Shown here: in pieces, positions 1-64,000 of the stretch
Numbering within the stretch: position 1 is the first letter of the stretch
How the letters are laid out: each line of letters starts with the position of its first letter
Assembly (NCBI GenBank): GCA_014896375.1
Contig: JADBKN010000009.1
Location: 75,088 to 139,087, forward strand
From: Bacillota bacterium
GTDB taxonomy: Bacteria; Bacillota; Sulfobacillia; RBS10-35; Bu92
Direction: 5' to 3'
Length of the DNA stretch: 64,000 nt
The notes under the pieces: model-generated
What the model was told of the DNA's origin: nothing
The model's database searches: none
Seen by the model: the letters and a program-made list of their open reading frames with translations, nothing else
Translations under genes and position numbers: made by a program

Positions 1-720
1 GCCTTCCTCTCACTCGTCTCGAAGGGCGCGGCCTTGGCCGCCATCGTGCGCGTCGTGGCGGTGGGCCTGGGCCCGCTGCATGCCGACTGGCAGCTGGCGC
101 TGGCCGTGCTCTCGGCCCTGACGATGACCGTCGGCAACGTGTCCGCGCTCTGGCAGAAGAACGTCAAGCGCCTGCTCGCGTACTCGTCGGTGGCGCACGC
201 CGGCTACGTCCTGGCGGGCATCGCCGTGGGCACGGCGCTGGGCCTGCAGGCGGTGCTGTTCTACATCCTCGCCTACCTCTTCATGAACCTGGGCGCCTTC
301 GGCGTCGTCATGGCCCTCTCGGGCCAGGGTGAGGGGGAGACCCTTGAGGACCTCGCCGGACTGGCGCGCCGCTCGCCCTGGCTGGCGGCGCTCCTCGCGC
401 TCTTCGCGCTCTCGCTCCTCGGCCTCCCCTGGACGGCCGGGTTCATGGGCAAGCTGCTCCTCTTTCAGGCGACCGTCTCTAGCCACATGACGTGGCTCGC
501 GCTCTTTATCGCGGTGAACACGGGCATCTCCGCGTACTATTACTTCCTGCTCATCCGGCAGATGTACCTGCGGCCGGCGAAGAGCGCGGCGCCCGTGCGC
601 GCGGACGCCTGGCTGGCGGCGGGCCTCGCCGTGGCGGCGGCAGGGGTGCTGCTTTTGGGCATCTTCCCCCAGTCGTTCCTTGAGTGGTCGCAGCTCGCAG
701 CCTTCATGCCGCTGCCCTGA
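1..720 (+). CDS. nuoN: NADH-quinone oxidoreductase subunit N, C-terminal part (5' end lies outside the window)
   Basis: The frame is open from base 1. The translation is a polytopic membrane protein with typical NuoN/ND2 C-terminal segments (…LLAYSSVAHAGYVLAGIA…FYILAYLFMNLGAFG…GLPWTAGFMGKLLLF…). Stop codon at 718-720. Confidence 0.8.
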   Translation, partial: AFLSLVSKGAALAAIVRVVAVGLGPLHADWQLALAVLSALTMTVGNVSALWQKNVKRLLAYSSVAHAGYVLAGIAVGTALGLQAVLFYILAYLFMNLGAFGVVMALSGQGEGETLEDLAGLARRSPWLAALLALFALSLLGLPWTAGFMGKLLLFQATVSSHMTWLALFIAVNTGISAYYYFLLIRQMYLRPAKSAAPVRADAWLAAGLAVAAAGVLLLGIFPQSFLEWSQLAAFMPLP

Positions 721-1073
721 CGGCCGGCCAGGCCGGGCTTGCTCTAGCGGCGGCGAGCGGAGGACGCCCGTACATTCTGGCGGCGCGCGCACGCGCGCCG
801 CCGTTTCGTGTCGAAGGCCGGCACGCGGCGCGCGGAGCGGCCATTGCGTTCCGGCGCGCAGCGGGCGGCGCCGCGCGCTCGCCTTGTCGAACGGTTGTCC
901 CGGCCGGCGGCAGGAAATTCGACCCGATTCGTCCAAACTCCGCCTGGACACTCCAGATATAGGTGGCTTATCATGACGGGGCCGGCATATCTGGAGGTCG
1001 AGCGGACCGCCGGGGGTGCGTGTCGGAGCGGCGCTCATGCGGCCGCGGGCCGTCGCCGGTGTGGAGGACGAGC

Positions 1074-1529
1074 ATGCGTTGCCCGTTTTGCGACCACCCC
1101 GACAGCAAGGTGCTCGAGTCCCGTCCCACGGAGGAGGGCGCCGTCATCCGGAGGCGGCGCGAGTGCCCGGCGTGCGGCCAGCGGTTCACCACCTACGAGA
1201 AGGTCCAGTTCGCGCCCCTCATGGTGATCAAGAAGGACGGGCGGCGGGAGGCCTTCGACCCGCAAAAGATCCTCGCCGGCATCGTCACTGCGTGTGAGAA
1301 GCGGCCGGTCCCGTATGAAGCGATCGAGCGCATCGTGGCGGAGATCGAGCGCGAGCTGCGCGGGCGGCTGGACAAGGAGGTCCGCACGCAGGAGATCGGC
1401 GAGATGGTGATGGAGCGCCTGCGGAAGCTGGATGAGGTCGCGTACGTCCGCTTCGCCTCGGTGTACCGGCAGTTCAAGGACATCCAGCGGTTCAAGGAAG
1501 AGCTCGAGCGCTTGATGGAGCAGTCCTGA
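1074..1529 (+). CDS. nrdR: Transcriptional repressor NrdR (Zn-ribbon plus ATP-cone)
   Basis: [17 protein letters not shown]…[14 protein letters not shown]… is the canonical NrdR N-terminus. About 151 aa. Lies directly upstream of the RNR gene. Confidence 0.9.
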
Positions 1530-1541
1530 GCCGCGTATAAT
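1512..1541 (+). promoter_or_regulatory. Candidate sigma-A promoter for nrdJ (TTGATG-N18-TATAAT) in the 3' end of nrdR. A palindrome CGAACAcacGTTCG (1543-1556) follows immediately and is a possible operator.
   Basis: A TATAAT hexamer at 1536-1541 is rare in this GC-rich DNA. A TTGATG hexamer lies 18 nt upstream. The dyad sits just downstream, ahead of the nrdJ RBS. Confidence 0.35.
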
Positions 1542-1593
1542 ACGAACACACGTTCGCGCCTGCGGGCGCGGACGGCGCAGGGGGAGACGGGCC

Positions 1594-4242
1594 TTGTCAG
1601 AACGGCAGGAGGAGCAGTACGGCGGGCTGCCCACGGAGCTGTCCTGGAAGATCTTCATCGACCGCTACACGGTGAAGGACCAGGCGCGCCAGTTCCAGCC
1701 GGGAGAGCTGGCCGTCGTGCAGACGAACGACGACCCGAAATGGCCCCGCAAGGAGCTCGGACGCGTGTTGAGGGTCGATGAGGCCGAGGACCGGATCGAG
1801 CTTGAGCTGCTCACCGGAGCGGACAAGGGACAGCGCATCGTGCGCCGCCGCCGGGAGTGCGATCGCCCGCTGGAGACGTCGCTGCGCCAGGTGGCGGAGC
1901 GCATCGCGCGCGGCCTCGCCGCCGTGGAGACGGACGCGAAGGCGCGCAAGCGCTGGGAGCGCACCTTCGCGGAGGAGATCGCGGCGCTGCGCGTGGTGCC
2001 CGGCGGCCGCGTCTGGGCCGGCGCGGGTACGGGCATCCCGCTCACGCTCTTCAACTGCTACGTCCTGCCGAACCCGAAGGACAGCCGCCAGGGCATCGTG
2101 GAGACGCTCGGGCAGATGATCGAGATCATGTCGCGCGGGGGCGGCGTGGGCATCAACGTCTCCAGCCTGCGGCCGTACCGCGCGGTGGTCCGCGGCGTCA
2201 ACGGCCGCAGTTCGGGCGCCGTCTCGTGGATGGAGCTCTACAGCCTCGCCACGGGCCTCGTGGAGCAGGGCGGCTCGCGCCGCGGGGCGCTGATGCTGCA
2301 GCTCGACATCCGCCATCCGGACTGGAAGCGCTTCATCGACTGCAAGAAGGTGCCCGGCAAGGTCGAGAACGCGAACATCAGCCTGCGCATCACGGACGAT
2401 TTCATGACGGCCGTCAAGGAGGACCGCGACTGGGCCTTCTGGTTCCCGGACACCACGCACCCTCAATACAACGAGATCTGGGACGGCGACTTCGACAAGT
2501 GGGAGGCGCTCGGCCTGCCCAAGATCGAGTACGAGACTGTGCCCGCGCGAAAGGTGTGGCAGGAGATCATCCAGGCCGCATGGGCGAGCGCGGAGCCGGG
2601 CGTCGTATTCTCCACGCGGCATGAGAAGGATTCTAACAGTTGGTACTACAATCCTTTGATTTGCACGAACCCTTGCGCGGAACAACCGCTGCCAGCTTGG
2701 GGCGTCTGCACATTAGGCCATGTGAATCTGGCGCATATGTATGACGCTGCACAGAATGATGTCGATTGGCAGCAACTGCGCCACTCGGTGCGCACGCTCG
2801 TGCGGCTCCTCGACAACGTCGTCGACGCGACGCACTACTTCATCGAGGAGAACCGCCAGAACCAGATGCGGGAGCGGCGCATCGGCGCGGGCACGCTCGG
2901 GCTTGGAGAGCTCCTCATCCGGCTCGGCCTGCGCTACGGTTCGCCCGAGGCGGTCGAGTTCACGGACAAGCTCTACCGCTTCATCGCCGTGGAGGCGTAC
3001 AAGGCCTCCATCGACCTCGCCAAGGAGAAGGGGCCGTTCCCCGCCTTCGACGCGGAGAAGTTCCTCCAGTCCGGCTTCATGCGGCGCATGCCGGAAGAGG
3101 TGCGGGAGCTCGTGCGGCGGCACGGCATCCGCAACGTCACGGTGCTGACGCAGGCGCCGACGGGCACGGTGGGCACGATGCTCGACACATCGACCGGCAT
3201 CGAGCCGTTCTACTCCCTCAAGTTCACGCGCCAGTCGCGCCTCGGCGTCGACACGCAATATGTGCGCGTGGCGCAGGAGTGGCTGGACGCGCACCCCGGC
3301 GAGCCGCTGCCGGACTACTTCGTGGGGGCGCTGGACCTCACGCCGGAGGAGCACATCGCCATGCAGGCGGCGATCCAGCGCTGGACGGACAGCAGCATCT
3401 CCAAGACGGCGAACGCGCCGGCGGACTACACGGTGGAGCAGACGGCCGAGTTGTACATGAAGGCGTACGACATGGGCTGCAAGGGCGTCACCGTCTACCG
3501 GGACAGCTCGCGCTACGAGCAGGTCCTGCGCGACGCGTCCAAGGAAGACGCCGGCGAGGGCGAGGAGGGGGCGCCGCAGGCCGCCGCGGCCCCGGCCGCA
3601 CCGGCGGGCGTGGGCGGGCAGGTCGTCAACGGCACATGGGGGCGCATCCGGCCGATCCCGCGCCCGAAGCGGCTGGTGGGCGTCACGGACGCCAAGGACA
3701 CGCCGCTCGGGAAGCTCTTCCTCACGCTCAACCTCCTCAACGGCCACCCGGTCGAGCTCTTCGCGCAGATCGGCCGGGCGGGCAGCGATGTGGCGGCGTT
3801 CACGGAGGCGGTGGCGCGGCTGGTGTCCCTGGCGCTGCGGTCCGGCGTGGACCCGCAGGAGGTGGCGGACCAGCTCATCGGCATCGGCGGCAGCCGTTCC
3901 GTGGGGTACGGGCCGAACCGCGTGCGCTCCGTGCCGGACGCGATCGGCCAGTTCATCAGCGAGATGCTCGCGGCGGCGTCCGTGGAGGAGCTGATGCGCC
4001 AGACGGCGCCCCTCGCCGGCGCGGGCCGCGGGCCGGCGCGCGAGGAGCAGGCGGCCACGCGCACCGAGACGCGGCCGCAGGTCCATGTGTCTCCAGACGT
4101 GCTGGCATCGGCGGGCGCTCACGCGAACGGAAACGGCAACGGCCTGCGGCACGCGGACATCTGCCCCGTGTGCGGCGTGCAGGCGCTCGTTCACGAGGAA
4201 GGATGCGTGCACTGCTACGCCTGTGGGCACAGTGAATGTTAG
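1594..4242 (+). CDS. nrdJ: Adenosylcobalamin-dependent ribonucleoside-triphosphate/diphosphate reductase (class II RNR, NrdJ)
   Basis: 882-aa ORF with class II RNR signatures (…CTNPCAEQPLPAWGVCTLGHVNL…) and a C-terminal Cys-rich Zn-ribbon (CPVCGVQALVHEEGCVHCYACGHSEC). Follows nrdR. Confidence 0.9.
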   Translation: MSERQEEQYGGLPTELSWKIFIDRYTVKDQARQFQPGELAVVQTNDDPKWPRKELGRVLRVDEAEDRIELELLTGADKGQRIVRRRRECDRPLETSLRQVAERIARGLAAVETDAKARKRWERTFAEEIAALRVVPGGRVWAGAGTGIPLTLFNCYVLPNPKDSRQGIVETLGQMIEIMSRGGGVGINVSSLRPYRAVVRGVNGRSSGAVSWMELYSLATGLVEQGGSRRGALMLQLDIRHPDWKRFIDCKKVPGKVENANISLRITDDFMTAVKEDRDWAFWFPDTTHPQYNEIWDGDFDKWEALGLPKIEYETVPARKVWQEIIQAAWASAEPGVVFSTRHEKDSNSWYYNPLICTNPCAEQPLPAWGVCTLGHVNLAHMYDAAQNDVDWQQLRHSVRTLVRLLDNVVDATHYFIEENRQNQMRERRIGAGTLGLGELLIRLGLRYGSPEAVEFTDKLYRFIAVEAYKASIDLAKEKGPFPAFDAEKFLQSGFMRRMPEEVRELVRRHGIRNVTVLTQAPTGTVGTMLDTSTGIEPFYSLKFTRQSRLGVDTQYVRVAQEWLDAHPGEPLPDYFVGALDLTPEEHIAMQAAIQRWTDSSISKTANAPADYTVEQTAELYMKAYDMGCKGVTVYRDSSRYEQVLRDASKEDAGEGEEGAPQAAAAPAAPAGVGGQVVNGTWGRIRPIPRPKRLVGVTDAKDTPLGKLFLTLNLLNGHPVELFAQIGRAGSDVAAFTEAVARLVSLALRSGVDPQEVADQLIGIGGSRSVGYGPNRVRSVPDAIGQFISEMLAAASVEELMRQTAPLAGAGRGPAREEQAATRTETRPQVHVSPDVLASAGAHANGNGNGLRHADICPVCGVQALVHEEGCVHCYACGHSEC

Positions 4243-4308
4243 AATCGCGCTGGCCGACCCGCATTCCGTCCGATCTCAAAGCGCGGGAGGAAGAGGGGGA
4301 ACGGGGCC

Positions 4309-4530
4309 GTGGCGACGACCGTAGAGGTGCGCGAGGGCCAGTACGTTCTGACGGTGAGGCCGGCCGGCCACTGCGTGGAGTGGGCGATCACCTATGAGCC
4401 GCCCTCGCCCGCGGCGCGCCGCTCAAGGACCATCATCTCCGGCCTGGCGCGCTCGGAGGAGGAGGCCCTGCGGCGCGGACAGCTGCAGCTTCAGGCGCTC
4501 GGCGTGGCGCGCGAGCGCGTACGGGTGTAA
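4309..4530 (+). CDS. Small hypothetical protein (73 aa)
   Basis: GTG start preceded by a purine-rich RBS-like stretch (gggaggaagaggggga). Ends just before a strong intrinsic terminator. No recognisable family. Confidence 0.3.
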   Translation: MATTVEVREGQYVLTVRPAGHCVEWAITYEPPSPAARRSRTIISGLARSEEEALRRGQLQLQALGVARERVRV

Positions 4531-4578
4531 GGCGTCGACCGTCGTGGCGCGGCGGCGGCGCGAAACTTGAGCGGATGC

Positions 4579-4612
4579 GAGTCCCCCATCGGCCGGCGGG
4601 GGACTCGTTTTA
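4579..4612 (+). terminator. Rho-independent terminator closing the nrdR-nrdJ unit
   Basis: Perfect 9-bp GC stem GAGTCCCCC/GGGGGACTC with a 10-nt loop, followed by GTTTTA. Confidence 0.6.
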
Positions 4613-4622
4613 TGAACAAATC

Positions 4623-4665
4623 TTCACGCGCATGTCTCTAGTCGCTTCATCTGCGGGTCTTAGCA
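4623..4665 (+). promoter_or_regulatory. Possible Pho-box-like direct repeats (CTTCA…CTTCA…CTTAG) upstream of pstS
   Basis: Repeated CTTCA pentamers spaced about 2 helical turns apart in the pstS leader. The Pho regulon context comes from the adjacent phoPR. Weak match to the Bacillus TT(A/C)ACA consensus. Confidence 0.2.
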
Positions 4666-4701
4666 TGGGGCACGAAGGCGCCTGACTAGACCCAAGACGA
4701 G

Positions 4702-5811
<1,110 letters not shown>

Positions 5812-6782
5812 CCCGGGCGGGGCCCCTGCGGCCTTGCGCTCACGCGGGGACAGGGCTTTCCGGCTTGCCACGATGCTCGCCGCGGCCGCCGTACTGGCGG
5901 CCGCGGCGGCGATCGCGTTTGTCCTGCTCAGGGCGTCCGCACCGGCCATCTCGCGCTTTGGCCCGGCGTTCCTCGTCCGCGCCGATTGGGATCCGATCCG
6001 CCTCTCCTTCGGCGCGCTGCCTTTTGTGTGGGGAACGCTGTACACGACGGCGATCGCGACGGTGCTGGCCGTGGCCGCGGGCGTGATGACGGCGCTGTAC
6101 CTCACAGAGGTCGCCGGCGGAGGGACCAGAGCCGTGCTGGGATTCACGATCGAGTTCCTCGCCGCCATTCCGAGCGTCATCTTCGGGCTCTGGGGACTGT
6201 ACGTCCTGATCCCGTGGCTGCGCGACCATGTGGCGGTGCCGCTCTCCATGAGGGCGGGGGACTTCCCGCTTTTGGCCGGCCCCGTCTACGGGCCGGGGAT
6301 GCTGGCGGCCGGTCTTGTGCTGGCCGTCATGATCGTGCCGACCGTTGCCGCCGTCAGCCGCGAGGTGTTCGCGTCCGTGCCGGAGACCCTGCGCGACGCG
6401 GCGTACGCCCTGGGCGTGACGCGCTGGGAGATGGTGCGCACGGTGCTCCTCCCCGCGGCGAAGGGAGGCCTCCTTGGCGCCGTGGTGCTGGCCGTGGGCC
6501 GGGCGATGGGGGAGACCATGGCCGTGACCATGGTGATCGGCAACGCGGCGGCCGTCTCCGTCTCCCTCTTTGCACCCGGCAACACGATGTCGAGCGTGAT
6601 CGCCAACCAGTTCGCCGAGGCGACGGAGCGTCTGCATCAGGCCGCGCTGATGGAGATCGGCCTCCTCCTCTTCCTGACGACGCTGCTCGTGAACCTTGGC
6701 GCGCGCTGGCTCGCGGCCCGCACGGCCGCCCGCGCCATGATGGTGCCTCCCTTCGCCGGCGCACCGGAGGAGGGACAGGCCG

Positions 6783-7640
6783 ATGCCGCCTGACGCAGGG
6801 CGCTGGACGGCGTGGCGGCGAGTCCAGGAGAGAGCCGTCACGCTCTGCCTCCTTCTCGCCACGGGCGTGGTCCTCGTGCCCGTGGCCAGCGTGCTGTACG
6901 TCACCGTGCGCAATGGCATCGCGGCCTGGAACTGGGCGTTCTTCACGCAGGTGCCCGCGGCCGTCGGCGCTTCAGGTGGAGGCGTGGGCAACGCGATTGC
7001 GGGCACTGCGTTGCTCGTGATGCTCGCGCTCTTCGTCGCCGCACCGGTCGGTCTCATGGCCGGCGTCTACCTGTCGGAGTTCGGCCGGGAGGGAGGGTTC
7101 CCGCGCGCCGTGCGGGTCGTCAACGACGCTCTCATGGGGGTTCCTACGATCGTTCTCGGCATCTTCGTCTACGCCGCGGTTGTCGTGCCGATGGGCCATT
7201 TCTCCGCGCTCGCCGGATCGGTGGCGCTCGCGCTCATCCTCATCCCCACCGTCGTCCGGGTGACCGAAGACATGCTGCGCATGGTGCCGCCGGAACTGCG
7301 GGACGCCGGCCTCGCGCTCGGCGTGCCCGAGTGGCGGGTGATCACCTCCATTGTGCTGCGCGCCGCCTTTCCGGGGATTCTCACGGGGATCGCCCTCGGC
7401 GTGGCGCGGATTGCGGGCGAGACGGCGCCTCTCCTTTTCACAGCGTTCGGCAACCCGAACTGGGCGCTCAACCCGCTGCAGCCGGTGTCGGCCCTGCCGT
7501 TGCAGGTCTTCCTCGACGCCGTCTCTCCGTATGCGGACCTTCAGCAGAAGGCTTGGGGCGCCGCTCTCTTGCTGATCGTGATCGTCGCGTGCGGCAACGG
7601 TTTCGCACGTGCCTACACCTACGGCCGAAAGGTGGGTTGA
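6783..7640 (+). CDS. pstA: Phosphate ABC transporter permease PstA
   Basis: Second permease of the pst operon (…NAIAGTALLVMLALFVAAPVGLMAGVYLSEFG…). Overlaps the pstC stop. Confidence 0.85.
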   Translation: MPPDAGRWTAWRRVQERAVTLCLLLATGVVLVPVASVLYVTVRNGIAAWNWAFFTQVPAAVGASGGGVGNAIAGTALLVMLALFVAAPVGLMAGVYLSEFGREGGFPRAVRVVNDALMGVPTIVLGIFVYAAVVVPMGHFSALAGSVALALILIPTVVRVTEDMLRMVPPELRDAGLALGVPEWRVITSIVLRAAFPGILTGIALGVARIAGETAPLLFTAFGNPNWALNPLQPVSALPLQVFLDAVSPYADLQQKAWGAALLLIVIVACGNGFARAYTYGRKVG

Positions 7641-7645
7641 CGCAG

Positions 7646-8458
7646 ATGACCCCCGTACTTGAGGCGGAGCACCTGCACCTGATGTACGGCGCCCGCCCGG
7701 CGCTGCACGATGTCACGCTGGACGTGCGCGAGCACGAGGTGCTGGCGATCATCGGCCCGTCCGGCTGCGGCAAGTCGACGCTCCTGCGCACCTTCAACCG
7801 CATGAACGACCGCATCCCCGGCGTGAGGGTGATCGGCTCCGTCCGCTTCCGCGGCCGCTCCGTCTTCGACATCGAGCCGACGTCTCTGCGCCGGCAGGTG
7901 GGCATGGTCTTCCAGCGGCCGACGCCATTCCCGATGAGCATCTTCGACAACGTGGCCTACGGGCCGCGCATGCACGGCGTGCGCGACCGCCGCCGCCTGA
8001 AGGAGATCGTGGAGACGAGCCTGCGGCGCGCCGCCCTCTGGGACGAGGTCAAGGACAAGCTCTCCGCGCCGGCTGCGGCGCTTTCGGGCGGCCAGCAGCA
8101 GCGCCTCTGCATCGCGCGCACGCTGGCTGTGGAACCGCAGGTCATCCTCCTGGATGAGCCGACTTCCGCGCTCGACCCAGGTGCCACGGCCAAGATTGAG
8201 GAATTGATCGAGGAACTGGCGGGCGCGTACACCATCGTGCTGGTGACGCACAACCTGGACCAGGCGGAGCGCGTGTCCGACCGCGTCGCGTTCATGCTCG
8301 CGGGCGAGGTCGTGGAGGTGGGGCCGACGGCCGAGGTGTTTGAGCGGCCGCGCGATCCGCGCACGGAGCGCTACCTGGCGGGGCGGCCGCTCACCGTGGC
8401 GCGGAGAGGGGTTCGCGGCCCGCGCCTGGCGCCGGTCGGGGAATGGGGGGCGCGTTGA
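7646..8458 (+). CDS. pstB: Phosphate import ATP-binding protein PstB
   Basis: Walker A GPSGCGKST, signature [16 protein letters not shown], Walker [12 protein letters not shown]. The long six-frame ORF 6812..8458 is coding only from the ATG at 7646. Confidence 0.9.
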   Translation: MTPVLEAEHLHLMYGARPALHDVTLDVREHEVLAIIGPSGCGKSTLLRTFNRMNDRIPGVRVIGSVRFRGRSVFDIEPTSLRRQVGMVFQRPTPFPMSIFDNVAYGPRMHGVRDRRRLKEIVETSLRRAALWDEVKDKLSAPAAALSGGQQQRLCIARTLAVEPQVILLDEPTSALDPGATAKIEELIEELAGAYTIVLVTHNLDQAERVSDRVAFMLAGEVVEVGPTAEVFERPRDPRTERYLAGRPLTVARRGVRGPRLAPVGEWGAR

Positions 8459-9145
8459 ATGCCGGCGGAGGTCCTCGTGATCGAGGACGATCAGGACATC
8501 CGTGAGCTCGTGACCCACCACCTGGAGCGCGCCGGCTTCCGCGTGCGCGTGGCGGCCACGGCGGCCGAGGGCTGGGAGCGCTTCCGGGAGCGGGCGCCGG
8601 ATGTCGTCGTGCTCGACCTTCTCCTCCCGGACGGGCACGGCTTCGATCTCTGCAGGAGGTTCCGCGAGGAGGACAAGGGCGTGGGCATCGTCATGCTCAC
8701 GGCGCTCTCAGAGGAGGCCGACCAGGTCGCGGGGCTGGAGCTGGGCGCCGACGATTACGTCGTCAAGCCCTTCCGCCCGCGGGAGCTCGTGGCGCGCGTG
8801 CGGGCCGTCCTGCGGCGGGCCTCCGCGGCGCCCGCCGGCGGCGTGGTGCGCGCGGGGCGGCTGTCCATCGACCCGGTGCGCATGGTCGCGACCGTCGACG
8901 GCCGCGCGATTCCCCTCACGGCCATGGAGTTCAAGCTGCTCTACACTCTGGCGGAGCGCCCCGGGGCCGTCTGGACGCGGCGGCAGCTCCTCGACCGCGT
9001 GTGGGGCGACGACTTCGTCGGCGACGAGCGCACGGTGGACGTGCACATCCGCCACATCCGCGCGAAGCTGGAGCCCTTCGGGGCGGCGGGGCTCGTCGAC
9101 ACCGTGCGCGGCGTCGGCTACCGGCTCCGGGACGACGCGTCGTGA
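8459..9145 (+). CDS. phoP: OmpR-family response regulator (PhoP/PhoB-like)
   Basis: Receiver domain (VLVIEDDQDIRELV…VVLDLLLPDGHGFDLC) plus winged-helix OmpR C-terminus (…VDVHIRHIRAKLEP…GVGYRL). Immediately follows pstB. Confidence 0.85.
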   Translation: MPAEVLVIEDDQDIRELVTHHLERAGFRVRVAATAAEGWERFRERAPDVVVLDLLLPDGHGFDLCRRFREEDKGVGIVMLTALSEEADQVAGLELGADDYVVKPFRPRELVARVRAVLRRASAAPAGGVVRAGRLSIDPVRMVATVDGRAIPLTAMEFKLLYTLAERPGAVWTRRQLLDRVWGDDFVGDERTVDVHIRHIRAKLEPFGAAGLVDTVRGVGYRLRDDAS

Positions 9146-10440
9146 ACGGGCCCCTCTGGCTCCTGGCGCCGTTTCTCGCCGTGGGCGCGGCCTGCCTGCT
9201 CTTCTGGGCGGGGCTTCGCGCCGAGCGCGCCCGCTGGTGGCCGCTGCAGCGCGCGGCCCGCGTGGCCGTGGAACGCGCCGGGGACGGGACGCGCGGCACG
9301 GGCGGCGGCGACGACCCTCACGCCCTCGCGCGGCGGCTCTCGGAGGTCGTGTCCGGGCTGCAGGCCTACCGGCGGCATACGGCCGCCGAGGTGGCGAACC
9401 TGCGCGCCGCGCTCGACGGTCTGGAGGAGGGCGTGGTGCTGCTCGACGGCTACGGGAGCGTGATGCTCGCGAACGCCGCCGCACGGAAGATCTGGGGCGC
9501 GCTCGTGCCCACCGTGCGGGGTCCGCAGGAGATCGAGCTCTTTGGGCAGGCGGACGTCGACCGGGCGCTCTCCGACGTGCGCCGCGACGGCCGGCCGCGC
9601 GTGCTGGAGACGGCGCACGGCGATCCGCCCCGCATCTACGAGGTCCGCATCCGCCCCCTGGCGCGCGGCGACGCGGTGGCGCCGGCGCTTCTCGCCGTCA
9701 CGCGCGACATGACGGAGATCCGTGCGGTGGAGCGCATGCGCCGCGAATTCGTCGCCAACGCCTCGCATGAGCTGCGCACGCCGCTCACGGCCATCCAGGG
9801 CTACGCGGATACCCTGCGCGAGGGGCTGCTGGACGAGGACACGCGCCGCCGCTACCTCGAGCGCATCGCGGCCAGCGCCGACGCGATGGCGCGCATCGTC
9901 GACGACATGCTGACCCTCGCGCGCGTGGAGAGCTTCGAGACGCCGCTGCGCCGCACGCGCCTCGACCTGGCCGAGGTGGCGGCGGACGCGGCCGAGACGT
10001 TCCGCCCCCTCTTCGCGGAGCGCGGCTTGCGCTTCAGCGCGAACCTCGCACCGGCCCCGGCCTTCGCCGACGCGGACCAGCTGCAGCATGTGGCGGCCAA
10101 TCTCTTGAGCAACGCCGCCCGCTACACGCCTCCCGGGGGATCCGTCCACCTGCGGACGGAGGTGCGGGAAGCCGATGGGCGGCGATGGGCGGCGCTCATC
10201 GTGGAGGACACCGGCATCGGCATCCCGCCGGAGCACCGCACGCGCATCTTCGAGCGCTTCTACCGGGTCGACCGCGGCCGCAGCCGGGAGGCGGGGGGCA
10301 CAGGGCTGGGCCTGGCGATCGTCAAGCACATCGTGGCGCGCCACGAGGGGCGCGTGTGGGTGGAGGGGCGCGAGGGGCCCGGCAGCCGCTTCGTGGTGCT
10401 CCTGCCGGCCGAGCCGCAGCCCAGCGAGGGGGAGACGTGA
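9142..10440 (+). CDS. phoR: Sensor histidine kinase (PhoR-like)
   Basis: GTG start overlaps the phoP stop (GTGA). N-terminal TM, PAS-like region, H-box FVANASHELRTPLTAIQGY and HATPase_c motifs (…GTGLGLAIVKHIV…). Confidence 0.85.
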   Translation: MNGPLWLLAPFLAVGAACLLFWAGLRAERARWWPLQRAARVAVERAGDGTRGTGGGDDPHALARRLSEVVSGLQAYRRHTAAEVANLRAALDGLEEGVVLLDGYGSVMLANAAARKIWGALVPTVRGPQEIELFGQADVDRALSDVRRDGRPRVLETAHGDPPRIYEVRIRPLARGDAVAPALLAVTRDMTEIRAVERMRREFVANASHELRTPLTAIQGYADTLREGLLDEDTRRRYLERIAASADAMARIVDDMLTLARVESFETPLRRTRLDLAEVAADAAETFRPLFAERGLRFSANLAPAPAFADADQLQHVAANLLSNAARYTPPGGSVHLRTEVREADGRRWAALIVEDTGIGIPPEHRTRIFERFYRVDRGRSREAGGTGLGLAIVKHIVARHEGRVWVEGREGPGSRFVVLLPAEPQPSEGET

Positions 10441-10457
10441 CGGGAATCCATGAAGAA

Positions 10458-10482
10458 GGGGGAGGGGCTCAGCCCCTCCCCC
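10458..10482. terminator. Bidirectional intrinsic terminator between the convergent genes phoR and sleB-like
   Basis: Perfect 12-bp GC stem GGGGGAGGGGCT / AGCCCCTCCCCC with a 1-nt loop. U-rich flank (UUCUUCA) on the minus-strand side. Confidence 0.5.
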
Positions 10483-10491
10483 TTCCGCCGA

Positions 10492-11124
10492 TCAGCGCGC
10501 GAAGAAGTGCGCGCCGATGCGCGCCGTCAGCCGCTGGCTCCAAAGGAACGGGCTCCACGTCTTCGACGGCTCGAAGAAGTAGAGCGCGCCGCGCGACGGG
10601 TCCACGCCCTGGAGCGCCAGTGCGACCGCCTCGCGGTCCTCGGCCGTCGGCGGGTCGCTCGTGAAGTAGTAGTTGCCGACCGACTCGAACTCCCCCGGCG
10701 CGTAGATGACGTCGGCGACCGTGCGCCCGAAGCGGCCGCTCTTCACGCGGTTGAGCACGACGGCCGCCACCGCGATGCGCCCGGAGAGCGGCTGGTTGCC
10801 CGCCTCCGCGTGGACGAGGTGGGCGAGCAGCTCGCGCTCCGCGGGTGTGACCGGCACCACGGGGCGACGCTCCGCCGCTGCGGAGGCCTCGCCACCGGAC
10901 GCCGCGCCGCCTCGGCCGGAGGCCGGCGCGCCCTGCGCACGGCTGCGCTGGGCCGCCGCCTTCGCGGCGGGCGACGGCGCCTCCGGCGCGGCGGCGGCTT
11001 CCGCCGGCGCGCCCGGCGCGCTCACGACGGCGGCCGGCCGCTCCGCGGCGCGGGCCAAGCCGGCGCCGATGCCGATTTCGCTCAGCGCCAGCGCGGCGAT
11101 CAGCGCCATGCTGACAATTTTCAT
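10492..11124 (-). CDS. SleB/CwlJ-family cell-wall hydrolase (spore cortex-lytic enzyme-like)
   Basis: Signal peptide, Ala/Pro-rich linker and a Hydrolase_2 domain (…ELLAHLVHAEAGNQPLSGRIAVAAVVLNRVKSGRFGRTVADVIYAPGEFE…). Strong RBS AAGGAGGG upstream. Confidence 0.75.
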   Translation of the reverse strand: MKIVSMALIAALALSEIGIGAGLARAAERPAAVVSAPGAPAEAAAAPEAPSPAAKAAAQRSRAQGAPASGRGGAASGGEASAAAERRPVVPVTPAERELLAHLVHAEAGNQPLSGRIAVAAVVLNRVKSGRFGRTVADVIYAPGEFESVGNYYFTSDPPTAEDREAVALALQGVDPSRGALYFFEPSKTWSPFLWSQRLTARIGAHFFAR

Positions 11125-11239
11125 AGCAAACCCTCCTTCATCGCCGGCGCATGGGCGCGCCAGTCATTTTTCGCGATGAAGTTACGGTCGAATTATAACC
11201 TCAATGCGCGCGAAATGGGAAATGTAATATGTGGGAATA
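11125..11239 (-). promoter_or_regulatory. AT-rich island upstream of the sleB-like gene. Candidate sporulation-sigma promoter region.
   Basis: Locally AT-rich (…gaattataacctcaat…gggaaatgtaatatgtgggaatactaattctcgtgaatattc…) in a ~72% GC genome. Contains GAATA and CATATTA elements resembling sigG/sigK-type hexamers, but spacing is not canonical. Confidence 0.3.
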
Positions 11240-12196
11240 CTAATTCTCGTGAATATTCGGGATCGGCCACGGCAGGCCGAGTTCGGCGAGCGGCTCGCGC
11301 CAGTCTTTCGGCGGCGGGCAGGAGAAGCGGCCGTAACCCGGCAGTTCGAGCTGCCAGGCGTGCAAAAGATAGCCGCGAAAGCGACGGAAGGGCGGTCCGC
11401 CGTACTTTTCATCGCCCCAGAGGGGCGCGCCGGCGTGGGCCAGATGAGCGCGGATCTGGTGCGTGCGGCCGGTGGCGGGCTCGGCCCGCACCAGCGACGC
11501 GCGCGCGCTCTCCGCCAGCGGCGCCACTCGTGTGACGGCGGCGAGCGCGCGCGGCGCGCGCGCCGGCGAAGCGGGCGGCTCGCGGCGCGGCGGCGCATCC
11601 GCGGCGAGGGTGGCGCGGCGGAGCTCGTCCCGCGCGAGCGGCGCGTCGATCACGCGCGCTCCCGGCCGGCCGCGCACGGCCGCAATGTACACTTTGCGCG
11701 CCGCGCGGTCGCGGAAGGCGGCGGCCAGCGCCTTGGCGGCCGAGGCGCTGCGGGCGAAGACGACGAGGCCCGACGTGCCGCGGTCGAGGCGGTGCACGGG
11801 CGCCGGCCGGAACGTGCCCGGCGGCTCGCCGAGGGCCTCCAGCCAGGCCTGGACGCGGTCCACGAGCGTGTCGCGCTCGCGTCCCCCGGCGCCCGGGTGC
11901 GTGAGAAGCCCGCGCGGCTTGACGACCACGAGGAAATCCGGCGCGCGGTGCAGCACCTCGACCTCCGCCGGCGCGGCGGACGGCGGCCGGCGGTAGCGGA
12001 CGGCCTCGAAGTCGGCGGGGGCCATCGCCAGCGTGAGGCGGTCGCCGGCGTGCAGCACGGCGTTCGGCCGCACGCGGCGGCCGTTGAGCCGCACGCGGCC
12101 CGTGCGCAGCATCTTGTGGAGGCCGGAGAGCGGCACCCCGGGCAGGAGCCGCCGCAAGAAGGCGATCAGCCGGCGACCGTCCTGGTCGGCCGCCAC
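11240..12196 (-). CDS. RluA-family pseudouridine synthase with S4 domain (RluD/RluC-like)
   Basis: Catalytic motif …HRLDRGTSGLVVFARS… plus an N-terminal S4-like segment. The start is probably the GTG at 12196 rather than the ORF-track ATG at 12373, which would collide with citZ. Confidence 0.7.
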   Translation of the reverse strand: MAADQDGRRLIAFLRRLLPGVPLSGLHKMLRTGRVRLNGRRVRPNAVLHAGDRLTLAMAPADFEAVRYRRPPSAAPAEVEVLHRAPDFLVVVKPRGLLTHPGAGGRERDTLVDRVQAWLEALGEPPGTFRPAPVHRLDRGTSGLVVFARSASAAKALAAAFRDRAARKVYIAAVRGRPGARVIDAPLARDELRRATLAADAPPRREPPASPARAPRALAAVTRVAPLAESARASLVRAEPATGRTHQIRAHLAHAGAPLWGDEKYGGPPFRRFRGYLLHAWQLELPGYGRFSCPPPKDWREPLAELGLPWPIPNIHEN

Positions 12197-12371
12197 GACC
12201 CATTCCGGCAAGGCGCACCACCACCGGCAGAGGCTGGACAAAACCTTCGTCCTGCGAAGAATCGTACCACTATAATCAAAGTGGCTCGCTTCGCGCACGT
12301 TCTGATCGACGGCCACGCGCACCGCCGGGCTTCGTGCCGGCGGTGACGGACCAGGGAAGGGATGATCGCGC

Positions 12372-13718
12372 ATGCCGGTCGCGAAAGGCGGCCTGGAGGA
12401 CGTCGTCGCCGGTCAATCGGAGATCTGTTTCATCGACGGGAAAGAGGGACGGCTCCTCTACCGCGGTTACGACATCGTCGACCTCGCGGAGCACGCCACG
12501 TTCGAAGAGGTCGCCTACCTCCTCTGGTACGGCCACCTTCCGAACCGCTCCGAACTCGACCGCATCACCTCCGACCTCGCCCGAAACCGCACGGTGCCGG
12601 CCGAAGTGCTCGAACTCATCCGGCGCGCGCCGCGCACGGCGCACGCGATGGCCGTGCTGCGCACCGCCGTCTCGCAGCTCGGCGTCCTTGACCCCGAGGC
12701 CGATGACGATTCTCGTGAAGCCAACCTGCGCAAGGCCGTCCGGCTCGTGGCGCAGACGGGGACGCTGGTGGCGGCCATCGGCCGCGTGCGCCAGGGCGGG
12801 GAGCCGATCGCGCCGGATCCGAGTCTGGGGCTGGCCGCCGACTTCCTTCGCATGCTCACGGGCCGCGCGCCGAGCCCGCAGGATGCGCGCATCTTTGACG
12901 TGTGCCTCATCCTGCACGCCGATCACGAATTGAACGCCTCCACGTTCGCGGCGCGCGTCACCTGCGCCACGCTGGCCGACATCTATTCCGCCGTCACCTC
13001 CGCCATCGGCGCGCTCAAGGGGCCGCTTCACGGCGGCGCCAACGAGAACGTCATGAAGATGCTTCATGAGATCGGCAGCCTCGACCGCGTGGAGCCGTGG
13101 GTGGAGGAGGCGCTGGCGAAGAAGGTCAAGGTGCCGGGATTCGGCCATCGCGTCTACAAGACCGAGGACCCGCGCGCGACGATCCTCCGCCGCTACTCCA
13201 AGGAGCTCGGCGAGCGGCGCGGCGAGACGAAGTGGTACGCGATGCTCGTCCGGCTGCAGGACCTCATGCGCGAGAAGAAGGGCCTGTACCCGAACGTGGA
13301 CCTCTACTCCGGCTCCGTCTACGACGCGCTCGGCATCCCGATGGAGATCTACACGCCGATCTTCGCCTTCAGCCGCATGTCGGGCTGGACGGCGCATGTG
13401 CTGGAGCAGTACGCCGACAACCGCATCATCCGGCCGCGGGCGGAGTACGTGGGGCCCGTGCACGGCGAGGACGTCCCTGCGCCCGAGGGGCTCGGGCGCG
13501 TAGACGTCGGCGCCGCGCACGAGGAGCGCCCGCACCTTGCTCTCCTGCGCCACGCGCGTCCCCCCCGCGGCAGTATGCCCGCCGCCCGCGCCGCGCTTGC
13601 GCCTGCGGTACAATGGGTGCCGGCGGGCGTTGCCGGTCCGCCCATCCTTTTCCCAGGAGGTCCAGGACGTGGCCGAAGTGTACAACCCTCCCTCGGACGG
13701 GCAGCCCATCCGCTATGA
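12372..13718 (+). CDS. citZ: Citrate synthase. The ORF carries an unusual ~70-aa C-terminal extension and overlaps icd by 50 bp.
   Basis: Canonical CS motifs (…[13 protein letters not shown]…GPLHGGANE…[11 protein letters not shown]…). The conserved C-terminus …RPRAEYVGP is followed by ~70 low-complexity residues before the first stop. Confidence 0.85.
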
Positions 13719-14916
13719 GAACGGGCGCCTTGTGGTGCCCGAGCGGCCGATCATCCCCTTCATCGAGGGCGACGGCACCGGGCCGGACATCTGGCGCGCG
13801 GCCGTGCGCGTCTTCGACGCCGCCGTGGAGAAGGCGTACGGGGGGCGGCGGCGGCTCGCCTGGATGGAGGTGCTGGCGGGCGAGAAGGCTCACCGCCTGA
13901 CGGGCGACTGGCTGCCGGAGGCCACGCTGGAGGCCATCCGCACGTACCGCGTGGCCATCAAGGGCCCCCTGACGACACCCGTGGGCGGGGGCATCCGCAG
14001 TCTCAACGTCACCCTGCGCCAGGAGCTCGACCTCTACGCCTGCATCCGTCCGGTGCGCTGGTTCGAGGGCGTGCCCTCGCCCGTGCGCCACCCGGAGAAG
14101 CTCGACATCGTCATCTTTCGTGAGAACACGGAAGACATCTACGCGGGCATCGAGTGGCCGGCGCGGTCGGCGGAGGCGCGGCGCGTGATCGACTTCCTGG
14201 CCCAGGAGTTCGGCCTCGGTGTGCGGCCGGACAGCGGCATCGGCATCAAGCCGATGAGCGAGTTCGGCTCGAAGCGCCTCATCCGCATGGCCATCCAGTA
14301 CGCGTTGGAGCACGGCCGGCCGAGCGTCACCCTCGTCCACAAGGGCAACATCATGAAGTACACGGAAGGCGCCTTCCGCAACTGGGGCTACGAGCTGGCC
14401 AAGGAGGAGTTCGGCGGCGTCACCGTCTCCTGGGACGAGGTCCAGTCCCAGCACGGCGGCCGCGTGCCCGAGGGGCGCGTGCTCATCAAGGACGAGATCT
14501 GCGACGCCATGTTCCAGAAGCTCCTCCTGCGCCCGGAGGATTACAGCGTGCTGGCGGCGCCCAACCTCAACGGCGACTATCTTTCGGACGCCGCCGCGGC
14601 GCAGGTGGGCGGCATCGGCATCGCGCCCGGCGCGAACGTCGGCGACGGCTACGCCGTCTTCGAGGCCACGCACGGCACGGCGCCGAAGTACGCCGGGCAG
14701 GACAAGGTCAACCCCGGCTCCGTCATCCTCTCGGGCGTGATGATGCTCGAACACCTGGGGTGGCGGGAGGCGGCCGCGGCCATCGTGCGCGCCATGGAAC
14801 GCACGATCTCCCAGGGCGTCGTCACGTACGATTTCGCCCGGCTCATGGAGAACGCGCGCGAGGTCCGCACGAGCGAGTTCGCCGACGCCGTCATCGCCAA
14901 CCTGAGCGTCGCGTGA
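13669..14916 (+). CDS. icd: NADP-dependent isocitrate dehydrogenase
   Basis: GTG start with AGGAGG RBS 8 nt upstream. The product [42 protein letters not shown]… matches bacterial Icd. citZ-icd order as in B. subtilis. Confidence 0.9.
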
Positions 14917-14983
14917 ACCGCAAGGGTTTTCCCCTCCGCGGCGCGAACACGCCGCGCAACACCCGTTCGCGAGGAGGTCTCCG

Positions 14984-15832
14984 GTGCGCGTCGCGGTGCT
15001 CGTCAACGCGGAGAAGCCCCGCGCCATCGAGGTGGCGGAACGGCTCAGCGCCTGGCTGCGGGAGCGCCGGGTGGAGCCGCTGACCACCCCGGAGCTCTCG
15101 GGCCTCGTGCGCGGGGCGGAGGCCCTGCCGCCGTCCCGCTGGGGCGATGCCGCCTTCGCCGTCGTGCTGGGCGGGGACGGCACGCTCCTCCAGGCGGCGC
15201 GCCAGCTCACGCCGTATGGCGTGCCGCTCTTGGGCGTCAACTTCGGCCACCTCGGCTTCCTCACGGAGCTCGAGGCGGCGGAGCTCTTCACTCGCCTGCC
15301 GGAATTCCTTGAGGGCCGCTGTCTCGTGGATGAGCGCAGCCTGCTCGGCGCCCGCGTGCTGGAGGAGGGCTCCGGCCCGCCGCGGCTCGCGTTGAACGAC
15401 GCGGTCGTGAGCCGCGTGCCGTTCTCGCGGCTGCTGCAGCTCGAGGTGTACGCCGACGACGACCCCGTCGCCACCTACCTCGCCGACGGCCTCATCGTGG
15501 CCACACCCACCGGCTCGACGGCCTACTCGCTGGCCGCCGGCGGGCCCGTGCTGGACCCCAGCCTGCGCGCGCTCGTCGTCACGCCGATCTGCGCCTATTC
15601 CTTCGGATCGCGGCCGATCGTCGTGCCGGCCGAGCGGCGCATCCGCGTCCGCCTCGCGGGGCCGGCGCGGGACGTCGTCCTCACGCTGGACGGGCAGGAT
15701 TCGCGGTCCCTGGAGCACGGCCAGACGGTCGAGGTGTCCATCGTGGAGCCGCGCGTGCGGCTCCTGCGCCTGCCCGGCTGGAACTTCTACTCGGTCCTGC
15801 GCCGCAAGTGGGCGGAGGGAACGCGCGCATGA
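14984..15832 (+). CDS. nadK: NAD(+) kinase
   Basis: GGDGT motif (VVLGGDGTLLQAAR) and NAD-kinase fold segments (…GVNFGHLGFLTE…). Confidence 0.9.
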   Translation: MRVAVLVNAEKPRAIEVAERLSAWLRERRVEPLTTPELSGLVRGAEALPPSRWGDAAFAVVLGGDGTLLQAARQLTPYGVPLLGVNFGHLGFLTELEAAELFTRLPEFLEGRCLVDERSLLGARVLEEGSGPPRLALNDAVVSRVPFSRLLQLEVYADDDPVATYLADGLIVATPTGSTAYSLAAGGPVLDPSLRALVVTPICAYSFGSRPIVVPAERRIRVRLAGPARDVVLTLDGQDSRSLEHGQTVEVSIVEPRVRLLRLPGWNFYSVLRRKWAEGTRA

Positions 15833-17556
15833 GCGGCGTCGTCCTGAGGGAGCTGCGCGTGCGCGACTTTGCGATCGTCGACGAGGTCGCGGTGACGTTC
15901 GCCGACGGGTTCAACGTCCTCACTGGGGAGACCGGCGCCGGCAAGTCGATCCTCATCGACGCGTTGAGCGTGGCGCTCGGCGGGCGCGCGGCGGCCGACC
16001 AGATCCGCCAGGGCGCCGAGGAGGCGTCGGTCGAAGCCGTCTTCGAGATCCGCCAGGAGGACCACCCCGCGGTGGCGCAGCTGCGCGCCGAGGGCCTGTA
16101 CGAGCCGGGCGAGGGGCTCGTCGTGCTCGGGCGCACGCTCTCCGCCAGCGGCCGGCACCTCGCGCACGTCAACGGCCGCCTGGCCACGGCACGTCTTCTG
16201 CGGGAGATCGGCAGCCAGTGGGTGGAGATCCACGGCCAGCACGAGCACCAGCACCTCTTCCTGCCGGCGCGCCAGCGCGACCTGCTCGACGGCTTCGCCG
16301 GCGAGGCTGCGCTTGAGGCGCGGCGGCGCGTGCGCGAGGCTTTCCAGAGGTGGCGGGAGATCCTCGCGGAGCGCGCGCAGCTCGCCGGCGACCCACGTGA
16401 GCGCGCGCGGCAGGAGGATCTCCTGCGCTTCCAGCTGAGTGAGATCGACGCCGCGCGCCTGCGGCCCGGCGAGGAGGAGGAGCTGGCCGCGCGGCGGCGG
16501 ATCCTGCAGCACGCGCAGCGGCTCTTTGAGGTGGCGGCCGGCGCCCACCAGCGGCTGGCGGAGGGCGGCCAGCCCGGGGGCGCCCTGGCGGACGCCGCCA
16601 GCGCCGTGGCGGAGGCAGTGCGCCACGCCGCCGCCATCGACCCGCGCCTCGACGGTGTCCGCGCCCTCCTGGAGGACGCCGTCACACTCCTGCGGGAGGC
16701 GGCGCGCGAGTTGCGCGCCTACCGGGACGGCTTGCAGTTCGAGCCGGAGGAGCTCGCACAGATCGAGGAGCGCTGGGACCTCATCAGCCGGCTCAAGCGC
16801 AAGTACGGCGAGACGGTGGAGGAGATCCTCACCTACCGCAACGAGGTGGCCGCCTCCCTAGATGCGTATGCGCGCCAGGAGCAGCGCGCGCGCGCGCTGG
16901 ACGCGGAAGAAGCGGCCGCGCGGGCGGATCTGGCGGCGGCCTGCCGGGAACTCTCGCGCCTGCGCCGGGAGGCCGGCCTGCGCCTGCAGGAGGCGGTCGG
17001 CCGCGAACTCGAGGCGCTCGCCTTCCCGGAGGCCGCGTTCCGCGTGGACGTGCGGCCGCGTTGGAAGGATGGGCCCGACGGGCGGGAGCCCGACGCCGAC
17101 GCCTCCGGCGCGGACGATGTCGAGTTCCGCCTGGCCGCCAACCCCGGCGAGGAGCCGCGCCCGCTGCGCGCCGTCGCCTCCGGCGGCGAGCTCTCCCGCA
17201 TCATGCTGGCCGTCTGCGCCAGCGCCGCCGCGGCGCTGGACGTGCCGGTGCTCGTCTTTGACGAGATCGACGCCGGCGTGGGCGGACGCACCGCGCAGGC
17301 CGTGGCCCAGCGCCTCGCGGCCCTCGGGCGTCACCGGCAGGTGCTGTGCGTGACGCATCTCGCGCAGATCGCCGCGCGCGCCGACCACCACCTCGCCATC
17401 CGCAAGCGGCTGCGGCGCGCGCGCGCGAGCGTCGCCGTGGCCGGCGTGCGCGGCGCCGAGCGCGCGCGCGAAATCGCGCGCATGCTGTCCGGCGGCGATT
17501 CGCCGGCCGCCCTGCGCCATGCCGAGGAGCTCTTGCAAAACCTGGAATCGACCTGA
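15829..17556 (+). CDS. recN: DNA repair protein RecN
   Basis: ATG overlaps the nadK stop (ATGA). N-terminal Walker A FNVLTGETGAGKSILIDAL, long coiled coil and C-terminal SMC-like signature. nadK-recN-spoIVB-spo0A order as in Bacillus. Confidence 0.9.
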   Translation: MSGVVLRELRVRDFAIVDEVAVTFADGFNVLTGETGAGKSILIDALSVALGGRAAADQIRQGAEEASVEAVFEIRQEDHPAVAQLRAEGLYEPGEGLVVLGRTLSASGRHLAHVNGRLATARLLREIGSQWVEIHGQHEHQHLFLPARQRDLLDGFAGEAALEARRRVREAFQRWREILAERAQLAGDPRERARQEDLLRFQLSEIDAARLRPGEEEELAARRRILQHAQRLFEVAAGAHQRLAEGGQPGGALADAASAVAEAVRHAAAIDPRLDGVRALLEDAVTLLREAARELRAYRDGLQFEPEELAQIEERWDLISRLKRKYGETVEEILTYRNEVAASLDAYARQEQRARALDAEEAAARADLAAACRELSRLRREAGLRLQEAVGRELEALAFPEAAFRVDVRPRWKDGPDGREPDADASGADDVEFRLAANPGEEPRPLRAVASGGELSRIMLAVCASAAAALDVPVLVFDEIDAGVGGRTAQAVAQRLAALGRHRQVLCVTHLAQIAARADHHLAIRKRLRRARASVAVAGVRGAERAREIARMLSGGDSPAALRHAEELLQNLEST

Positions 17557-17716
17557 TTGGCAGCCGCGCACGACGTCGCCAGCATATGCGCCCGCCGTTT
17601 CGGGCACGTTACGCCTAGCCGTGGTCCGGCAAGGCGTTTTTTCATGCAAAGACCGCCTTGCGGACCAAAAGGAGGTGAGGCGAGGGGCCGAATCCAGACC
17701 GGGAGCGTGATGACAA

Positions 17717-19036
17717 TTGAATCGACGCGTTCGGCGCTGGGTCGGACTCGTCCTGGCGCTCGCCGTGCTCGGTGTGGGTTTCACGCCCCCGTACCGCACG
17801 CTGGAGCGCCTGCCGGCGGAGCTGCAGCTGGCCTCCGGCGCGGAGGCCGCGCTGGATCTGGCCGGCCGCGGCTTCCTGGCCGTCCGCGGCGACCGCCCGC
17901 AAGGCCTCGTCGTCGACGGTACGCCCCTCGGCACCGAGTGGCGCGCCGTGCGGCACGACGTCCTCCGCCTGACGGCGCGCGGCACCGGCGTCACGCATCT
18001 CCAGGTGGCGCTCTTCGGCTGGCTCCCGCTGCGCACCGTCACCGTGGATGTGCGTCCCACGGTCACCGTGGTGCCCGGCGGGCAGGCGATCGGCGTCGTC
18101 CTCCACAGTGACGGTGTGGTCGTCGTCGACGAAGCCGGGTTGCGCGACCGCGACGGGCGCGTGCGGCACCCCGCCCAGGAGGCGGGAGTGCGCGTCGGCG
18201 ACGTGATCGTCGCCGTCAACGGCGCCGAGGTGGCCGACAAGGAGGACGCCGCGCGCAAGATCGACGCGGCGGCGCGCAGCGGGCGGCCGATCGCCCTCAC
18301 CGTGCGGCGCGACGGCCGCATCCTCACCCTCTCCGTGCAGCCTGTGTGGGACGTGCGCGCCGGGCGCTATCTCGTCGGCGTGTGGATCCGCGACGGCGCC
18401 TCAGGCGTCGGCACGCTCACCTTCTACGACCCGCAATCGCGCCGTTTCGCGGCGCTCGGCCACGTGGTGAGCGACAGCCGGACGGGAGAGCCGTACGAGA
18501 TCCGCGACGGCGAGATCGTGGGCGCGATCGTTAGCGACATCGACCGCGGCAGCGCCGGCTCCCCCGGGGAGAAGCTGGCCGTCTTCGTGGGGCGGCGGCA
18601 GCCGCTGGGGACCCTGGAGAAGAACACGGAGGTCGGCGTGTTCGGGCGGCTCCTGAACATTCCCGACGGCGGCGGCGCGCCTGTACCCATCGCGCTGCCG
18701 CAGGAGGTGCACACGGGTCCCGCCGTGATCCGTACGGTGCTGCACGGGCAGAAGATCGACACGTTCGATGTGGAGATCGAGCGCGTCGCCCTGCAGGACC
18801 GGCCCGCGGGCAAGGGGCTCATCGTCCGCGTCACCGATCCGCGGCTCCTGCGGGAGGCCGGGGGCATCGTCCAGGGGATGTCGGGCAGCCCCATCCTTCA
18901 GGACGGCAAGCTCGTGGGGGCCGTGACCCACGTGTTCGTCAACGATCCCACACGCGGTTACGGCGTGCTGGCCATCTGGATGGCGGAGGAAGCCGGTCTC
19001 CTGACGACGTCGAGGGCGGCCGCCCCGGGGTTCTGA
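17717..19036 (+). CDS. spoIVB: Stage IV sporulation protein B (SpoIVB, S55 serine peptidase with PDZ domain)
   Basis: TTG start. PDZ region (…GVRVGDVIVAVNGAEV…) and S55 peptidase body (…GTLTFYDPQSRRFAALGH…GMSGSPILQDGKLVGAVTHVFVNDPTRGYGV…). Confidence 0.9.
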   Translation: MNRRVRRWVGLVLALAVLGVGFTPPYRTLERLPAELQLASGAEAALDLAGRGFLAVRGDRPQGLVVDGTPLGTEWRAVRHDVLRLTARGTGVTHLQVALFGWLPLRTVTVDVRPTVTVVPGGQAIGVVLHSDGVVVVDEAGLRDRDGRVRHPAQEAGVRVGDVIVAVNGAEVADKEDAARKIDAAARSGRPIALTVRRDGRILTLSVQPVWDVRAGRYLVGVWIRDGASGVGTLTFYDPQSRRFAALGHVVSDSRTGEPYEIRDGEIVGAIVSDIDRGSAGSPGEKLAVFVGRRQPLGTLEKNTEVGVFGRLLNIPDGGGAPVPIALPQEVHTGPAVIRTVLHGQKIDTFDVEIERVALQDRPAGKGLIVRVTDPRLLREAGGIVQGMSGSPILQDGKLVGAVTHVFVNDPTRGYGVLAIWMAEEAGLLTTSRAAAPGF

Positions 19037-19060
19037 CCCCGGGGCCCCGCCCCCTTTTTG
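19022..19060 (+). terminator. Candidate intrinsic terminator overlapping the spoIVB stop
   Basis: A GCCCCGGGG…CCCCGGGGC dyad spans the TGA stop and is followed by CCCGCCCCCTTTTT. A T5 tract is rare in this genome. Confidence 0.4.
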
Positions 19061-19194
19061 ACGAACGCTGGCGTCGAGATTCGTCGCTCGATTCTACGCT
19101 GTGCTCGACAGGTATGAGCCGCCGCCTGTCCAAATTCTGGTCCATAATGGAAATGCGGTTGGCACCCTCTGCCAGCGTCGAAAGGGAGTGACGC

Positions 19195-19971
19195 ATGTCC
19201 GCCGTCGCCATGCCGAAAAGCGAACGGATCCGCATTTTGATCGGGGACGACAACCGCGAGTTCTGCCATATGTTGCGCGCCTACATGGCGGAACAGCCCG
19301 ACTTCGAGGTGATCGGCATCGCGCAGAACGGGCGCGAGGTCCTGGAGCTCGTGGAGCAGCGCCCGGACGTCCTCATCCTCGACATCATCATGCCCCACCT
19401 CGACGGCATCGGCGTGCTGGAGCGCCTTGGGCGCCAGATGGGCGCGCAGCGCCCCAAGGTCATCATGTTGACGGCCTTCGGCCAGGAGCACATCACGCAA
19501 CGCGCCGTGGCCCTCGGCGCGGACTATTACATTCTCAAGCCGTTCGACCTCGCCACACTGGCCAGCCGCATCCGCGAGATCGTGCGCCAGCAACCCTCGG
19601 CGCCGCCGCCGGCACCGGCGCGCAACGTCGACCGGCGCATCACGGAGGTCCTCCACGAGATCGGGATCCCCGCGCACATCAAGGGCTACCGCTACCTCCG
19701 CGAGGCCATCGCGATGGTCACGGAGCGCGTCGACCTGCTCAGCGCGATCACGAAGGAACTCTACCCGACGATCGCCAAGCGCAACGGCACCACCCCGAGC
19801 CGCGTGGAGCGCGCCATCCGCCACGCCATCGAGGTCGCGTGGAGCCGCGGCAACTTCGAGGCCATCCAGCGCCTCTTCGGCCACACGGTCAGCTCCGACC
19901 GCGGCAAGCCCACGAACTCCGAGTTCATCGCCATGCTCGCGGACCGGCTGCGCCTCGAAGAGCGGAGCTGA
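19195..19971 (+). CDS. spo0A: Sporulation master regulator Spo0A
   Basis: Receiver domain ([18 protein letters not shown]…[18 protein letters not shown]) and the Spo0A-specific C-terminal DNA-binding domain (…[15 protein letters not shown]…[13 protein letters not shown]). Confidence 0.95.
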
Positions 19972-19977
19972 GCCCGT

Positions 19978-19994
19978 CCCGCGCCCCGCGCGGG
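19978..19994 (+). terminator. Possible GC hairpin terminator after spo0A (CCCGCGC-ccc-GCGCGGG). No U tract follows.
   Basis: Perfect 7-bp stem immediately after the spo0A stop. No downstream T-run. Confidence 0.25.
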
Positions 19995-20031
19995 AATCGC
20001 GCCGCCGGCCGGCGCTCACACTAGGCCGGGG

Positions 20032-21156
20032 GTGCAGGTTGTGCATGCGACGGGTCCGGCGCGGGTGGGGCGGCGCACCAAGTGGCTTGCCGCCCGCCTG
20101 CGCCGCGGCGACGTGGCGATCATCGACCACCGCGACCTGGACGAGGTGGCGGCGCGCTCGCTCCTCGACCGCGGCGTGCGTGCCGTCGTCAATGCCGACA
20201 CGTTCCTCTCCGGACGGTATCCCGCGGGCGGGGCGCGGCTGCTCGCCGCGGCCGGCGTGGCATTGGTCGAGGAGGTCGGGCGCTCCATCCTCGACCTGCC
20301 GGACGGCGTGCCCGTCGAGATCGAAGACGACCTCGTGCGCGCCGCCGGGCGGGAGTGGCGCGGCCGCGCAGTGGCGGCCCCCGAGCTTGAGGAGCGCTGG
20401 CGGCGCGCGCACAGCCACCTGCGCGCGGAGCTGGCGGCCTTTCTCGCCAACACCATCGACCACGCGCGCAAGGAGCAGGACCTCGTCCTCCAGCCCCTGG
20501 AGCTGCCGCGCCTCGCCACGCGCCTTGAGGGCCGCGCGGCCGTCGTCGTCGTGCGGGGCCACGCCTACACCGAGGATCTCGCGGCTGTGCGCCCCTTCCT
20601 CCTCGACACGCGGCCCGTCCTCATCGGCGTCGACGGCGGCGCCGACGCCATCCTGCAGGCCGGCTTCCGCCCGGACATGGTCGTCGGCGACATGGACAGC
20701 GTCTCCGACCGCGCGCTGCGCCTCGCGCGCGACGTCATCGTGCACGCCTACCCGGACGGGCGCGCGCCCGGCTGGACGCGCGTGAAGGCGCTGGGCCTGC
20801 CCGCCCGGCGCGTGCCGGCCGCCGGCACGAGCGAGGACCTGGCGCTGCTCCTCGCCTACCAGGGTGGGGCGCGGCCGATCGTCGTCGTGGGCGCGCACAC
20901 GAACATCGTCGACTTTCTGGAAAAGGGCCGCCCCGGGATGGCCAGCACGTTCCTCACGAGGCTCCTCATCGGGCACGTGCTGATCGACGCTAAAGGCGTG
21001 AGCCGTCTCTACCGGGGCGGCCGCCGGCCGGTGTACGCAGGCTACCTCCTCGCGGCCGCGGCCCTGCCGCTGGGGGCGATCTTCGCGGCGCTGCCCGTGA
21101 CGCGCATCATCGCGCGGCTCTGGTGGCTCGAGCTGCGTATGGCCCTGGGCTGGTGA
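20032..21156 (+). CDS. steA: SteA-family protein (thiamin-pyrophosphokinase-like catalytic domain plus C-terminal membrane anchor)
   Basis: GTG start. Conserved N-terminus …ARVGRRTKWLAARLRRGDVAIIDHRDLD…. Central …VLIGVDGGADAIL…VVGDMDSVSD… TPK-like motif. Hydrophobic C-terminus. Confidence 0.7.
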   Translation: MQVVHATGPARVGRRTKWLAARLRRGDVAIIDHRDLDEVAARSLLDRGVRAVVNADTFLSGRYPAGGARLLAAAGVALVEEVGRSILDLPDGVPVEIEDDLVRAAGREWRGRAVAAPELEERWRRAHSHLRAELAAFLANTIDHARKEQDLVLQPLELPRLATRLEGRAAVVVVRGHAYTEDLAAVRPFLLDTRPVLIGVDGGADAILQAGFRPDMVVGDMDSVSDRALRLARDVIVHAYPDGRAPGWTRVKALGLPARRVPAAGTSEDLALLLAYQGGARPIVVVGAHTNIVDFLEKGRPGMASTFLTRLLIGHVLIDAKGVSRLYRGGRRPVYAGYLLAAAALPLGAIFAALPVTRIIARLWWLELRMALGW

Positions 21157-21159
21157 GCG

Positions 21160-22059
21160 ATGCTCGACTTCCGCTGGTACCTGGCGACGCTCACGGCCAT
21201 CCTCGCGGCGCTGGCCGTGGGGATCGTCGTGGGCAGCGCCGCCCTCGGCCCCGAGGTGTGGACGGCGCACGAAGGCCGCCTCGTGGCGGACATCGAGGGT
21301 CGCCTGGGGGAGTTGCGGCAGGAGGAGGCGCGTCGCCAGCGGGAGGCGGTCCGCCTGCAGAAGGAGCTTGAGGCGGCGCGCGCCTTCGAGGAGGCGGCGG
21401 CGGCGTGGCTGGTCCGGGGGCGGCTCGAAGGGGTGCGCGTGGCGCTCGTGGCGGCGGGCGACGGGGCCCCGGCGGGGGCCGCCGCCGGGGCGCTGCAGGC
21501 GGCCGAGGCCGTCGTCTCCTGGCGGTTGGAGGTGCCGGCGCGCTGGCCGGCGGACGCGCGCCTGACCGGGGTGCTCGGCGTCCGCCCGACGCCGGAGGCG
21601 GCCGCCACGCGGCTGGGCGAGGCGCTCGCCGCCGGCGACCGCCTCACGCTGGAGGCGCTCGCGGGGGCGGGAGCGGTGCGCCTCGTCGCCGCACCGCCCG
21701 CCGCGCCGCCCGGGACGCTGCAGGGCACGGAGGCCTGCCGCGTGCTGGTGCTGGTCACGGGCGCGGGACCCGTGGACGGCCGGCCGCTCCTGGCGCTGGC
21801 GCGCGCGGCGGCGCGGGAGGGCGCGCGTGTCGTGGTCGCGTCACCGACCGGCGCGGCCTTCGACCCCGCGGCGGCGGTCGGACCCGGCGTGGCGACGGTC
21901 GACGATCTCGACCGTCCGGCCGGGTTGGCGGCCCTCGTGCTCGCCGCGGCCGGGTCCGACGGCCGCTTCGGTGTCCGCCCCGGAGCGCTCCCGCTGCCGG
22001 CGCCGCCTGCTGCGGGTGCCGCCCCGCCGCCCCCGCCCGGTCCGGGCGCCCCGCGCTGA
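21160..22059 (+). CDS. steB: SteB/MctB-family membrane protein (partner of SteA). Ala/Gly/Pro-rich.
   Basis: N-terminal TM (MLDFRWYLATLTAILAALAVGIVVG) and a coiled-coil-like segment. Gene position immediately after steA as in actinobacterial steA-steB pairs. Confidence 0.5.
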   Translation: MLDFRWYLATLTAILAALAVGIVVGSAALGPEVWTAHEGRLVADIEGRLGELRQEEARRQREAVRLQKELEAARAFEEAAAAWLVRGRLEGVRVALVAAGDGAPAGAAAGALQAAEAVVSWRLEVPARWPADARLTGVLGVRPTPEAAATRLGEALAAGDRLTLEALAGAGAVRLVAAPPAAPPGTLQGTEACRVLVLVTGAGPVDGRPLLALARAAAREGARVVVASPTGAAFDPAAAVGPGVATVDDLDRPAGLAALVLAAAGSDGRFGVRPGALPLPAPPAAGAAPPPPPGPGAPR

Positions 22060-22303
22060 AGGAGGCGCCGGTTTCGGCAGCGTATAATGTTGACACGGCA
22101 GCGTGCGCCCGAAAGGGGTTGGCGGATGCCGTCTCCGGCCGCCGGCGGCACCATGGGATGGCATGGCGAGGGGGCGCCGGGCGCCGGTCCGGCCCGGTCG
22201 GAGGCATTCACGCATCTCGGTTGAAGGGTGGCGGAGGCGGAGCCGCCCTCTTTTTGTGCATGGAGACGAGCGAACGGGCGCCCCGTTCGAGGAGGTCGTG
22301 CCG

Positions 22304-23389
22304 GTGACTGTATTTTCCAATGCGGCCCACGACGGGCATGAACAGGTCGTCTTTTGCCGCGACGAGGCGTCGGGCCTGCGCGCGATCATCGCCATCCACA
22401 GCACGGCGCTGGGTCCGGCGCTGGGCGGTTGCCGGATGTGGCCGTACGCGTCGGAGGAGGAGGCGCTCTTCGATGTGCTGCGCCTCTCTCGCGGGATGAC
22501 CTACAAGAACGCGGCCATGGGCCTCAATTTCGGCGGCGGCAAGAGCGTGATCATCGCCGATCCCCGCCGTGACAAGTCGGAAGAGCTCTTCCGCGCCTTC
22601 GGCCGCTTCGTGCAGTCCCTGGGCGGACGCTACTACACGGCGGAAGACGTCGGCATCCACAGCGACGACCTCATCTACGTCCGCCAGGAGACCGACTACG
22701 TGCTGGGCCTGCCCGAGAAGAGCGGCGACCCGTCTCCGGCCACGGCCTACGGGGTCTACTGCGGCATCCGCGCCTGCCTGGAAGAGGTCTACGGCTCGGA
22801 CGATCCCGCCGGCCGCACCGTGGCCATCCAGGGTGCGGGCCAGGTGGGCTACCACCTGGCGAAACTGCTCGCGGAAGCGGGCGCACGCGTCGTCATCGCC
22901 GACATCTTCGAGGACAAGGTGCGGCGCGCCGTCGAGGACCTGGGCGTGGAGAGCGTGCCGGCCGAGTCCGTGTACGATGTCGAGTGCGACGTCTTCGCTC
23001 CCTGCGCGCTGGGAGCGGTGATCAACGACGAGACGCTGCCGCGCCTGAAGTGCCGCATCATCGCCGGCTCGGCCAACAACCAGCTGGCGGAGCCGCGCCA
23101 CGGAGACCGCCTCGAGGAGATGGGCATCCTCTACGCCCCGGACTACGTCATCAACGGCGGCGGTGTGATCAACGTGGCCTCCGAATTCAACCCTGGAGGC
23201 TACCGGCGCGATGATGCGTACAGGAAGATCGCCGGCATCGGCGGCAAGCTGAAGGAGCTGTTCGCCATCGCACGGCGGGAGGGCATCCCGACGTACCGCG
23301 CGGCGGACGTGCTGGCGGAGGAGCGCATCCGGCGCATCCGGGAGCTCGACCGCATCTTCGTGCCGGCGCGCGGCGGCGCAAGGGGGTAG
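22304..23389 (+). CDS. Leucine/valine (branched-chain amino-acid) dehydrogenase, Glu/Leu/Phe/Val dehydrogenase family
   Basis: …EQVVFCRDEASGLRAIIAIHSTALGPALGGCRMWPYASEEEAL…GGGKSVI… and a GAGQVGYHLAKLL Rossmann motif. GTG at 22304 with GAGGAGG RBS 8 nt upstream. Confidence 0.85.
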   Translation: MTVFSNAAHDGHEQVVFCRDEASGLRAIIAIHSTALGPALGGCRMWPYASEEEALFDVLRLSRGMTYKNAAMGLNFGGGKSVIIADPRRDKSEELFRAFGRFVQSLGGRYYTAEDVGIHSDDLIYVRQETDYVLGLPEKSGDPSPATAYGVYCGIRACLEEVYGSDDPAGRTVAIQGAGQVGYHLAKLLAEAGARVVIADIFEDKVRRAVEDLGVESVPAESVYDVECDVFAPCALGAVINDETLPRLKCRIIAGSANNQLAEPRHGDRLEEMGILYAPDYVINGGGVINVASEFNPGGYRRDDAYRKIAGIGGKLKELFAIARREGIPTYRAADVLAEERIRRIRELDRIFVPARGGARG

Positions 23390-23392
23390 AGC

Positions 23393-24298
23393 GTGAAACT
23401 GGAGCCTGAATCGCACGCGGCGAGGCCCAAGCGCAAGGTCTCAGTGCACGTCGTGGAGGACCTCATCCGGGAGCTGCCGGCGGTGCTCGACGCCCGCCTG
23501 GTCGTGAACCCGTGGGGCGGGGTCGAGGAGGTCCACGTGCTGGCGGACCGCACGCGGCCCGCGAAGGGCATCGTGCGGGATGTGGAAAGTGCGCTCATGG
23601 CGCGCTGGGGTCTGCGCATCGACCGGAAAAAGATCTCCGTCGCGCAGGTGCGCGGTCTGCCGCCGGCGGACAAGTTCGTCCGCGTCAAGGTCACGCGCCT
23701 GTCACTGTCCCAGGACACCGTGGCCGGCCGCGTGCGCGTGGAGCTGGAGATCGCCCCGGAGCCGCAGCGGGACCGGCTTGGGCGGATCATCCTGGACCCT
23801 GAGATCCCGGAGGGGCCGTGGCACGGCCGGGCGGAGGGGCCATCCCTCGGAGACGCCGCGCGGCGCGTGGGGGCGGAGGCGCTGCTCGCGGCGCTGAACC
23901 AGGCGCTGCAAGACGGACACTGGCTGGAGTGCTGGGCCGTCGAGACGCATGAGGTGGGGGCGCATCCCGTCGTCACGGCGCTCGTGCTGTATCGCATGCC
24001 GCGCGGCCGCCAGCAGCTGCTCTGCGGCAGCGTCGTTCTCAAGGAGGGAGACGACGCCGTGCAAGCCGGCATTCGCGCGGCGATGGACGCGACCAACCGC
24101 ATCTTTGGCCGGGCGATGCGCCGCGCCCTGCCGCGGGCGGCCGGCGCGGCGCAGGCGGCGGGTGCGGCCGGCGCCGGCTCGTCGTCCGGCGCGCCCGGGA
24201 CCGGGGAGCCCACGCAGGCCGAGCGGGAGGCTGCGGCCGCCGGGGAGGCCGGCGGGGCGGAGGGGTCGACACGTTCACCGTCTCCTGGGCGGAAGTGA
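23393..24298 (+). CDS. Hypothetical protein (301 aa) with an Ala/Gly-rich low-complexity C-terminus
   Basis: GTG start 4 nt after the leuDH stop. The N-terminal 230 aa look globular (…VVEDLIRELPAVLDARLVVNPWGG…WLECWAVETHEVGAHPVVTALVLYRMPRG…). No family recognised. Confidence 0.45.
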   Translation: MKLEPESHAARPKRKVSVHVVEDLIRELPAVLDARLVVNPWGGVEEVHVLADRTRPAKGIVRDVESALMARWGLRIDRKKISVAQVRGLPPADKFVRVKVTRLSLSQDTVAGRVRVELEIAPEPQRDRLGRIILDPEIPEGPWHGRAEGPSLGDAARRVGAEALLAALNQALQDGHWLECWAVETHEVGAHPVVTALVLYRMPRGRQQLLCGSVVLKEGDDAVQAGIRAAMDATNRIFGRAMRRALPRAAGAAQAAGAAGAGSSSGAPGTGEPTQAEREAAAAGEAGGAEGSTRSPSPGRK

Positions 24299-25371
24299 TC
24301 GTAGCCGAACCGCGGCCGCTGGGGCGCGTGGACCTTCGCGTGCGGCTTCCCGGGGGTGAGGAGGCCTCGGCCGTCGCCTATCCGGCGCTCACGGGTCCGG
24401 TGGCACCCGGAGACCGCGTGCTCCTCAACACCACGGCCGTCCGCCTGGGACTCGGCACCGGCGGGCGGCACTTCGTCATGGCCGTGGAGGGCCGCCTCTG
24501 GAGCGAGGAGGCGCCCGGCCACATCATGAAGCTCCGCTATACGCCCTGGCAGCGCTCCCTCCTCCATGTCGAAGAGGAGGGTGGTTCAGGTCATGACCTT
24601 TTGAGAGACGCGGCGTGCGTCTCCGGCCAGCCAGTGGTGGCGCTGGGCCTGCACAGCCAGCTGGAGCCGGTCGTGCGCGCCTGCCGCCTCGCTGCGCCCC
24701 GGGCGCGCGTCGTCTACGTGCACACGGACGGCGCCGCGCTTCCGGTCGCCTTCAGCGACACGGTCGCCGCCCTGCGGGAGGAGGGGCTGCTCGCGGCCGT
24801 CATCGCCACCGGCCAGGCTTTCGGCGGCGACGCGGAGACGGTGGCTCTGCCCAGCGCGCTCCTTGCCGCGGCGCTCGTCTTCGGCGCGGACGTCATCGTC
24901 GCCGGCATGGGACCGGGCATCGCCGGCACCGGCACGCGCCTCGGCCACAGCGGCACCGAGCAGGCGTGGATCGCCGCCGCGGCGCGCGCTCTGGGCGGCC
25001 GGCCCATCGTGGTGCCGCGCCTCAGCGCCGCGGACCCGCGCGCGCGCCACACCGGCCTCTCCCACCACACGCTCGCCGTGCTGGAGTCCCTCCTGGAAGT
25101 GCCGGTGTGGGTCGCCTGGCCGCACGGCCACGCTCTGCCGGCCGGCGCCCTGGCGGCGGCGGATGCGGCCTTCCGGAGCTCCGCCGCCGTGCGGCGCCAC
25201 CTCCGGGTGCATGTCGACCTCGATCCTTACTGGGAGTCGCTCGCCGCCTCGTCGCCCGGCTGGTCGACGATGCGCCGCCCGCTCTCCGCCGATCCGCTTC
25301 CGTTCGCCGCCGCCGCCGCCGCCGGGCTCCTCGCCGCCGGGCTGGCCGCGCCCGCTGCGCCGACCGCCTGA
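24295..25371 (+). CDS. Hypothetical protein (358 aa, possibly DUF3866-like)
   Basis: ATG overlaps the previous stop (ATGA coupling). Gly-rich segment …VAGMGPGIAGTGTRLGHSGTEQ…. No confident family assignment. Confidence 0.45.
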   Translation: MIVAEPRPLGRVDLRVRLPGGEEASAVAYPALTGPVAPGDRVLLNTTAVRLGLGTGGRHFVMAVEGRLWSEEAPGHIMKLRYTPWQRSLLHVEEEGGSGHDLLRDAACVSGQPVVALGLHSQLEPVVRACRLAAPRARVVYVHTDGAALPVAFSDTVAALREEGLLAAVIATGQAFGGDAETVALPSALLAAALVFGADVIVAGMGPGIAGTGTRLGHSGTEQAWIAAAARALGGRPIVVPRLSAADPRARHTGLSHHTLAVLESLLEVPVWVAWPHGHALPAGALAAADAAFRSSAAVRRHLRVHVDLDPYWESLAASSPGWSTMRRPLSADPLPFAAAAAAGLLAAGLAAPAAPTA

Positions 25372-25562
25372 GAGCCGGCCTCCCAGGCGCGCCAGACGGC
25401 CAGCCAGGCGCGGAACTCCCTCACGCTGCCGGCGAAGTAGGCTGCTCTCGGCGTCCGCCATCCGTACATGCCCTTCACCCCGGCCTAGGCTATGCCGGCG
25501 CGGCGGCCGCCAGTCATACCGGCGGCCGGCCCGCCATAAGGAAGGGGTGGGAGGGACGGGCC

Positions 25563-26210
25563 GTGCGCGTGGGCCGGGGTTGGGGATGGGGCAGGCGGAC
25601 ATCGGCGGCCTTCCGGCGGCACGCGCTGGAGTACGTGGCCGCGGCCGCCTGCCTTCTTGCGGGCAGCGCGGCCGGGGCGCTGGCTGTGGGCGGCATCGGG
25701 CCGGCGGCCCGCGCGCGGCTCGTCGACGATCTGCAATCCCTCTTCCACGCGTCCTCATCCGCCCTGCCCGCCGCCGCCACCGTCTTCGGCCGGGCGCTGG
25801 AGGTGCATGCGGCGACCGCCGCCCTCCTCTGGGGCGCCGCCTTCACGGCGCTCGGTCTCGTCCTGGTTCCGGTCGTGCTCTTCGCGCGGGGCTTCTCGCT
25901 GGGCTTCGCCGCGGGTTTCCTCGTCTATGAAGGCGGCTGGCCCGGCTTCCTGCTCGTCGCCGCCTCCCTCTTTCCTTCCCAGGCCGTGCTCATCCCCCTC
26001 TGGATCGGGCTCGCCGGCGCCGCCTGGCGGCTGGCCTTCCGCTACGCGCGGCAGCGCGCCGGCGCCGGGCGGGTCGCGTGGCCCGAGGCGCTCGCCGCCC
26101 AGGTCCCCTGGGCCGCGGCCGCCGGGCTGGGCGTGCTGGCGGCGAGCCTTCTCGACGCCTACCTCGCCCCGGTGGCGCTGCATGCCGTGCTGCGCGCCAT
26201 CGCGCCCTGA
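25563..26210 (+). CDS. spoIIM: Stage II sporulation protein M (SpoIIM/DUF95 membrane protein)
   Basis: ~215-aa polytopic membrane protein. GTG at 25563 with GGGAGGGA RBS. The TM pattern and the …LVYEGGWPGFLLVAASLFPSQAVLIPLWI… block resemble SpoIIM. Lies near xerD, as spoIIM does near ripX in B. subtilis. Confidence 0.55.
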   Translation: MRVGRGWGWGRRTSAAFRRHALEYVAAAACLLAGSAAGALAVGGIGPAARARLVDDLQSLFHASSSALPAAATVFGRALEVHAATAALLWGAAFTALGLVLVPVVLFARGFSLGFAAGFLVYEGGWPGFLLVAASLFPSQAVLIPLWIGLAGAAWRLAFRYARQRAGAGRVAWPEALAAQVPWAAAAGLGVLAASLLDAYLAPVALHAVLRAIAP

Positions 26211-26352
26211 AGCGGCCCCGGCCGGGCGCCGCGCCCCAGGTTTGCATTGAGACCCGAAGTTTCCGGGCGGTATACTGGCGTGGGGTTTGTCCTGGAAGGG
26301 CCGCACGGCCCAATTGGCCGGCCCTTGGGTTCCGGCCGCGGGGGGTTCTAGA

Positions 26353-27468
26353 GTGATCGTCGGCGTTCCGAAGGAGATCAAGGCGTACGAGAACCGCGTG
26401 GCCCTGACGCCCGCGGGTGTCCATGCGCTGCGTGCGCGCGGCCACGAGGTGCTCGTGGAGACGGGGGCGGGGGCCGGCAGCGGCTTCACGGACGAGGAAT
26501 ACCGCGCGGCCGGCGCGCGCCTCGTCGACTCCGCGGAGGCGCTCTTCGCCCAGGCGGAGATGATCGTCAAGGTCAAGGAGCCGCAGCCGGTCGAGGTCGA
26601 ACGGCTGCGGGAGAACCAGATCCTCTTCACCTACCTGCACCTGGCGCCGGATGCGGAGCTCACCCACGGGCTCCTCCGTAAGAAAGTCGTCGCCATCGCG
26701 TATGAGACCGTCCAGCTGCCGGACCGCTCACTGCCGCTCCTCACGCCCATGAGCGAGGTCGCGGGGCGCATGGCGGTGCAGATCGGCGCGCACTTCCTTG
26801 AGAAGCCGCAGGGCGGCTCCGGCGTGCTCCTCGGCGGCGTGCCCGGCGTGGCGCCCGGCCACGTGGTGATCATCGGCGGCGGCGTCGTGGGCACGAACGC
26901 CGCCAAGATGGCGGTGGGCCTCGGCGCGCGCGTGACGATCATCGACATCAACGCGGAGCGGCTGCGCCAGTTGGACGATCTCTTCGGCGCACGCGTGACG
27001 ACGCTCATGTCCAACGCGCACAACATCGCCGCGGCCGTGGCCGACGCGGACCTCGTCGTCGGCGCCGTGCTCATTCCGGGCGCGCGTGCGCCGCACCTCG
27101 TCACGGAAGACATGGTGCGCAGCATGCGGCCGGGCTCGGTGATCGTCGATGTCGCCATCGACCAGGGCGGCGTGGTCGAAACCTCGGACCGCGTGACCAC
27201 GCACGCTGATCCCATCTACGTCCGCCACGGCGTCGTCCACTACGCCGTGGCCAACATGCCGGGCGCCGTGCCGCGCACCTCCACCTTCGCGCTGACCAAC
27301 GTGACCCTGCCGTACGTCCTCGCCATCGCCGACAAGGGCTGGCGCCGGGCCGTGGACGAGGACCCGAGCCTGGCGCGCGGCGTGAACATCGTGGCGGGCC
27401 GCGTCGTCTACCGCGCCGTGGCCGAGGCGCACGGGCTGGAGTACACGCCGTTGGAGCAGGTCCTCTGA
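26353..27468 (+). CDS. ald: Alanine dehydrogenase
   Basis: [23 protein letters not shown]… and …[30 protein letters not shown]…. Close match to Bacillus Ald (MIIGVPKEIKNNENRV…). Confidence 0.9.
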
Positions 27469-27474
27469 CGCCTG

Positions 27475-27508
27475 GGGCGCCGCGTGCGGCCGCGCGGCGC
27501 CCGCTTTC
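27475..27508 (+). terminator. Intrinsic terminator after ald
   Basis: Perfect 10-bp stem GGGCGCCGCG / CGCGGCGCCC with an 8-nt loop, followed by GCTTTCC. Confidence 0.45.
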
Positions 27509-27627
27509 CGAACCTTCCCCCTGATCACGGTTGCAGGACCGTCTGGTTTTATGTTGAATACACCCCCGGCGCTTGAATAAAGTTGCCTGCCGTGGGTCAC
27601 GCTACCACCGGCGAAGGGGGACCACCG

Positions 27628-28512
27628 ATGGATGCGCTGATCGACGAGTACCTGGAATACCTCCGCGTGGAGAAGGGGCTCGCCTACAACACCCTGGACT
27701 CATACCGGCGTGACCTGCGCGACTACGCACGCTTTCTCGCGCGCCGCAACGAGACGCCCACGGCGGCCACGCGTCAGGCGGTCGCCGCCTACCTTGTGGC
27801 GCTGACGCGCCAGGGCCGCGCGGCCTCGACGGTCGCGCGCCGCCTGGCGGCGCTCAAGTCCTTCTACCAGTTCCTCGTGCAGTCGCAGCGGCTGGCCCAG
27901 GATCCCACGGTGGAGCTGGAGTCGCCGAAGCAGAAGAAGCGCCTGCCGCGGGTGCTCACGGTGAAGGAGATCGAGCTTTTGCTTGCGCAGCCCGACCCGT
28001 CCACGCCCGCCGGCCTGCGCGACTCCGCCATGCTGGAGCTTCTCTACGCCTCGGGGATGCGCGTCTCGGAGCTCGTGAGCCTCAACTGCGACGACGTCTC
28101 CCTGGACCTCGGCTATCTGAGATGCGTCGGCAAGGGCGCGAAGGAGCGCATCGTCCCCATCGGCTCGCTGGCCGTAGAGGCCGTCCGCCGGTACCTTGAG
28201 GAGGGGCGCCCGGGTCTTGTGAAGGATCCGCGCCAGACGGCGCTTTTCGTCAACCACCACGGCGGCCGCCTCACGCGCCAGGGCTTCTGGAAGCTCATCA
28301 AGAAGTACGCAAAGGACGCCGGCATCGACAAGCCGATCACGCCGCACATCCTGCGCCACTCTTTCGCGACGCACCTATTGGAGAACGGCGCGGACCTGCG
28401 CGCCGTGCAGGAGATGCTGGGCCACGCCGACATCTCCACCACCCAGATCTACACGCACCTGACGCAGAGCCGCATCAGGGACGTGTATTCCCGCGCGCAC
28501 CCGAGGGCCTAG
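27628..28512 (+). CDS. xerD: Tyrosine recombinase XerD (RipX-like)
   Basis: …LIDEYLEYLRVEKGLAYNTLDSYRRDL… core-binding domain. Catalytic residues R…K…HxxR…Y (…HILRHSFATHLLENGADLRAVQEMLGHADISTTQIYTHL…). Confidence 0.85.
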   Translation: MDALIDEYLEYLRVEKGLAYNTLDSYRRDLRDYARFLARRNETPTAATRQAVAAYLVALTRQGRAASTVARRLAALKSFYQFLVQSQRLAQDPTVELESPKQKKRLPRVLTVKEIELLLAQPDPSTPAGLRDSAMLELLYASGMRVSELVSLNCDDVSLDLGYLRCVGKGAKERIVPIGSLAVEAVRRYLEEGRPGLVKDPRQTALFVNHHGGRLTRQGFWKLIKKYAKDAGIDKPITPHILRHSFATHLLENGADLRAVQEMLGHADISTTQIYTHLTQSRIRDVYSRAHPRA

Positions 28513-28576
28513 GCGTCGGGGGTGCTTCGTTGCCGCTGGCAGCCCCCGGTGCTAGACTCCACTGGGAGGCGGGAGC

Positions 28577-29548
28577 GTGGATATTCCTGGCATCAATCCG
28601 TACATCTTTCACATCGGGCCCTTGGGCGTCCGGTGGTACGGATTCTTCATGGCCATCTCCATGGCGGTGGCCATCTTCTTTTTCGTGCGCGCCGGCCGGC
28701 GGCGCGGGCTCAGCGAGGACTTTCTCTACAATGTGAGCCTTGTGGGCATCATGAGCGGCGTCGTCGGTGCGCGCCTGCTCTACGTGCTGACGAACCCGGG
28801 TTACTTTCAGCAGTTTCCTTCCGAAATCATCCGCATCGACCACGGCGGCCTGTCGATCCACGGCGCCCTCCTGGGCGGTGTGCTTGGCGTGGCCGCCTAC
28901 GCGCGGCGCTATCGCGTGCCGGTGAGCCCGCTGCTCGACTGGGCCGTGCCGGGCGTGGCCGTGGGCATCGCGCTCGTCCGCATCGGGAACATCTTCAACC
29001 GTGAGATCCTCGGCCACCCGGCGGCCATCCTGGGAGGCGCCCGCCACCCGGCCCAGCTGTACGGCTCGGCCATCGGCATCCTGCTTCTCCTCCTCTACTT
29101 CCACCAGTCGCGGCGGGAGACGCCGGACGGGTACCGGTTCTGGACGTTCGTGGCCGTCTACACCGCGCTGCGCGGCGCAGTGGAGGAGACGTTCCGGGAC
29201 AATCCGCTCTACCTAGTGCAGTACGTCAACGAGGAGTGGGGCGTCGGCTTCATGACGCTCACCCAGTGGGTGACGCTGCCGATCCTCGCCTTCGCCGTGT
29301 ACATGCTGGTGCGCGCAAAGAGGCTCAATCTCCACTGGCGCCCGGAGCCGGGCCACCCGGCGGCGGAGGCGCTAGGGGCGCCGGGCGGGTCCGGGACGGA
29401 GGCGGCGCAGGCGTCCCAAGGGGCGGAGGCGGCGGAGGCGGCCGCGGGCGGCGACGCCCCAGCCCAGCCGGAAGACGAGGAAGAGTTGGACGCGCGTGTG
29501 GAGAAGGGTGGCGCGGGAGGCGCCGCCGGGGAGGCGCCGCGCGCGTGA
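28577..29548 (+). CDS. lgt: Prolipoprotein diacylglyceryl transferase, with a ~70-aa Ala/Gly/Glu-rich C-terminal tail
   Basis: GTG start. Lgt signature segments (…YGFFMAISMAVAIFF…, …IDHGGLSIHGALLGGVLG…, …GNIFNREILGHP…). Confidence 0.85.
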   Translation: MDIPGINPYIFHIGPLGVRWYGFFMAISMAVAIFFFVRAGRRRGLSEDFLYNVSLVGIMSGVVGARLLYVLTNPGYFQQFPSEIIRIDHGGLSIHGALLGGVLGVAAYARRYRVPVSPLLDWAVPGVAVGIALVRIGNIFNREILGHPAAILGGARHPAQLYGSAIGILLLLLYFHQSRRETPDGYRFWTFVAVYTALRGAVEETFRDNPLYLVQYVNEEWGVGFMTLTQWVTLPILAFAVYMLVRAKRLNLHWRPEPGHPAAEALGAPGGSGTEAAQASQGAEAAEAAAGGDAPAQPEDEEELDARVEKGGAGGAAGEAPRA

Positions 29549-30972
29549 GCGATCCGGGCCTGAGAGACCTGCCGGCCGTGCACGAGCTGCTCGCGCACCC
29601 GGCGGCGGCGGCCTGGGCGGATCGCGTCGCCGCGCCCGTGCGCACGCGGCTCGCGCAGGAGCTTCTCGCGGAATGGCGGCAGCGGCTGCGCTCCGGGGAG
29701 CCCTCACCCGCGGCGGACGCCGGGGGGCTGCATGAGTATCTCGGCCGGGCGCTCGCCTCGCGGCTGGAGGCGCTCTGGCGGGGCGGCCTGCGGCGCGTGA
29801 TCAATGCCACAGGGGTGGTCCTGCACACGAACCTCGGGCGCGCCCCCCTGCCGGCGGCCGCGCTGGAAAGCGCCGCAGGGCTCTCCGGGTATTGGAGCCT
29901 TGAGTTCGACCTGGTGAGCGGGGAGCGTGGGGACCGCAGCGAACTCGTCGCGGACCTCCTGCGCGCCCTGACGGGCGCGGAGGAGGCCCTTGTCGTCAAC
30001 AACAACGCCGCGGCGGTGCTCCTCCTGCTCTCCGCCCTGGCGGCGGGGAGGGAGGTCGTCGTCTCGCGCGGGGAACTTGTGGAGATCGGGGGTTCCTTCC
30101 GCGTGCCGGAGGTCATGGCGGCGTCGGGCGCCGTGCTGCGCGAGGTGGGGACGACGAACCGCACGTACGCGCAGGACTACGAACGCGCCCTCACCGCGGC
30201 CACGGCCGCGCTGCTCAAGGTGCACCGCAGCAATTTCGCGCTCATGGGCTTCACGCACGAGGCCACGCTTGAGGAACTCGTGGCGCTTGCGCGGCCGCGC
30301 GGGCTGCGCGTGCTCTTCGATCTCGGCAGCGGCGCTTTGGCCCCGGAGTTCGTCCCGGGCCTGCCGGAAGAGCCCACGGTCTCGGAAGCGCTGGGCGCAG
30401 GGGTGGACGCGGTCACGTTCTCCGGCGACAAGCTCCTCGGCGGGCCGCAGTGCGGCATCATCGCGGGGCGGGCGGACGTCGTGCGCGCCTGCGCCCGCCA
30501 CCCGCTCTACCGCGCGCTGCGCGTCGACAAGGTCACGCTGGCCATGCTCGCCGCCACGCTGCGCGCGTGCCTGCACCCGGACCGCGCGCGCGCGGAGATC
30601 CCGGCGCTTTGGATGCTGGCGCGGCCGGCGGAGGAGCTCGCGCGACGGGCGGAGGCGCTGGCCGGACGCCTGCGCGCCGCCCTCGGCCCGGCGGCGGACG
30701 TGGCCACGCAGCCCGGCGCCTCGCTGGCCGGCGGCGGCTCCGCGCCGGCGCGGGAGCTCGCCACCACGCTCGTCCGCGTGCGGCCCGCCGGCCTCGGTGC
30801 CGCGGAGGCGGCCCGCCGGCTGCGGCGGGCGGAGCCGCCGGTGGTGGCGCGCGTCGCCGGGGAGGCGCTGCTCGTCGATCCTCGTACGCTGGATCCGGCG
30901 GAGGAAGAGCCGCTCGTGCGCGCGTTCGCCGCGGCGCTCGGCGGCGATGCAGCGACGCGCGCACCCGGCTAA
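29545..30972 (+). CDS. selA: L-seryl-tRNA(Sec) selenium transferase
   Basis: GTG start overlapping the lgt stop (GTGA). …VINATGVVLHTNLGRAPL…, …FSGDKLLGGPQCGIIAGR… and a PLP-lysine region typical of SelA. Confidence 0.8.
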   Translation: MSDPGLRDLPAVHELLAHPAAAAWADRVAAPVRTRLAQELLAEWRQRLRSGEPSPAADAGGLHEYLGRALASRLEALWRGGLRRVINATGVVLHTNLGRAPLPAAALESAAGLSGYWSLEFDLVSGERGDRSELVADLLRALTGAEEALVVNNNAAAVLLLLSALAAGREVVVSRGELVEIGGSFRVPEVMAASGAVLREVGTTNRTYAQDYERALTAATAALLKVHRSNFALMGFTHEATLEELVALARPRGLRVLFDLGSGALAPEFVPGLPEEPTVSEALGAGVDAVTFSGDKLLGGPQCGIIAGRADVVRACARHPLYRALRVDKVTLAMLAATLRACLHPDRARAEIPALWMLARPAEELARRAEALAGRLRAALGPAADVATQPGASLAGGGSAPARELATTLVRVRPAGLGAAEAARRLRRAEPPVVARVAGEALLVDPRTLDPAEEEPLVRAFAAALGGDAATRAPG

Positions 30973-31037
30973 GAGGCGCGCGCATCCGGCTAACGCGCGC
31001 CCGCGACGGGCATCCTACCCTCCAGACATAGGGAGGG

Positions 31038-32237
31038 ATGAGGGTGCCTCGTCTTGGTCCATGGTGGCGGCGCGGCGGGCCGTGGGCGCTGGCGGTGGCC
31101 GTGGCCTGCGCCGCGTTTCCTCCGGCGGCCCTCGCCGAAAACGGGGTCGTGGCGCAGGCCCCGGGCGCGCCGGAGATCGCCTCGCCGTCGGCCGTGCTGA
31201 TGGACGCCGGCTCCGGAGAGATCCTGTATGCCAAGAACCCCCATGAGAAGCGCAACCCGGCCAGCGTGACGAAGCTCATGACGCTCGCCGTCCTCTATGA
31301 TGCCGTGGCGGCGGGCGAGGTCCACTGGGACGATCCCGTCACGGCCAGCGAGCACGCGGCCAGCATGGGCGGCTCCCAGGTGTTCCTCGCGGCGGGCGAG
31401 ACGTTTCCCCTCAAGGACATGACGGCGGCCGTGGCCGTGGCCTCCGCCAACGACGCCGCGATGGCCCTGGCGGAGCACGTGGCCGGCTCGGAAGAGGCCT
31501 TCGTGAAGCGCATGCAGGCGCTCGCGGAGAAGATCGGCATGAAGGACTCGTCGTTCCGCAACCCGCATGGGCTGGACGCCGACGGGCACGTCATGAGCGC
31601 CTACGACATCGCGCTCCTCTCCCGCTACCTCGTCACCCACCACCCCGAGGTGCTGGAGATGACGAGCACGTGGATGCGGCCCTTCCGCGCGCCGCCGCGC
31701 GAGTTCATCCTCGTGAACACGAACACCTTCCTCAAGCGCTATCCCGGCGTGGACGGCCTCAAGACGGGCTGGACCAGCCAGGCCGGCTGGAGCGTGAGCA
31801 TCACGGCGGTACGGGGGGCCACGCGGCTCATCGCGGTGGTGATCGGCGCCGCGACCTCCGACCAGCGCTGGGCGGACGTGCGCAAGCTCCTCGACTGGGG
31901 CTTCGCCACCTTCGAGACGGTGCCCGTCGCCCAGGCGGGTGAGGTGCTGCGCGAGATCCCGGTCGACAAAGGCGTGGCGCGGCAGGTGGCGGCTGTCACG
32001 CCGGACGCGGTGGCCGTGACGGTACGCAAGGGCCAGAAGCAGCGCGTGACGCAGGAGGTGGACCTGCCGGCCCGCGTGCCCGCACCTGTGGCCGCCGGCC
32101 AGCGCCTCGGCACGATCACGGTGAAGGTCGAGGGCAAGGTGGTGCGCGAAGCGCCCCTTGTGGCGGGGGCCGCCAGTCCGCGCGCGGGCTACGGGCTGCT
32201 CTTCCGGCGCATCCTGGAGGCGGCCTGGCCCTGGTGA
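31038..32237 (+). CDS. dacF: D-alanyl-D-alanine carboxypeptidase (S11/PBP5 family), DacF-like
   Basis: Signal peptide. Active-site SxxK (NPASVTKLMT), SxN and KTG (GLKTGWT) motifs. Directly upstream of spoIIAA-spoIIAB-sigF as in B. subtilis. Confidence 0.85.
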   Translation: MRVPRLGPWWRRGGPWALAVAVACAAFPPAALAENGVVAQAPGAPEIASPSAVLMDAGSGEILYAKNPHEKRNPASVTKLMTLAVLYDAVAAGEVHWDDPVTASEHAASMGGSQVFLAAGETFPLKDMTAAVAVASANDAAMALAEHVAGSEEAFVKRMQALAEKIGMKDSSFRNPHGLDADGHVMSAYDIALLSRYLVTHHPEVLEMTSTWMRPFRAPPREFILVNTNTFLKRYPGVDGLKTGWTSQAGWSVSITAVRGATRLIAVVIGAATSDQRWADVRKLLDWGFATFETVPVAQAGEVLREIPVDKGVARQVAAVTPDAVAVTVRKGQKQRVTQEVDLPARVPAPVAAGQRLGTITVKVEGKVVREAPLVAGAASPRAGYGLLFRRILEAAWPW

Positions 32238-32407
32238 CGGCCTGCACCGCCGGGCACGCACGCGGACACGCCGCCTGAGGCGGGGATTGGCGAAATCGGG
32301 CGAATTTCCGGCCCACATGTCGAGCGCGCGGGCTCCTGCGCGCTCGCGCTTTGGGGAGGATATCGCTGCCGTGCGCCGAAGAGCCCGTCCTCGGGAGGTG
32401 GGCGCAG

Positions 32408-32749
32408 TTGCGGTTGGAGCGCGAACTTGTCGGCGACCGCCTCGTCGTCCGGGTGGAGGGAGACCTGGACGTGCGCAGCGCCGAGGCCTTCCGGCGCAGC
32501 GTGGACGAGTGGCTGGAAGCCACTCGCGCGCGCAGCCTGATCGTCAACCTCGCCGCCGCGGGCTTCGTCGACAGCACCGGCCTCGGGGCGCTTCTCGGGC
32601 GCTACCGCAAGCTGCAGGCCGCGCGCCGGACCATGGTCCTCGTGGCGCCGCCGGCCGGCACCCTGGCTGTGTTGGAGTTGGCCGGCATCCCCGGCCTCAT
32701 GCCGATCGTCGCGAGCGAAGCCGAGGCGCTGGAGGTGGCCGTGGGATGA
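32408..32749 (+). CDS. spoIIAA: Anti-sigma F factor antagonist SpoIIAA (STAS domain)
   Basis: TTG start with GGGAGGTG RBS. STAS domain …LVVRVEGDLDVRSAEAFRRSVDEWL…DSTGLGALLGRYRKL…. Phospho-serine context DSTGLG. Confidence 0.85.
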   Translation: MRLERELVGDRLVVRVEGDLDVRSAEAFRRSVDEWLEATRARSLIVNLAAAGFVDSTGLGALLGRYRKLQAARRTMVLVAPPAGTLAVLELAGIPGLMPIVASEAEALEVAVG

Positions 32750-33213
32750 GCCGGCGCGACAACCATCTGACGATCGAGATGCCGAGCCGCCCGGAGAACG
32801 TGGGTGTGGCCCGCGTGAGCCTGGCAGCCTTCGCGAGCCAGCTGGACTTCACGTTGGCGGAGCTGGAGGAGCTGAAGGTGGCCGTCTCCGAGGCGGTGAC
32901 GAACTGCGTCCTCCACGCCTATCCCGGACGCACGGGCGAGGTGAAGGTGGAGGCCTGGATCTCCGAGGGTGAGCTGGGCGTACGCGTCACGGACTGGGGC
33001 GTCGGCATCGAAGACGTGGAGCAGGCGCGGCAGGCCGCCTACACGTCCTCGCAGGACCCGGACCACCTGGGGCTCGGCTTCACGTTCATGGAGAACTTCA
33101 TGGACCGCGTGGAGGTGTGGTCACAGCCCGGCGCGGGCACGGTGGTGACGATGACGAAACGCCCGCGCGCGGCGGCGTTGCAGGCAGCGAACGGGGAGGA
33201 GCGGCGGGCGTGA
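32746..33213 (+). CDS. spoIIAB: Anti-sigma F factor SpoIIAB (serine kinase, GHKL ATPase)
   Basis: ATG overlaps the spoIIAA stop (ATGA). …EELKVAVSEAVTNCVLHAY… N-box and …GLGFTFMENFMD… G-box. Confidence 0.9.
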   Translation: MSRRDNHLTIEMPSRPENVGVARVSLAAFASQLDFTLAELEELKVAVSEAVTNCVLHAYPGRTGEVKVEAWISEGELGVRVTDWGVGIEDVEQARQAAYTSSQDPDHLGLGFTFMENFMDRVEVWSQPGAGTVVTMTKRPRAAALQAANGEERRA

Positions 33214-33926
33214 CGGGCGCGCCCGACGAGGACCTCTTCGCGCGGCTGGCCGGCGGCGACGCCGCGGCGCGGGAGGAGCTCGTGGCGCGCCACATGGGGC
33301 TTGTACATCACGTGGTGCGGCGCTTTCCGGGCGCCGCGGACCCGGAGGACCTCGTCCAGGCCGGCGTGCTGGGCCTCATCCAGGCGCTCTCGCGCTTTGA
33401 CCCGCACCGCGGCGCGAGCTTCTCAAGCTTCGCCGTGCCCTACATCCTCGGCGAGGTGCGGGCCTGCTTCCACCGGCAGCAGTCGGGCGCCCATGTCGGG
33501 CGCGCGGCCGCACGCCTCGCGCAACGCGCGCGCGCGACGGCCGCGCAGCTGACCCAGACGCTGGGCCGCGAGCCCTCGCTCCGGGAACTGGCGGCGGCGC
33601 TCGATGTGGATGCCACGGACCTCGCGCAGCTGCTCGACGCGCAAAAGCCGGCGGCGTCCGTCGAGGCGTCGCCCGAGGAGGACGAGGACGCCGCCCCGGC
33701 TGCGGCCGCCGCCGAGCCCTCCTTCGAGTCCGAGTGGATCGAGCGCTATACGCTCCGCGAAGTCCTCGCGCGCCTTGAAGAGCGCGACCGCCGCCTCATC
33801 GCGTTGCGCTACCTGGCCGGCCTCTCCCAAGCAGAGGTCGGCCGCCGCCTTGGCGTGTCGCAGGTGCAGGTCTCCCGCCTTGAGCGCCGCATTCTCGCGC
33901 AGCTGCGCGGCGCCGCCGAGCCGTGA
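33210..33926 (+). CDS. sigF: RNA polymerase sporulation sigma factor sigma-F
   Basis: GTG overlaps the spoIIAB stop (GTGA). Region 2 (…GLVHHVVRRF…DLVQAGVLGLIQALSRFD…) and region 4 HTH (…LSQAEVGRRLGVSQVQVSRLERR…). Position after spoIIAB. Confidence 0.9.
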   Translation: MTGAPDEDLFARLAGGDAAAREELVARHMGLVHHVVRRFPGAADPEDLVQAGVLGLIQALSRFDPHRGASFSSFAVPYILGEVRACFHRQQSGAHVGRAAARLAQRARATAAQLTQTLGREPSLRELAAALDVDATDLAQLLDAQKPAASVEASPEEDEDAAPAAAAAEPSFESEWIERYTLREVLARLEERDRRLIALRYLAGLSQAEVGRRLGVSQVQVSRLERRILAQLRGAAEP

Positions 33927-34002
33927 CGGCCGCCGCGGCGGCCGCTCCGTCGCATATCCCCGCGGGCCGGTGGAGACTCTAGCCTCGCGGGAGGTGAGGT
34001 CG

Positions 34003-34212
34003 ATGGAGGTCGTGAAGGTGCTGGAACTCGTCGGGGATTCCCCGGAGGGCTGGCAGCAGGCGGTGGAAAACGCCGTCCAGGAGGCGTCCAAGACCATCGA
34101 CGGCATCACCGGCGTCGAGGTGTACAACCTGACGGCCAACGTGAAGAACGGCCGGCTGGTCGAGTACAAGGCGAACGTGAAGATCGCGTACGCGGTCGAC
34201 CGGGAGCGGTAA
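34003..34212 (+). CDS. Dodecin-family flavin-binding protein (69 aa)
   Basis: ATG with GGGAGGTGAGG RBS. MEVVKVLELVGDSPEGWQQAVENAVQEASKTIDGITGVEVYNLTANVKNGRLVEYKANVKIAYAV matches the dodecin fold pattern. Confidence 0.7.
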   Translation: MEVVKVLELVGDSPEGWQQAVENAVQEASKTIDGITGVEVYNLTANVKNGRLVEYKANVKIAYAVDRER

Positions 34213-34215
34213 CCG

Positions 34216-34677
34216 ATGGCGAAGGCGAGCCAGTCGCAAACGGAGGCGTACCGGCGGCAGCAGAAGAAGGCCAAGCCGCCGGTGCCCTGGGCCCGGAACC
34301 TCTTCTGGGCCTTTCTTGTGGGCGGCCTCATCTGCACCGCCGGTGAAGCGGTGCTGAAGTTCTTCATGGCGCAGGGGCTGCGCGCAGACCAGGCGGCCGT
34401 GCCGACGAGCGCCGTGATGGTCCTGGTGGGCTCGCTGCTCACCGGCCTCGGCGTCTACGACGAGCTCGTGCGCCTGGGCGGTATGGGCGCAGCCCTGCCG
34501 ATCACCGGTTTCGCGAACTCCATCGTGGCGCCGGCGATGGAGTTCAAGCGGGAGGGCTGGGTGATGGGCGTGGGCGCGCGCATGTTCCAGGTGGCGGGGC
34601 CGGTGATCGTGTACGGGCTCGTCGCCTCGTTCGCCGTGGGTCTCGTCTGGTTCCTCGTGCACGGGGGGACGCGCTGA
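34216..34677 (+). CDS. spoVAC: Stage V sporulation protein AC
   Basis: Small 4-TM protein with a conserved SpoVAC block (…LFWAFLVGGLICTAGEAV…AALPITGFANSIVAPAMEFKREGWVMGVGARMFQVAGPVIVYG…). Confidence 0.9.
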   Translation: MAKASQSQTEAYRRQQKKAKPPVPWARNLFWAFLVGGLICTAGEAVLKFFMAQGLRADQAAVPTSAVMVLVGSLLTGLGVYDELVRLGGMGAALPITGFANSIVAPAMEFKREGWVMGVGARMFQVAGPVIVYGLVASFAVGLVWFLVHGGTR

Positions 34678-35723
34678 TGGCCGTCGCCACGAAGGAGGCG
34701 CCGCGACGCCTCGGGGAGCGCACCTTCCGTTTCCCCGCAGAGCCGCGCATCGTCGCCACGGGCAGCATCGCCGGCCGGATGGAGGCCGAGGGACCGCTGG
34801 GTGCCGAGTTCGATGAGACGGTGTCCGACAGCCTCCTCGGCCAGGCTTCCTGGGAGCGCGCGGAGCGGGAGCTCATGCGGCGCGCGGTGGAGCATGCCGT
34901 GCGCAAGGCCGGCTGGACCCTCGGCGACGTCGACTTCATGTTCGGCGGCGACCTGCTCAACCAGATCGTCTCGACGAGCTTCGCCGCGCGCGACCTCGAC
35001 ATCCCGGCCTTCGGGCTCTTCTCCGCCTGCGCCACGCTCACGGCGGCGCTCACCCTGGCGGCGATGGCCGTCGACGGCGGCTACGCGCGGCGCGCGCTCG
35101 CCGCCGTCTCCAGCCATCACGACACTGCTGAACGCCAGTACCGCTTTCCCACCGAGTTCGGCAACCAGCGGCCGCCGACCGCGCAATGGACGGCGACGGC
35201 CGGCGCGGCCTTCCTGCTTGCTGCTGAAGGCGAGGGGCCGCGCATCACCATGGCCACGCCCGGGCGTGTGGTCGACTACGGTCTCAAGGATCCCTTCGAC
35301 ATGGGCTCCGCCATGGCGCCGGCGGCCGCGGACACGATCGCGGCCCACCTGCGCGATACGGGCCGCGACCCGTCCGATTACGACATGGTCCTCACCGGCG
35401 ACCTGGCCGCTGTGGGCACGCCCCTCGTCCGCGAACTCCTCGCGCAGCGCGGCTACGACATCGAGGACGTGCACGAGGACTGCGGCCTTCTGCTCTATGA
35501 CCGCGAGCGCCAGGACGTGCACGCGGGCGGCAGCGGCGCGGCCTGCAGCGGCGCCACGGTGGCGGCGCACATCTGGAAGCGCCTCGCGCAGGGCGACCTC
35601 CGCCGCGTGCTGCTCGTGGCCACAGGCGCGCTGCACAGCCCGACGACCTACCAGCAGGGGGAGACGATCCCGTGCGTGGCGCATGCCGTGGTGCTGGAGG
35701 CCCCGCGCGCGGCGGGCGGCTAG
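34677..35723 (+). CDS. spoVAD: Stage V sporulation protein AD (thiolase-like fold)
   Basis: Start overlaps the spoVAC stop. …RTFRFPAEPRIVATGSIAG…DLLNQIVSTSFAARDLDIPAFGLFSACATL… is characteristic of SpoVAD. Confidence 0.9.
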   Translation: MAVATKEAPRRLGERTFRFPAEPRIVATGSIAGRMEAEGPLGAEFDETVSDSLLGQASWERAERELMRRAVEHAVRKAGWTLGDVDFMFGGDLLNQIVSTSFAARDLDIPAFGLFSACATLTAALTLAAMAVDGGYARRALAAVSSHHDTAERQYRFPTEFGNQRPPTAQWTATAGAAFLLAAEGEGPRITMATPGRVVDYGLKDPFDMGSAMAPAAADTIAAHLRDTGRDPSDYDMVLTGDLAAVGTPLVRELLAQRGYDIEDVHEDCGLLLYDRERQDVHAGGSGAACSGATVAAHIWKRLAQGDLRRVLLVATGALHSPTTYQQGETIPCVAHAVVLEAPRAAGG

Positions 35724-35772
35724 CGGGCGTTGAGCGGGCAAGGGGAGCAGGGCGGACGGAGGTCTTTTCAAC

Positions 35773-36123
35773 GTGGACTACGTGTGGGCGTTTCTCGTCG
35801 GAGGGCTCCTTTGTGTGGCGGCGCAGATTGTGGCGGACGGCACGCCTCTCACGCCGGCCCACACCATGGTGCTGTTCGTGGTCCTCGGCGCCGTGGCGAG
35901 CGGCCTCGGCCTCTACGAGCCCCTGATCCAGTTCGCGGGCGCGGGGGCGAGCGTGCCGCTGCCCGGCTTCGGCCACGCGCTCGTCCAGGGCATCATTCAG
36001 GAGTCCGCCCGCACCGGCTGGGTGGGCCTTTTCACAGGCGGCCTGGCGGCGACGGCGATGGGCGTCACGGCCGCCGTGCTGTTCGGGTTCCTGGCCGCGG
36101 TGCTGTTCAACCCGCGCGGCTGA
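35773..36123 (+). CDS. spoVAEB: Stage V sporulation protein AEB
   Basis: GTG start. 116-aa membrane protein paralogous to SpoVAC (…WAFLVGGLLCVAAQIV…SVPLPGFGHALVQGI…). Confidence 0.85.
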   Translation: MDYVWAFLVGGLLCVAAQIVADGTPLTPAHTMVLFVVLGAVASGLGLYEPLIQFAGAGASVPLPGFGHALVQGIIQESARTGWVGLFTGGLAATAMGVTAAVLFGFLAAVLFNPRG

Positions 36124-36160
36124 GCCACCGGGCCCGCGGCGGACGCCGCCGGGCGCGCAG

Positions 36161-37726
36161 ATGGCGAGCGGGTTTGAAGAAGGGAAGCGGTGCAGAGGGA
36201 GGTCATGTGCCACGGGTTCCGTCGCGCCGACGCCGGTGGACCGCCGCCTCGACGTGAACCGTGAGTGGCTGCGCGACCGGCTGGGATTGGATCAGAGTTT
36301 CGACCTACTCTGGCGCGAGGTCGAGGTGGGCGGCAGCCGCGCCGGGCTCCTCGCCGTGCGCGGCCTCGTGCGGGAGGACGTCCTGGAGCGGGTGCTGGCG
36401 CTCCTGCAGCACCTGCCGGAGCATCGGCCGCCAGGGACGCCCGGCGCGCCTTGGGCAAGCCACGCGGGCGACGGCGGCGGTGCGGCGGTGCACCACGAGG
36501 GCGGCCGCGCACCCGGGGGCGGCGCGGCGGAGGCGTGGGCGCGGCGGTACCTGTCGCCGCCGGACATCGAGACCCTCGACACGTTGGAGGCCGTCGCCGA
36601 GCGCGTGCTGCGCGGCTCGGCGGCGCTGTTTTTGGAAGGGGCCGAGACGGCTGTGACCCTCGGCGTTGCGGCTCCGGCATCCGTTCCCTTAGGCGCCGCA
36701 TCCGGCTTCGGGGGCCCGGGAGGCCCCTCGTTCGCCGGGCATTTGCGCGCGGACGCCGCGCTCCTGCGGCGCTTCCTACCGCTGCAGGGTCTGCGCGTGG
36801 AGTGCATTCCGGGCAGCGGCCGCGGTGCGGATATGGCGATCGCATATGTGCGGGGCCTCGCCGACGCGGAACTGGTCGCGCGCGTCCGCGAGGCACTGAG
36901 GGTGGCGGCCGGGGACGGACCCCGCGAGGCCGCCCGCGCCCTGGCCTTCGTGCGCGACGGACGACGGGGCGGCGCGCGACGCTTTCCGGCCGTACACCGC
37001 GTGGCGGACGCCCGGAGCGCCGCCGGAGCGTTGCGCGCGGGCCGTGTGGCCGTTCTCCAGGAGGGCGTGCCGGAAGCATGGCTGGTGCCTGCGTCGCTGC
37101 GGGACCCATGGATCTCGGCCGACGGATGGGCCGCCCCCCGATCGGCAGCCCAGGCGGCGAGCTCCTTGGCCGCCGGCTGGGTGCTGCTCCCCGCCGCGCT
37201 GCTCCTCCCGGCGGCGACGGTGCAGACGCGCTCTCTCTGGCTTCCGCTGATCGGGGCGGAGGCCGTGCTGGCCTTGACGCGAGCGGCGCTGGCACCGTTG
37301 GGACGCGCTGCCCCGGCGTGGGAACTCGTGGCGGCCGCGCTGCTCGCGCCGGTGGCGGTGGCGGCCGGGCTGATCAGCGCTCGAGGCGCGCTGCTCGCCA
37401 TCGTGAGCGCGGCCGCAGCCGCCGCCGTGCCTGGGGCGGAGCTGCGCACGGCCATATGCGGTTGGCGTGCGGCCGCCACGGCTGCGGCCGGGCTCGTGGG
37501 CGTGTGGGGGGTGCTGGCGGCTACCGCGCTGGCGGTCGTGGCGCTGCTGCGCGGAAGCGGACCGCGCGGCCCGAAGAGGGCACGGCCTGCGGCGGTGGGC
37601 GAGCGCGCCGGGGAGGCGGTAGGGGACGGGCCGAAGGCACGGGGTATGGCGGCGCCGGACGGCGGGGCGAAGGCAGACGCCGATGAGGCGAGCGGCCGGG
37701 CGAGGGCTCGGACCCTTTGCTGGTGA
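36161..37726 (+). CDS. spoVAF: Stage V sporulation protein AF (GerA-family spore germination protein homologue). The start codon is uncertain.
   Basis: GerAA-like N-terminal soluble domain (…SFDLLWREVEVGG…DIETLDTLEAVAERVLRGSAALFLEGAETAVTLGV…) followed by TM helices. Position after spoVAEB and before lysA, as in the B. subtilis spoVA operon. Confidence 0.7.
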   Translation: MASGFEEGKRCRGRSCATGSVAPTPVDRRLDVNREWLRDRLGLDQSFDLLWREVEVGGSRAGLLAVRGLVREDVLERVLALLQHLPEHRPPGTPGAPWASHAGDGGGAAVHHEGGRAPGGGAAEAWARRYLSPPDIETLDTLEAVAERVLRGSAALFLEGAETAVTLGVAAPASVPLGAASGFGGPGGPSFAGHLRADAALLRRFLPLQGLRVECIPGSGRGADMAIAYVRGLADAELVARVREALRVAAGDGPREAARALAFVRDGRRGGARRFPAVHRVADARSAAGALRAGRVAVLQEGVPEAWLVPASLRDPWISADGWAAPRSAAQAASSLAAGWVLLPAALLLPAATVQTRSLWLPLIGAEAVLALTRAALAPLGRAAPAWELVAAALLAPVAVAAGLISARGALLAIVSAAAAAAVPGAELRTAICGWRAAATAAAGLVGVWGVLAATALAVVALLRGSGPRGPKRARPAAVGERAGEAVGDGPKARGMAAPDGGAKADADEASGRARARTLCW

Positions 37727-37876
37727 TCCCCAGCACAGCCCAACAACCGTCTCCCCGCACGCGGTTTGTCAATAGTCCCAAAAGGCGCCTTAGCCGATGG
37801 GGCAGGGAGCATGGCCGAGCATGGGCGACGCCCCACGCCAGCGCAGATCGCTCCCCGCCCTGCAGCGGCCGCGCCT

Positions 37877-37969
37877 CCCGCCGCCCTGCGACCGTGCGCA
37901 GCCCGGCGTCTCGCCACCGCCCCGCAACGCCCGCGCCTCCCGCCGCCCTGCGACCGTGCGCGTCCCCGC
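37877..37969. repeat. Tandem direct repeat: two copies of CCGCGCCTCCCGCCGCCCTGCGACCGTGCGC (31 nt; about 40 nt with imperfect flanks) with a 62-bp period, in the spoVAF-lysA intergenic region
   Basis: Exact 31-mer at 37877-37907 and 37939-37969. Flanks are also similar (gcagcggCCGC… vs gcaacgcCCGC…). Confidence 0.8.
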
Positions 37970-38289
37970 GATGGCCCAGCCAGCCGAGCTGCGCGCTGTG
38001 AGCCCGCCCGACCACCGCGCCGAGTGGCTCCCGGTCGCGTGTCGCCGCCACCGGGGCCGCCTTCGCCCCCCTCCCGCGCGCGGCTCGGGGCCGCCACCCC
38101 TCCCGGCCCCCGTCCAGCGCCGCGCGGCCTGCCCGCCATCCCCTTCCGCCTGGGTGCACCTGCCACTACGGCGGCCAGAACCGCGCGGACGCGCCTCCCT
38201 TCGGCCGCGTCGCGAGGGCACTCCAAACCCCGGCTGGCGGGGCCGTCCATGTGTTGACGGAACGCGCTTTCGCCGTTACCATCCATCCC

Positions 38290-39633
38290 ATGCAGAGGGA
38301 ATCTGCCCCGGTTCGACAAGCCGCTCCCGCCGGCGTCTCCGACTTCCCCGAAGGGGTCTCGCGCGGCCCGGACGGTGTCCTGTGCTTCTCCGGCGTCCGG
38401 CTGACGGAACTCGCCGAGCGCTACGGCACGCCGCTGCTCGTACTCTCGGAAGACGTGGCGCGCGCGGCCGCGCTCCGCTTCATCGACGCGTTCCGGCGCG
38501 CCTTCGGGCCGCGGGCGTCGGTCTCCTACGCCGCCAAGGCGCTGGCCTTGCCGGCCTTCTTCCGGGCGCTGGCTGACCTCGACCTCTCGTTCGACGTCGT
38601 CTCCGCGGGCGAGGCCGCCGCGGCGCGCTTCGCGGGCATCGCCCCGGAGCGCCTGCGCCTGCACGGCAACAACAAGCCGGATGCGGAGTTGCGCATGGCG
38701 GCCGCGGGCGGAGTGGGGCAGGTCGTCATCGATAACCCCGAGGAGCTGGAGCGGTGGATCGCGATGCCGCGGCCGGCGGAGCCTCCGGTACTCTTGCGCG
38801 TCGCGCCCGGCCTCAGCCCCGACACGCATGAATACATCTCCACCGGCGGCCGCGGCGGCAAGTTCGGCTTCGACGGGCCGAGCGGCGAGGCGCTGCGCGG
38901 CCTCCTACGCGCCTACGCCGCGGGGGTGCGCGTCGCCGGTCTCCACGCGCACCTCGGGTCGCAGATCGAGGACGTCTCCATCTACGCGGCCAGCCTGAGC
39001 TATCTGTACGACCTCCGCCGGCACTTCCACGAGCGCACTGGGGTATGGCTGGAGGAACTGAACATCGGCGGCGGGCCGGCCTACCGGTACACGGAAGAGC
39101 GCGCGCTGGACGCCGAGGCCTGGGCCGCGGAGGTGGCGCGCGCGGAGCGCGAGGCGGCAGCCGGGCAGCCGCCGGCGCGCATCGGCATCGAGCCGGGCCG
39201 CGCCATCGCGGCGCCCGCGGGCCTGACGGTCTACACCGTGGGCGACGCTCACCGCGTGCCGGGCTTCACGCCCGTCGTGGCCGTGGACGGCGGCATGGGC
39301 GACAACATCCGCCCGGCGCTCTACCACGCGCGCTACGGTGCGGCGCGCGTGGAGGGGGAGGGTCCGGTCGAGGTGTGCCACATCGTGGGCCGCTATTGCG
39401 AGTCGGGCGACGTCCTCATCACGAACGCGCGCCTGCCGCGGCTGCGCCGCGGCGACCGCCTGGCCGTCTTCGGCACGGGCGCCTACACCTTCCCCATGTC
39501 CATGCGCTACAACGGCGTGCCGCGCCCCGCCGTCGTGCTGGTGCGCGGTGGCGAGCACGCCTGCGTCTGCGAGAGAGAGACGGAGGAAGACCTGCTTCGC
39601 GGCCAGCGCCTGGCCCCATGGCAGGTACCTTGA
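38290..39633 (+). CDS. lysA: Diaminopimelate decarboxylase. Alternative GTG start at 38251.
   Basis: Fold-III PLP decarboxylase motifs (…VSYAAKALALPAFFRAL…, …HGNNK…, …LHAHLGSQI…, …EPGRAIAAPAG…, …CESGD…). Follows the spoVA operon as in B. subtilis. Confidence 0.85.
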   Translation: MQRESAPVRQAAPAGVSDFPEGVSRGPDGVLCFSGVRLTELAERYGTPLLVLSEDVARAAALRFIDAFRRAFGPRASVSYAAKALALPAFFRALADLDLSFDVVSAGEAAAARFAGIAPERLRLHGNNKPDAELRMAAAGGVGQVVIDNPEELERWIAMPRPAEPPVLLRVAPGLSPDTHEYISTGGRGGKFGFDGPSGEALRGLLRAYAAGVRVAGLHAHLGSQIEDVSIYAASLSYLYDLRRHFHERTGVWLEELNIGGGPAYRYTEERALDAEAWAAEVARAEREAAAGQPPARIGIEPGRAIAAPAGLTVYTVGDAHRVPGFTPVVAVDGGMGDNIRPALYHARYGAARVEGEGPVEVCHIVGRYCESGDVLITNARLPRLRRGDRLAVFGTGAYTFPMSMRYNGVPRPAVVLVRGGEHACVCERETEEDLLRGQRLAPWQVP

Positions 39634-39657
39634 CCGGACGCGCGTGCCCGGCCTACG

Positions 39658-40293
39658 ATGGCGACGATGATGACCGATCTGACCGTCCTCATCTACGGCG
39701 TGCCGGGCCTGCTCTTCGCCCTGTCCTTTCACGAATACGCGCACGCCTGGATGGCGACGCGTCTCGGTGATCCGACCCCCCGTGCCGCCGGGCGGCTGAC
39801 GCTCAACCCCTTCGCGCACGTCGACTGGTTGGGGCTCATCATGCTGTGGGTGGCGCGCTTCGGCTGGGCGCGGCCTGTGCCGGTGGACCCGCGCTACTTC
39901 GCGCGGCCGCGATCGGGGATGCTGTGGACGGCGCTCGCCGGCCCGGCGGCGAACGCCATTGCCGCGGTGGCGAGCGCGTGGCTGCTCGTGCGCGCGGACC
40001 GGCTGCTCGGAGACGCCGCGGGAGCCGCCGACGCCGTGCGCATCATCCTCTACCTCTCTCTCGTGTACAACGTCTCCCTGGCCATCTTCAACCTCATCCC
40101 GGTGCCGCCGCTCGACGGGTCCCGCATCCTTGGCAGCCTCCTGCCGCCGCGGGCGGCGTGGCGGTACCAGCAGATCGAGCCGTACGGCTGGCTCGTGCTC
40201 CTTCTGCTCGTGGCCTCGGGCTACGTGGGCAACATCATCGCCCCGCTGATCAACGCCATCACGCGCGCGCTTCTGGGGTGGTTCTCGACGTGA
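39658..40293 (+). CDS. Site-2 protease family (M50) zinc metallopeptidase
   Basis: HExxH in a TM helix (FHEYAHAWMA), a second zinc-ligand region (…NLIPVPPLDGSRIL…) and a multi-TM topology. Confidence 0.8.
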   Translation: MATMMTDLTVLIYGVPGLLFALSFHEYAHAWMATRLGDPTPRAAGRLTLNPFAHVDWLGLIMLWVARFGWARPVPVDPRYFARPRSGMLWTALAGPAANAIAAVASAWLLVRADRLLGDAAGAADAVRIILYLSLVYNVSLAIFNLIPVPPLDGSRILGSLLPPRAAWRYQQIEPYGWLVLLLLVASGYVGNIIAPLINAITRALLGWFST

Positions 40294-41021
40294 CAACGCC
40301 GTCGCCGGCTGACGAGGATCTCTTGGAGGCCCTCCGCTGGACGGAGGAGCGGCTGGCGGCCGGGGAGGCCGTGCCGCTGGGTCCCCTCGCGGAGCGATTG
40401 CGCCGTCGCTGGGCGCGGGTGGAGGCGCGAGAGCTGGAACCGGCCAGCCAGGCTCTCCTGCAGATGGCGCGGCTTCTGGAGAAGCGCGCGCGCCTCTTCT
40501 TCCCGCCGGAGCCGGCGCCTGAAGAGGCCGCCCCCGAGGAGGAGGCGGGCGGCGGGCCGTTTCTGCCCGGAGAGGAGCTCCTTGAACGCCTCGCGGCGCT
40601 CGAGGCCTTCCAGGATGTGGCGAAGGCGCTCGACGCCTACCAACGCCAGGCGCGGCGCAGGTTCCCGCGCGGCGCCGCCGGTCGCCCGCGGGCGGAGACA
40701 GCGGCGGGCACCGCCTCGCCGGACGCGCTGCTCGCGGCCTTCCGCGCCGTGTGGGAGCGCGCCCGGGAGCGGACGCGGCAGGTGGAGCGGGAGACGCTCA
40801 CCGTGCGCGACCGGATGTGGGAGATCGCGCGGCGCGCCAAGGACGGGCCGGTCGCCTTCGACGCTCTCTTCGACGCCGATGCCGGGCGGCGGGACGTGAT
40901 CGTGACCTTCCTCGCGCTTTTGGAACTCATCCGCCTGGGTGAGGTCGTCGCGCGCCAGGAGGGCCCGCGGGCGCCCATCGTCATCTTCCCGGCGGCGGTG
41001 CAGGGGGGCGGCGGGCGGTGA
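40290..41021 (+). CDS. scpA: Segregation and condensation protein A
   Basis: GTG overlaps the previous stop (GTGA). ScpA C-terminal winged helix …RRDVIVTFLALLELIRLGEVVARQE…. Confidence 0.8.
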   Translation: MTTPSPADEDLLEALRWTEERLAAGEAVPLGPLAERLRRRWARVEARELEPASQALLQMARLLEKRARLFFPPEPAPEEAAPEEEAGGGPFLPGEELLERLAALEAFQDVAKALDAYQRQARRRFPRGAAGRPRAETAAGTASPDALLAAFRAVWERARERTRQVERETLTVRDRMWEIARRAKDGPVAFDALFDADAGRRDVIVTFLALLELIRLGEVVARQEGPRAPIVIFPAAVQGGGGR

Positions 41022-41662
41022 ACCCGCTCCTGCCGCGCATCGAGGCGCTGCTCTTCGCCGCCGAGGAGCCCCTCAGTACGGCGCGCCTGGCGGAGCTCTG
41101 CGGCGCGGAGCGCGGCGCTGTGGAGGCCGCGCTGCGGGAACTGGACGCGGCGTTGGGCGACGAGGCGCGGGGGATCCAGCTGGAGGCCGTGGCCGGCGGC
41201 TGGCGCCTCGTCACGAAGCCCGAGCACGCGGACGCGGTGGCGCGCCTGCGCGGCCCGGCCGGTGCGCCGCTGTCGGCGGCGGCGCTGGAGACGCTCGCCA
41301 TCGTCCTCTACCAGCAACCCGTGACGCGCGCGGAGATCGACGCCCTGCGCGGCGTCCACTCGGAGAGCGCCCTGCACACGCTGATCGAGCGCGGGTTCGT
41401 CCGCGAGGTGGGCCGCAAGGACGCACCCGGGCGGCCGGCGCTCTACGGCACGACGCGCCGCGTGCTCACCTACTTCGGCATCCGCGACATCCGCGACCTG
41501 CCCGACCCACGCGCCCTGCTGCCGGAGGGCGGGCCGCGCCAGCTGTACCTGCGCGTGCCCCCAAAGGCGTCGGGCGGTACGTCCGGCGACACCACGGGAG
41601 GCCCGGACGCAGCGGCGCCGCCGGCACGGCCGGCCGAAGCCTCTTCACCGGCGCGCGACTAG
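41018..41662 (+). CDS. scpB: Segregation and condensation protein B
   Basis: GTG overlaps the scpA stop. Tandem winged helices (…IEALLFAAEEPLSTARLAEL…, …LETLAIVLYQQPVTRAEIDALRGV…) and a conserved GRPALYGTT motif. Confidence 0.9.
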   Translation: MNPLLPRIEALLFAAEEPLSTARLAELCGAERGAVEAALRELDAALGDEARGIQLEAVAGGWRLVTKPEHADAVARLRGPAGAPLSAAALETLAIVLYQQPVTRAEIDALRGVHSESALHTLIERGFVREVGRKDAPGRPALYGTTRRVLTYFGIRDIRDLPDPRALLPEGGPRQLYLRVPPKASGGTSGDTTGGPDAAAPPARPAEASSPARD

Positions 41663-41692
41663 ACTCCCGCCGCACGGAGCATTCTTCTTACG

Positions 41693-42316
41693 GTGAACCC
41701 CGTGAGCTGGCCGGCCGCCATCCTCGCCATGGCCGCCCTCGCCGCCGCCGCGCTGCTTCTGCCGCTGCGGCTGGGACTGCGCCTGCGCTGGGAGGAGCGT
41801 CCGGCGCGGCGCGAGGGTGCCGTCGAGTGGCAGCTCGGGCCGATCGCGGGGTCGCAACCTCTGCCGCTGCCGGCTCCCTTGCCGCTCAGCTGGGATCGGC
41901 TGGACGACCTCGCGCGAGAGGCGCTGCGCTGGGTTCGCGAGGTGCGGGAGCACGTGCCGGAGATCGTGGCCGGTGGCGTGACGATCGGCGGCGCACGGCT
42001 GGAACGGCTGGAGGTGCGCGTCCAGGTCGGGGCGGGCGACGCCGCGGCGACGGCCGTCGCCTGCGGCCTCGTGCACGCCGCGCTCTGGCCGGCGCTCGCG
42101 CTCGCCGCGCGCGCGTGGCGCTTCCGCGGCCGGCCGCTAGTCGTCGTCCAGCCTGACTTTTCACCGCTGCCCGCGTGGATCGTGGAAGGCCACTGCATAT
42201 GGTCCTGGCGGCTCGGGCACCTTATAGCCGCTCTCGGGCGGATGGCGCTGGCACGCCTTGCGCGTGCCGCCGCCCGCTGGGTCCAACGCCTGCTCGTGGA
42301 GGTGCGCCCGTCTTGA
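41693..42316 (+). CDS. Sporulation-associated membrane protein, YtfI/DUF2953-like
   Basis: GTG start. N-terminal TM and ~200 aa. Directly precedes and is coupled to ytfJ, as in the Bacillus ytfI-ytfJ pair. Family call by context and size only. Confidence 0.45.
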   Translation: MNPVSWPAAILAMAALAAAALLLPLRLGLRLRWEERPARREGAVEWQLGPIAGSQPLPLPAPLPLSWDRLDDLAREALRWVREVREHVPEIVAGGVTIGGARLERLEVRVQVGAGDAAATAVACGLVHAALWPALALAARAWRFRGRPLVVVQPDFSPLPAWIVEGHCIWSWRLGHLIAALGRMALARLARAAARWVQRLLVEVRPS

Positions 42317-42810
42317 GTGAGCACGCCATTCAAGGGCTGATGCAGACCGCGATGGAGTCCCTCAAGGGCATGATCGACGTGAACACGGTCGTCGGCGACG
42401 CCGTGGAGACGAAGGACGGCACAGTGATTGTGCCGGTGTCGCGCGTGGCCTTCGGTTTCGCGGCCGGCGGCAGCGACTGGCCGCATGCGCGCGGAGAGTC
42501 GCACCCCTTCGGGGGCGGCAGCGGCGCCGGCGTGTCGGTGCAGCCGGTCGCCTTCCTCGTCGTGAGCGGCAGCGCCATCCGACTTCTGCCGGTCGGCGAC
42601 CGCGGCACCGTGGAACGCCTCCTGGACATGACGCCGGAGGTGCTCGACCGGCTCCAGGGCGTGCTGCACAAGAACGGCGGCGCGCGGCGCGGCCACCCGC
42701 GCGGCGGCTCGCCGGCGCCGGCGGGCGCGCCTGCGGCCGCGGCGGAGTTCGACGGCTCGACGTCGACCGGCGGGACGAACTCCCTGGAGCGGCCGTACCC
42801 GACCGTCTGA
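42313..42810 (+). CDS. ytfJ: Sporulation protein YtfJ (GerW family)
   Basis: TTG start overlapping the previous stop (TTGA). N-terminus LSEHAIQGLMQTAMESLKGMIDVNTVVGD… matches the highly conserved YtfJ start MSEHPIQGLMKTAMENLKEMIDVNTIVGD. Confidence 0.8.
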   Translation: MSEHAIQGLMQTAMESLKGMIDVNTVVGDAVETKDGTVIVPVSRVAFGFAAGGSDWPHARGESHPFGGGSGAGVSVQPVAFLVVSGSAIRLLPVGDRGTVERLLDMTPEVLDRLQGVLHKNGGARRGHPRGGSPAPAGAPAAAAEFDGSTSTGGTNSLERPYPTV

Positions 42811-42838
42811 TCCTTAAGCCACGGACCCACGCACGCCC

Positions 42839-42870
42839 GGCGCCCCCGCGAGGGGGCGCCGCCCTTTCTT
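42839..42870 (+). terminator. Intrinsic terminator after ytfJ
   Basis: Perfect 9-bp stem GGCGCCCCC / GGGGGCGCC with a GCGA tetraloop, followed by GCCCTTTCTT. Confidence 0.55.
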
Positions 42871-42939
42871 CCACCATTTGTGTCACATGGCCCGATGCCG
42901 GCCCAGGCACGTTATGGCCAGGACGGAGGGTCGTGCGCC

Positions 42940-43740
42940 ATGCGCAGCATCTGGAACGGCGCCCTGAGCTTCGGGCTCGTGCACATCCCCGTGCGGCTCT
43001 TCTCCGCCACGGAGGATCGCGACGTGCACTTCCGGCAGCTGCACCGCGCCGACCACACGCCCATCCAGTACCGGCGCCACTGCCCGGCCTGCGGGCAGGA
43101 CGTGGGGCCCGAGGACATCGTGCGCGGCTACGAGTACCTCCCGGGCCAGTTCGTCGTGCTGGAGGACGAAGACTTGGAACAGTTGCCGCTCCCCACCCAG
43201 AAGACGATGGAGATCCTCGACTTCGTCCGCGTGGAGGAGGTCGATCCGATCTACTTCGAGCGCTCGTATTTCATCGCCCCGGCCGAGGGCGGCGCGCGCC
43301 CGTTCGCGCTCCTGCGGGCGGCGATGGAGCGCACGGGGCGCGCGGGCCTCTGCCGCGTGGCGCTGCGCGCCAAGGAGCGCCTCGGGTTGGTGCGCCTCTA
43401 CCAGGGAAGGGCCCTGGTGCTCGAGACGCTGCACTACCCGGACGAGATCCGGCAGCCGGAGGGGCTGGAGGAGCTGGAGCGGCTGCCGGCGCCGTCGGAG
43501 AGGGAGCTCGTGATCGCCGAGCAGCTCGTGCAGAGCCTCGCTGTGCCGTTCCAGCCGGAGCGCTACCGCGACCGTTACCGCGAGGCCCTTCAGGAGCTGA
43601 TCGAACGCAAGGTGGCGGGGCAGGAGCTCGTGGCGCCGGCGCGCGCGGAGGAGACGGTGCCCATGGACCTGCTGGCGGCCCTCGAGGAGAGCGTGCGCCG
43701 GGTCGAGGCGCAGCGCGCCCTGGCTGGGCGCACGGGCTAG
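42940..43740 (+). CDS. ku: Non-homologous end joining protein Ku
   Basis: ATG with GGAGGG RBS. MRSIWNGALSFGLVHIPVRLFSATEDRDVHFRQLH… is the canonical bacterial Ku core. ~266 aa. Confidence 0.9.
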   Translation: MRSIWNGALSFGLVHIPVRLFSATEDRDVHFRQLHRADHTPIQYRRHCPACGQDVGPEDIVRGYEYLPGQFVVLEDEDLEQLPLPTQKTMEILDFVRVEEVDPIYFERSYFIAPAEGGARPFALLRAAMERTGRAGLCRVALRAKERLGLVRLYQGRALVLETLHYPDEIRQPEGLEELERLPAPSERELVIAEQLVQSLAVPFQPERYRDRYREALQELIERKVAGQELVAPARAEETVPMDLLAALEESVRRVEAQRALAGRTG

Positions 43741-44790
43741 ATGCGGACCGCGGACGGGGGCGCGCCGGCCTGGCCCGTGCCGCCGCAGGCGATGGAGCCG
43801 GTGCTCTGGCCGGAGGCGTTCGACGACCCGCGCTTCGCCTTCGAGATCAAGTGGGACGGCATCCGCCTGCTCACCTGGGCCGGGCGCGGCGGGCTGCGCG
43901 CCGTCACGCGCCGCGGCCGCCGGCGCGAGCACGCCTATCCGGAGCTGGCCGCTCTGGCGGGAGGCCCGGAGGCCGTCTTCGACGGCGAGATGGTCGTCTT
44001 CGTGCGCGGGCGCCCCTCATTTCCGGCCGTCCTGCGCCGCGACCGCGCCTCCGAGCCGCGCGCGGTGGAGCGGCTCGCCCGCGCCTGGCCCGCCGTGTAT
44101 CAGGTCTTCGACCTCCTTTGGGAGGGCGGCCGCGACTGGCGCGCGGCACCCTGGGAGGAGCGGCGCGCGCGGCTGGAGCGGATCCTTGAGGGGCGCGGCG
44201 GGAGCGTGGCGCTTGTGCAGGCGTGGCCCGGGGAGCGCGGGCGCGCGCTCTTTGAGGCGGCGGCCGGGCTCGGTCTTGAGGGCGTCGTGGCCAAGGAACG
44301 GGCGAGCCCCTACCTGCCCGGCCGCCGCAGCGGGGCGTGGCGGAAGATCAAGGCCTGGAGGGAGCGCGACGCGGTGGTGGGCGGCTACCTCGAAGGTGTG
44401 GAGGGCCTCGCCTCGCTGCTGGTCGGCGCGTATGAGGGCCCTGCGCTGCGCTATATCGGGCGCGCCGGGTCGGGGCTGAACGCGCGGGAGCGCCAGGCGC
44501 TGCGCGCCCTCTTGGACCGCGACCGCCGGGCCTCGTGCCCGTTCGAGCCGGAGCCCGCGAGACTGCCGTCGCCGCCTGTATGGGTGGAGCCGCGGCTCGT
44601 GGCGCGGGTGCGGTATCTCGAGTGGACGCCGGAACTTCTGCTCCGGGCGCCGGTGGTGATCGCCGTGCGGGAGGGCGACCCCCACGCCTGCCGACTGGAG
44701 GACGGGGATCTGGAGGTGAAGGGCGATGGCGAGGGGCGCGGAGACGACGGTCTGGGTGGACGGCCGTCGCCTCGCCCTGCGCAACCTTGA
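43741..44790 (+). CDS. ligD: ATP-dependent DNA ligase (LigD ligase domain)
   Basis: Starts 1 nt after the ku stop. Adenylation-domain motifs (…FEIKWDGIRLL… motif I Lys, …FDGEMVV…, …EGVVAKERASPY…, …WRKIK…) and an OB domain. Confidence 0.85.
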   Translation: MRTADGGAPAWPVPPQAMEPVLWPEAFDDPRFAFEIKWDGIRLLTWAGRGGLRAVTRRGRRREHAYPELAALAGGPEAVFDGEMVVFVRGRPSFPAVLRRDRASEPRAVERLARAWPAVYQVFDLLWEGGRDWRAAPWEERRARLERILEGRGGSVALVQAWPGERGRALFEAAAGLGLEGVVAKERASPYLPGRRSGAWRKIKAWRERDAVVGGYLEGVEGLASLLVGAYEGPALRYIGRAGSGLNARERQALRALLDRDRRASCPFEPEPARLPSPPVWVEPRLVARVRYLEWTPELLLRAPVVIAVREGDPHACRLEDGDLEVKGDGEGRGDDGLGGRPSPRPAQP

Positions 44791-45643
44791 CAAGCCCTTC
44801 TGGCCGGAGGACGGCCTCACGAAGGGCCACATGATCCAGTACTACGAGGCGGTGGCGCCGGCCATCCTGCCGCACCTGGAGGGCCGGCCGCTCGTCGTCA
44901 CGCGCTATCCGGACGGCATCCGCGGCGAGTCCTTCTACCAGAAGAACCGGCCGCCGGGCACACCGGAGTGGGTGCCGATCTGGCCGTACTATTCGCGCGA
45001 GAGCGACCGCTGGCTCGGCTTCATCGTCTGCCGCGACCGCGCCACGCTGGTCTGGCTCGCGAACCAGGCGGCCGTCGAGCTGCACCCGTGGTACTCGCCC
45101 TGCACGCATCCGGAAGAGCCGGACTTCTGCGTCATCGACCTCGACCCCATGGCACCGGCCACCTTCGACGACGCGCGGGAGGTCGCGCTGGTCCTGCGCG
45201 AGTACCTGGAGCGGCGCGGGGTACGCGCGTTCCTCAAGACCTCCGGGGCCACGGGGCTGCACGTCTACATGCCGCTCGAACGCGGCTACACGTACCCGCA
45301 GACGGCGGCCGCCGTGCGCCGCCTGGCGCTGGCCTTCGTGCGCATGTGGCCGGAGCGCTGCACCGTGGAGCGCAGCGTGGAGAAGCGCGGCGGCAAGGTC
45401 TACATCGACTACCTCCAAAACCACATGGGGAAAACGCTCTGTGCGCCCTACAGCCTGCGGCCGTTGCCCGGCGCGCCCGTCTCCTGCCCGCTCGATTGGT
45501 CGGAGCTCGCCGGCGTGGACCCGCGCCGCTGGAACCTCCGCACCGTGCCCGAGCGCTTGCGGCGGCAGGGCGACCCATGGCGCGGCATCCTGGAGGAACG
45601 CCAGCCGCTGGAACTGCTCAGCGGCGACCCGGTGCGGGTGTGA
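44726..45643 (+). CDS. ligD: LigD polymerase/primase domain (PolDom) protein. It overlaps the ligase ORF by 65 bp in a different frame.
   Basis: …RLALRNLDKPFWPEDGLTKGHMIQYYEAVAP…, …ELHPW…, …FCVIDLDP…, …KTSGATGLHVYMPL… are AEP primase-polymerase motifs of the LigD Pol domain. Confidence 0.8.
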   Translation: MARGAETTVWVDGRRLALRNLDKPFWPEDGLTKGHMIQYYEAVAPAILPHLEGRPLVVTRYPDGIRGESFYQKNRPPGTPEWVPIWPYYSRESDRWLGFIVCRDRATLVWLANQAAVELHPWYSPCTHPEEPDFCVIDLDPMAPATFDDAREVALVLREYLERRGVRAFLKTSGATGLHVYMPLERGYTYPQTAAAVRRLALAFVRMWPERCTVERSVEKRGGKVYIDYLQNHMGKTLCAPYSLRPLPGAPVSCPLDWSELAGVDPRRWNLRTVPERLRRQGDPWRGILEERQPLELLSGDPVRV

Positions 45644-45657
45644 AGGAGGGGCGGGGG

Positions 45658-47220
45658 ATGGCGCTCGTTTGCCTCGACGAGGTCGCCGAGCGCTTCCGGC
45701 GTCGCGGCGCGTCGCTCTTCCCCTACCAGGTGGAGGCGGCGCGGCGCGTCGTCGAGGACATGGGCGGCAGCGGCATCCTCGCCGACGAGGTCGGGCTGGG
45801 GAAGACGGTGGAAGCCGGGCTCGTGATCCTGGAGCTCGCGCGGCGCGAGCGGGTGCGGGATGTGCTCGTGCTGGTGCCGGCCTCGCTCACGTACCAATGG
45901 CGGCGCGAGCTGGCCGAGAAGTTCGGCCTGGCCGCGCGCGCGCGCCTGGAGGCCGGCGGCCTCGTCGTGGCCTCGCTGGACACAGCGAAGCGCGGCGCCG
46001 CGGCAGAGGCCTGTCTCGGGCGCGCGTGGGACCTTCTGCTCGTCGACGAGGCCCACCGCCTGAAGAACCCGCGCACGCAGGTGCACCGCTTCACGGCCGC
46101 CCTGCGCCGCCGGCACACGGTGCTGATCTCCGCCACGCCGCTTCAGAACGACCTGACGGAGCTGCACGCGCTGGTGTCGCTCGTGCGTCCGGAGCTCTTC
46201 GGTGGCTTTGAGGAGTTCCAGCGGCGCTTCCTTCTCGACCGGCGCACGCCGCGCGATCCCGCCGCTTTGCGGGCACTTCTAGAGCGCGTGATGGTCCGCC
46301 ACAGGAGGGGCGACTTCCTGCCGGCCTTTCCCCGCCGCCATGTGCGGATGGTGCCCGTGGACCCCACACCGGAGGAGCGCGAGCTGTATGAGGCCGTGAC
46401 GGAGGCGGTGCGGGCCGAGTACTGGCGCCGCGTGGTGGACGGCGGCTCGGTGCTGCCGCTCATCGCGCTGCAGCGGGAGGCGTGCTCCAGCCCCGCCGCC
46501 CTGCGGGCGACGCTCGAACGCATGGGTGACGGCGATTGGCGGCGGCGCCACGGGCACCTCTGGACCCTCGCGGCGGCCGCGCGGAACCCCGCCAAGGCTT
46601 TGGCCTTGACACAACTCGTCCGCCGGATCGAGGGCAAAGTCCTCGTCTACACCGAGTTCCGCGCCACCCAGGAGGACATCGTGGCGCGCCTGCGCGCGGA
46701 CGGCGTGCCGGTGGCCGCCTTCCACGGCGGGCTCACGGCGGCGGCCAAGGACGAGGCGTTGCACGCCTTCGCCCAGAGGGCGCGCGTGCTCGTGAGCACG
46801 GAATGCGGCGGGGAGGGGCTCAACCTGCAGTTCTGCCGCCATCTTGTGAACTATGACCTGCCCTGGAACCCGATGCGCGTGGAGCAGCGCATCGGCCGCG
46901 TGCACCGGCTGGGCCAGGCGGAGGATGTGTGGGTGTACAATCTCTACGTCCGCGATACGATCGAGGAGGCCCTCCTCGATCTGCTCCACGAGAAGATCGA
47001 CCTCTTCAGACAGGTCGTGGGCGAGCTCGACGTGATCCTGCGCCAGCTGGAGCGGAAGCGCTCGTTTGAACGCACCATCCTGCACATCGCGCTGAGCGCG
47101 CGCGACCGGCGGGAGCTGGAGGCGCGCTTTGCGCAGCTCGGCGAGCAGATGGTGGAGGCGGGGCGCCGCGCAGGTGCGGGCGTCCCGGAGCCGGCGGGAC
47201 TCGGAGGTGGGCGGTCGTGA
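45658..47220 (+). CDS. SNF2-family DEAD/DEAH-box helicase (helicase core only, 520 aa)
   Basis: ATG with GAAGGAGGGG RBS. Motif I ILADEVGLGKTVEAG, motif II LLVDEAHRLKN, SNF2_N segment (…LISATPLQNDLTELHALV…), Helicase_C (…KVLVYTEFRATQ…, …LVSTECGGEGLNLQFCRHLVNYDLPWNPMRVEQRIGRVHRLGQ…). Confidence 0.85.
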   Translation: MALVCLDEVAERFRRRGASLFPYQVEAARRVVEDMGGSGILADEVGLGKTVEAGLVILELARRERVRDVLVLVPASLTYQWRRELAEKFGLAARARLEAGGLVVASLDTAKRGAAAEACLGRAWDLLLVDEAHRLKNPRTQVHRFTAALRRRHTVLISATPLQNDLTELHALVSLVRPELFGGFEEFQRRFLLDRRTPRDPAALRALLERVMVRHRRGDFLPAFPRRHVRMVPVDPTPEERELYEAVTEAVRAEYWRRVVDGGSVLPLIALQREACSSPAALRATLERMGDGDWRRRHGHLWTLAAAARNPAKALALTQLVRRIEGKVLVYTEFRATQEDIVARLRADGVPVAAFHGGLTAAAKDEALHAFAQRARVLVSTECGGEGLNLQFCRHLVNYDLPWNPMRVEQRIGRVHRLGQAEDVWVYNLYVRDTIEEALLDLLHEKIDLFRQVVGELDVILRQLERKRSFERTILHIALSARDRRELEARFAQLGEQMVEAGRRAGAGVPEPAGLGGGRS

Positions 47221-47921
47221 CGCGCGGCGCCTTTCAACTGGAGACGTATATCGAGCACACGTACCTGAAGCCCGAGGGCGCGGAGGCGGAAGTGCGCCGG
47301 CTGTGCGCCGAGGCGCTCCAGGGAGGGCTCTTCGGTGTGTGCGTGCAGCCCGCCTACGTGCGGGCGGCGCGCGCGGAGCTGGGGGAGAGCGGCGTGCGGC
47401 TGGTGGCGGTCGTCGGCTTCCCGCACGGCGCCAACCTCAGCGAGGTGAAGGCGTTTGAGGCGGAGCGGGCCGTCGCCGACGGCGCCGACGAGCTCGACAT
47501 GGTGGCCAACCTCGGTTGGGCCGCCGCCGGCGAGTGGCGCCGCGTGGAGCGCGACGTGGCCGCCGTGGTGGCGGCGGCGCGCGGGCGCCCGGTGAAGGTC
47601 ATCCTGGAGACGGGGCTGCTCGCCGATGAAGCGCGTGTGCGTGCGGCGGCGCGGGCGGCCCTGGCGGGCGGGGCGGCGTTCCTCAAGACGAGCACCGGCT
47701 TCGGGCCCGGAGGCGCCACTGTGGAGCACGTGCGCTGGCTGAGGGAGGAGGCCGGTTCCCGCGCGGGCGTCAAGGCGGCGGGAGGCATCCGCACCGCGGC
47801 CCAGGCGCTGGCGCTCATCGCGGCGGGAGCCGACCGCCTCGGCACGAGCCGCGGCCTCGACCTCGTCCGCGAATGGCGCGCGGCCGGCTCGCCGGCGCCT
47901 TCTGCACCCGGCTCCGGCTGA
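47217..47921 (+). CDS. deoC: Deoxyribose-phosphate aldolase
   Basis: GTG overlaps the helicase stop (GTGA). …GAAFLKTSTGFGPGGAT… Schiff-base lysine region and a class I aldolase TIM barrel. Confidence 0.85.
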   Translation: MTRGAFQLETYIEHTYLKPEGAEAEVRRLCAEALQGGLFGVCVQPAYVRAARAELGESGVRLVAVVGFPHGANLSEVKAFEAERAVADGADELDMVANLGWAAAGEWRRVERDVAAVVAAARGRPVKVILETGLLADEARVRAAARAALAGGAAFLKTSTGFGPGGATVEHVRWLREEAGSRAGVKAAGGIRTAAQALALIAAGADRLGTSRGLDLVREWRAAGSPAPSAPGSG

Positions 47922-48003
47922 CGTTGCCAAACCGGCTCTTGCAGGACTCGCCGCCATTCCACAGAATCTTCGCCAGGACAACCTAGGAAGGCAGGCGAAG
48001 ACG

Positions 48004-48849
48004 GTGAAGACGCTGCGCTATCGGAAACGCGCCGCGCTGGCCCTTTTGCTGGGCTTCGTGCTGGTCGCTGCGCTCGGCTGCGGCAGCCAGAAAGCACCCG
48101 CCTCGGAATCCGGCCAAGGCACGGCCACGGGCTCCGAGACGGCCTCGGAGGCGACGGACGACCTGGCCAAGATCAAGGCGGCCGGTAAGATCACCTTCGC
48201 CACGGACGGCGCCTACCCGCCGGACGAGTTCCTCGACTCGAACGGCCAGCTCGTCGGCTTCGACGTCGACCTCGGCAAGGCGATCGCGAAGGAGCTCGGC
48301 GTCCAGTATGACGTCAAGATCGTCGAATGGGACGGCATCATCCCGGGCCTCGTGACCGGCAAGTATGACGCCATCCTCAGCACGATGAACGACACCGAGG
48401 AGCGCCGGCAGCAGGTCGACTTCATCGACTACATCAGCATGGGCCAGGTCATCGTGGTCAAGGCCGGCAACCCGAAGCACATCCAGAGCCTCGATGACCT
48501 GAAGGGCAAGACGATCGCCGTGCAGACCGGCACGACGAACGCCGATGAGGCGAAGGGCATCGCGAACGCGAACGTCAAGCTCTTCGACACGTTCACGGAC
48601 GCGCTCCTCGCCGTGAGCAACGGCCAGGCGGACGCGACGATCCTCGACGAACCTGTGGCGCGCTATTACGGCAAGACGGCGCCGGACAAGTACGCCGTTG
48701 TGGGCCAGCCGTTCAACGAGGCGCCGGTGGGCATCGCCATCCGCAAGAACCAGCCCAATCTCAAGAAGGCCATCGAGGACGCGCTCCAGAAGATCCACGA
48801 CGACGGCACCTGGGACAAGATCTACGCCGCCTGGTTCGGCGGCCAGTAA
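48004..48849 (+). CDS. Amino-acid ABC transporter substrate-binding lipoprotein (PBP type 3)
   Basis: GTG start. Signal peptide plus lipobox (LVAALGCGS). Polar amino-acid binding fold (…KITFATDGAYPPDEFLDSNGQLVGFDVDLGKAIAKELG…). Confidence 0.85.
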   Translation: MKTLRYRKRAALALLLGFVLVAALGCGSQKAPASESGQGTATGSETASEATDDLAKIKAAGKITFATDGAYPPDEFLDSNGQLVGFDVDLGKAIAKELGVQYDVKIVEWDGIIPGLVTGKYDAILSTMNDTEERRQQVDFIDYISMGQVIVVKAGNPKHIQSLDDLKGKTIAVQTGTTNADEAKGIANANVKLFDTFTDALLAVSNGQADATILDEPVARYYGKTAPDKYAVVGQPFNEAPVGIAIRKNQPNLKKAIEDALQKIHDDGTWDKIYAAWFGGQ

Positions 48850-48933
48850 GCCAGCATTTGCGCCGCTGCGCGCGCGGGGGCGGCCGGGCGGCCGCCCCCG
48901 CCGCGTGCGCGGCGGCGTCGGAGGAGGATTCCC

Positions 48934-49617
48934 TTGCCCACGCCCCCGCTCGTCGGGCTCGATTTTTGGGGTGTACTCGTCAAGACGCTGCCATGGTTCG
49001 TGCGCGGCGCGGAGTACACGCTCTTTCTCACAGTGATCGGCAGCTTCTTCGGCGTGATCCTGGGGCTCCTGGCGGCACTCGCGCGCATCTCGAGCTTCGG
49101 ACCCACGCGCGCCCTGGGCACGTTCTACACGTGGGTTTTCCGCGGCACGCCGCTTCTTGTGCAGATTTGGCTCGTCTATTTCGGCTTGCCCTCACTGGGC
49201 TTCACGATCTTCAACAACGCCCTCTTCTCAGGTTCGGTGGCGCTCAGCCTGAACACGGGAGCGTACCTCGCCGAGGTCTTCCGCGCGGCCATCGAGTCGA
49301 TCCCGCGCGGGCAGATGGAGGCGGCGCGCTCGCTCGGCATGAGCTATGCTCAGGCGATGCGCCGCGTGATCCTGCCCCAGGGGATCCGCCGCATGATCCC
49401 GCCGTCGATCAACCAGTTCGTCGCTCTTCTGAAGGACTCTTCGCTCGTGGCCACGATCAGCGTGTGGGAGATCACCTTCGTCGCGAAGACGATCACCGCC
49501 GCCACGTTCCGCTCCTTCGACCTCTTCACGCTGGCGGCGCTCTACTACCTCGTCCTGACGACGCTCTTCACCACGCTCGGCGCGTGGGTCGAAAAGAGGT
49601 TGCTCGCGTATGAGTGA
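48934..49617 (+). CDS. Amino-acid ABC transporter permease (His/Glu/Gln/Arg/opine family)
   Basis: TTG start. EAA-like loop …[41 protein letters not shown]…. Confidence 0.85.
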
Positions 49618-50416
49618 ACGGAGGCCGATGATCCAGTTCGAGCATGTCGACAAGCGCTTCGGCAAGCTGCACGTGCTGAAGGACATCCACACGACGATCT
49701 ACGAGGGCGAGGTCGTCGTCGTGGCCGGCCCGAGCGGCTCCGGCAAGAGCACGCTCCTGCGCACGATCAACTACCTGGAGCCGATCGACTCCGGCCGCAT
49801 CATCGTCGACGGCCAGCCCGTGGGACCGCGCGTCGTCAACGGGCGCGTGGTGCCGCCCTCGCCGCGGGACATCGACCGGCTGCGCGCGCACGTAGGCATC
49901 GTCTTCCAGGCGTTCAATCTCTTCCCGCACATGACGGCCCTCGAGAACGTCATGGAGGGGCTCGTCACCGTGCGCCGCGTCGACCGGGACACGGCGCGCC
50001 GCACAGCCATGGAGATGCTGGAGAGGGTCGGCCTCGCCGACCGCGCCGACCACCGTCCCGCCAAGCTCTCCGGCGGCCAGCAGCAGCGCGTGGCCATCGC
50101 GCGCGCCCTGGCCATGCGGCCGCGCGTCATGCTCTTCGACGAACCCACCTCCGCCCTGGACCCGGAGCTCATCGGTGAGGTGCTCAACGTCATGCTCGAG
50201 ATCGCCAAGGAAGGCATGACGATGGTCGTCGTCACGCATGAGATGGGTTTCGCGCGCGAGGTGGCGGACCGCGTGCTCTTCATGGACGAGGGGCGCATCC
50301 TCGAAGACGCGCCGCCGGACGAGTTCTTCTTGCGGCCGCGCCATCCGCGGGCGCAGCAGTTCCTCTCGCGCCTGCTCTGGCACCGGGGGGCCGAGGACGC
50401 CGGGGCGCACGCGTAG
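49610..50416 (+). CDS. Amino-acid ABC transporter ATP-binding protein
   Basis: Overlaps the permease stop. Walker [10 protein letters not shown], signature [15 protein letters not shown], Walker [12 protein letters not shown]. Confidence 0.9.
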
Positions 50417-50497
50417 GGCGCCGGGCGGCGAGCCGCGGGCGCGACGCCGGCGGGGTGCCCGCGCCCACTCCACTCTTCACTTGGGGGAACAGCGAAC

Positions 50498-51658
50498 ATG
50501 GCCAACTTCGATGTGATCATCGTCGGCGGCGGCGCCGTCGGCGTCAGCGTGGCACGCACACTGGTGGGGGAGGGCGTGAGGGGCGTGGCGCTCTTGGAGC
50601 GCGCGCACCTCGCGGCCGGCTTCACCTCCCGTGCGGCGGGCATCGTCTCCGCGCTGACGTGGGATCCTACGGACGCCCGGCTTGTCACGCGCTCGGCGGA
50701 GATCTACCGGCAGGTGGCCGCCGACCATCCCGGCCGCTTCCGCTTCCTCGAAGGCGGCATGCTGACGCTCGTGGGCGACCGGGCGGCGGCCGCTGCGATG
50801 GACCGGCGCGCGGCCATGCTGCGCGAAGTGGGGGTACGCGTGGAGCGGCTCCATCCGGAAGAGGCGGCCGCGCGCTGGCCCGACCTGCGCCTGGACGGCG
50901 TGGTCGCCGCCTGGTTCACGCCGGACGACGGCCACGTCTACGCGTACGACTACACGACGGTGGTGGGAGAGGAGATCGCAGCGCGCGGCGTGCGCATCGT
51001 CCGGGACACGGCGGCGGCGCGCGTGGCCATCGAGGGCGGGCGCGCGGCCGGCGTGGAGACGGCCGGCGGCGAGCGCCTCGCGGCAGACGTCGTCGTGGCG
51101 GCGAACGGCGTCTGGAGCCGCAAGCTCCTGCGCGCCTCCGGGCTCGACCTGCCACTTAAGCCCTACCGCACCCAGGTGGCGGTCCTCGAGGCGCCGGAGG
51201 CGCCGCGTGTGCCGATCCTGCACGACACAAGCCTCGAGTTCTACTGGATCCCCGACGGGCGCAAGATCATCTTCGGCGACGGGACGGAAGAGAGGGAGTC
51301 GGACCCGGACGCCTTCTTTGACGCGAACGACGAGGACTTCCTGCTCTCCGTGGCCGAGCGCCTGCCGCGGCGCTGCGCCGGCGGGGCGTCGGCGCGGCTG
51401 ACGGGCGGCTGGGCCGGCCTCTGCGACGCCACGCCGGACCGGCGACCGCTCCTCGGGCCGTACGGCGGCGTGGAGGGGCTGCACCTGGCCGTCGGCTTCA
51501 ACGGCTTCGGCGTGATGCGCGCGCCGGCTGTGGGCGAGGCCGTCGCGCGCCTCGTCCTCGGCCGGCCGGCGGGGCTCGACCTCGCCACGCACCTCGCGCG
51601 GCGGTTCTCGGGCTTCGTCGACTTCCCCATCACGCAAGGGTTCAGCACGGTGGAGTGA
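50498..51658 (+). CDS. FAD-dependent oxidoreductase (DAO family; sarcosine/D-amino-acid/opine oxidase-like)
   Basis: N-terminal dinucleotide-binding motif DVIIVGGGAVGVSVA and a DAO-family C-terminus (…GLHLAVGFNGFGVMRAPAVGEAVA…). Confidence 0.8.
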   Translation: MANFDVIIVGGGAVGVSVARTLVGEGVRGVALLERAHLAAGFTSRAAGIVSALTWDPTDARLVTRSAEIYRQVAADHPGRFRFLEGGMLTLVGDRAAAAAMDRRAAMLREVGVRVERLHPEEAAARWPDLRLDGVVAAWFTPDDGHVYAYDYTTVVGEEIAARGVRIVRDTAAARVAIEGGRAAGVETAGGERLAADVVVAANGVWSRKLLRASGLDLPLKPYRTQVAVLEAPEAPRVPILHDTSLEFYWIPDGRKIIFGDGTEERESDPDAFFDANDEDFLLSVAERLPRRCAGGASARLTGGWAGLCDATPDRRPLLGPYGGVEGLHLAVGFNGFGVMRAPAVGEAVARLVLGRPAGLDLATHLARRFSGFVDFPITQGFSTVE

Positions 51659-52586
51659 GGCGCGCGGCGGCGCCCAGCCGCAAGACGGCCAGCTCCCTGC
51701 GGCACGCGTCCTCAAGGAGACGGGCGGCCTCCCGCAGCGCTTCCGCCTCCTCAAGCGGGCCGGGGCAGATGGAGGTCACGGCCACCTCTCCGGGGACGAT
51801 GCAGTCCAGCGCCCCCGGGCCGAGGGCGCCGGCGAGGATGAGGACGGGCCGGCCCAGACGACGCGCCCGCTCCGCCACAGCCCAGGGCAGCTTTCCCATG
51901 CGTGTCTGCGCGTCCACGCGCCCCTCGCCGGTGAGGACCACGTCCGCCCAGGCGGCGAGGCGATCGAAGCCGGCGAGGTCGAGGAGCGCCGGCGCGCCCG
52001 GCCGCAGGCGCGCGCCCAGCGCCGCCAGCATGAAGCCGAGCCCGCCGGCCGCGCCGGCGCCCGGCAGGTCGCGCAGGCGCTGACCGGCCGCAGCTTCCGC
52101 GTGGTCGGCGAGGAGGCGCAGGCGCTCGTCGAACTCGGGCACGTCCTCGGCGCGCAGGCCCTTCTGCGGTCCAAACACGGCCGCTGCTCCGCACGGGCCG
52201 CAGAGCGGGGCGTCGACGTCGGCGAGGGCCACGATCTCCACGCCGCCGAGCGCCTCCCGACCCGGCCAGCGCAGGCCGCGGACACGCGGCAGCGCGAGGC
52301 GCCCGGGCTCCGGGGGCGGGTCGGCCGCGCCGCCGAGCGCCATGAGGCAGCCGAGGCCGCCGTCGACCGTCGCGCTGCCGCCGAGACCCACGTACACGCG
52401 GCGCGCGCCGGCAGCCAGGACGGCTCGCAGGAGGGCCCCGACGCCGTAGCTGGAGGCGCGCGTGGGATCGCGCCGCTCCGGCGGCAGGCCCGCCAGCCCG
52501 ATCACCTCCGCCGTGTCGAAGGCGGCCTCGCCGCCGGGGAGCTCCGCCCACCGAACGGCCTTGGGCCGGCCCCAGGCGTCCGGCAC
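51642..52586 (-). pseudogene. glxK: Glycerate kinase (GlxK/GckA family), N-terminally truncated. About 55 aa are missing, including the ADGGEGT motif.
   Basis: The ORF aligns with GlxK from about residue 60 onward (…GRPKAVRWAELPGG… ~ GEPVTARYGWLPDG; …GLGGSATVDGGLG…; C-terminal …MGKLPW…). The only available start is a GTG. An in-frame stop lies 18 codons upstream, and no frame encodes the conserved N-terminus. Confidence 0.6.
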
Positions 52587-52599
52587 CGTCTCCCGGCGC

Positions 52600-53282
52600 C
52601 AGCGGCTGGTGCGATCGCCTCGACGCCTCGCTCGTCAGCTTGGCGATGATGCCGAAGGGGAGAACACCACCGTGATCGCGAGGATGCCGTGGTCAGCCCG
52701 AGGCCGACAAGGGCGACGAACAGGGCGGCAAGAGCAGTTTGATCGTCGGAGAACGTTCATCACGCCCCGGGCAAGGCCGTAGACAGGCCGGTTCGGCGTG
52801 ACGTTCCGGGCGATGGCGAAGATGATCAGGACGCTCATCAGGGCGCCGAGCGTCATGCCGGGCAGCCATCACGGATCGTCTCGAGACGGCCCGGGAGGAC
52901 CTTCAGCATGTACGGCCGGATTCGGCGACAAAAGCGCCGGAAGCGCATCATGGGGCGCTCCAGAGCGAGCCGGCCAACGTCGAGACCGAGGTGCCACCCG
53001 GAAGCGACGAGGGCCGCGGCGAAGAAACAGGGCGGACGCCCACCGCTGTAGGCCCAGGGCGGCGCCGGAAGGGAGCCGCTTCCGGCGGCCGACGTTCACT
53101 TTTTCACGGGAGCACCGTCCTTTTGCCGGAGCGCTCATAAGGGGCATCGCCGGCCGGAACCTCGTCGGGAAGGCGGAACGCCCCTCGGCCTTTGTTCCGC
53201 CTCCGGGCGTCCATCCGGCGGCGGCAAGTTCGGCAAGCCAGATCTCGGCAAAACGTCGTCCGTCGCCGCCTCGACCGAGGGC
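52600..53282 (-). pseudogene. Decayed remnant of a membrane-transporter-like gene. Hydrophobic ORF pieces are split over three frames.
   Basis: The minus strand encodes fragments such as SGSLPAPPWAYSGGRPPCFFAAALVASGWHLGLDVG, MTLGALMSVLIIFAIARNVTPNRPVYGLARGVMNVL and ALAALFVALVGLGLTT in different frames, separated by stops. No intact ORF exists. Confidence 0.35.
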
Positions 53283-53831
<549 letters not shown>

Positions 53832-54002
53832 GTAAGATCCAAAGAGCCTGTCCGGCTCCTCTGACTTCTCTCTCACCCGCTGCCGCCCCAGCCTTCGCCG
53901 GTCCGGCAACGGTTCAAGGGCCGCCTCGCTCTCTCACGCTGTTCAGTTTTCAAGGATCGGGTCGTCTTCCGCCGGAGCCGTCCGGCGTCCGGCGGTTTTA
54001 AA

Positions 54003-54031
54003 TCTTATCATCGGCCGCGGCGCGGGTCAAT
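54003..54031 (-). promoter_or_regulatory. rRNA operon sigma-A promoter (TTGACC-N17-TAAGAT), ~170 nt upstream of the 16S 5' end
   Basis: On the minus strand: TTGACC (54031..54026), a 17-nt spacer, TAAGAT (54008..54003). Lies between lysS and the 16S start, matching the B. subtilis lysS-rrn arrangement. Confidence 0.55.
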
Positions 54032-54215
54032 CGCACCTTCTGCCATCGGTGCGCGTTTCGCGCCGCGCACCCGCGGCTGCGGCTCTCGCCGCCGTCCGCG
54101 TCAGGCCAATATAGCACCGCGACGTCGGCGCCCGCAAGCGCACAATTTCCGGCTGCGCTGCCAGCCGCCAGCAGGCCGCCGCGCGCGCGTGCCGGCGCGC
54201 ACTGCACGCCGCGGC

Positions 54216-55793
54216 TCAGCCTTCGCCGTCGCCCGCCGCCCCGTCGCCGTCCACCGTCGCGCCGTCACCGTCGCCCGTCGCGCCATCGCCGTCCGTTTCC
54301 GCGGCGCCGTCCTCTTCCGCATCCGCCGCGGCTGAACCGCCCGGCGCGCGCGGGCGCATAAGCGGGAAGAGGATGACATCGCGGATGGAGGGCGAGTTCG
54401 TGAGCAGCATCACGAGGCGGTCGACGCCGATGCCGAGCCCGCCGGTGGGCGGCATGCCGTACTCCAGCGCCTTCAGGAAGTCCTCGTCAAGCTCCGGCGA
54501 TTCCAAGTCGCCGCGCCGCCGATCCTCCATCTGGCGCTCGAAGCGCTCGCGCTGGTCGTCGGGGTCGTTCAGCTCGGTGAAGGCGTTCGCGATCTCCATG
54601 CCGTGCACGATCGCCTCGAAGCGATATGTGAGGTCCGGATTGTCGCGCTTGCGCATGGCGAGCGGCGAGATCTCCGTGGGATGGTCGAGAAGGAACGTCG
54701 GCTGGACGAGCTCCGGCTGGACGAGCTCGCTGACGAGCTCGTCGATGACCTTGCCCCGCGTGGCCGTCTCCTCGACATGCACACCCAGCGAGCGGGCCAG
54801 GCGGCGCGCGGAGGCGTCGTCCGGCATGTCCTCCAGGCGCACGCCCTTGCCGGCGAGGGCCTCGATCATCGAGAGGCGGCGCCACGGCGGGGCGAAGTCG
54901 ATTTCCACGTCCCCGTAGCGCACGCGCGTGGACCCGGTGACGCGCTCGGCCACGCGCGCCACCATGTGCTCCGTGAGCTCCATGATGTCCTCGTAGTCGG
55001 CGTAGGCCTGGTAGCACTCCATCATCGTGAACTCGGGGTTGTGGCGCGTCGACACGCCCTCGTTGCGGAAGACGCGGCCGATCTCGTAGACGCGCTCGAG
55101 CCCGCCGACGATCAGGCGCTTGAGGTACAGCTCGAGCGCGATGCGCAGGTAGAGCGTCATGTCGAGGGCGTTGTGGTGCGTGACGAACGGGCGCGCGTGC
55201 GCGCCGCCGGCGAGCGGCGTGAGGACCGGCGTCTCCACCTCGATGAAGCCGCGTTCATCCAGGAAGGCGCGCATCTCTCGCAGCACGCCCGCCCGCGCGA
55301 TGAACGTCTGACGCACGCCGGGGTTGACGATGAGGTCGAGGTAGCGCTCACGATAGCGGCGGTCGACGTCCTTCAGGCCGTGCCACTTCTCCGGAAGAGG
55401 TCGCAGCGACTTGGTGAGGAGCGTGAGCTCCCGCACCTCCACGCTGTCCTCGCCGCGGCGAGTGCGCATGACGGTGCCGCGCGCGCCCACGATGTCGCCG
55501 AGGTCGAGCAGCGGCAGGAGCGTCTCGAAGCCGCCGGTGGCGTCGGCGCGCATGTAGAGCTGGACGCGGCCCGTGCGGTCCTGCAGGTCGGCGAAGGCCG
55601 CCCGGCCGTGCACGCGCAGCGCCATGAGGCGCCCGGCGACGCTGACCTCGCAGCCTTCGAGCTCCGCAAAGCGCTCGTGGACGTCCTCGGCGTGGGCCGA
55701 CGTCTCATAGCGCGACCCGAACGGGTCGACGCCCAGCGCGCGCAACGCCGCGAGCTTCTCGCGGCGCGCGCGCGTCACATCGCTCTCCGCCAC
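54216..55793 (-). CDS. lysS: Lysine--tRNA ligase (class II), with an acidic Gly/Asp-rich C-terminal tail
   Basis: N-terminal anticodon-binding OB (…GRLMALRVHGRAAFADLQDRTGRVQLY…) and class II motifs (…FRNEGVSTRHNPEFTMMECYQAY…, …GGLGIGVDRLVMLL…). Confidence 0.9.
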   Translation of the reverse strand: MAESDVTRARREKLAALRALGVDPFGSRYETSAHAEDVHERFAELEGCEVSVAGRLMALRVHGRAAFADLQDRTGRVQLYMRADATGGFETLLPLLDLGDIVGARGTVMRTRRGEDSVEVRELTLLTKSLRPLPEKWHGLKDVDRRYRERYLDLIVNPGVRQTFIARAGVLREMRAFLDERGFIEVETPVLTPLAGGAHARPFVTHHNALDMTLYLRIALELYLKRLIVGGLERVYEIGRVFRNEGVSTRHNPEFTMMECYQAYADYEDIMELTEHMVARVAERVTGSTRVRYGDVEIDFAPPWRRLSMIEALAGKGVRLEDMPDDASARRLARSLGVHVEETATRGKVIDELVSELVQPELVQPTFLLDHPTEISPLAMRKRDNPDLTYRFEAIVHGMEIANAFTELNDPDDQRERFERQMEDRRRGDLESPELDEDFLKALEYGMPPTGGLGIGVDRLVMLLTNSPSIRDVILFPLMRPRAPGGSAAADAEEDGAAETDGDGATGDGDGATVDGDGAAGDGEG

Positions 55794-55796
55794 GCC

Positions 55797-56279
55797 TCAC
55801 CGCTCCACCTTGAGGATTTCGTAGCGCGCGAGGCCTCCGGGCAGGCGCACCTCGACGACGTCGCCGGCCCGATGGCCGAACACCGCCTGGCCGACGGGCG
55901 ACTGGTAGGAGATGCGCAGCTGGGCGGGGTCGGCCTCGTTCGAGCCGACGATCGTGTACTCCATCTCCTCGCCCGTCTCCAGGTCCTTGAGGCGCACGCG
56001 GGAGCCGAGGTTGACCTCAAGAGGGTTGACCTCGTCCTCCGCCACGATGCGCGCGTTGCGCAAGAGCTTCTCCAGCGTCATGATGCGGCCTTCCACGAAG
56101 GCCTGCTCGTTCTTCGCCTCTTCGTACTCCGAGTTCTCCGAAAGATCGCCGAAGTCGCGCGCCACCTTGATCCGCTCCGCGACCTCGCGGCGGCGCACGG
56201 ACTTCAGGTGCTCAAGCTCCTCTTCGAGCTTCTTCAGTCCTTCGGCGGTGAGCAGAAGCTCCTGTTCCTGTTCCGACAT
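55797..56279 (-). CDS. greA: Transcription elongation factor GreA
   Basis: 160-aa product [56 protein letters not shown]… is the canonical GreA coiled-coil and FKBP-like domain. The ORF-track start at 56663 is an upstream read-through of the open frame. Confidence 0.9.
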
Positions 56280-56457
56280 CGCCTCTAGCTCCCATCCAGC
56301 GGCACCCGTCCGGGCGAGGGTTGCGCGGGCAACAAAAGAAAAAGCCCGACGGGGGCCGCCAATACAGGATTGATCCCGCCTGCCTAAGCTATGCGATGGA
56401 TGGCGAAGCGCCGCCCCCCAAAAATCGGAACGATTATGGACCGGACCGCCTGTGGTG

Positions 56458-57561
56458 TCAAGAGCCGGCCGCGGCGGCCAGGGCTGCCTTCCTGCGCATG
56501 GCGTTCGCGCGGATGCGGGCGACCTCCTCCTCCGAAAGCGCGCGCTCGAAGCTGCGCAAGCCGGCGACGCGAAAGCCGTGCTTGCGCGCGAGGGCGATCG
56601 TCTCCTCCACCTTCTCCAGCGAGTAGTCGCGGCCGAGCGTGTAGTCCTCGTACCGCTCCTCAAGCGCCAGCATCATCGTCTCCGCCATGCAGGCGAGGCA
56701 CATGCGCTCCGGCAGGCCGAAGTTGAAGTGGAAGTCGACGTCGCCGGGGACTTCGACGATGCCGCCCTCGATGACGAGGACGTCGTCCCGCTTCTCGGCG
56801 ACGAGCCGGGACACGTCCCGCGGCCGGGCGATGTCGCAGACGACGGCGCCGGGCTTGAGGTCTTCGGGGTGGACGATGGCGTCGATGGCGCTGGAGACGG
56901 TGATGGCGACGTCCGCGCGCACGAGGGAGGCGTGCAGGTCCGTGGAGATGCGCGCCGCCACGCCGGTCTCCCGCAGAAGTTCCTCCGCGAGGGCCTCGAG
57001 CTTTTGCGGGTCGCGGCCGACGAGCGTGAGGTTGCGCACGCGGCGCGCCAGGAGCATGGCCGAGACGCGGCCCACGGAACCGGTGGCGCCGACGACGGCC
57101 GCCTCCGCCTCTTCCAGGCGGATGCCCATGGCGTCCGCGGCCAGGCCGAGCGCCTCCACACCCGTGGCGGCCGTGTAGCTGTTCCCCGTGGTGACGGCGA
57201 TGTCCAGCGCGTCCGCCAGGTCGCGGCCGGCGTTGCCCACGACGGCCGTGAAGGCGCCGAGGCCCAGGATGCGCGCGCCCAGCCGCTCCGCCATGCGGCC
57301 GGCGGCGATGAGCTTGCGCAGCACGACCTTCTCCGGCAGGCCGAGCATGAGCCGCGGCGTGAGCGGCACGGAGATGAAGTGGCCTTCCGCGGTGTTGTGC
57401 GGCGAGCGGATGCCGGTGATGTGGGAGGTGTAGATCGGCGGCGCGTACGGCATGACGGCCTCAAGCCAGTGGCCCGGCACATGGCGTTCCAGGAAGGGGA
57501 ACTTCCGCGCCACATCCGACACGTCCAGCGGGTGGAGAAGGAACGCGAAATGGCCGGACAA
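56458..57561 (-). CDS. NAD(P)-binding oxidoreductase (shikimate/quinate-dehydrogenase-like Rossmann domain), function unknown
   Basis: GxGxxG motif [17 protein letters not shown] in the middle of a 367-aa protein. RBS GGGGTGGG 7 nt upstream of the ATG. Confidence 0.5.
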
Positions 57562-57590
57562 CGTCAGCCCACCCCGTTTCCGGCGCGCCG

Positions 57591-57998
57591 TCAGTCCTCT
57601 TCCGGGACGACCGCCGACGCGGCCAATACTTCTTCGGTGACGACGATCGGCACACCTGCTCGCACGGCGACGGCGATGGCGTCGCTGGGGCGGCAGTCGA
57701 TCTCCATGATGCCGCGCTCCGTCTTCACTTCCAGCTGGCAGATGTAGGTTTCATCGCGCACATCGTGGATGACGACGCGCTGCAGCTCCCCGCCGAGCCG
57801 GCCGATGACGTGCAGGAGCAGGTCGTGCGTGAGCGGGCGCGGCGCCGCGGCGCGCTCCACGCCCAGGGCGATGGCGGCCGCCTCGTACGGACCGATCACG
57901 ATGGGCAGGATGCGCGGGCCGTTCGTTTCCTTAAGCAAAAGAATGTGATCCTGTCCTTCTTCCAATTGACCGATGCTGAGAATCTGCACGGTTTGCAT
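57591..57998 (-). CDS. Bifunctional nuclease family protein (DUF151/BFN domain)
   Basis: ATG with GGAGGAG RBS. MQTVQILSIGQLEEGQDHILLLKETNGPRILPIVIGPYEAAAIA… matches the DUF151 N-terminal pattern. The ORF-track start 45 nt upstream lacks an RBS. Confidence 0.7.
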   Translation of the reverse strand: MQTVQILSIGQLEEGQDHILLLKETNGPRILPIVIGPYEAAAIALGVERAAAPRPLTHDLLLHVIGRLGGELQRVVIHDVRDETYICQLEVKTERGIMEIDCRPSDAIAVAVRAGVPIVVTEEVLAASAVVPEED

Positions 57999-58150
57999 CG
58001 ATGCTCCTCCGCCCATGGGCTGTGCGTCGGCATTGTACAGCAAACGGCTGCCCGCGGGAACGGGCGGCGCGCCGCGCGCCTTGTGGGTGCGGTTGCCATT
58101 GGTCTACGATGCAGCTAGATTCGCGCGCGACCGCCCGAGGGGGCATCCGC

Positions 58151-59116
58151 GTGTCCGAGACGGCATCCCTGCGCGTCGGCCTCGCCGGCGCCGGACGGGT
58201 GGCGCACGCCCTGGCGCCGCACCTCGCCGCGGCGGGCCATCGGATCGTGGCCGTCGTCAGCCGCCACGAGGAGCGCGCGGCGGAGCTGGCGCGGCGGCTG
58301 CCTGGGGAGGCGCTGGCGGCCGGCCTGCCGGCGGACCCGCCCGTCGCTCCGGTCGATCTTCCGCTGGTGGACTGGTGGTTTCTCGCCGTGCGCGACGAGG
58401 CCATCGCGGCCGTCGACGCACGCCTGGACGCAGCCGGGGCCTACGCAGGCGCGCGCCTTGTGACGCACACGAGCGGCGCGTGGAGCGCCGGCGTTCTGCG
58501 CCGCGCGCGGGCGCGCGGCCTCGCGGTGGCCTCGGTGCACCCGCTCTTCAGCATCGCGGGTCCGGCCCCGTCGTCCCTGCGAGGCCTGCGCTTCACGGTG
58601 GAGGGCGACGAGGCCGCCGCCGCCGTCATCGAGCGTTGGCTCGCCGCCGCGGGCGCCCTTGCGCGGCGCATCCGCTCCGAGGACAAGTCGCTCTACCACG
58701 CCGCGGCGTGCATCGCCGCGAACTACGTGGTGGCGCTCCTGGACGCGGCCGAGCGGCTCTTTGTGCGCGCGGGGCTGCCGGCGGAGGAGGCGCGCGCGGC
58801 CGCGGCCGGGCTCGCCCGCTCGGCCCTCGAGAACACGGAGTCTCTGGGGCCGGTACGGGCGCTCACGGGGCCCATCGCGCGCGGCGACGCGGCGACGGTC
58901 GGGGCCCACCTGGCGGCGCTCGCCGGCGCGGCGCCGGACCTGCGGGAGATCTACGCGGCGCTCGCCCGCTACACGCTGGACCTGGCCCGGCGCCAGGCGG
59001 CCTCCGGCGGCGGCGCCGACCCTGCGGACCTTGAGGCCCTGGCGGCGCTCCTCCAGCCTGCGCCGCCGCGCGGCGCGGCCGGCGCCGATCCTGCTTGGGA
59101 AGGCGGTCCATCATGA
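58151..59116 (+). CDS. Rossmann-fold DUF2520-like protein. Putative ketopantoate reductase (PanG-like) of the pan operon.
   Basis: GTG with GAGGGGG RBS. N-terminal dinucleotide-binding motif LRVGLAGAGRVAHALA. The stop overlaps the panB start (ATGA). The PanG assignment is inferred from context and family resemblance only. Confidence 0.5.
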   Translation: MSETASLRVGLAGAGRVAHALAPHLAAAGHRIVAVVSRHEERAAELARRLPGEALAAGLPADPPVAPVDLPLVDWWFLAVRDEAIAAVDARLDAAGAYAGARLVTHTSGAWSAGVLRRARARGLAVASVHPLFSIAGPAPSSLRGLRFTVEGDEAAAAVIERWLAAAGALARRIRSEDKSLYHAAACIAANYVVALLDAAERLFVRAGLPAEEARAAAAGLARSALENTESLGPVRALTGPIARGDAATVGAHLAALAGAAPDLREIYAALARYTLDLARRQAASGGGADPADLEALAALLQPAPPRGAAGADPAWEGGPS

Positions 59117-59973
59117 GCGGCAAGACGGTTCACGACCTGCAAGAGATGAAAGCGCGCGGCGAGCGCATCGTCATGGTGACGGCCTACGACTATCCCTCCG
59201 CCCGCTGCGCTCAGGAGGCGGGCGTCGACGTCATCCTCGTGGGCGACTCCCTGGGGAACGTCGTGCTGGGCTACGAGACGACGATCCCCGTCCGCCTTGA
59301 GGACATGCTGCGCCACGTGAGCGCGGTGACGCGCGCCGAAGGCCCGGCGCACGTCGTCTGCGACATGCCGTTCATGACGTACCAGGTCTCCGCGGAGGAG
59401 GCCCTGCGCAACGCCGCGCGGCTCGTGCAGGAGGGCGGGGCGCAGTCCGTGAAGCTCGAGGGCGGCGAGGCCTTCGCCCCCACCGTACGGCGGATCGTGG
59501 AGGCCGGCATCCCCGTGATGGCGCACATCGGGCTCACGCCGCAGTCCGTGCACCGCCTGGGCGGCTACCGCGTGCAGGGGCGGTCGGCCGAGGCGGCCCG
59601 CCGTCTCTTGGAGGACGCCCTGGCGCTGCAGGACGCCGGCGCGTACAGCCTCGTGCTGGAGGCGGTGCCGTGGCAGCTGGCGGCGGAGATCACGCGCCGC
59701 CTGCGCATCCCCACCATCGGCATCGGCGCGGGCGCGGGCTGCGACGGCCAGGTGCTGGTCTTCCACGACCTCGTCGGCTACTCTTTCGGCACGCCGGCCA
59801 AGTTCGTGCGGCGGTACGCCGACGTGCGCCAGGTGGTGACGGAGGCGCTGCGCCGCTTCGGCGAGGACGTGCGCCGCGGCGCCTACCCCGGGGACGCGGA
59901 GCGGTACTCCATGAAAGACGAGGAGTGGCGCCGGCTGCAGGCGGAGATCGGCGGGGAGGGCGACGGCGCGTGA
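59113..59973 (+). CDS. panB: 3-methyl-2-oxobutanoate hydroxymethyltransferase
   Basis: …IVMVTAYDYPSARCAQEAGVDVILVGDSLGNVVLGY…GLTPQSVH… are canonical PanB motifs. Confidence 0.9.
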   Translation: MSGKTVHDLQEMKARGERIVMVTAYDYPSARCAQEAGVDVILVGDSLGNVVLGYETTIPVRLEDMLRHVSAVTRAEGPAHVVCDMPFMTYQVSAEEALRNAARLVQEGGAQSVKLEGGEAFAPTVRRIVEAGIPVMAHIGLTPQSVHRLGGYRVQGRSAEAARRLLEDALALQDAGAYSLVLEAVPWQLAAEITRRLRIPTIGIGAGAGCDGQVLVFHDLVGYSFGTPAKFVRRYADVRQVVTEALRRFGEDVRRGAYPGDAERYSMKDEEWRRLQAEIGGEGDGA

Positions 59974-60824
59974 GGGTGGCGAGGACGGTGGCGGAAGTGC
60001 GTGCGGCCGTGGCGGAGGCGCGCGCGCGGGGCGCGACGATCGGCTTCGTGCCGACCATGGGCTACTTCCACGAGGGGCATCTCTCCCTCATGCGGCAGTC
60101 CGTGGCGGAGAACGGCTTCACGGTGGTGAGCCTCTACGTGAATCCCCTGCAGTTCGCGCCCACGGAGGACCTGGCGCAGTACCCGCGGGATTTCGAGCGC
60201 GACCGGCGCCTCGCTGCGGAGGCGGGCGTGGACGTGCTCTTCGCGCCGGACGACGCCGAGATGTATCCGGACGGGCCGCAGGCGCAGCGCACGGTGGTGT
60301 CCGTGCGCGGGCTGAACGCCGTGCTCTGCGGCCGCTCGCGCCCCACGCACTTCGACGGCGTGACGACCGTCGTGACGAAGCTCTTCCACATCGTGGCGCC
60401 CGACCGCGCCTATTTCGGGCAGAAGGACTACCAGCAGGCGCTCATCATCCGGCGCATGGTGCGCGACCTCAACTTCCCTGTGGAGATCCGCGTGGCGCCG
60501 ATCGTGCGTGAGCCGGACGGGCTCGCGATGAGCTCGCGCAACGCCTACCTCACGCCGGAGCAGCGCGCGGCGGCGCCGGTGCTCCACCGGGCCCTCAGCG
60601 AGGCGGCCGCGCGCATCCGCGCCGGGGAGCGCGACGCCGGCCGCGTCCGCGCCTTCCTGCGTGAGACGATCTCCGCGGCGCCGCATGCGCGGCTCGACTA
60701 TGCGGAAGTCGTCGATCCGGACACGCTGGAGGACGTCGACACCATCCAGGGCCCCGTACTGCTCGCCGTGGCCGCGTATTTCGGCCGCGCGCGCCTCATC
60801 GACAACATGCTCGTCAGCCCGTGA
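59970..60824 (+). CDS. panC: Pantoate--beta-alanine ligase
   Basis: GTG overlaps the panB stop (GTGA). …IGFVPTMGYFHEGHLSLM… HIGH-like motif and …FGQKDYQQ…. C-terminal …AMSSRN…. Confidence 0.9.
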   Translation: MRVARTVAEVRAAVAEARARGATIGFVPTMGYFHEGHLSLMRQSVAENGFTVVSLYVNPLQFAPTEDLAQYPRDFERDRRLAAEAGVDVLFAPDDAEMYPDGPQAQRTVVSVRGLNAVLCGRSRPTHFDGVTTVVTKLFHIVAPDRAYFGQKDYQQALIIRRMVRDLNFPVEIRVAPIVREPDGLAMSSRNAYLTPEQRAAAPVLHRALSEAAARIRAGERDAGRVRAFLRETISAAPHARLDYAEVVDPDTLEDVDTIQGPVLLAVAAYFGRARLIDNMLVSP

Positions 60825-62166
60825 TCTCGCCCGCCAGGAGGCGCCGCCCGCCGGCGCCTGTGTCCACGATGAGCGCGCCCGCGGCGTCGATGTCGACCGC
60901 CCGGCCGCGCACCGTCTCCGCGCCGTGGACGATCTCCACCTCGCGACCGAGGGTCACCGAGAGCGCGCGCCAGGCGCCGGCCACCGCCTCCGGGCGGCGG
61001 TCGAGGTCGTCGAGCAGCGCGTCGAGCTCCGCTAGGAGGCTGCGCGCGAAGGCGGGCCGCGCCACCGGTCCGCCGCTCTCATGCAAGAGCGAGGTGGCGC
61101 GCGCACGCACGTCCGGCGGGAAACGGTGGCGCGGCAGGTTGAGGTTCACGCCGATGCCGACGATCACACCGGCCGCGGCCGGATCGGGGCCGAGCACCTC
61201 GACGAGGACCCCGGCCAGCTTGCGCCCCTGCACCAGCACGTCGTTCGGCCACTTCAAGCCGCAGCGCACGGCCGCGGCGCGCGCGGCCGCCCGGGCCACG
61301 GCCACGCCCGCCGCCAGCGGCAGGAGCGTGAGCCGCTCCGGCGGCCAGGCCGGCCGCAACACCACGGAGAGCGCCAGCGCCGCGCCGGGCGGCGTATGCC
61401 AGCCGCGGCCGCGCCGGCCGCGGCCGCGCGTCTGCTCCTCCGCCACGACCACGGCGCCGGCGGGCGCGCCGGCCGCCGCCCACTCCCGGGCCACGTCGTT
61501 CGTCGAAGCCGTTGTCTCCAGGCAGCGCACGGCGGTGCCCACATGGCGCAAGCGTTGCGGGGGCAGGAGGCTTTCGGGGGTGTAGACGTCCGGCTCCCAT
61601 TGCGGGAAGGGACCCCAGGGTCGCACGCCCTGCTCGGCAGCCAGCTGCGCGGCGCGCGCCGCCGCGCCCGCGCCGAGCCAGGCGGCCGCCGTTTCCGCGG
61701 GGAGCAGGTCCAGAAGCGGCTGCAGCGCGAAGGCGCGCGCGCCCAGGCGCGGGTGGGGGAGCGTGAGGGCAGGTTCCTCGCGCCGCAGGAGCTGTCCACC
61801 GGCAGCGCCGTCGCCGGGCACGGCACAGAGGAGCAGGTCGATGTCCAGCGTGCGCGGCGCCGGCTCCGGCCGCGCCGCCCCATCCGCTCCGGCCGGGCGC
61901 ACGCGCCCGTAGAGTTCCTCGACCGCCAGCGCCCGCTGCAAGAGTTCTTCCGGCGCGCCCGGCCACTCCACCTCCAGCACGGCATTGAGGAAATCCGGCT
62001 GGGGCGCGGGCACATCCTGCGGGCGCGTCTCGTACACGGGAGAGGCGCGGAGCACGCGCGCGCCGGCGGCCGCGAGGCGCGCGGCGGCCGCGGCCAGGTA
62101 GGCCTCGCGCCGGCCGAGGTTCGAGCCGAGGCCGAGGTAGGCGAGGAGCGCCGGCTCAGCCGCCAC
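60814..62166 (-). CDS. folK-birA: Single 450-aa ORF fusing HPPK (FolK, N-terminal ~170 aa) to a group-I biotin--protein ligase (BirA catalytic plus C-terminal domains, ~275 aa)
   Basis: N-terminus: LGLGSNLG…PVYETRP…PDFLNAVLEV…PRTLDIDLL…LPHPRL (HPPK). C-terminus: …RCLETTASTNDVAREWAAAG…VVVAEEQTRGRGRRGRGWHTPPG…GLKWPNDVLVQGRKLAGVLVE… (BPL). There is no stop codon and no RBS-backed start between the two halves. Confidence 0.6.
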   Translation of the reverse strand: MAAEPALLAYLGLGSNLGRREAYLAAAAARLAAAGARVLRASPVYETRPQDVPAPQPDFLNAVLEVEWPGAPEELLQRALAVEELYGRVRPAGADGAARPEPAPRTLDIDLLLCAVPGDGAAGGQLLRREEPALTLPHPRLGARAFALQPLLDLLPAETAAAWLGAGAAARAAQLAAEQGVRPWGPFPQWEPDVYTPESLLPPQRLRHVGTAVRCLETTASTNDVAREWAAAGAPAGAVVVAEEQTRGRGRRGRGWHTPPGAALALSVVLRPAWPPERLTLLPLAAGVAVARAAARAAAVRCGLKWPNDVLVQGRKLAGVLVEVLGPDPAAAGVIVGIGVNLNLPRHRFPPDVRARATSLLHESGGPVARPAFARSLLAELDALLDDLDRRPEAVAGAWRALSVTLGREVEIVHGAETVRGRAVDIDAAGALIVDTGAGGRRLLAGEITG

Positions 62167-63301
62167 GGGTGCGCACCACCTCGACGGCGACGTCGTTGAC
62201 GGGCCCGCCGAGGGGCGCGCGCGGCTTGTGCACGCGCACCCAGGCGGCCGTCACGGGGAAGCGGGCGAGGAGGCGCTCGGCCACGGCCTCCGCCAGGGCC
62301 TCGAGGAGGTGGCGGCGCGGCCCCTCCAGGACGGCCGCCACCTCGCGGTGGACGGCGGCGTAGTCGACGGCCTGGGAGAGGTCGTCGCTGCGCGCGGCCG
62401 CGCGCCAGTCGCCGTAAAGGCGCACGTCCACGACGAACGGCTGCGGGACGCCGCGCTCCTGCGGATAGGCGCCGTGGTCGGCCTGGAAGCGCATACCCTC
62501 AAGGAGGATGGCGTCCGCAAGGGGCGCTGGAAAGCCGCGGCAGACGGCGTCCACCATGCGCACGGCGCGCGCCGTGAGACGCACGTTGTGCACGCGCACG
62601 ACGTCCGCGCACTGCGCGGCGGCGAGGGCCGCGAGGCCGGCCGTGGCCTCGTCCCGCTCCTCCGGCGGGAGGCCGGTGACCAGCCCCAGCGTGCGCTTGC
62701 GCGAGGGGCCGTAGACGAGCGGCCGGCCGAGCGCCTTCAACTGGCCCAGGCCGCGGGAGAGGGCGAGGTTGACGGCCGCTCCCTTGCCGAAGCCGAAGCC
62801 CGGATCCACCCAGATTTTCTCCCGTGCGATGCCGGCGCGCTGCGCGCGCTCCACAAGGGCCTCGAGCTCCCGGCGCAGGGCCGCGGCCACGTCCGCACCG
62901 GGCGCGCCGCCGCCCGGCTCCCCGTGGTGCACGAGGATGATGTGCGCGCCCGTCTCCGCCACCGCCGCCGCCATGTCCGGGTCGCCGCCCAGCGCGCGCA
63001 CGTCGTTCACGATGGAGGCGCCCGCCGCCACGGCGCGCCGCGCGACCTCGGCCTTGTACGTGTCGACGGAGATCGGCACGGGCAGTTCGGCCGCCAGCGC
63101 CTCGATCACCGGCAGCACGCGCCGCAGCTCCTCTTCCAGAGGCACCGGCGCCGCGCCCGGGGCCGTGGACTCGCCGCCGACGTCGATGATGTCGGCGCCG
63201 TCGGCCACCATGCGGCGCGCGTGCTCCAGGGCGGCGGCCGGGTCCAGGTAGCGGCCGCCGTCGGAGAAGGAATCCGGCGTCACGTTGAGGATCCCCATCA
63301 C
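62156..63301 (-). CDS. folP-folB: Single 381-aa ORF fusing dihydropteroate synthase (FolP, N-terminal) to dihydroneopterin aldolase (FolB, C-terminal)
   Basis: N-terminus: GILNVTPDSFSDGG…DIIDVGGESTAPG…VDTYK…SIVNDV… (DHPS). C-terminal ~120 aa: …ILLEGMRFQADHGAYPQERGVPQPFVVDVRLYGD…VDYAAVHREV… (DHNA). No stop between the halves. Overlaps the folK-birA start by 11 bp. Confidence 0.65.
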   Translation of the reverse strand: MMGILNVTPDSFSDGGRYLDPAAALEHARRMVADGADIIDVGGESTAPGAAPVPLEEELRRVLPVIEALAAELPVPISVDTYKAEVARRAVAAGASIVNDVRALGGDPDMAAAVAETGAHIILVHHGEPGGGAPGADVAAALRRELEALVERAQRAGIAREKIWVDPGFGFGKGAAVNLALSRGLGQLKALGRPLVYGPSRKRTLGLVTGLPPEERDEATAGLAALAAAQCADVVRVHNVRLTARAVRMVDAVCRGFPAPLADAILLEGMRFQADHGAYPQERGVPQPFVVDVRLYGDWRAAARSDDLSQAVDYAAVHREVAAVLEGPRRHLLEALAEAVAERLLARFPVTAAWVRVHKPRAPLGGPVNDVAVEVVRTRGG

Positions 63302-63388
63302 ATAGGTGCGCCGGCCCCACTGGAAGTCCGGCGCGCAGAGAGGCTTGTCCAGCTGTACGTCCCTCGCTTTCCTCGCTCGGCCGCGGCG

Positions 63389-64000
63389 CTAACGGAGGCG
63401 CAACGTCCAACGCGCGTGCCGCACCCACTTCTGCACTTCGAGCCCCTCGGCCCCGGGGTTGAGGACGTAGAGGTTGCCGTCGCGGTCCACCCGCGCGTAG
63501 GCCCCCAGCGCGGGCTGGTCGGGCGCCGCCGGCGCCGGCGCCGACCAGACGGCGCGGCCGCGGCCGTCGATCTTGACGATGCGGCCGTCGGGCGAGCCCA
63601 GGTTGAGCCCCACGTAGAGCCCGCCCCAGCGGTCGAGGCCGAGGATCTGGCTCTGGCGCAGCTCGGCTTCCGTCTGCACGCGCAAGGCGCGCAGCGGGCG
63701 GCCGTCGGCGCCGAAGACGTGGATCAGGCGCGTGAAGGCGCTGCCCTCGGGTGAGAGCGCGTACAGCCGGCCGTCGTTCCCCAGCCCCAGCGACTCGACC
63801 GAGTCCGGCAGGACCGCCCGGCCGCCGTCCACTCGCGCGCCGCGCTCGTCCACGATCTGTTTCGCCAGCACCGTCCCTGCGGCGTCCTGCTCCAGGCGGC
63901 GGATCTCGCGCTCGTAGCTCGACGGCGTGAGGCGAACGGCGTCGACGACCGGCCGGCCCTCCGCGTCGACGGCCAGACCCTGCACCGCCCAGCCGCGCAC
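63389..64000 (-). CDS. Hypothetical protein, C-terminal part (gene continues beyond the window end). Possible beta-propeller repeat protein.
   Basis: Open frame to the window edge. Repeated …DGRLYAL…/…DGNLYVL… segments suggest a repeat or propeller fold. Confidence 0.4.
   Translation of the reverse strand: MRGWAVQGLAVDAEGRPVVDAVRLTPSSYEREIRRLEQDAAGTVLAKQIVDERGARVDGGRAVLPDSVESLGLGNDGRLYALSPEGSAFTRLIHVFGADGRPLRALRVQTEAELRQSQILGLDRWGGLYVGLNLGSPDGRIVKIDGRGRAVWSAPAPAAPDQPALGAYARVDRDGNLYVLNPGAEGLEVQKWVRHARWTLRLR

Follow-up and report, generated by a model that had tools for sequence, protein, structure and literature searches.

The locus described here raises the question of whether one gene truly encodes two enzymes of unrelated vitamin systems, HPPK (FolK) of folate synthesis and the biotin protein ligase BPL (BirA), as a single polypeptide. 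The window, i.e. the whole stretch of DNA that was analysed, is 64 kb (64,000 nucleotides) long and comes from a metagenome-assembled genome. The source organism is an uncultured heat-loving Firmicute. A preliminary description of this DNA had proposed a complete HPPK and a complete BPL lacking an HTH in one 450-codon frame. The frame, its parts and its neighbours are listed in Table 1; the product (450 aa) was sequence-identical to GenBank MBE3589714.1. The G+C content of the window was 72%, which opens long frames by chance, and such ORFs were present in every frame. Continuity of the ORF alone is therefore little proof of a genuine gene.

Both proposed halves were found complete, with all profile matches above the family cut-offs. 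The HPPK profile of Pfam (PF01288) was matched by residues 10–155 (E 4e-30, 104.9 bits against a cut-off of 25.7, profile positions 1–115 of 116), BPL_LplA_LipB (PF03099) by residues 218–341 (E 5e-22, 78.7 bits against 21, positions 4–133 of 133), and BPL_C (PF02237) scored 36.4 bits against 21. The NCBIfam models TIGR01498 (folK; 90.6 bits, cut-off 54.1) and TIGR00121 (birA_ligase; 172.4 bits, cut-off 83.1) were matched as well. No HTH family of Pfam was matched by the window protein, and the BPL half was thus assigned to class I; the biotin-binding motif STN lies at residues 221–223. Assignment to class-II BirA (PRK11886) was rejected (162.6 bits against a cut-off of 362, profile positions 59–313 only, no Pfam HTH match), and so was the Baf-type BirA-CoaX (PRK13325; 65.6 bits against 761, BPL part only). 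The reading of residues 156–217 as an HTH remnant was also rejected. Neither coaX nor a second HPPK or BPL gene was found in the 64-kb window.

Table 1. Positions in the window of the folK::birA gene, its functional parts and its neighbouring genes. Residue numbers are those of the window protein unless stated otherwise.
Feature	Position	Strand	Remarks
Fused folK::birA ORF	60814..62166	(-)	450 codons; GTG start 62166-62164, TGA stop 60816-60814
HPPK (FolK) module	61603..62166	(-)	residues 1 to ~188; Pfam core 10-155
HPPK Mg2+-binding motif D108-I-D110	61837..61845	(-)	equivalent to E. coli D95/D97; read from the sequence and aligned to solved HPPK structures
Junction, residues 185-216 (GPFPQWEPDVYTPESLLPPQRLRHVGTAVRCL)	61519..61614	(-)	HPPK C-terminus abuts the BPL N-terminal segment
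Join of HPPK C-terminus and BPL N-terminal segment			window protein …VRPWGPFPQWEPD…
BPL catalytic domain, residues 217-341	61144..61518	(-)	profile and structure matches
Biotin/ATP-binding loop GRGRRGRGW, residues 248-256	61399..61425	(-)	read from the sequence; aligned to E. coli BirA 115-123
KWPND, residues 305-309, with the catalytic lysine (E. coli K183)	61240..61254	(-)	read from the sequence; aligned to 1bia
BPL_C (SH3-like C-terminal cap), residues 405-448	60823..60954	(-)	Pfam E 5e-9
Shine-Dalgarno-like GAGGTGG	62176..62182	(-)	9 nt upstream of the GTG start, inside the folB 3' end
folP::folB (DHPS + DHNA, 381 aa)	62156..63301	(-)	upstream gene; stop overlaps the folK::birA start by 11 nt
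panC	59970..60824	(+)	convergent with folK::birA; stop codons overlap by 11 bp (60814-60824)

The HPPK half was compared with standalone HPPK/FolK structures (EC 2.7.6.3; E. coli 1hka and 1q0n, Yersinia pestis 2qx0, S. aureus 3qbc), with which residues 7–156 could be aligned along the full fold (E 6e-17 to 5e-13). Like the standalone enzymes, it keeps all catalytic and ligand-binding residues and follows folB. Unlike them, it has an insertion of approximately 10 residues before the PHPR strand, and its C-terminus runs on into the BPL. The canonical loop 3 (R82…W89…R92, approximately 11 residues) was not found in the window protein, where this loop is approximately 7–8 residues longer and lacks the Trp (E. 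coli W89); its residues 93–96 were the only low-confidence part of the AlphaFold2 model (pLDDT < 50). Loop 3 is, however, also variable in standalone HPPKs (P0360) and is not a strictly defining feature; as an objection to a working HPPK it is weakened by a similar loop in a standalone Conexibacter HPPK. The HPPK ends in a tail (residues 157–188) with helices at 157–164 and 168–179 and a strand at 182–185, modelled confidently throughout, and W184 is the counterpart of the terminal Trp in E. coli HPPK.

The BPL half was closest in kind to the class-I BPLs, such as those of M. tuberculosis (3rux, 4op0, 9drk; 36–39% identity, Foldseek target-normalised TM-score 0.84, rmsd approximately 2.2 Å) and Pyrococcus horikoshii (1wnl). 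It has their GRGRxGRxW loop and KWPND lysine as well as a BPL_C cap, but the window protein differs from them in its 188-residue N-terminal HPPK. No PDB chain spanned both halves in the Foldseek search (best query-normalised TM-score 0.54). Fusion of HPPK with the protein of a neighbouring gene is known from S. pneumoniae SulD (FolB-FolK, 2cg8), Francisella HPPK-DHPS (3mcm), yeast FOL1 (2bmb) and the plant and Plasmodium HPPK-DHPS (7mpy-type), all of which were among the structural HPPK matches of the window protein; the upstream FolP::FolB is itself a folate-neighbour fusion of the SulD/FOL1 kind. The partner in these known fusions is a folate-pathway enzyme, which makes substrate hand-over plausible there, whereas in the window protein it belongs to an unrelated biotin-attachment system. 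BPLs, for their part, accept extra modules at either end, as in class-II BirA (wHTH-BPL) and Baf-type BirA-CoaX; unlike class-II BirA, the window protein has no HTH, and what is added at its N-terminus is a metabolic enzyme.

Codon-position GC (lowest at position 2, highest at position 3) formed an unbroken signature over codons 1–450 and did not change until the boundary to the upstream gene. Against the 77%-identical orthologue at locus L006, the junction contained no indels, and its Nei-Gojobori dN/dS was 0.21, compared with 0.24 for the HPPK core and 0.22 for the BPL. The junction is under purifying selection, with the same constraint as both domains. The C-termini of two standalone HPPKs (P0360 and P0433) aligned to window residues 186–188; the native HPPK C-terminus thus lies at residue ~188, and the two enzymes are joined end to end with essentially no linker. 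The junction was modelled with a pLDDT of 88–93, and its motif was retained in P0006. In-frame GTG/TTG codons occur near it at residues 181, 206, 209, 213 and 225. No SD-like motif was found within 20 nt upstream of any of them, and an SD-backed internal start was rejected, in agreement with the preliminary description, which had reported neither a stop nor such a start between the domains. The GTG at codon 181 has a counterpart in L006; the other four are not conserved there. The SD-like GAGGTGG of the proposed GTG start is also present in L006, although its conservation is not independent evidence because the motif also encodes conserved FolB residues.

At least 41 non-redundant proteins proved to have the same architecture when databases were searched for HPPK+BPL proteins, a check suggested at the outset. 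Pfam HPPK and BPL were matched in 41/41 of these, BPL_C in 36 and HTH_11 in 10. From the alignment of the 41 sequences (A2), the family was defined as HPPK, optional HTH, BPL and BPL_C on one polypeptide, encoded directly after folB, and the window protein falls within it; a clean gap is seen in the window protein where the clade-B fusions carry HTH_11. HPPK residues N61, E83, R88, R105, D108, D110, H138, R144 and F146 were invariant in all 41 fusions. Their E. coli equivalents we take to be N55, E77, R82, R92, D95, D97, H115, R121 and F123 (E. coli numbering, checked against the structure alignments). On the BPL side, S221, T222, G248, G250, R251 and K305–D309 (KWPND) were likewise invariant, R249, G253 and R254 were conserved in at least 90%, and N223 in less than 90%. 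The fusions came from NCBI, JGI, ENA and Logan assemblies, a single 90% cluster being present on approximately 40 contigs, and one lies on the closed chromosome LR778114.1 of 'Ca. Hydrogenisulfobacillus filiaventi' R50 (GCA_902809825; PMC10080006). The architecture was retained down to approximately 30% identity. LysS encoded on the same contigs was 91% and 70% identical where the fusion proteins were 77% and 51% identical, as vertical inheritance predicts.

For an estimate of frequency, birA loci of GTDB species genomes were collected by a scan for the universal motif KWPNDVL (alignment A1), which gave an arbitrary sample of 80 loci. The fusion was present in one of the 80 loci listed (L026), which bears out the view that it is unusual, even though at least 41 protein clusters have it. 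When the BPL domains were placed in a neighbour-joining tree, fused and unfused sequences were interleaved and the fusions fell into at least five groups; the fusion may perhaps have arisen more than once, the tree being weak and not decisive between one origin and several. Taken as a whole, the fusion is rare, natural and recurrent in related bacteria.

The fusion was always located directly after folP-folB (loci L001–L007 and L026), in a conserved Bacillota block with the order …folP-folB-folK::birA-[coaX or panCB]-…greA-lysS. The 11-nt overlap with folP::folB suggests translational coupling; the FolP::FolB fusion also occurs at L005, L006 and in Thermaerobacter marianensis (L088). At the other end, the gene was confirmed to be convergent with panC, and the overlap of the two, seen also at L006 and L089, leaves no intergenic terminator. 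The statement that birA adjoins the pan genes in Bacillus was likewise borne out by same-strand panB-panC at Bacillus/Paenibacillaceae loci (L038, L010, L021), but it is the folP-folB operon rather than panBC that forms the conserved partner context of the fusion. Sister fusion clades have coaX directly downstream of folK::birA, and birA and coaX were adjacent in approximately 24 of the 80 birA loci listed. T. marianensis DSM 12885 (CP002344.1) has the same block (FolP::FolB, FolK, …, CoaX, BFN-domain protein, …, GreA, LysS), with a LysS 65% identical to that of the window; it differs in having a standalone 197-aa FolK followed by a Peptidase_S58 gene, and birA is not at the locus. At L089, a single 4.1-kb contig, folP::folB has been lost and the HPPK half is reduced to a vestige of approximately 100 aa, with the junction motif and the BPL kept. 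This pattern indicates that folate synthesis is what maintains the HPPK half and that the BPL can do without that half.

The frame could owe its continuity to a single-base indel or substitution that removed the folK stop in a metagenome-assembled sequence and merged two genes, in a genome where open frames are cheap. A frameshift between the domains was looked for and left no signal in the GC signature or in the comparison with L006, where the indel-free junction is under selection. Orthologues with two separate genes, named beforehand as a sign against the fusion, were also sought, and the orthologues at 77%, 50% and approximately 35% identity were fused, in independent assemblies and a closed genome; the artefact is effectively refuted, and the fused gene is confirmed as real. 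It is a different matter whether one ORF yields two proteins, with BirA made also or only by internal initiation in the junction, or with a polyprotein that is cleaved, so that the covalent fusion is never used. In-frame GTG/TTG codons are available, an SD is not always needed, and proteolysis cannot be judged from sequence. The candidate codons nevertheless lack SD-like motifs and, apart from the GTG at 181, are unmatched in L006, the junction is predicted to be ordered rather than a floppy cleavable linker, and it is as constrained as the domains, which makes two separate products unlikely.

We therefore consider it probable that one genuine gene, formed from fused neighbours, encodes a bifunctional protein with two independent activities. 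Its N-terminal HPPK would use ATP to pyrophosphorylate 6-hydroxymethyl-7,8-dihydropterin, a reaction placed between those of FolB and FolP in the folate pathway, and its C-terminal class-I BPL would make biotinyl-5'-AMP and load the acetyl-CoA carboxylase carrier protein with biotin. Both activities would be real and act independently. As to origin, birA probably came to be the gene right behind folK, where the folP-folB-folK operon ends, within the conserved synteny block; the folK stop would then have been lost, joining the native HPPK C-terminus to the native BPL N-terminal segment with no linker added. Translation would begin at GTG 62166, probably coupled to that of folP::folB, and four enzyme domains would thus be made from two cistrons. 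We infer that the benefit of the fusion is co-expression and not channelling. The parts are mechanistically ordinary, and the protein is most likely two ordinary enzymes made as one.

Two readings depart from this account of independent enzymes. In one, the HPPK half is a decaying pseudoenzyme, only BirA is functional, and the real FolK is encoded elsewhere. The loop 3 insertion with its lost Trp and the vestigial HPPK of L089 would fit this, but all Mg2+-, ATP- and pterin-binding residues are retained, the HPPK core has a dN/dS of 0.24, the gene overlaps folP::folB directly behind it, the window holds no other HPPK, and a similar loop 3 is found in a standalone enzyme; we regard such decay as very improbable. 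In the other, HPPK occupies the place of the winged-helix domain of class-II BirA and shapes or controls the active site of the ligase, or makes biotinylation respond to pterin/ATP status; selection for the fusion would then have gone beyond co-expression. In favour of this, the ligase activity of E. coli BirA depends in part on its N-terminal domain. A pTM of 0.84 for the two-domain model, together with the confident junction, hints at fixed packing between the domains, the architecture persists to approximately 30% identity, perhaps with more than one origin, and fol genes adjoined birA only where fused among the 80 GTDB loci listed. On the other hand, only 13 sequences went into the model and the tree is weak evidence. 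The HTH is still present between HPPK and BPL in 10 of the 41 fusions, so HPPK is not simply its replacement; the BPL of L089 is intact beside a decayed HPPK half, and ATP is the only substrate common to both reactions. Functional coupling is accordingly judged improbable. The same holds, somewhat more strongly, for its adaptive form, in which HPPK at a fixed interface would allosterically tie biotinylation of acetyl-CoA carboxylase, where fatty-acid synthesis begins, to how far the folate pathway is occupied by pterin/ATP.

No paper describing an HPPK-BPL fusion was found in the literature searches. It is mentioned neither in the folate comparative-genomics survey (PMC1971073) nor in the BPL phylogeny paper, which surveyed 156 representative BPL/BirA sequences and concluded that a single BPL is the norm in prokaryotes (PMC3199775). 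The fusion seems to be undescribed, though present unremarked in databases, where the proteins are labelled 'biotin ligase' or 'HPPK', never both. With such single-function labels, automated pathway reconstruction will list these Bacillota lineages as lacking folK or birA.

Natural comparators are at hand in the fusions with and without HTH, the standalone Thermaerobacter FolK and the relative with a vestigial HPPK, and the fusion is carried by 'Ca. H. filiaventi' R50, which is grown in continuous laboratory culture and for which RNA-seq has been described (PMC10080006). If the halves were coupled, they would form a new folate-biotin regulatory link, a novel cross-talk of two vitamin systems in thermophilic Bacillota; present evidence favours independence. 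A stable fusion across two unrelated cofactor systems also calls for caution in 'Rosetta-stone' inference: gene order appears to explain it, and a fusion need not mean a shared pathway. For these bacteria, FolP::FolB and FolK::BirA make up a compact operon, with four enzyme domains in two overlapping cistrons.

The best-supported reading of folK::birA, which joins HPPK (FolK) to biotin protein ligase (BPL, BirA), is that it would encode a bifunctional enzyme with two independent activities, originating from the fusion of neighbouring genes. In the Pfam search, the HPPK domain (residues 10–155, E 4e-30) and the BPL_LplA_LipB catalytic domain (residues 218–341, E 5e-22) of the window protein were complete, and BPL_C was detected at residues 405–448 (E 5e-9). 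The NCBIfam scores were 90.6 bits for TIGR01498 folK (cut-off 54) and 172 bits for TIGR00121 birA_ligase (cut-off 83). The class-II BirA and BirA-CoaX identities were rejected, as their NCBIfam equivalog scores were far under the cut-offs. No HTH family was matched in the window protein by the Pfam search, and the ligase is therefore class I, as stated in the preliminary description.

Coordinates of the fusion and associated features
Feature	Sequence	Position	Strand	Description
folK::birA	window	60814–62166	−	450 codons; GTG start, TGA end
folP::folB	window	62156–63301	−	381 aa; Pterin_bind (dihydropteroate synthase) 2–238, FolB (dihydroneopterin aldolase) 265–375
panC, longest ORF	window	59670–60824	+	384 aa; over-extended
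ORF directly upstream of panB	window	58001–59116	+	371 aa
BFN-domain gene	window	57591–58043	−	bifunctional nuclease, PF02577-type; synteny-block member kept in L004, L005, L006, L088
P0006, BirA with HPPK vestige	L089	1975–3087		370 aa

A protein identical to that of the window was found in GenBank (MBE3589714.1, Bacillota MAG), named only 'biotin--[acetyl-CoA-carboxylase] ligase'. In the first homology search, the HPPK+BPL architecture was recovered at 77%, 50%, and ~35% identity to the window protein, together with a ~500-aa form having HTH_11 between HPPK and BPL. The preliminary description had called for a database search for this architecture: at least 41 non-redundant fusion proteins were obtained when 1.84 billion cluster representatives were searched with a profile and the matches were split into two halves. 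Pfam matched HPPK and BPL in 41/41 of them, BPL_C in 36/41, and HTH_11 in 10/41. Their sources included NCBI, JGI, ENA, and Logan assemblies, and a single 90% cluster was located on ~40 contigs. Nearly all named sources were Bacillota or Clostridia MAGs, with one Armatimonadota MAG in addition. One fusion (CAB1130015.1, UniRef A0A6F8ZKM8) is located on the closed 2.57-Mb chromosome LR778114.1 (GCA_902809825) of 'Ca. Hydrogenisulfobacillus filiaventi' R50, a strain kept in continuous culture (PMC10080006). With fused orthologues at all three identity levels and one on a closed chromosome, a sequencing or assembly artefact is effectively excluded.

The window has a G+C content of 72% and long ORFs occur in all frames, so that an uninterrupted frame says little by itself. 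That the folK::birA frame is probably meaningful is supported by three tests internal to the sequence: codon-position GC, comparison with the 77% identical orthologue (L006), and a scan for internal starts. The codon-position GC signature was constant over codons 1–450 (position 2 lowest, ~0.4–0.8; position 3, 0.8–1.0), with no change of phase until the boundary with the upstream gene. No indels separated the window and L006 proteins between the two Pfam domains, and dN/dS for this pair (Nei-Gojobori) was 0.24 in the HPPK core, 0.31 in the HPPK tail, 0.21 in the junction (residues 185–216), and 0.22 in BPL. When 20 nt upstream of the in-frame GTG/TTG codons 181, 206, 209, 213, and 225 were scanned, no SD-like motif was found, in line with the earlier claim that no internal start is RBS-supported; the GTG of codon 181 alone has an L006 counterpart. 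GAGGTGG is located 9 nt upstream of the annotated GTG start. Internal initiation or cleavage, which would yield separate products, is a minor alternative to the bifunctional enzyme.

The standalone HPPKs P0360 (174 aa) and P0433 (198 aa) aligned up to window residues 186–188, where they reach their own C-termini. W184, the equivalent of the Trp that ends E. coli HPPK, is almost invariant in the alignment of 13 fusion proteins. In class-I BPLs, for example that of M. tuberculosis, ~30–35 residues precede the STN motif, and the corresponding N-terminal segment in the window protein would be approximately residues 185–220. Based on the HPPK alignment limit and this pre-STN length, the '60-residue linker' would consist of the native HPPK tail followed by the native BPL N-terminal segment, joined end to end. 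Such a join would be expected if the stop codon between abutting genes was lost.

The HPPK residues N61, E83, R88, R105, D108, D110, H138, R144, and F146 (E. coli N55, E77, R82, R92, D95, D97, H115, R121, and F123, respectively) were invariant in 41/41 fusions, as were S221, T222, Q245, G248, G250, R251, and K305-W-P-N-D309 of the BPL half. The sole departure in these catalytic features was HPPK loop 3, which is ~7–8 residues longer and has no Trp; loop 3 of a standalone HPPK from Conexibacter is similar. That the HPPK half is a pseudo-HPPK is a minor alternative. The AlphaFold2 model, based on the 13-sequence alignment, had a mean pLDDT of 88.6 and a pTM of 0.84, with a confident junction (pLDDT 88–93) and values <50 only at residues 93–96, inside the loop 3 insertion. 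In a Foldseek search of the PDB, matches were confined to the BPL half (M. tuberculosis BPL, target-normalised TM 0.84), and no chain spanned both halves. Functional coupling of the two halves, at which the compact predicted model hints, is likewise a minor alternative to independent activities.

The fusion was found directly after folB at all loci recovered. Upstream, folP and folB are separate in L001–L003 and L007 and fused in the window, L005, and L006; Thermaerobacter marianensis likewise has a folP::folB fusion (445 aa). In the window, folP::folB and folK::birA overlap by 11 nt at the stop of the former and the start of the latter; the order FolP then FolB is the reverse of the pathway order. 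Downstream of folK::birA, L004 and L005 (HTH-bearing clade) carry coaX, a BFN-domain gene, greA, and lysS. The window and L006 have DUF2520-panB-panC in inverted orientation before BFN, greA, and lysS, and L007 has an inverted rib operon before coaX, dus, greA, and lysS. Taking folP-folB-folK…lysS as the Bacillus gene order, the region is of the Bacillus type with birA (and coaX) inserted. In the ~500-aa sister form (L004, L005, L026; proteins P0004, P0005, P0007, P0010, P0031, P0141, P0143–P0145, P0150), the HTH_11 winged helix is sandwiched between HPPK and BPL and coaX follows directly, the birA part directly preceding it in L004 and L005.

The folK::birA and panC stops overlap convergently by 11 bp (60814–60824), with no room for an intergenic terminator, and the overlap is kept in L006 (8449–8459) and L089 (3074–3087). 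Since panC homology starts only at ~59970, the gene codes for 284 aa, the same length as in L006, and its true start overlaps the stop of panB (59973). The 371-aa ORF has the same position as the F420_oxidored/Rossmann-like/DUF2520 gene of L006; it is a candidate PanG-type ketopantoate reductase that would complete a panE/G-panB-panC unit.

Rarity was assessed in the best 80 birA-locus matches from a scan of GTDB species genomes. One locus (L026) carried a fusion, and it alone had fol genes ≤6 kb from birA. coaX was directly 3′ of birA in ~24 of these 80 loci and panB-panC in Bacillus, Paenibacillaceae, and Saccharibacillus loci, which bears out the earlier remark on birA and panBC in Bacillus. 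The habitual neighbours of birA are therefore CoA/pantothenate genes. Among the 80 loci, folK and birA adjoin only where fused; the folK link is specific to fusion-bearing lineages.

LysS places the window organism among uncultured Bacillota, with T. marianensis as the nearest cultured relative (65%). Contigs bearing the 77% and 51% fusion orthologues have LysS identities of 91% and 70%, which indicates that the fusion was probably inherited vertically. T. marianensis (L088, CP002344.1) retains the block as FolP::FolB, FolK, Peptidase_S58, CoaX, BFN, …, GreA, LysS; its FolK is standalone (197 aa) and birA is absent from the locus. A Peptidase_S58 (DmpA-like) gene fills the slot between folK and coaX there (L088, 3012–7109).

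L089, a 4.1-kb Logan contig, has no folP::folB. The flanks are preserved: the gene on the upstream side has a homologue (E 1e-46) ahead of folP::folB in L006, and on the downstream side a convergent panC overlaps the BirA gene. The BPL of its BirA (P0006) is intact (48% identical to window BPL), with the junction motif GPPWSWPPD (GPFPQWEPD in the window). The HPPK part is a ~100-aa vestige with only ~33 recognisable residues (window residues 18–50) and no GSNLG, DxD, or PHPR motifs. As the junction and BPL are kept while folP::folB and most of HPPK are gone, this one contig suggests that the fusion may be older than the L089 lineage, that the HPPK half may be kept only in lineages that still have the folate pathway, and that BPL may be independent of intact HPPK. 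L089 represents a natural decay series for the fusion.

When 266 BPL domains were placed in a neighbour-joining tree, the fusions were scattered among unfused BirA in at least five groups; HTH-bearing and HTH-free forms are likewise mixed throughout the published BPL phylogeny (PMC3199775). The neighbour-joining tree is not strong enough to tell one origin from several. The window's own clade, with the 'Ca. H. filiaventi' protein among its 16 clusters, was coherent.

Full-text searches of the literature recovered no paper that describes an HPPK-BPL fusion, and it is unmentioned in the main folate comparative-genomics survey (PMC1971073) and the BPL evolution paper (PMC3199775). The sequences were already public, each named for one of the two functions. 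HPPK and BPL are each well-known enzymes, and neighbouring genes of an operon are often fused, as with FolP::FolB just upstream; the only demonstrated consequence of the folK::birA fusion is co-expression.
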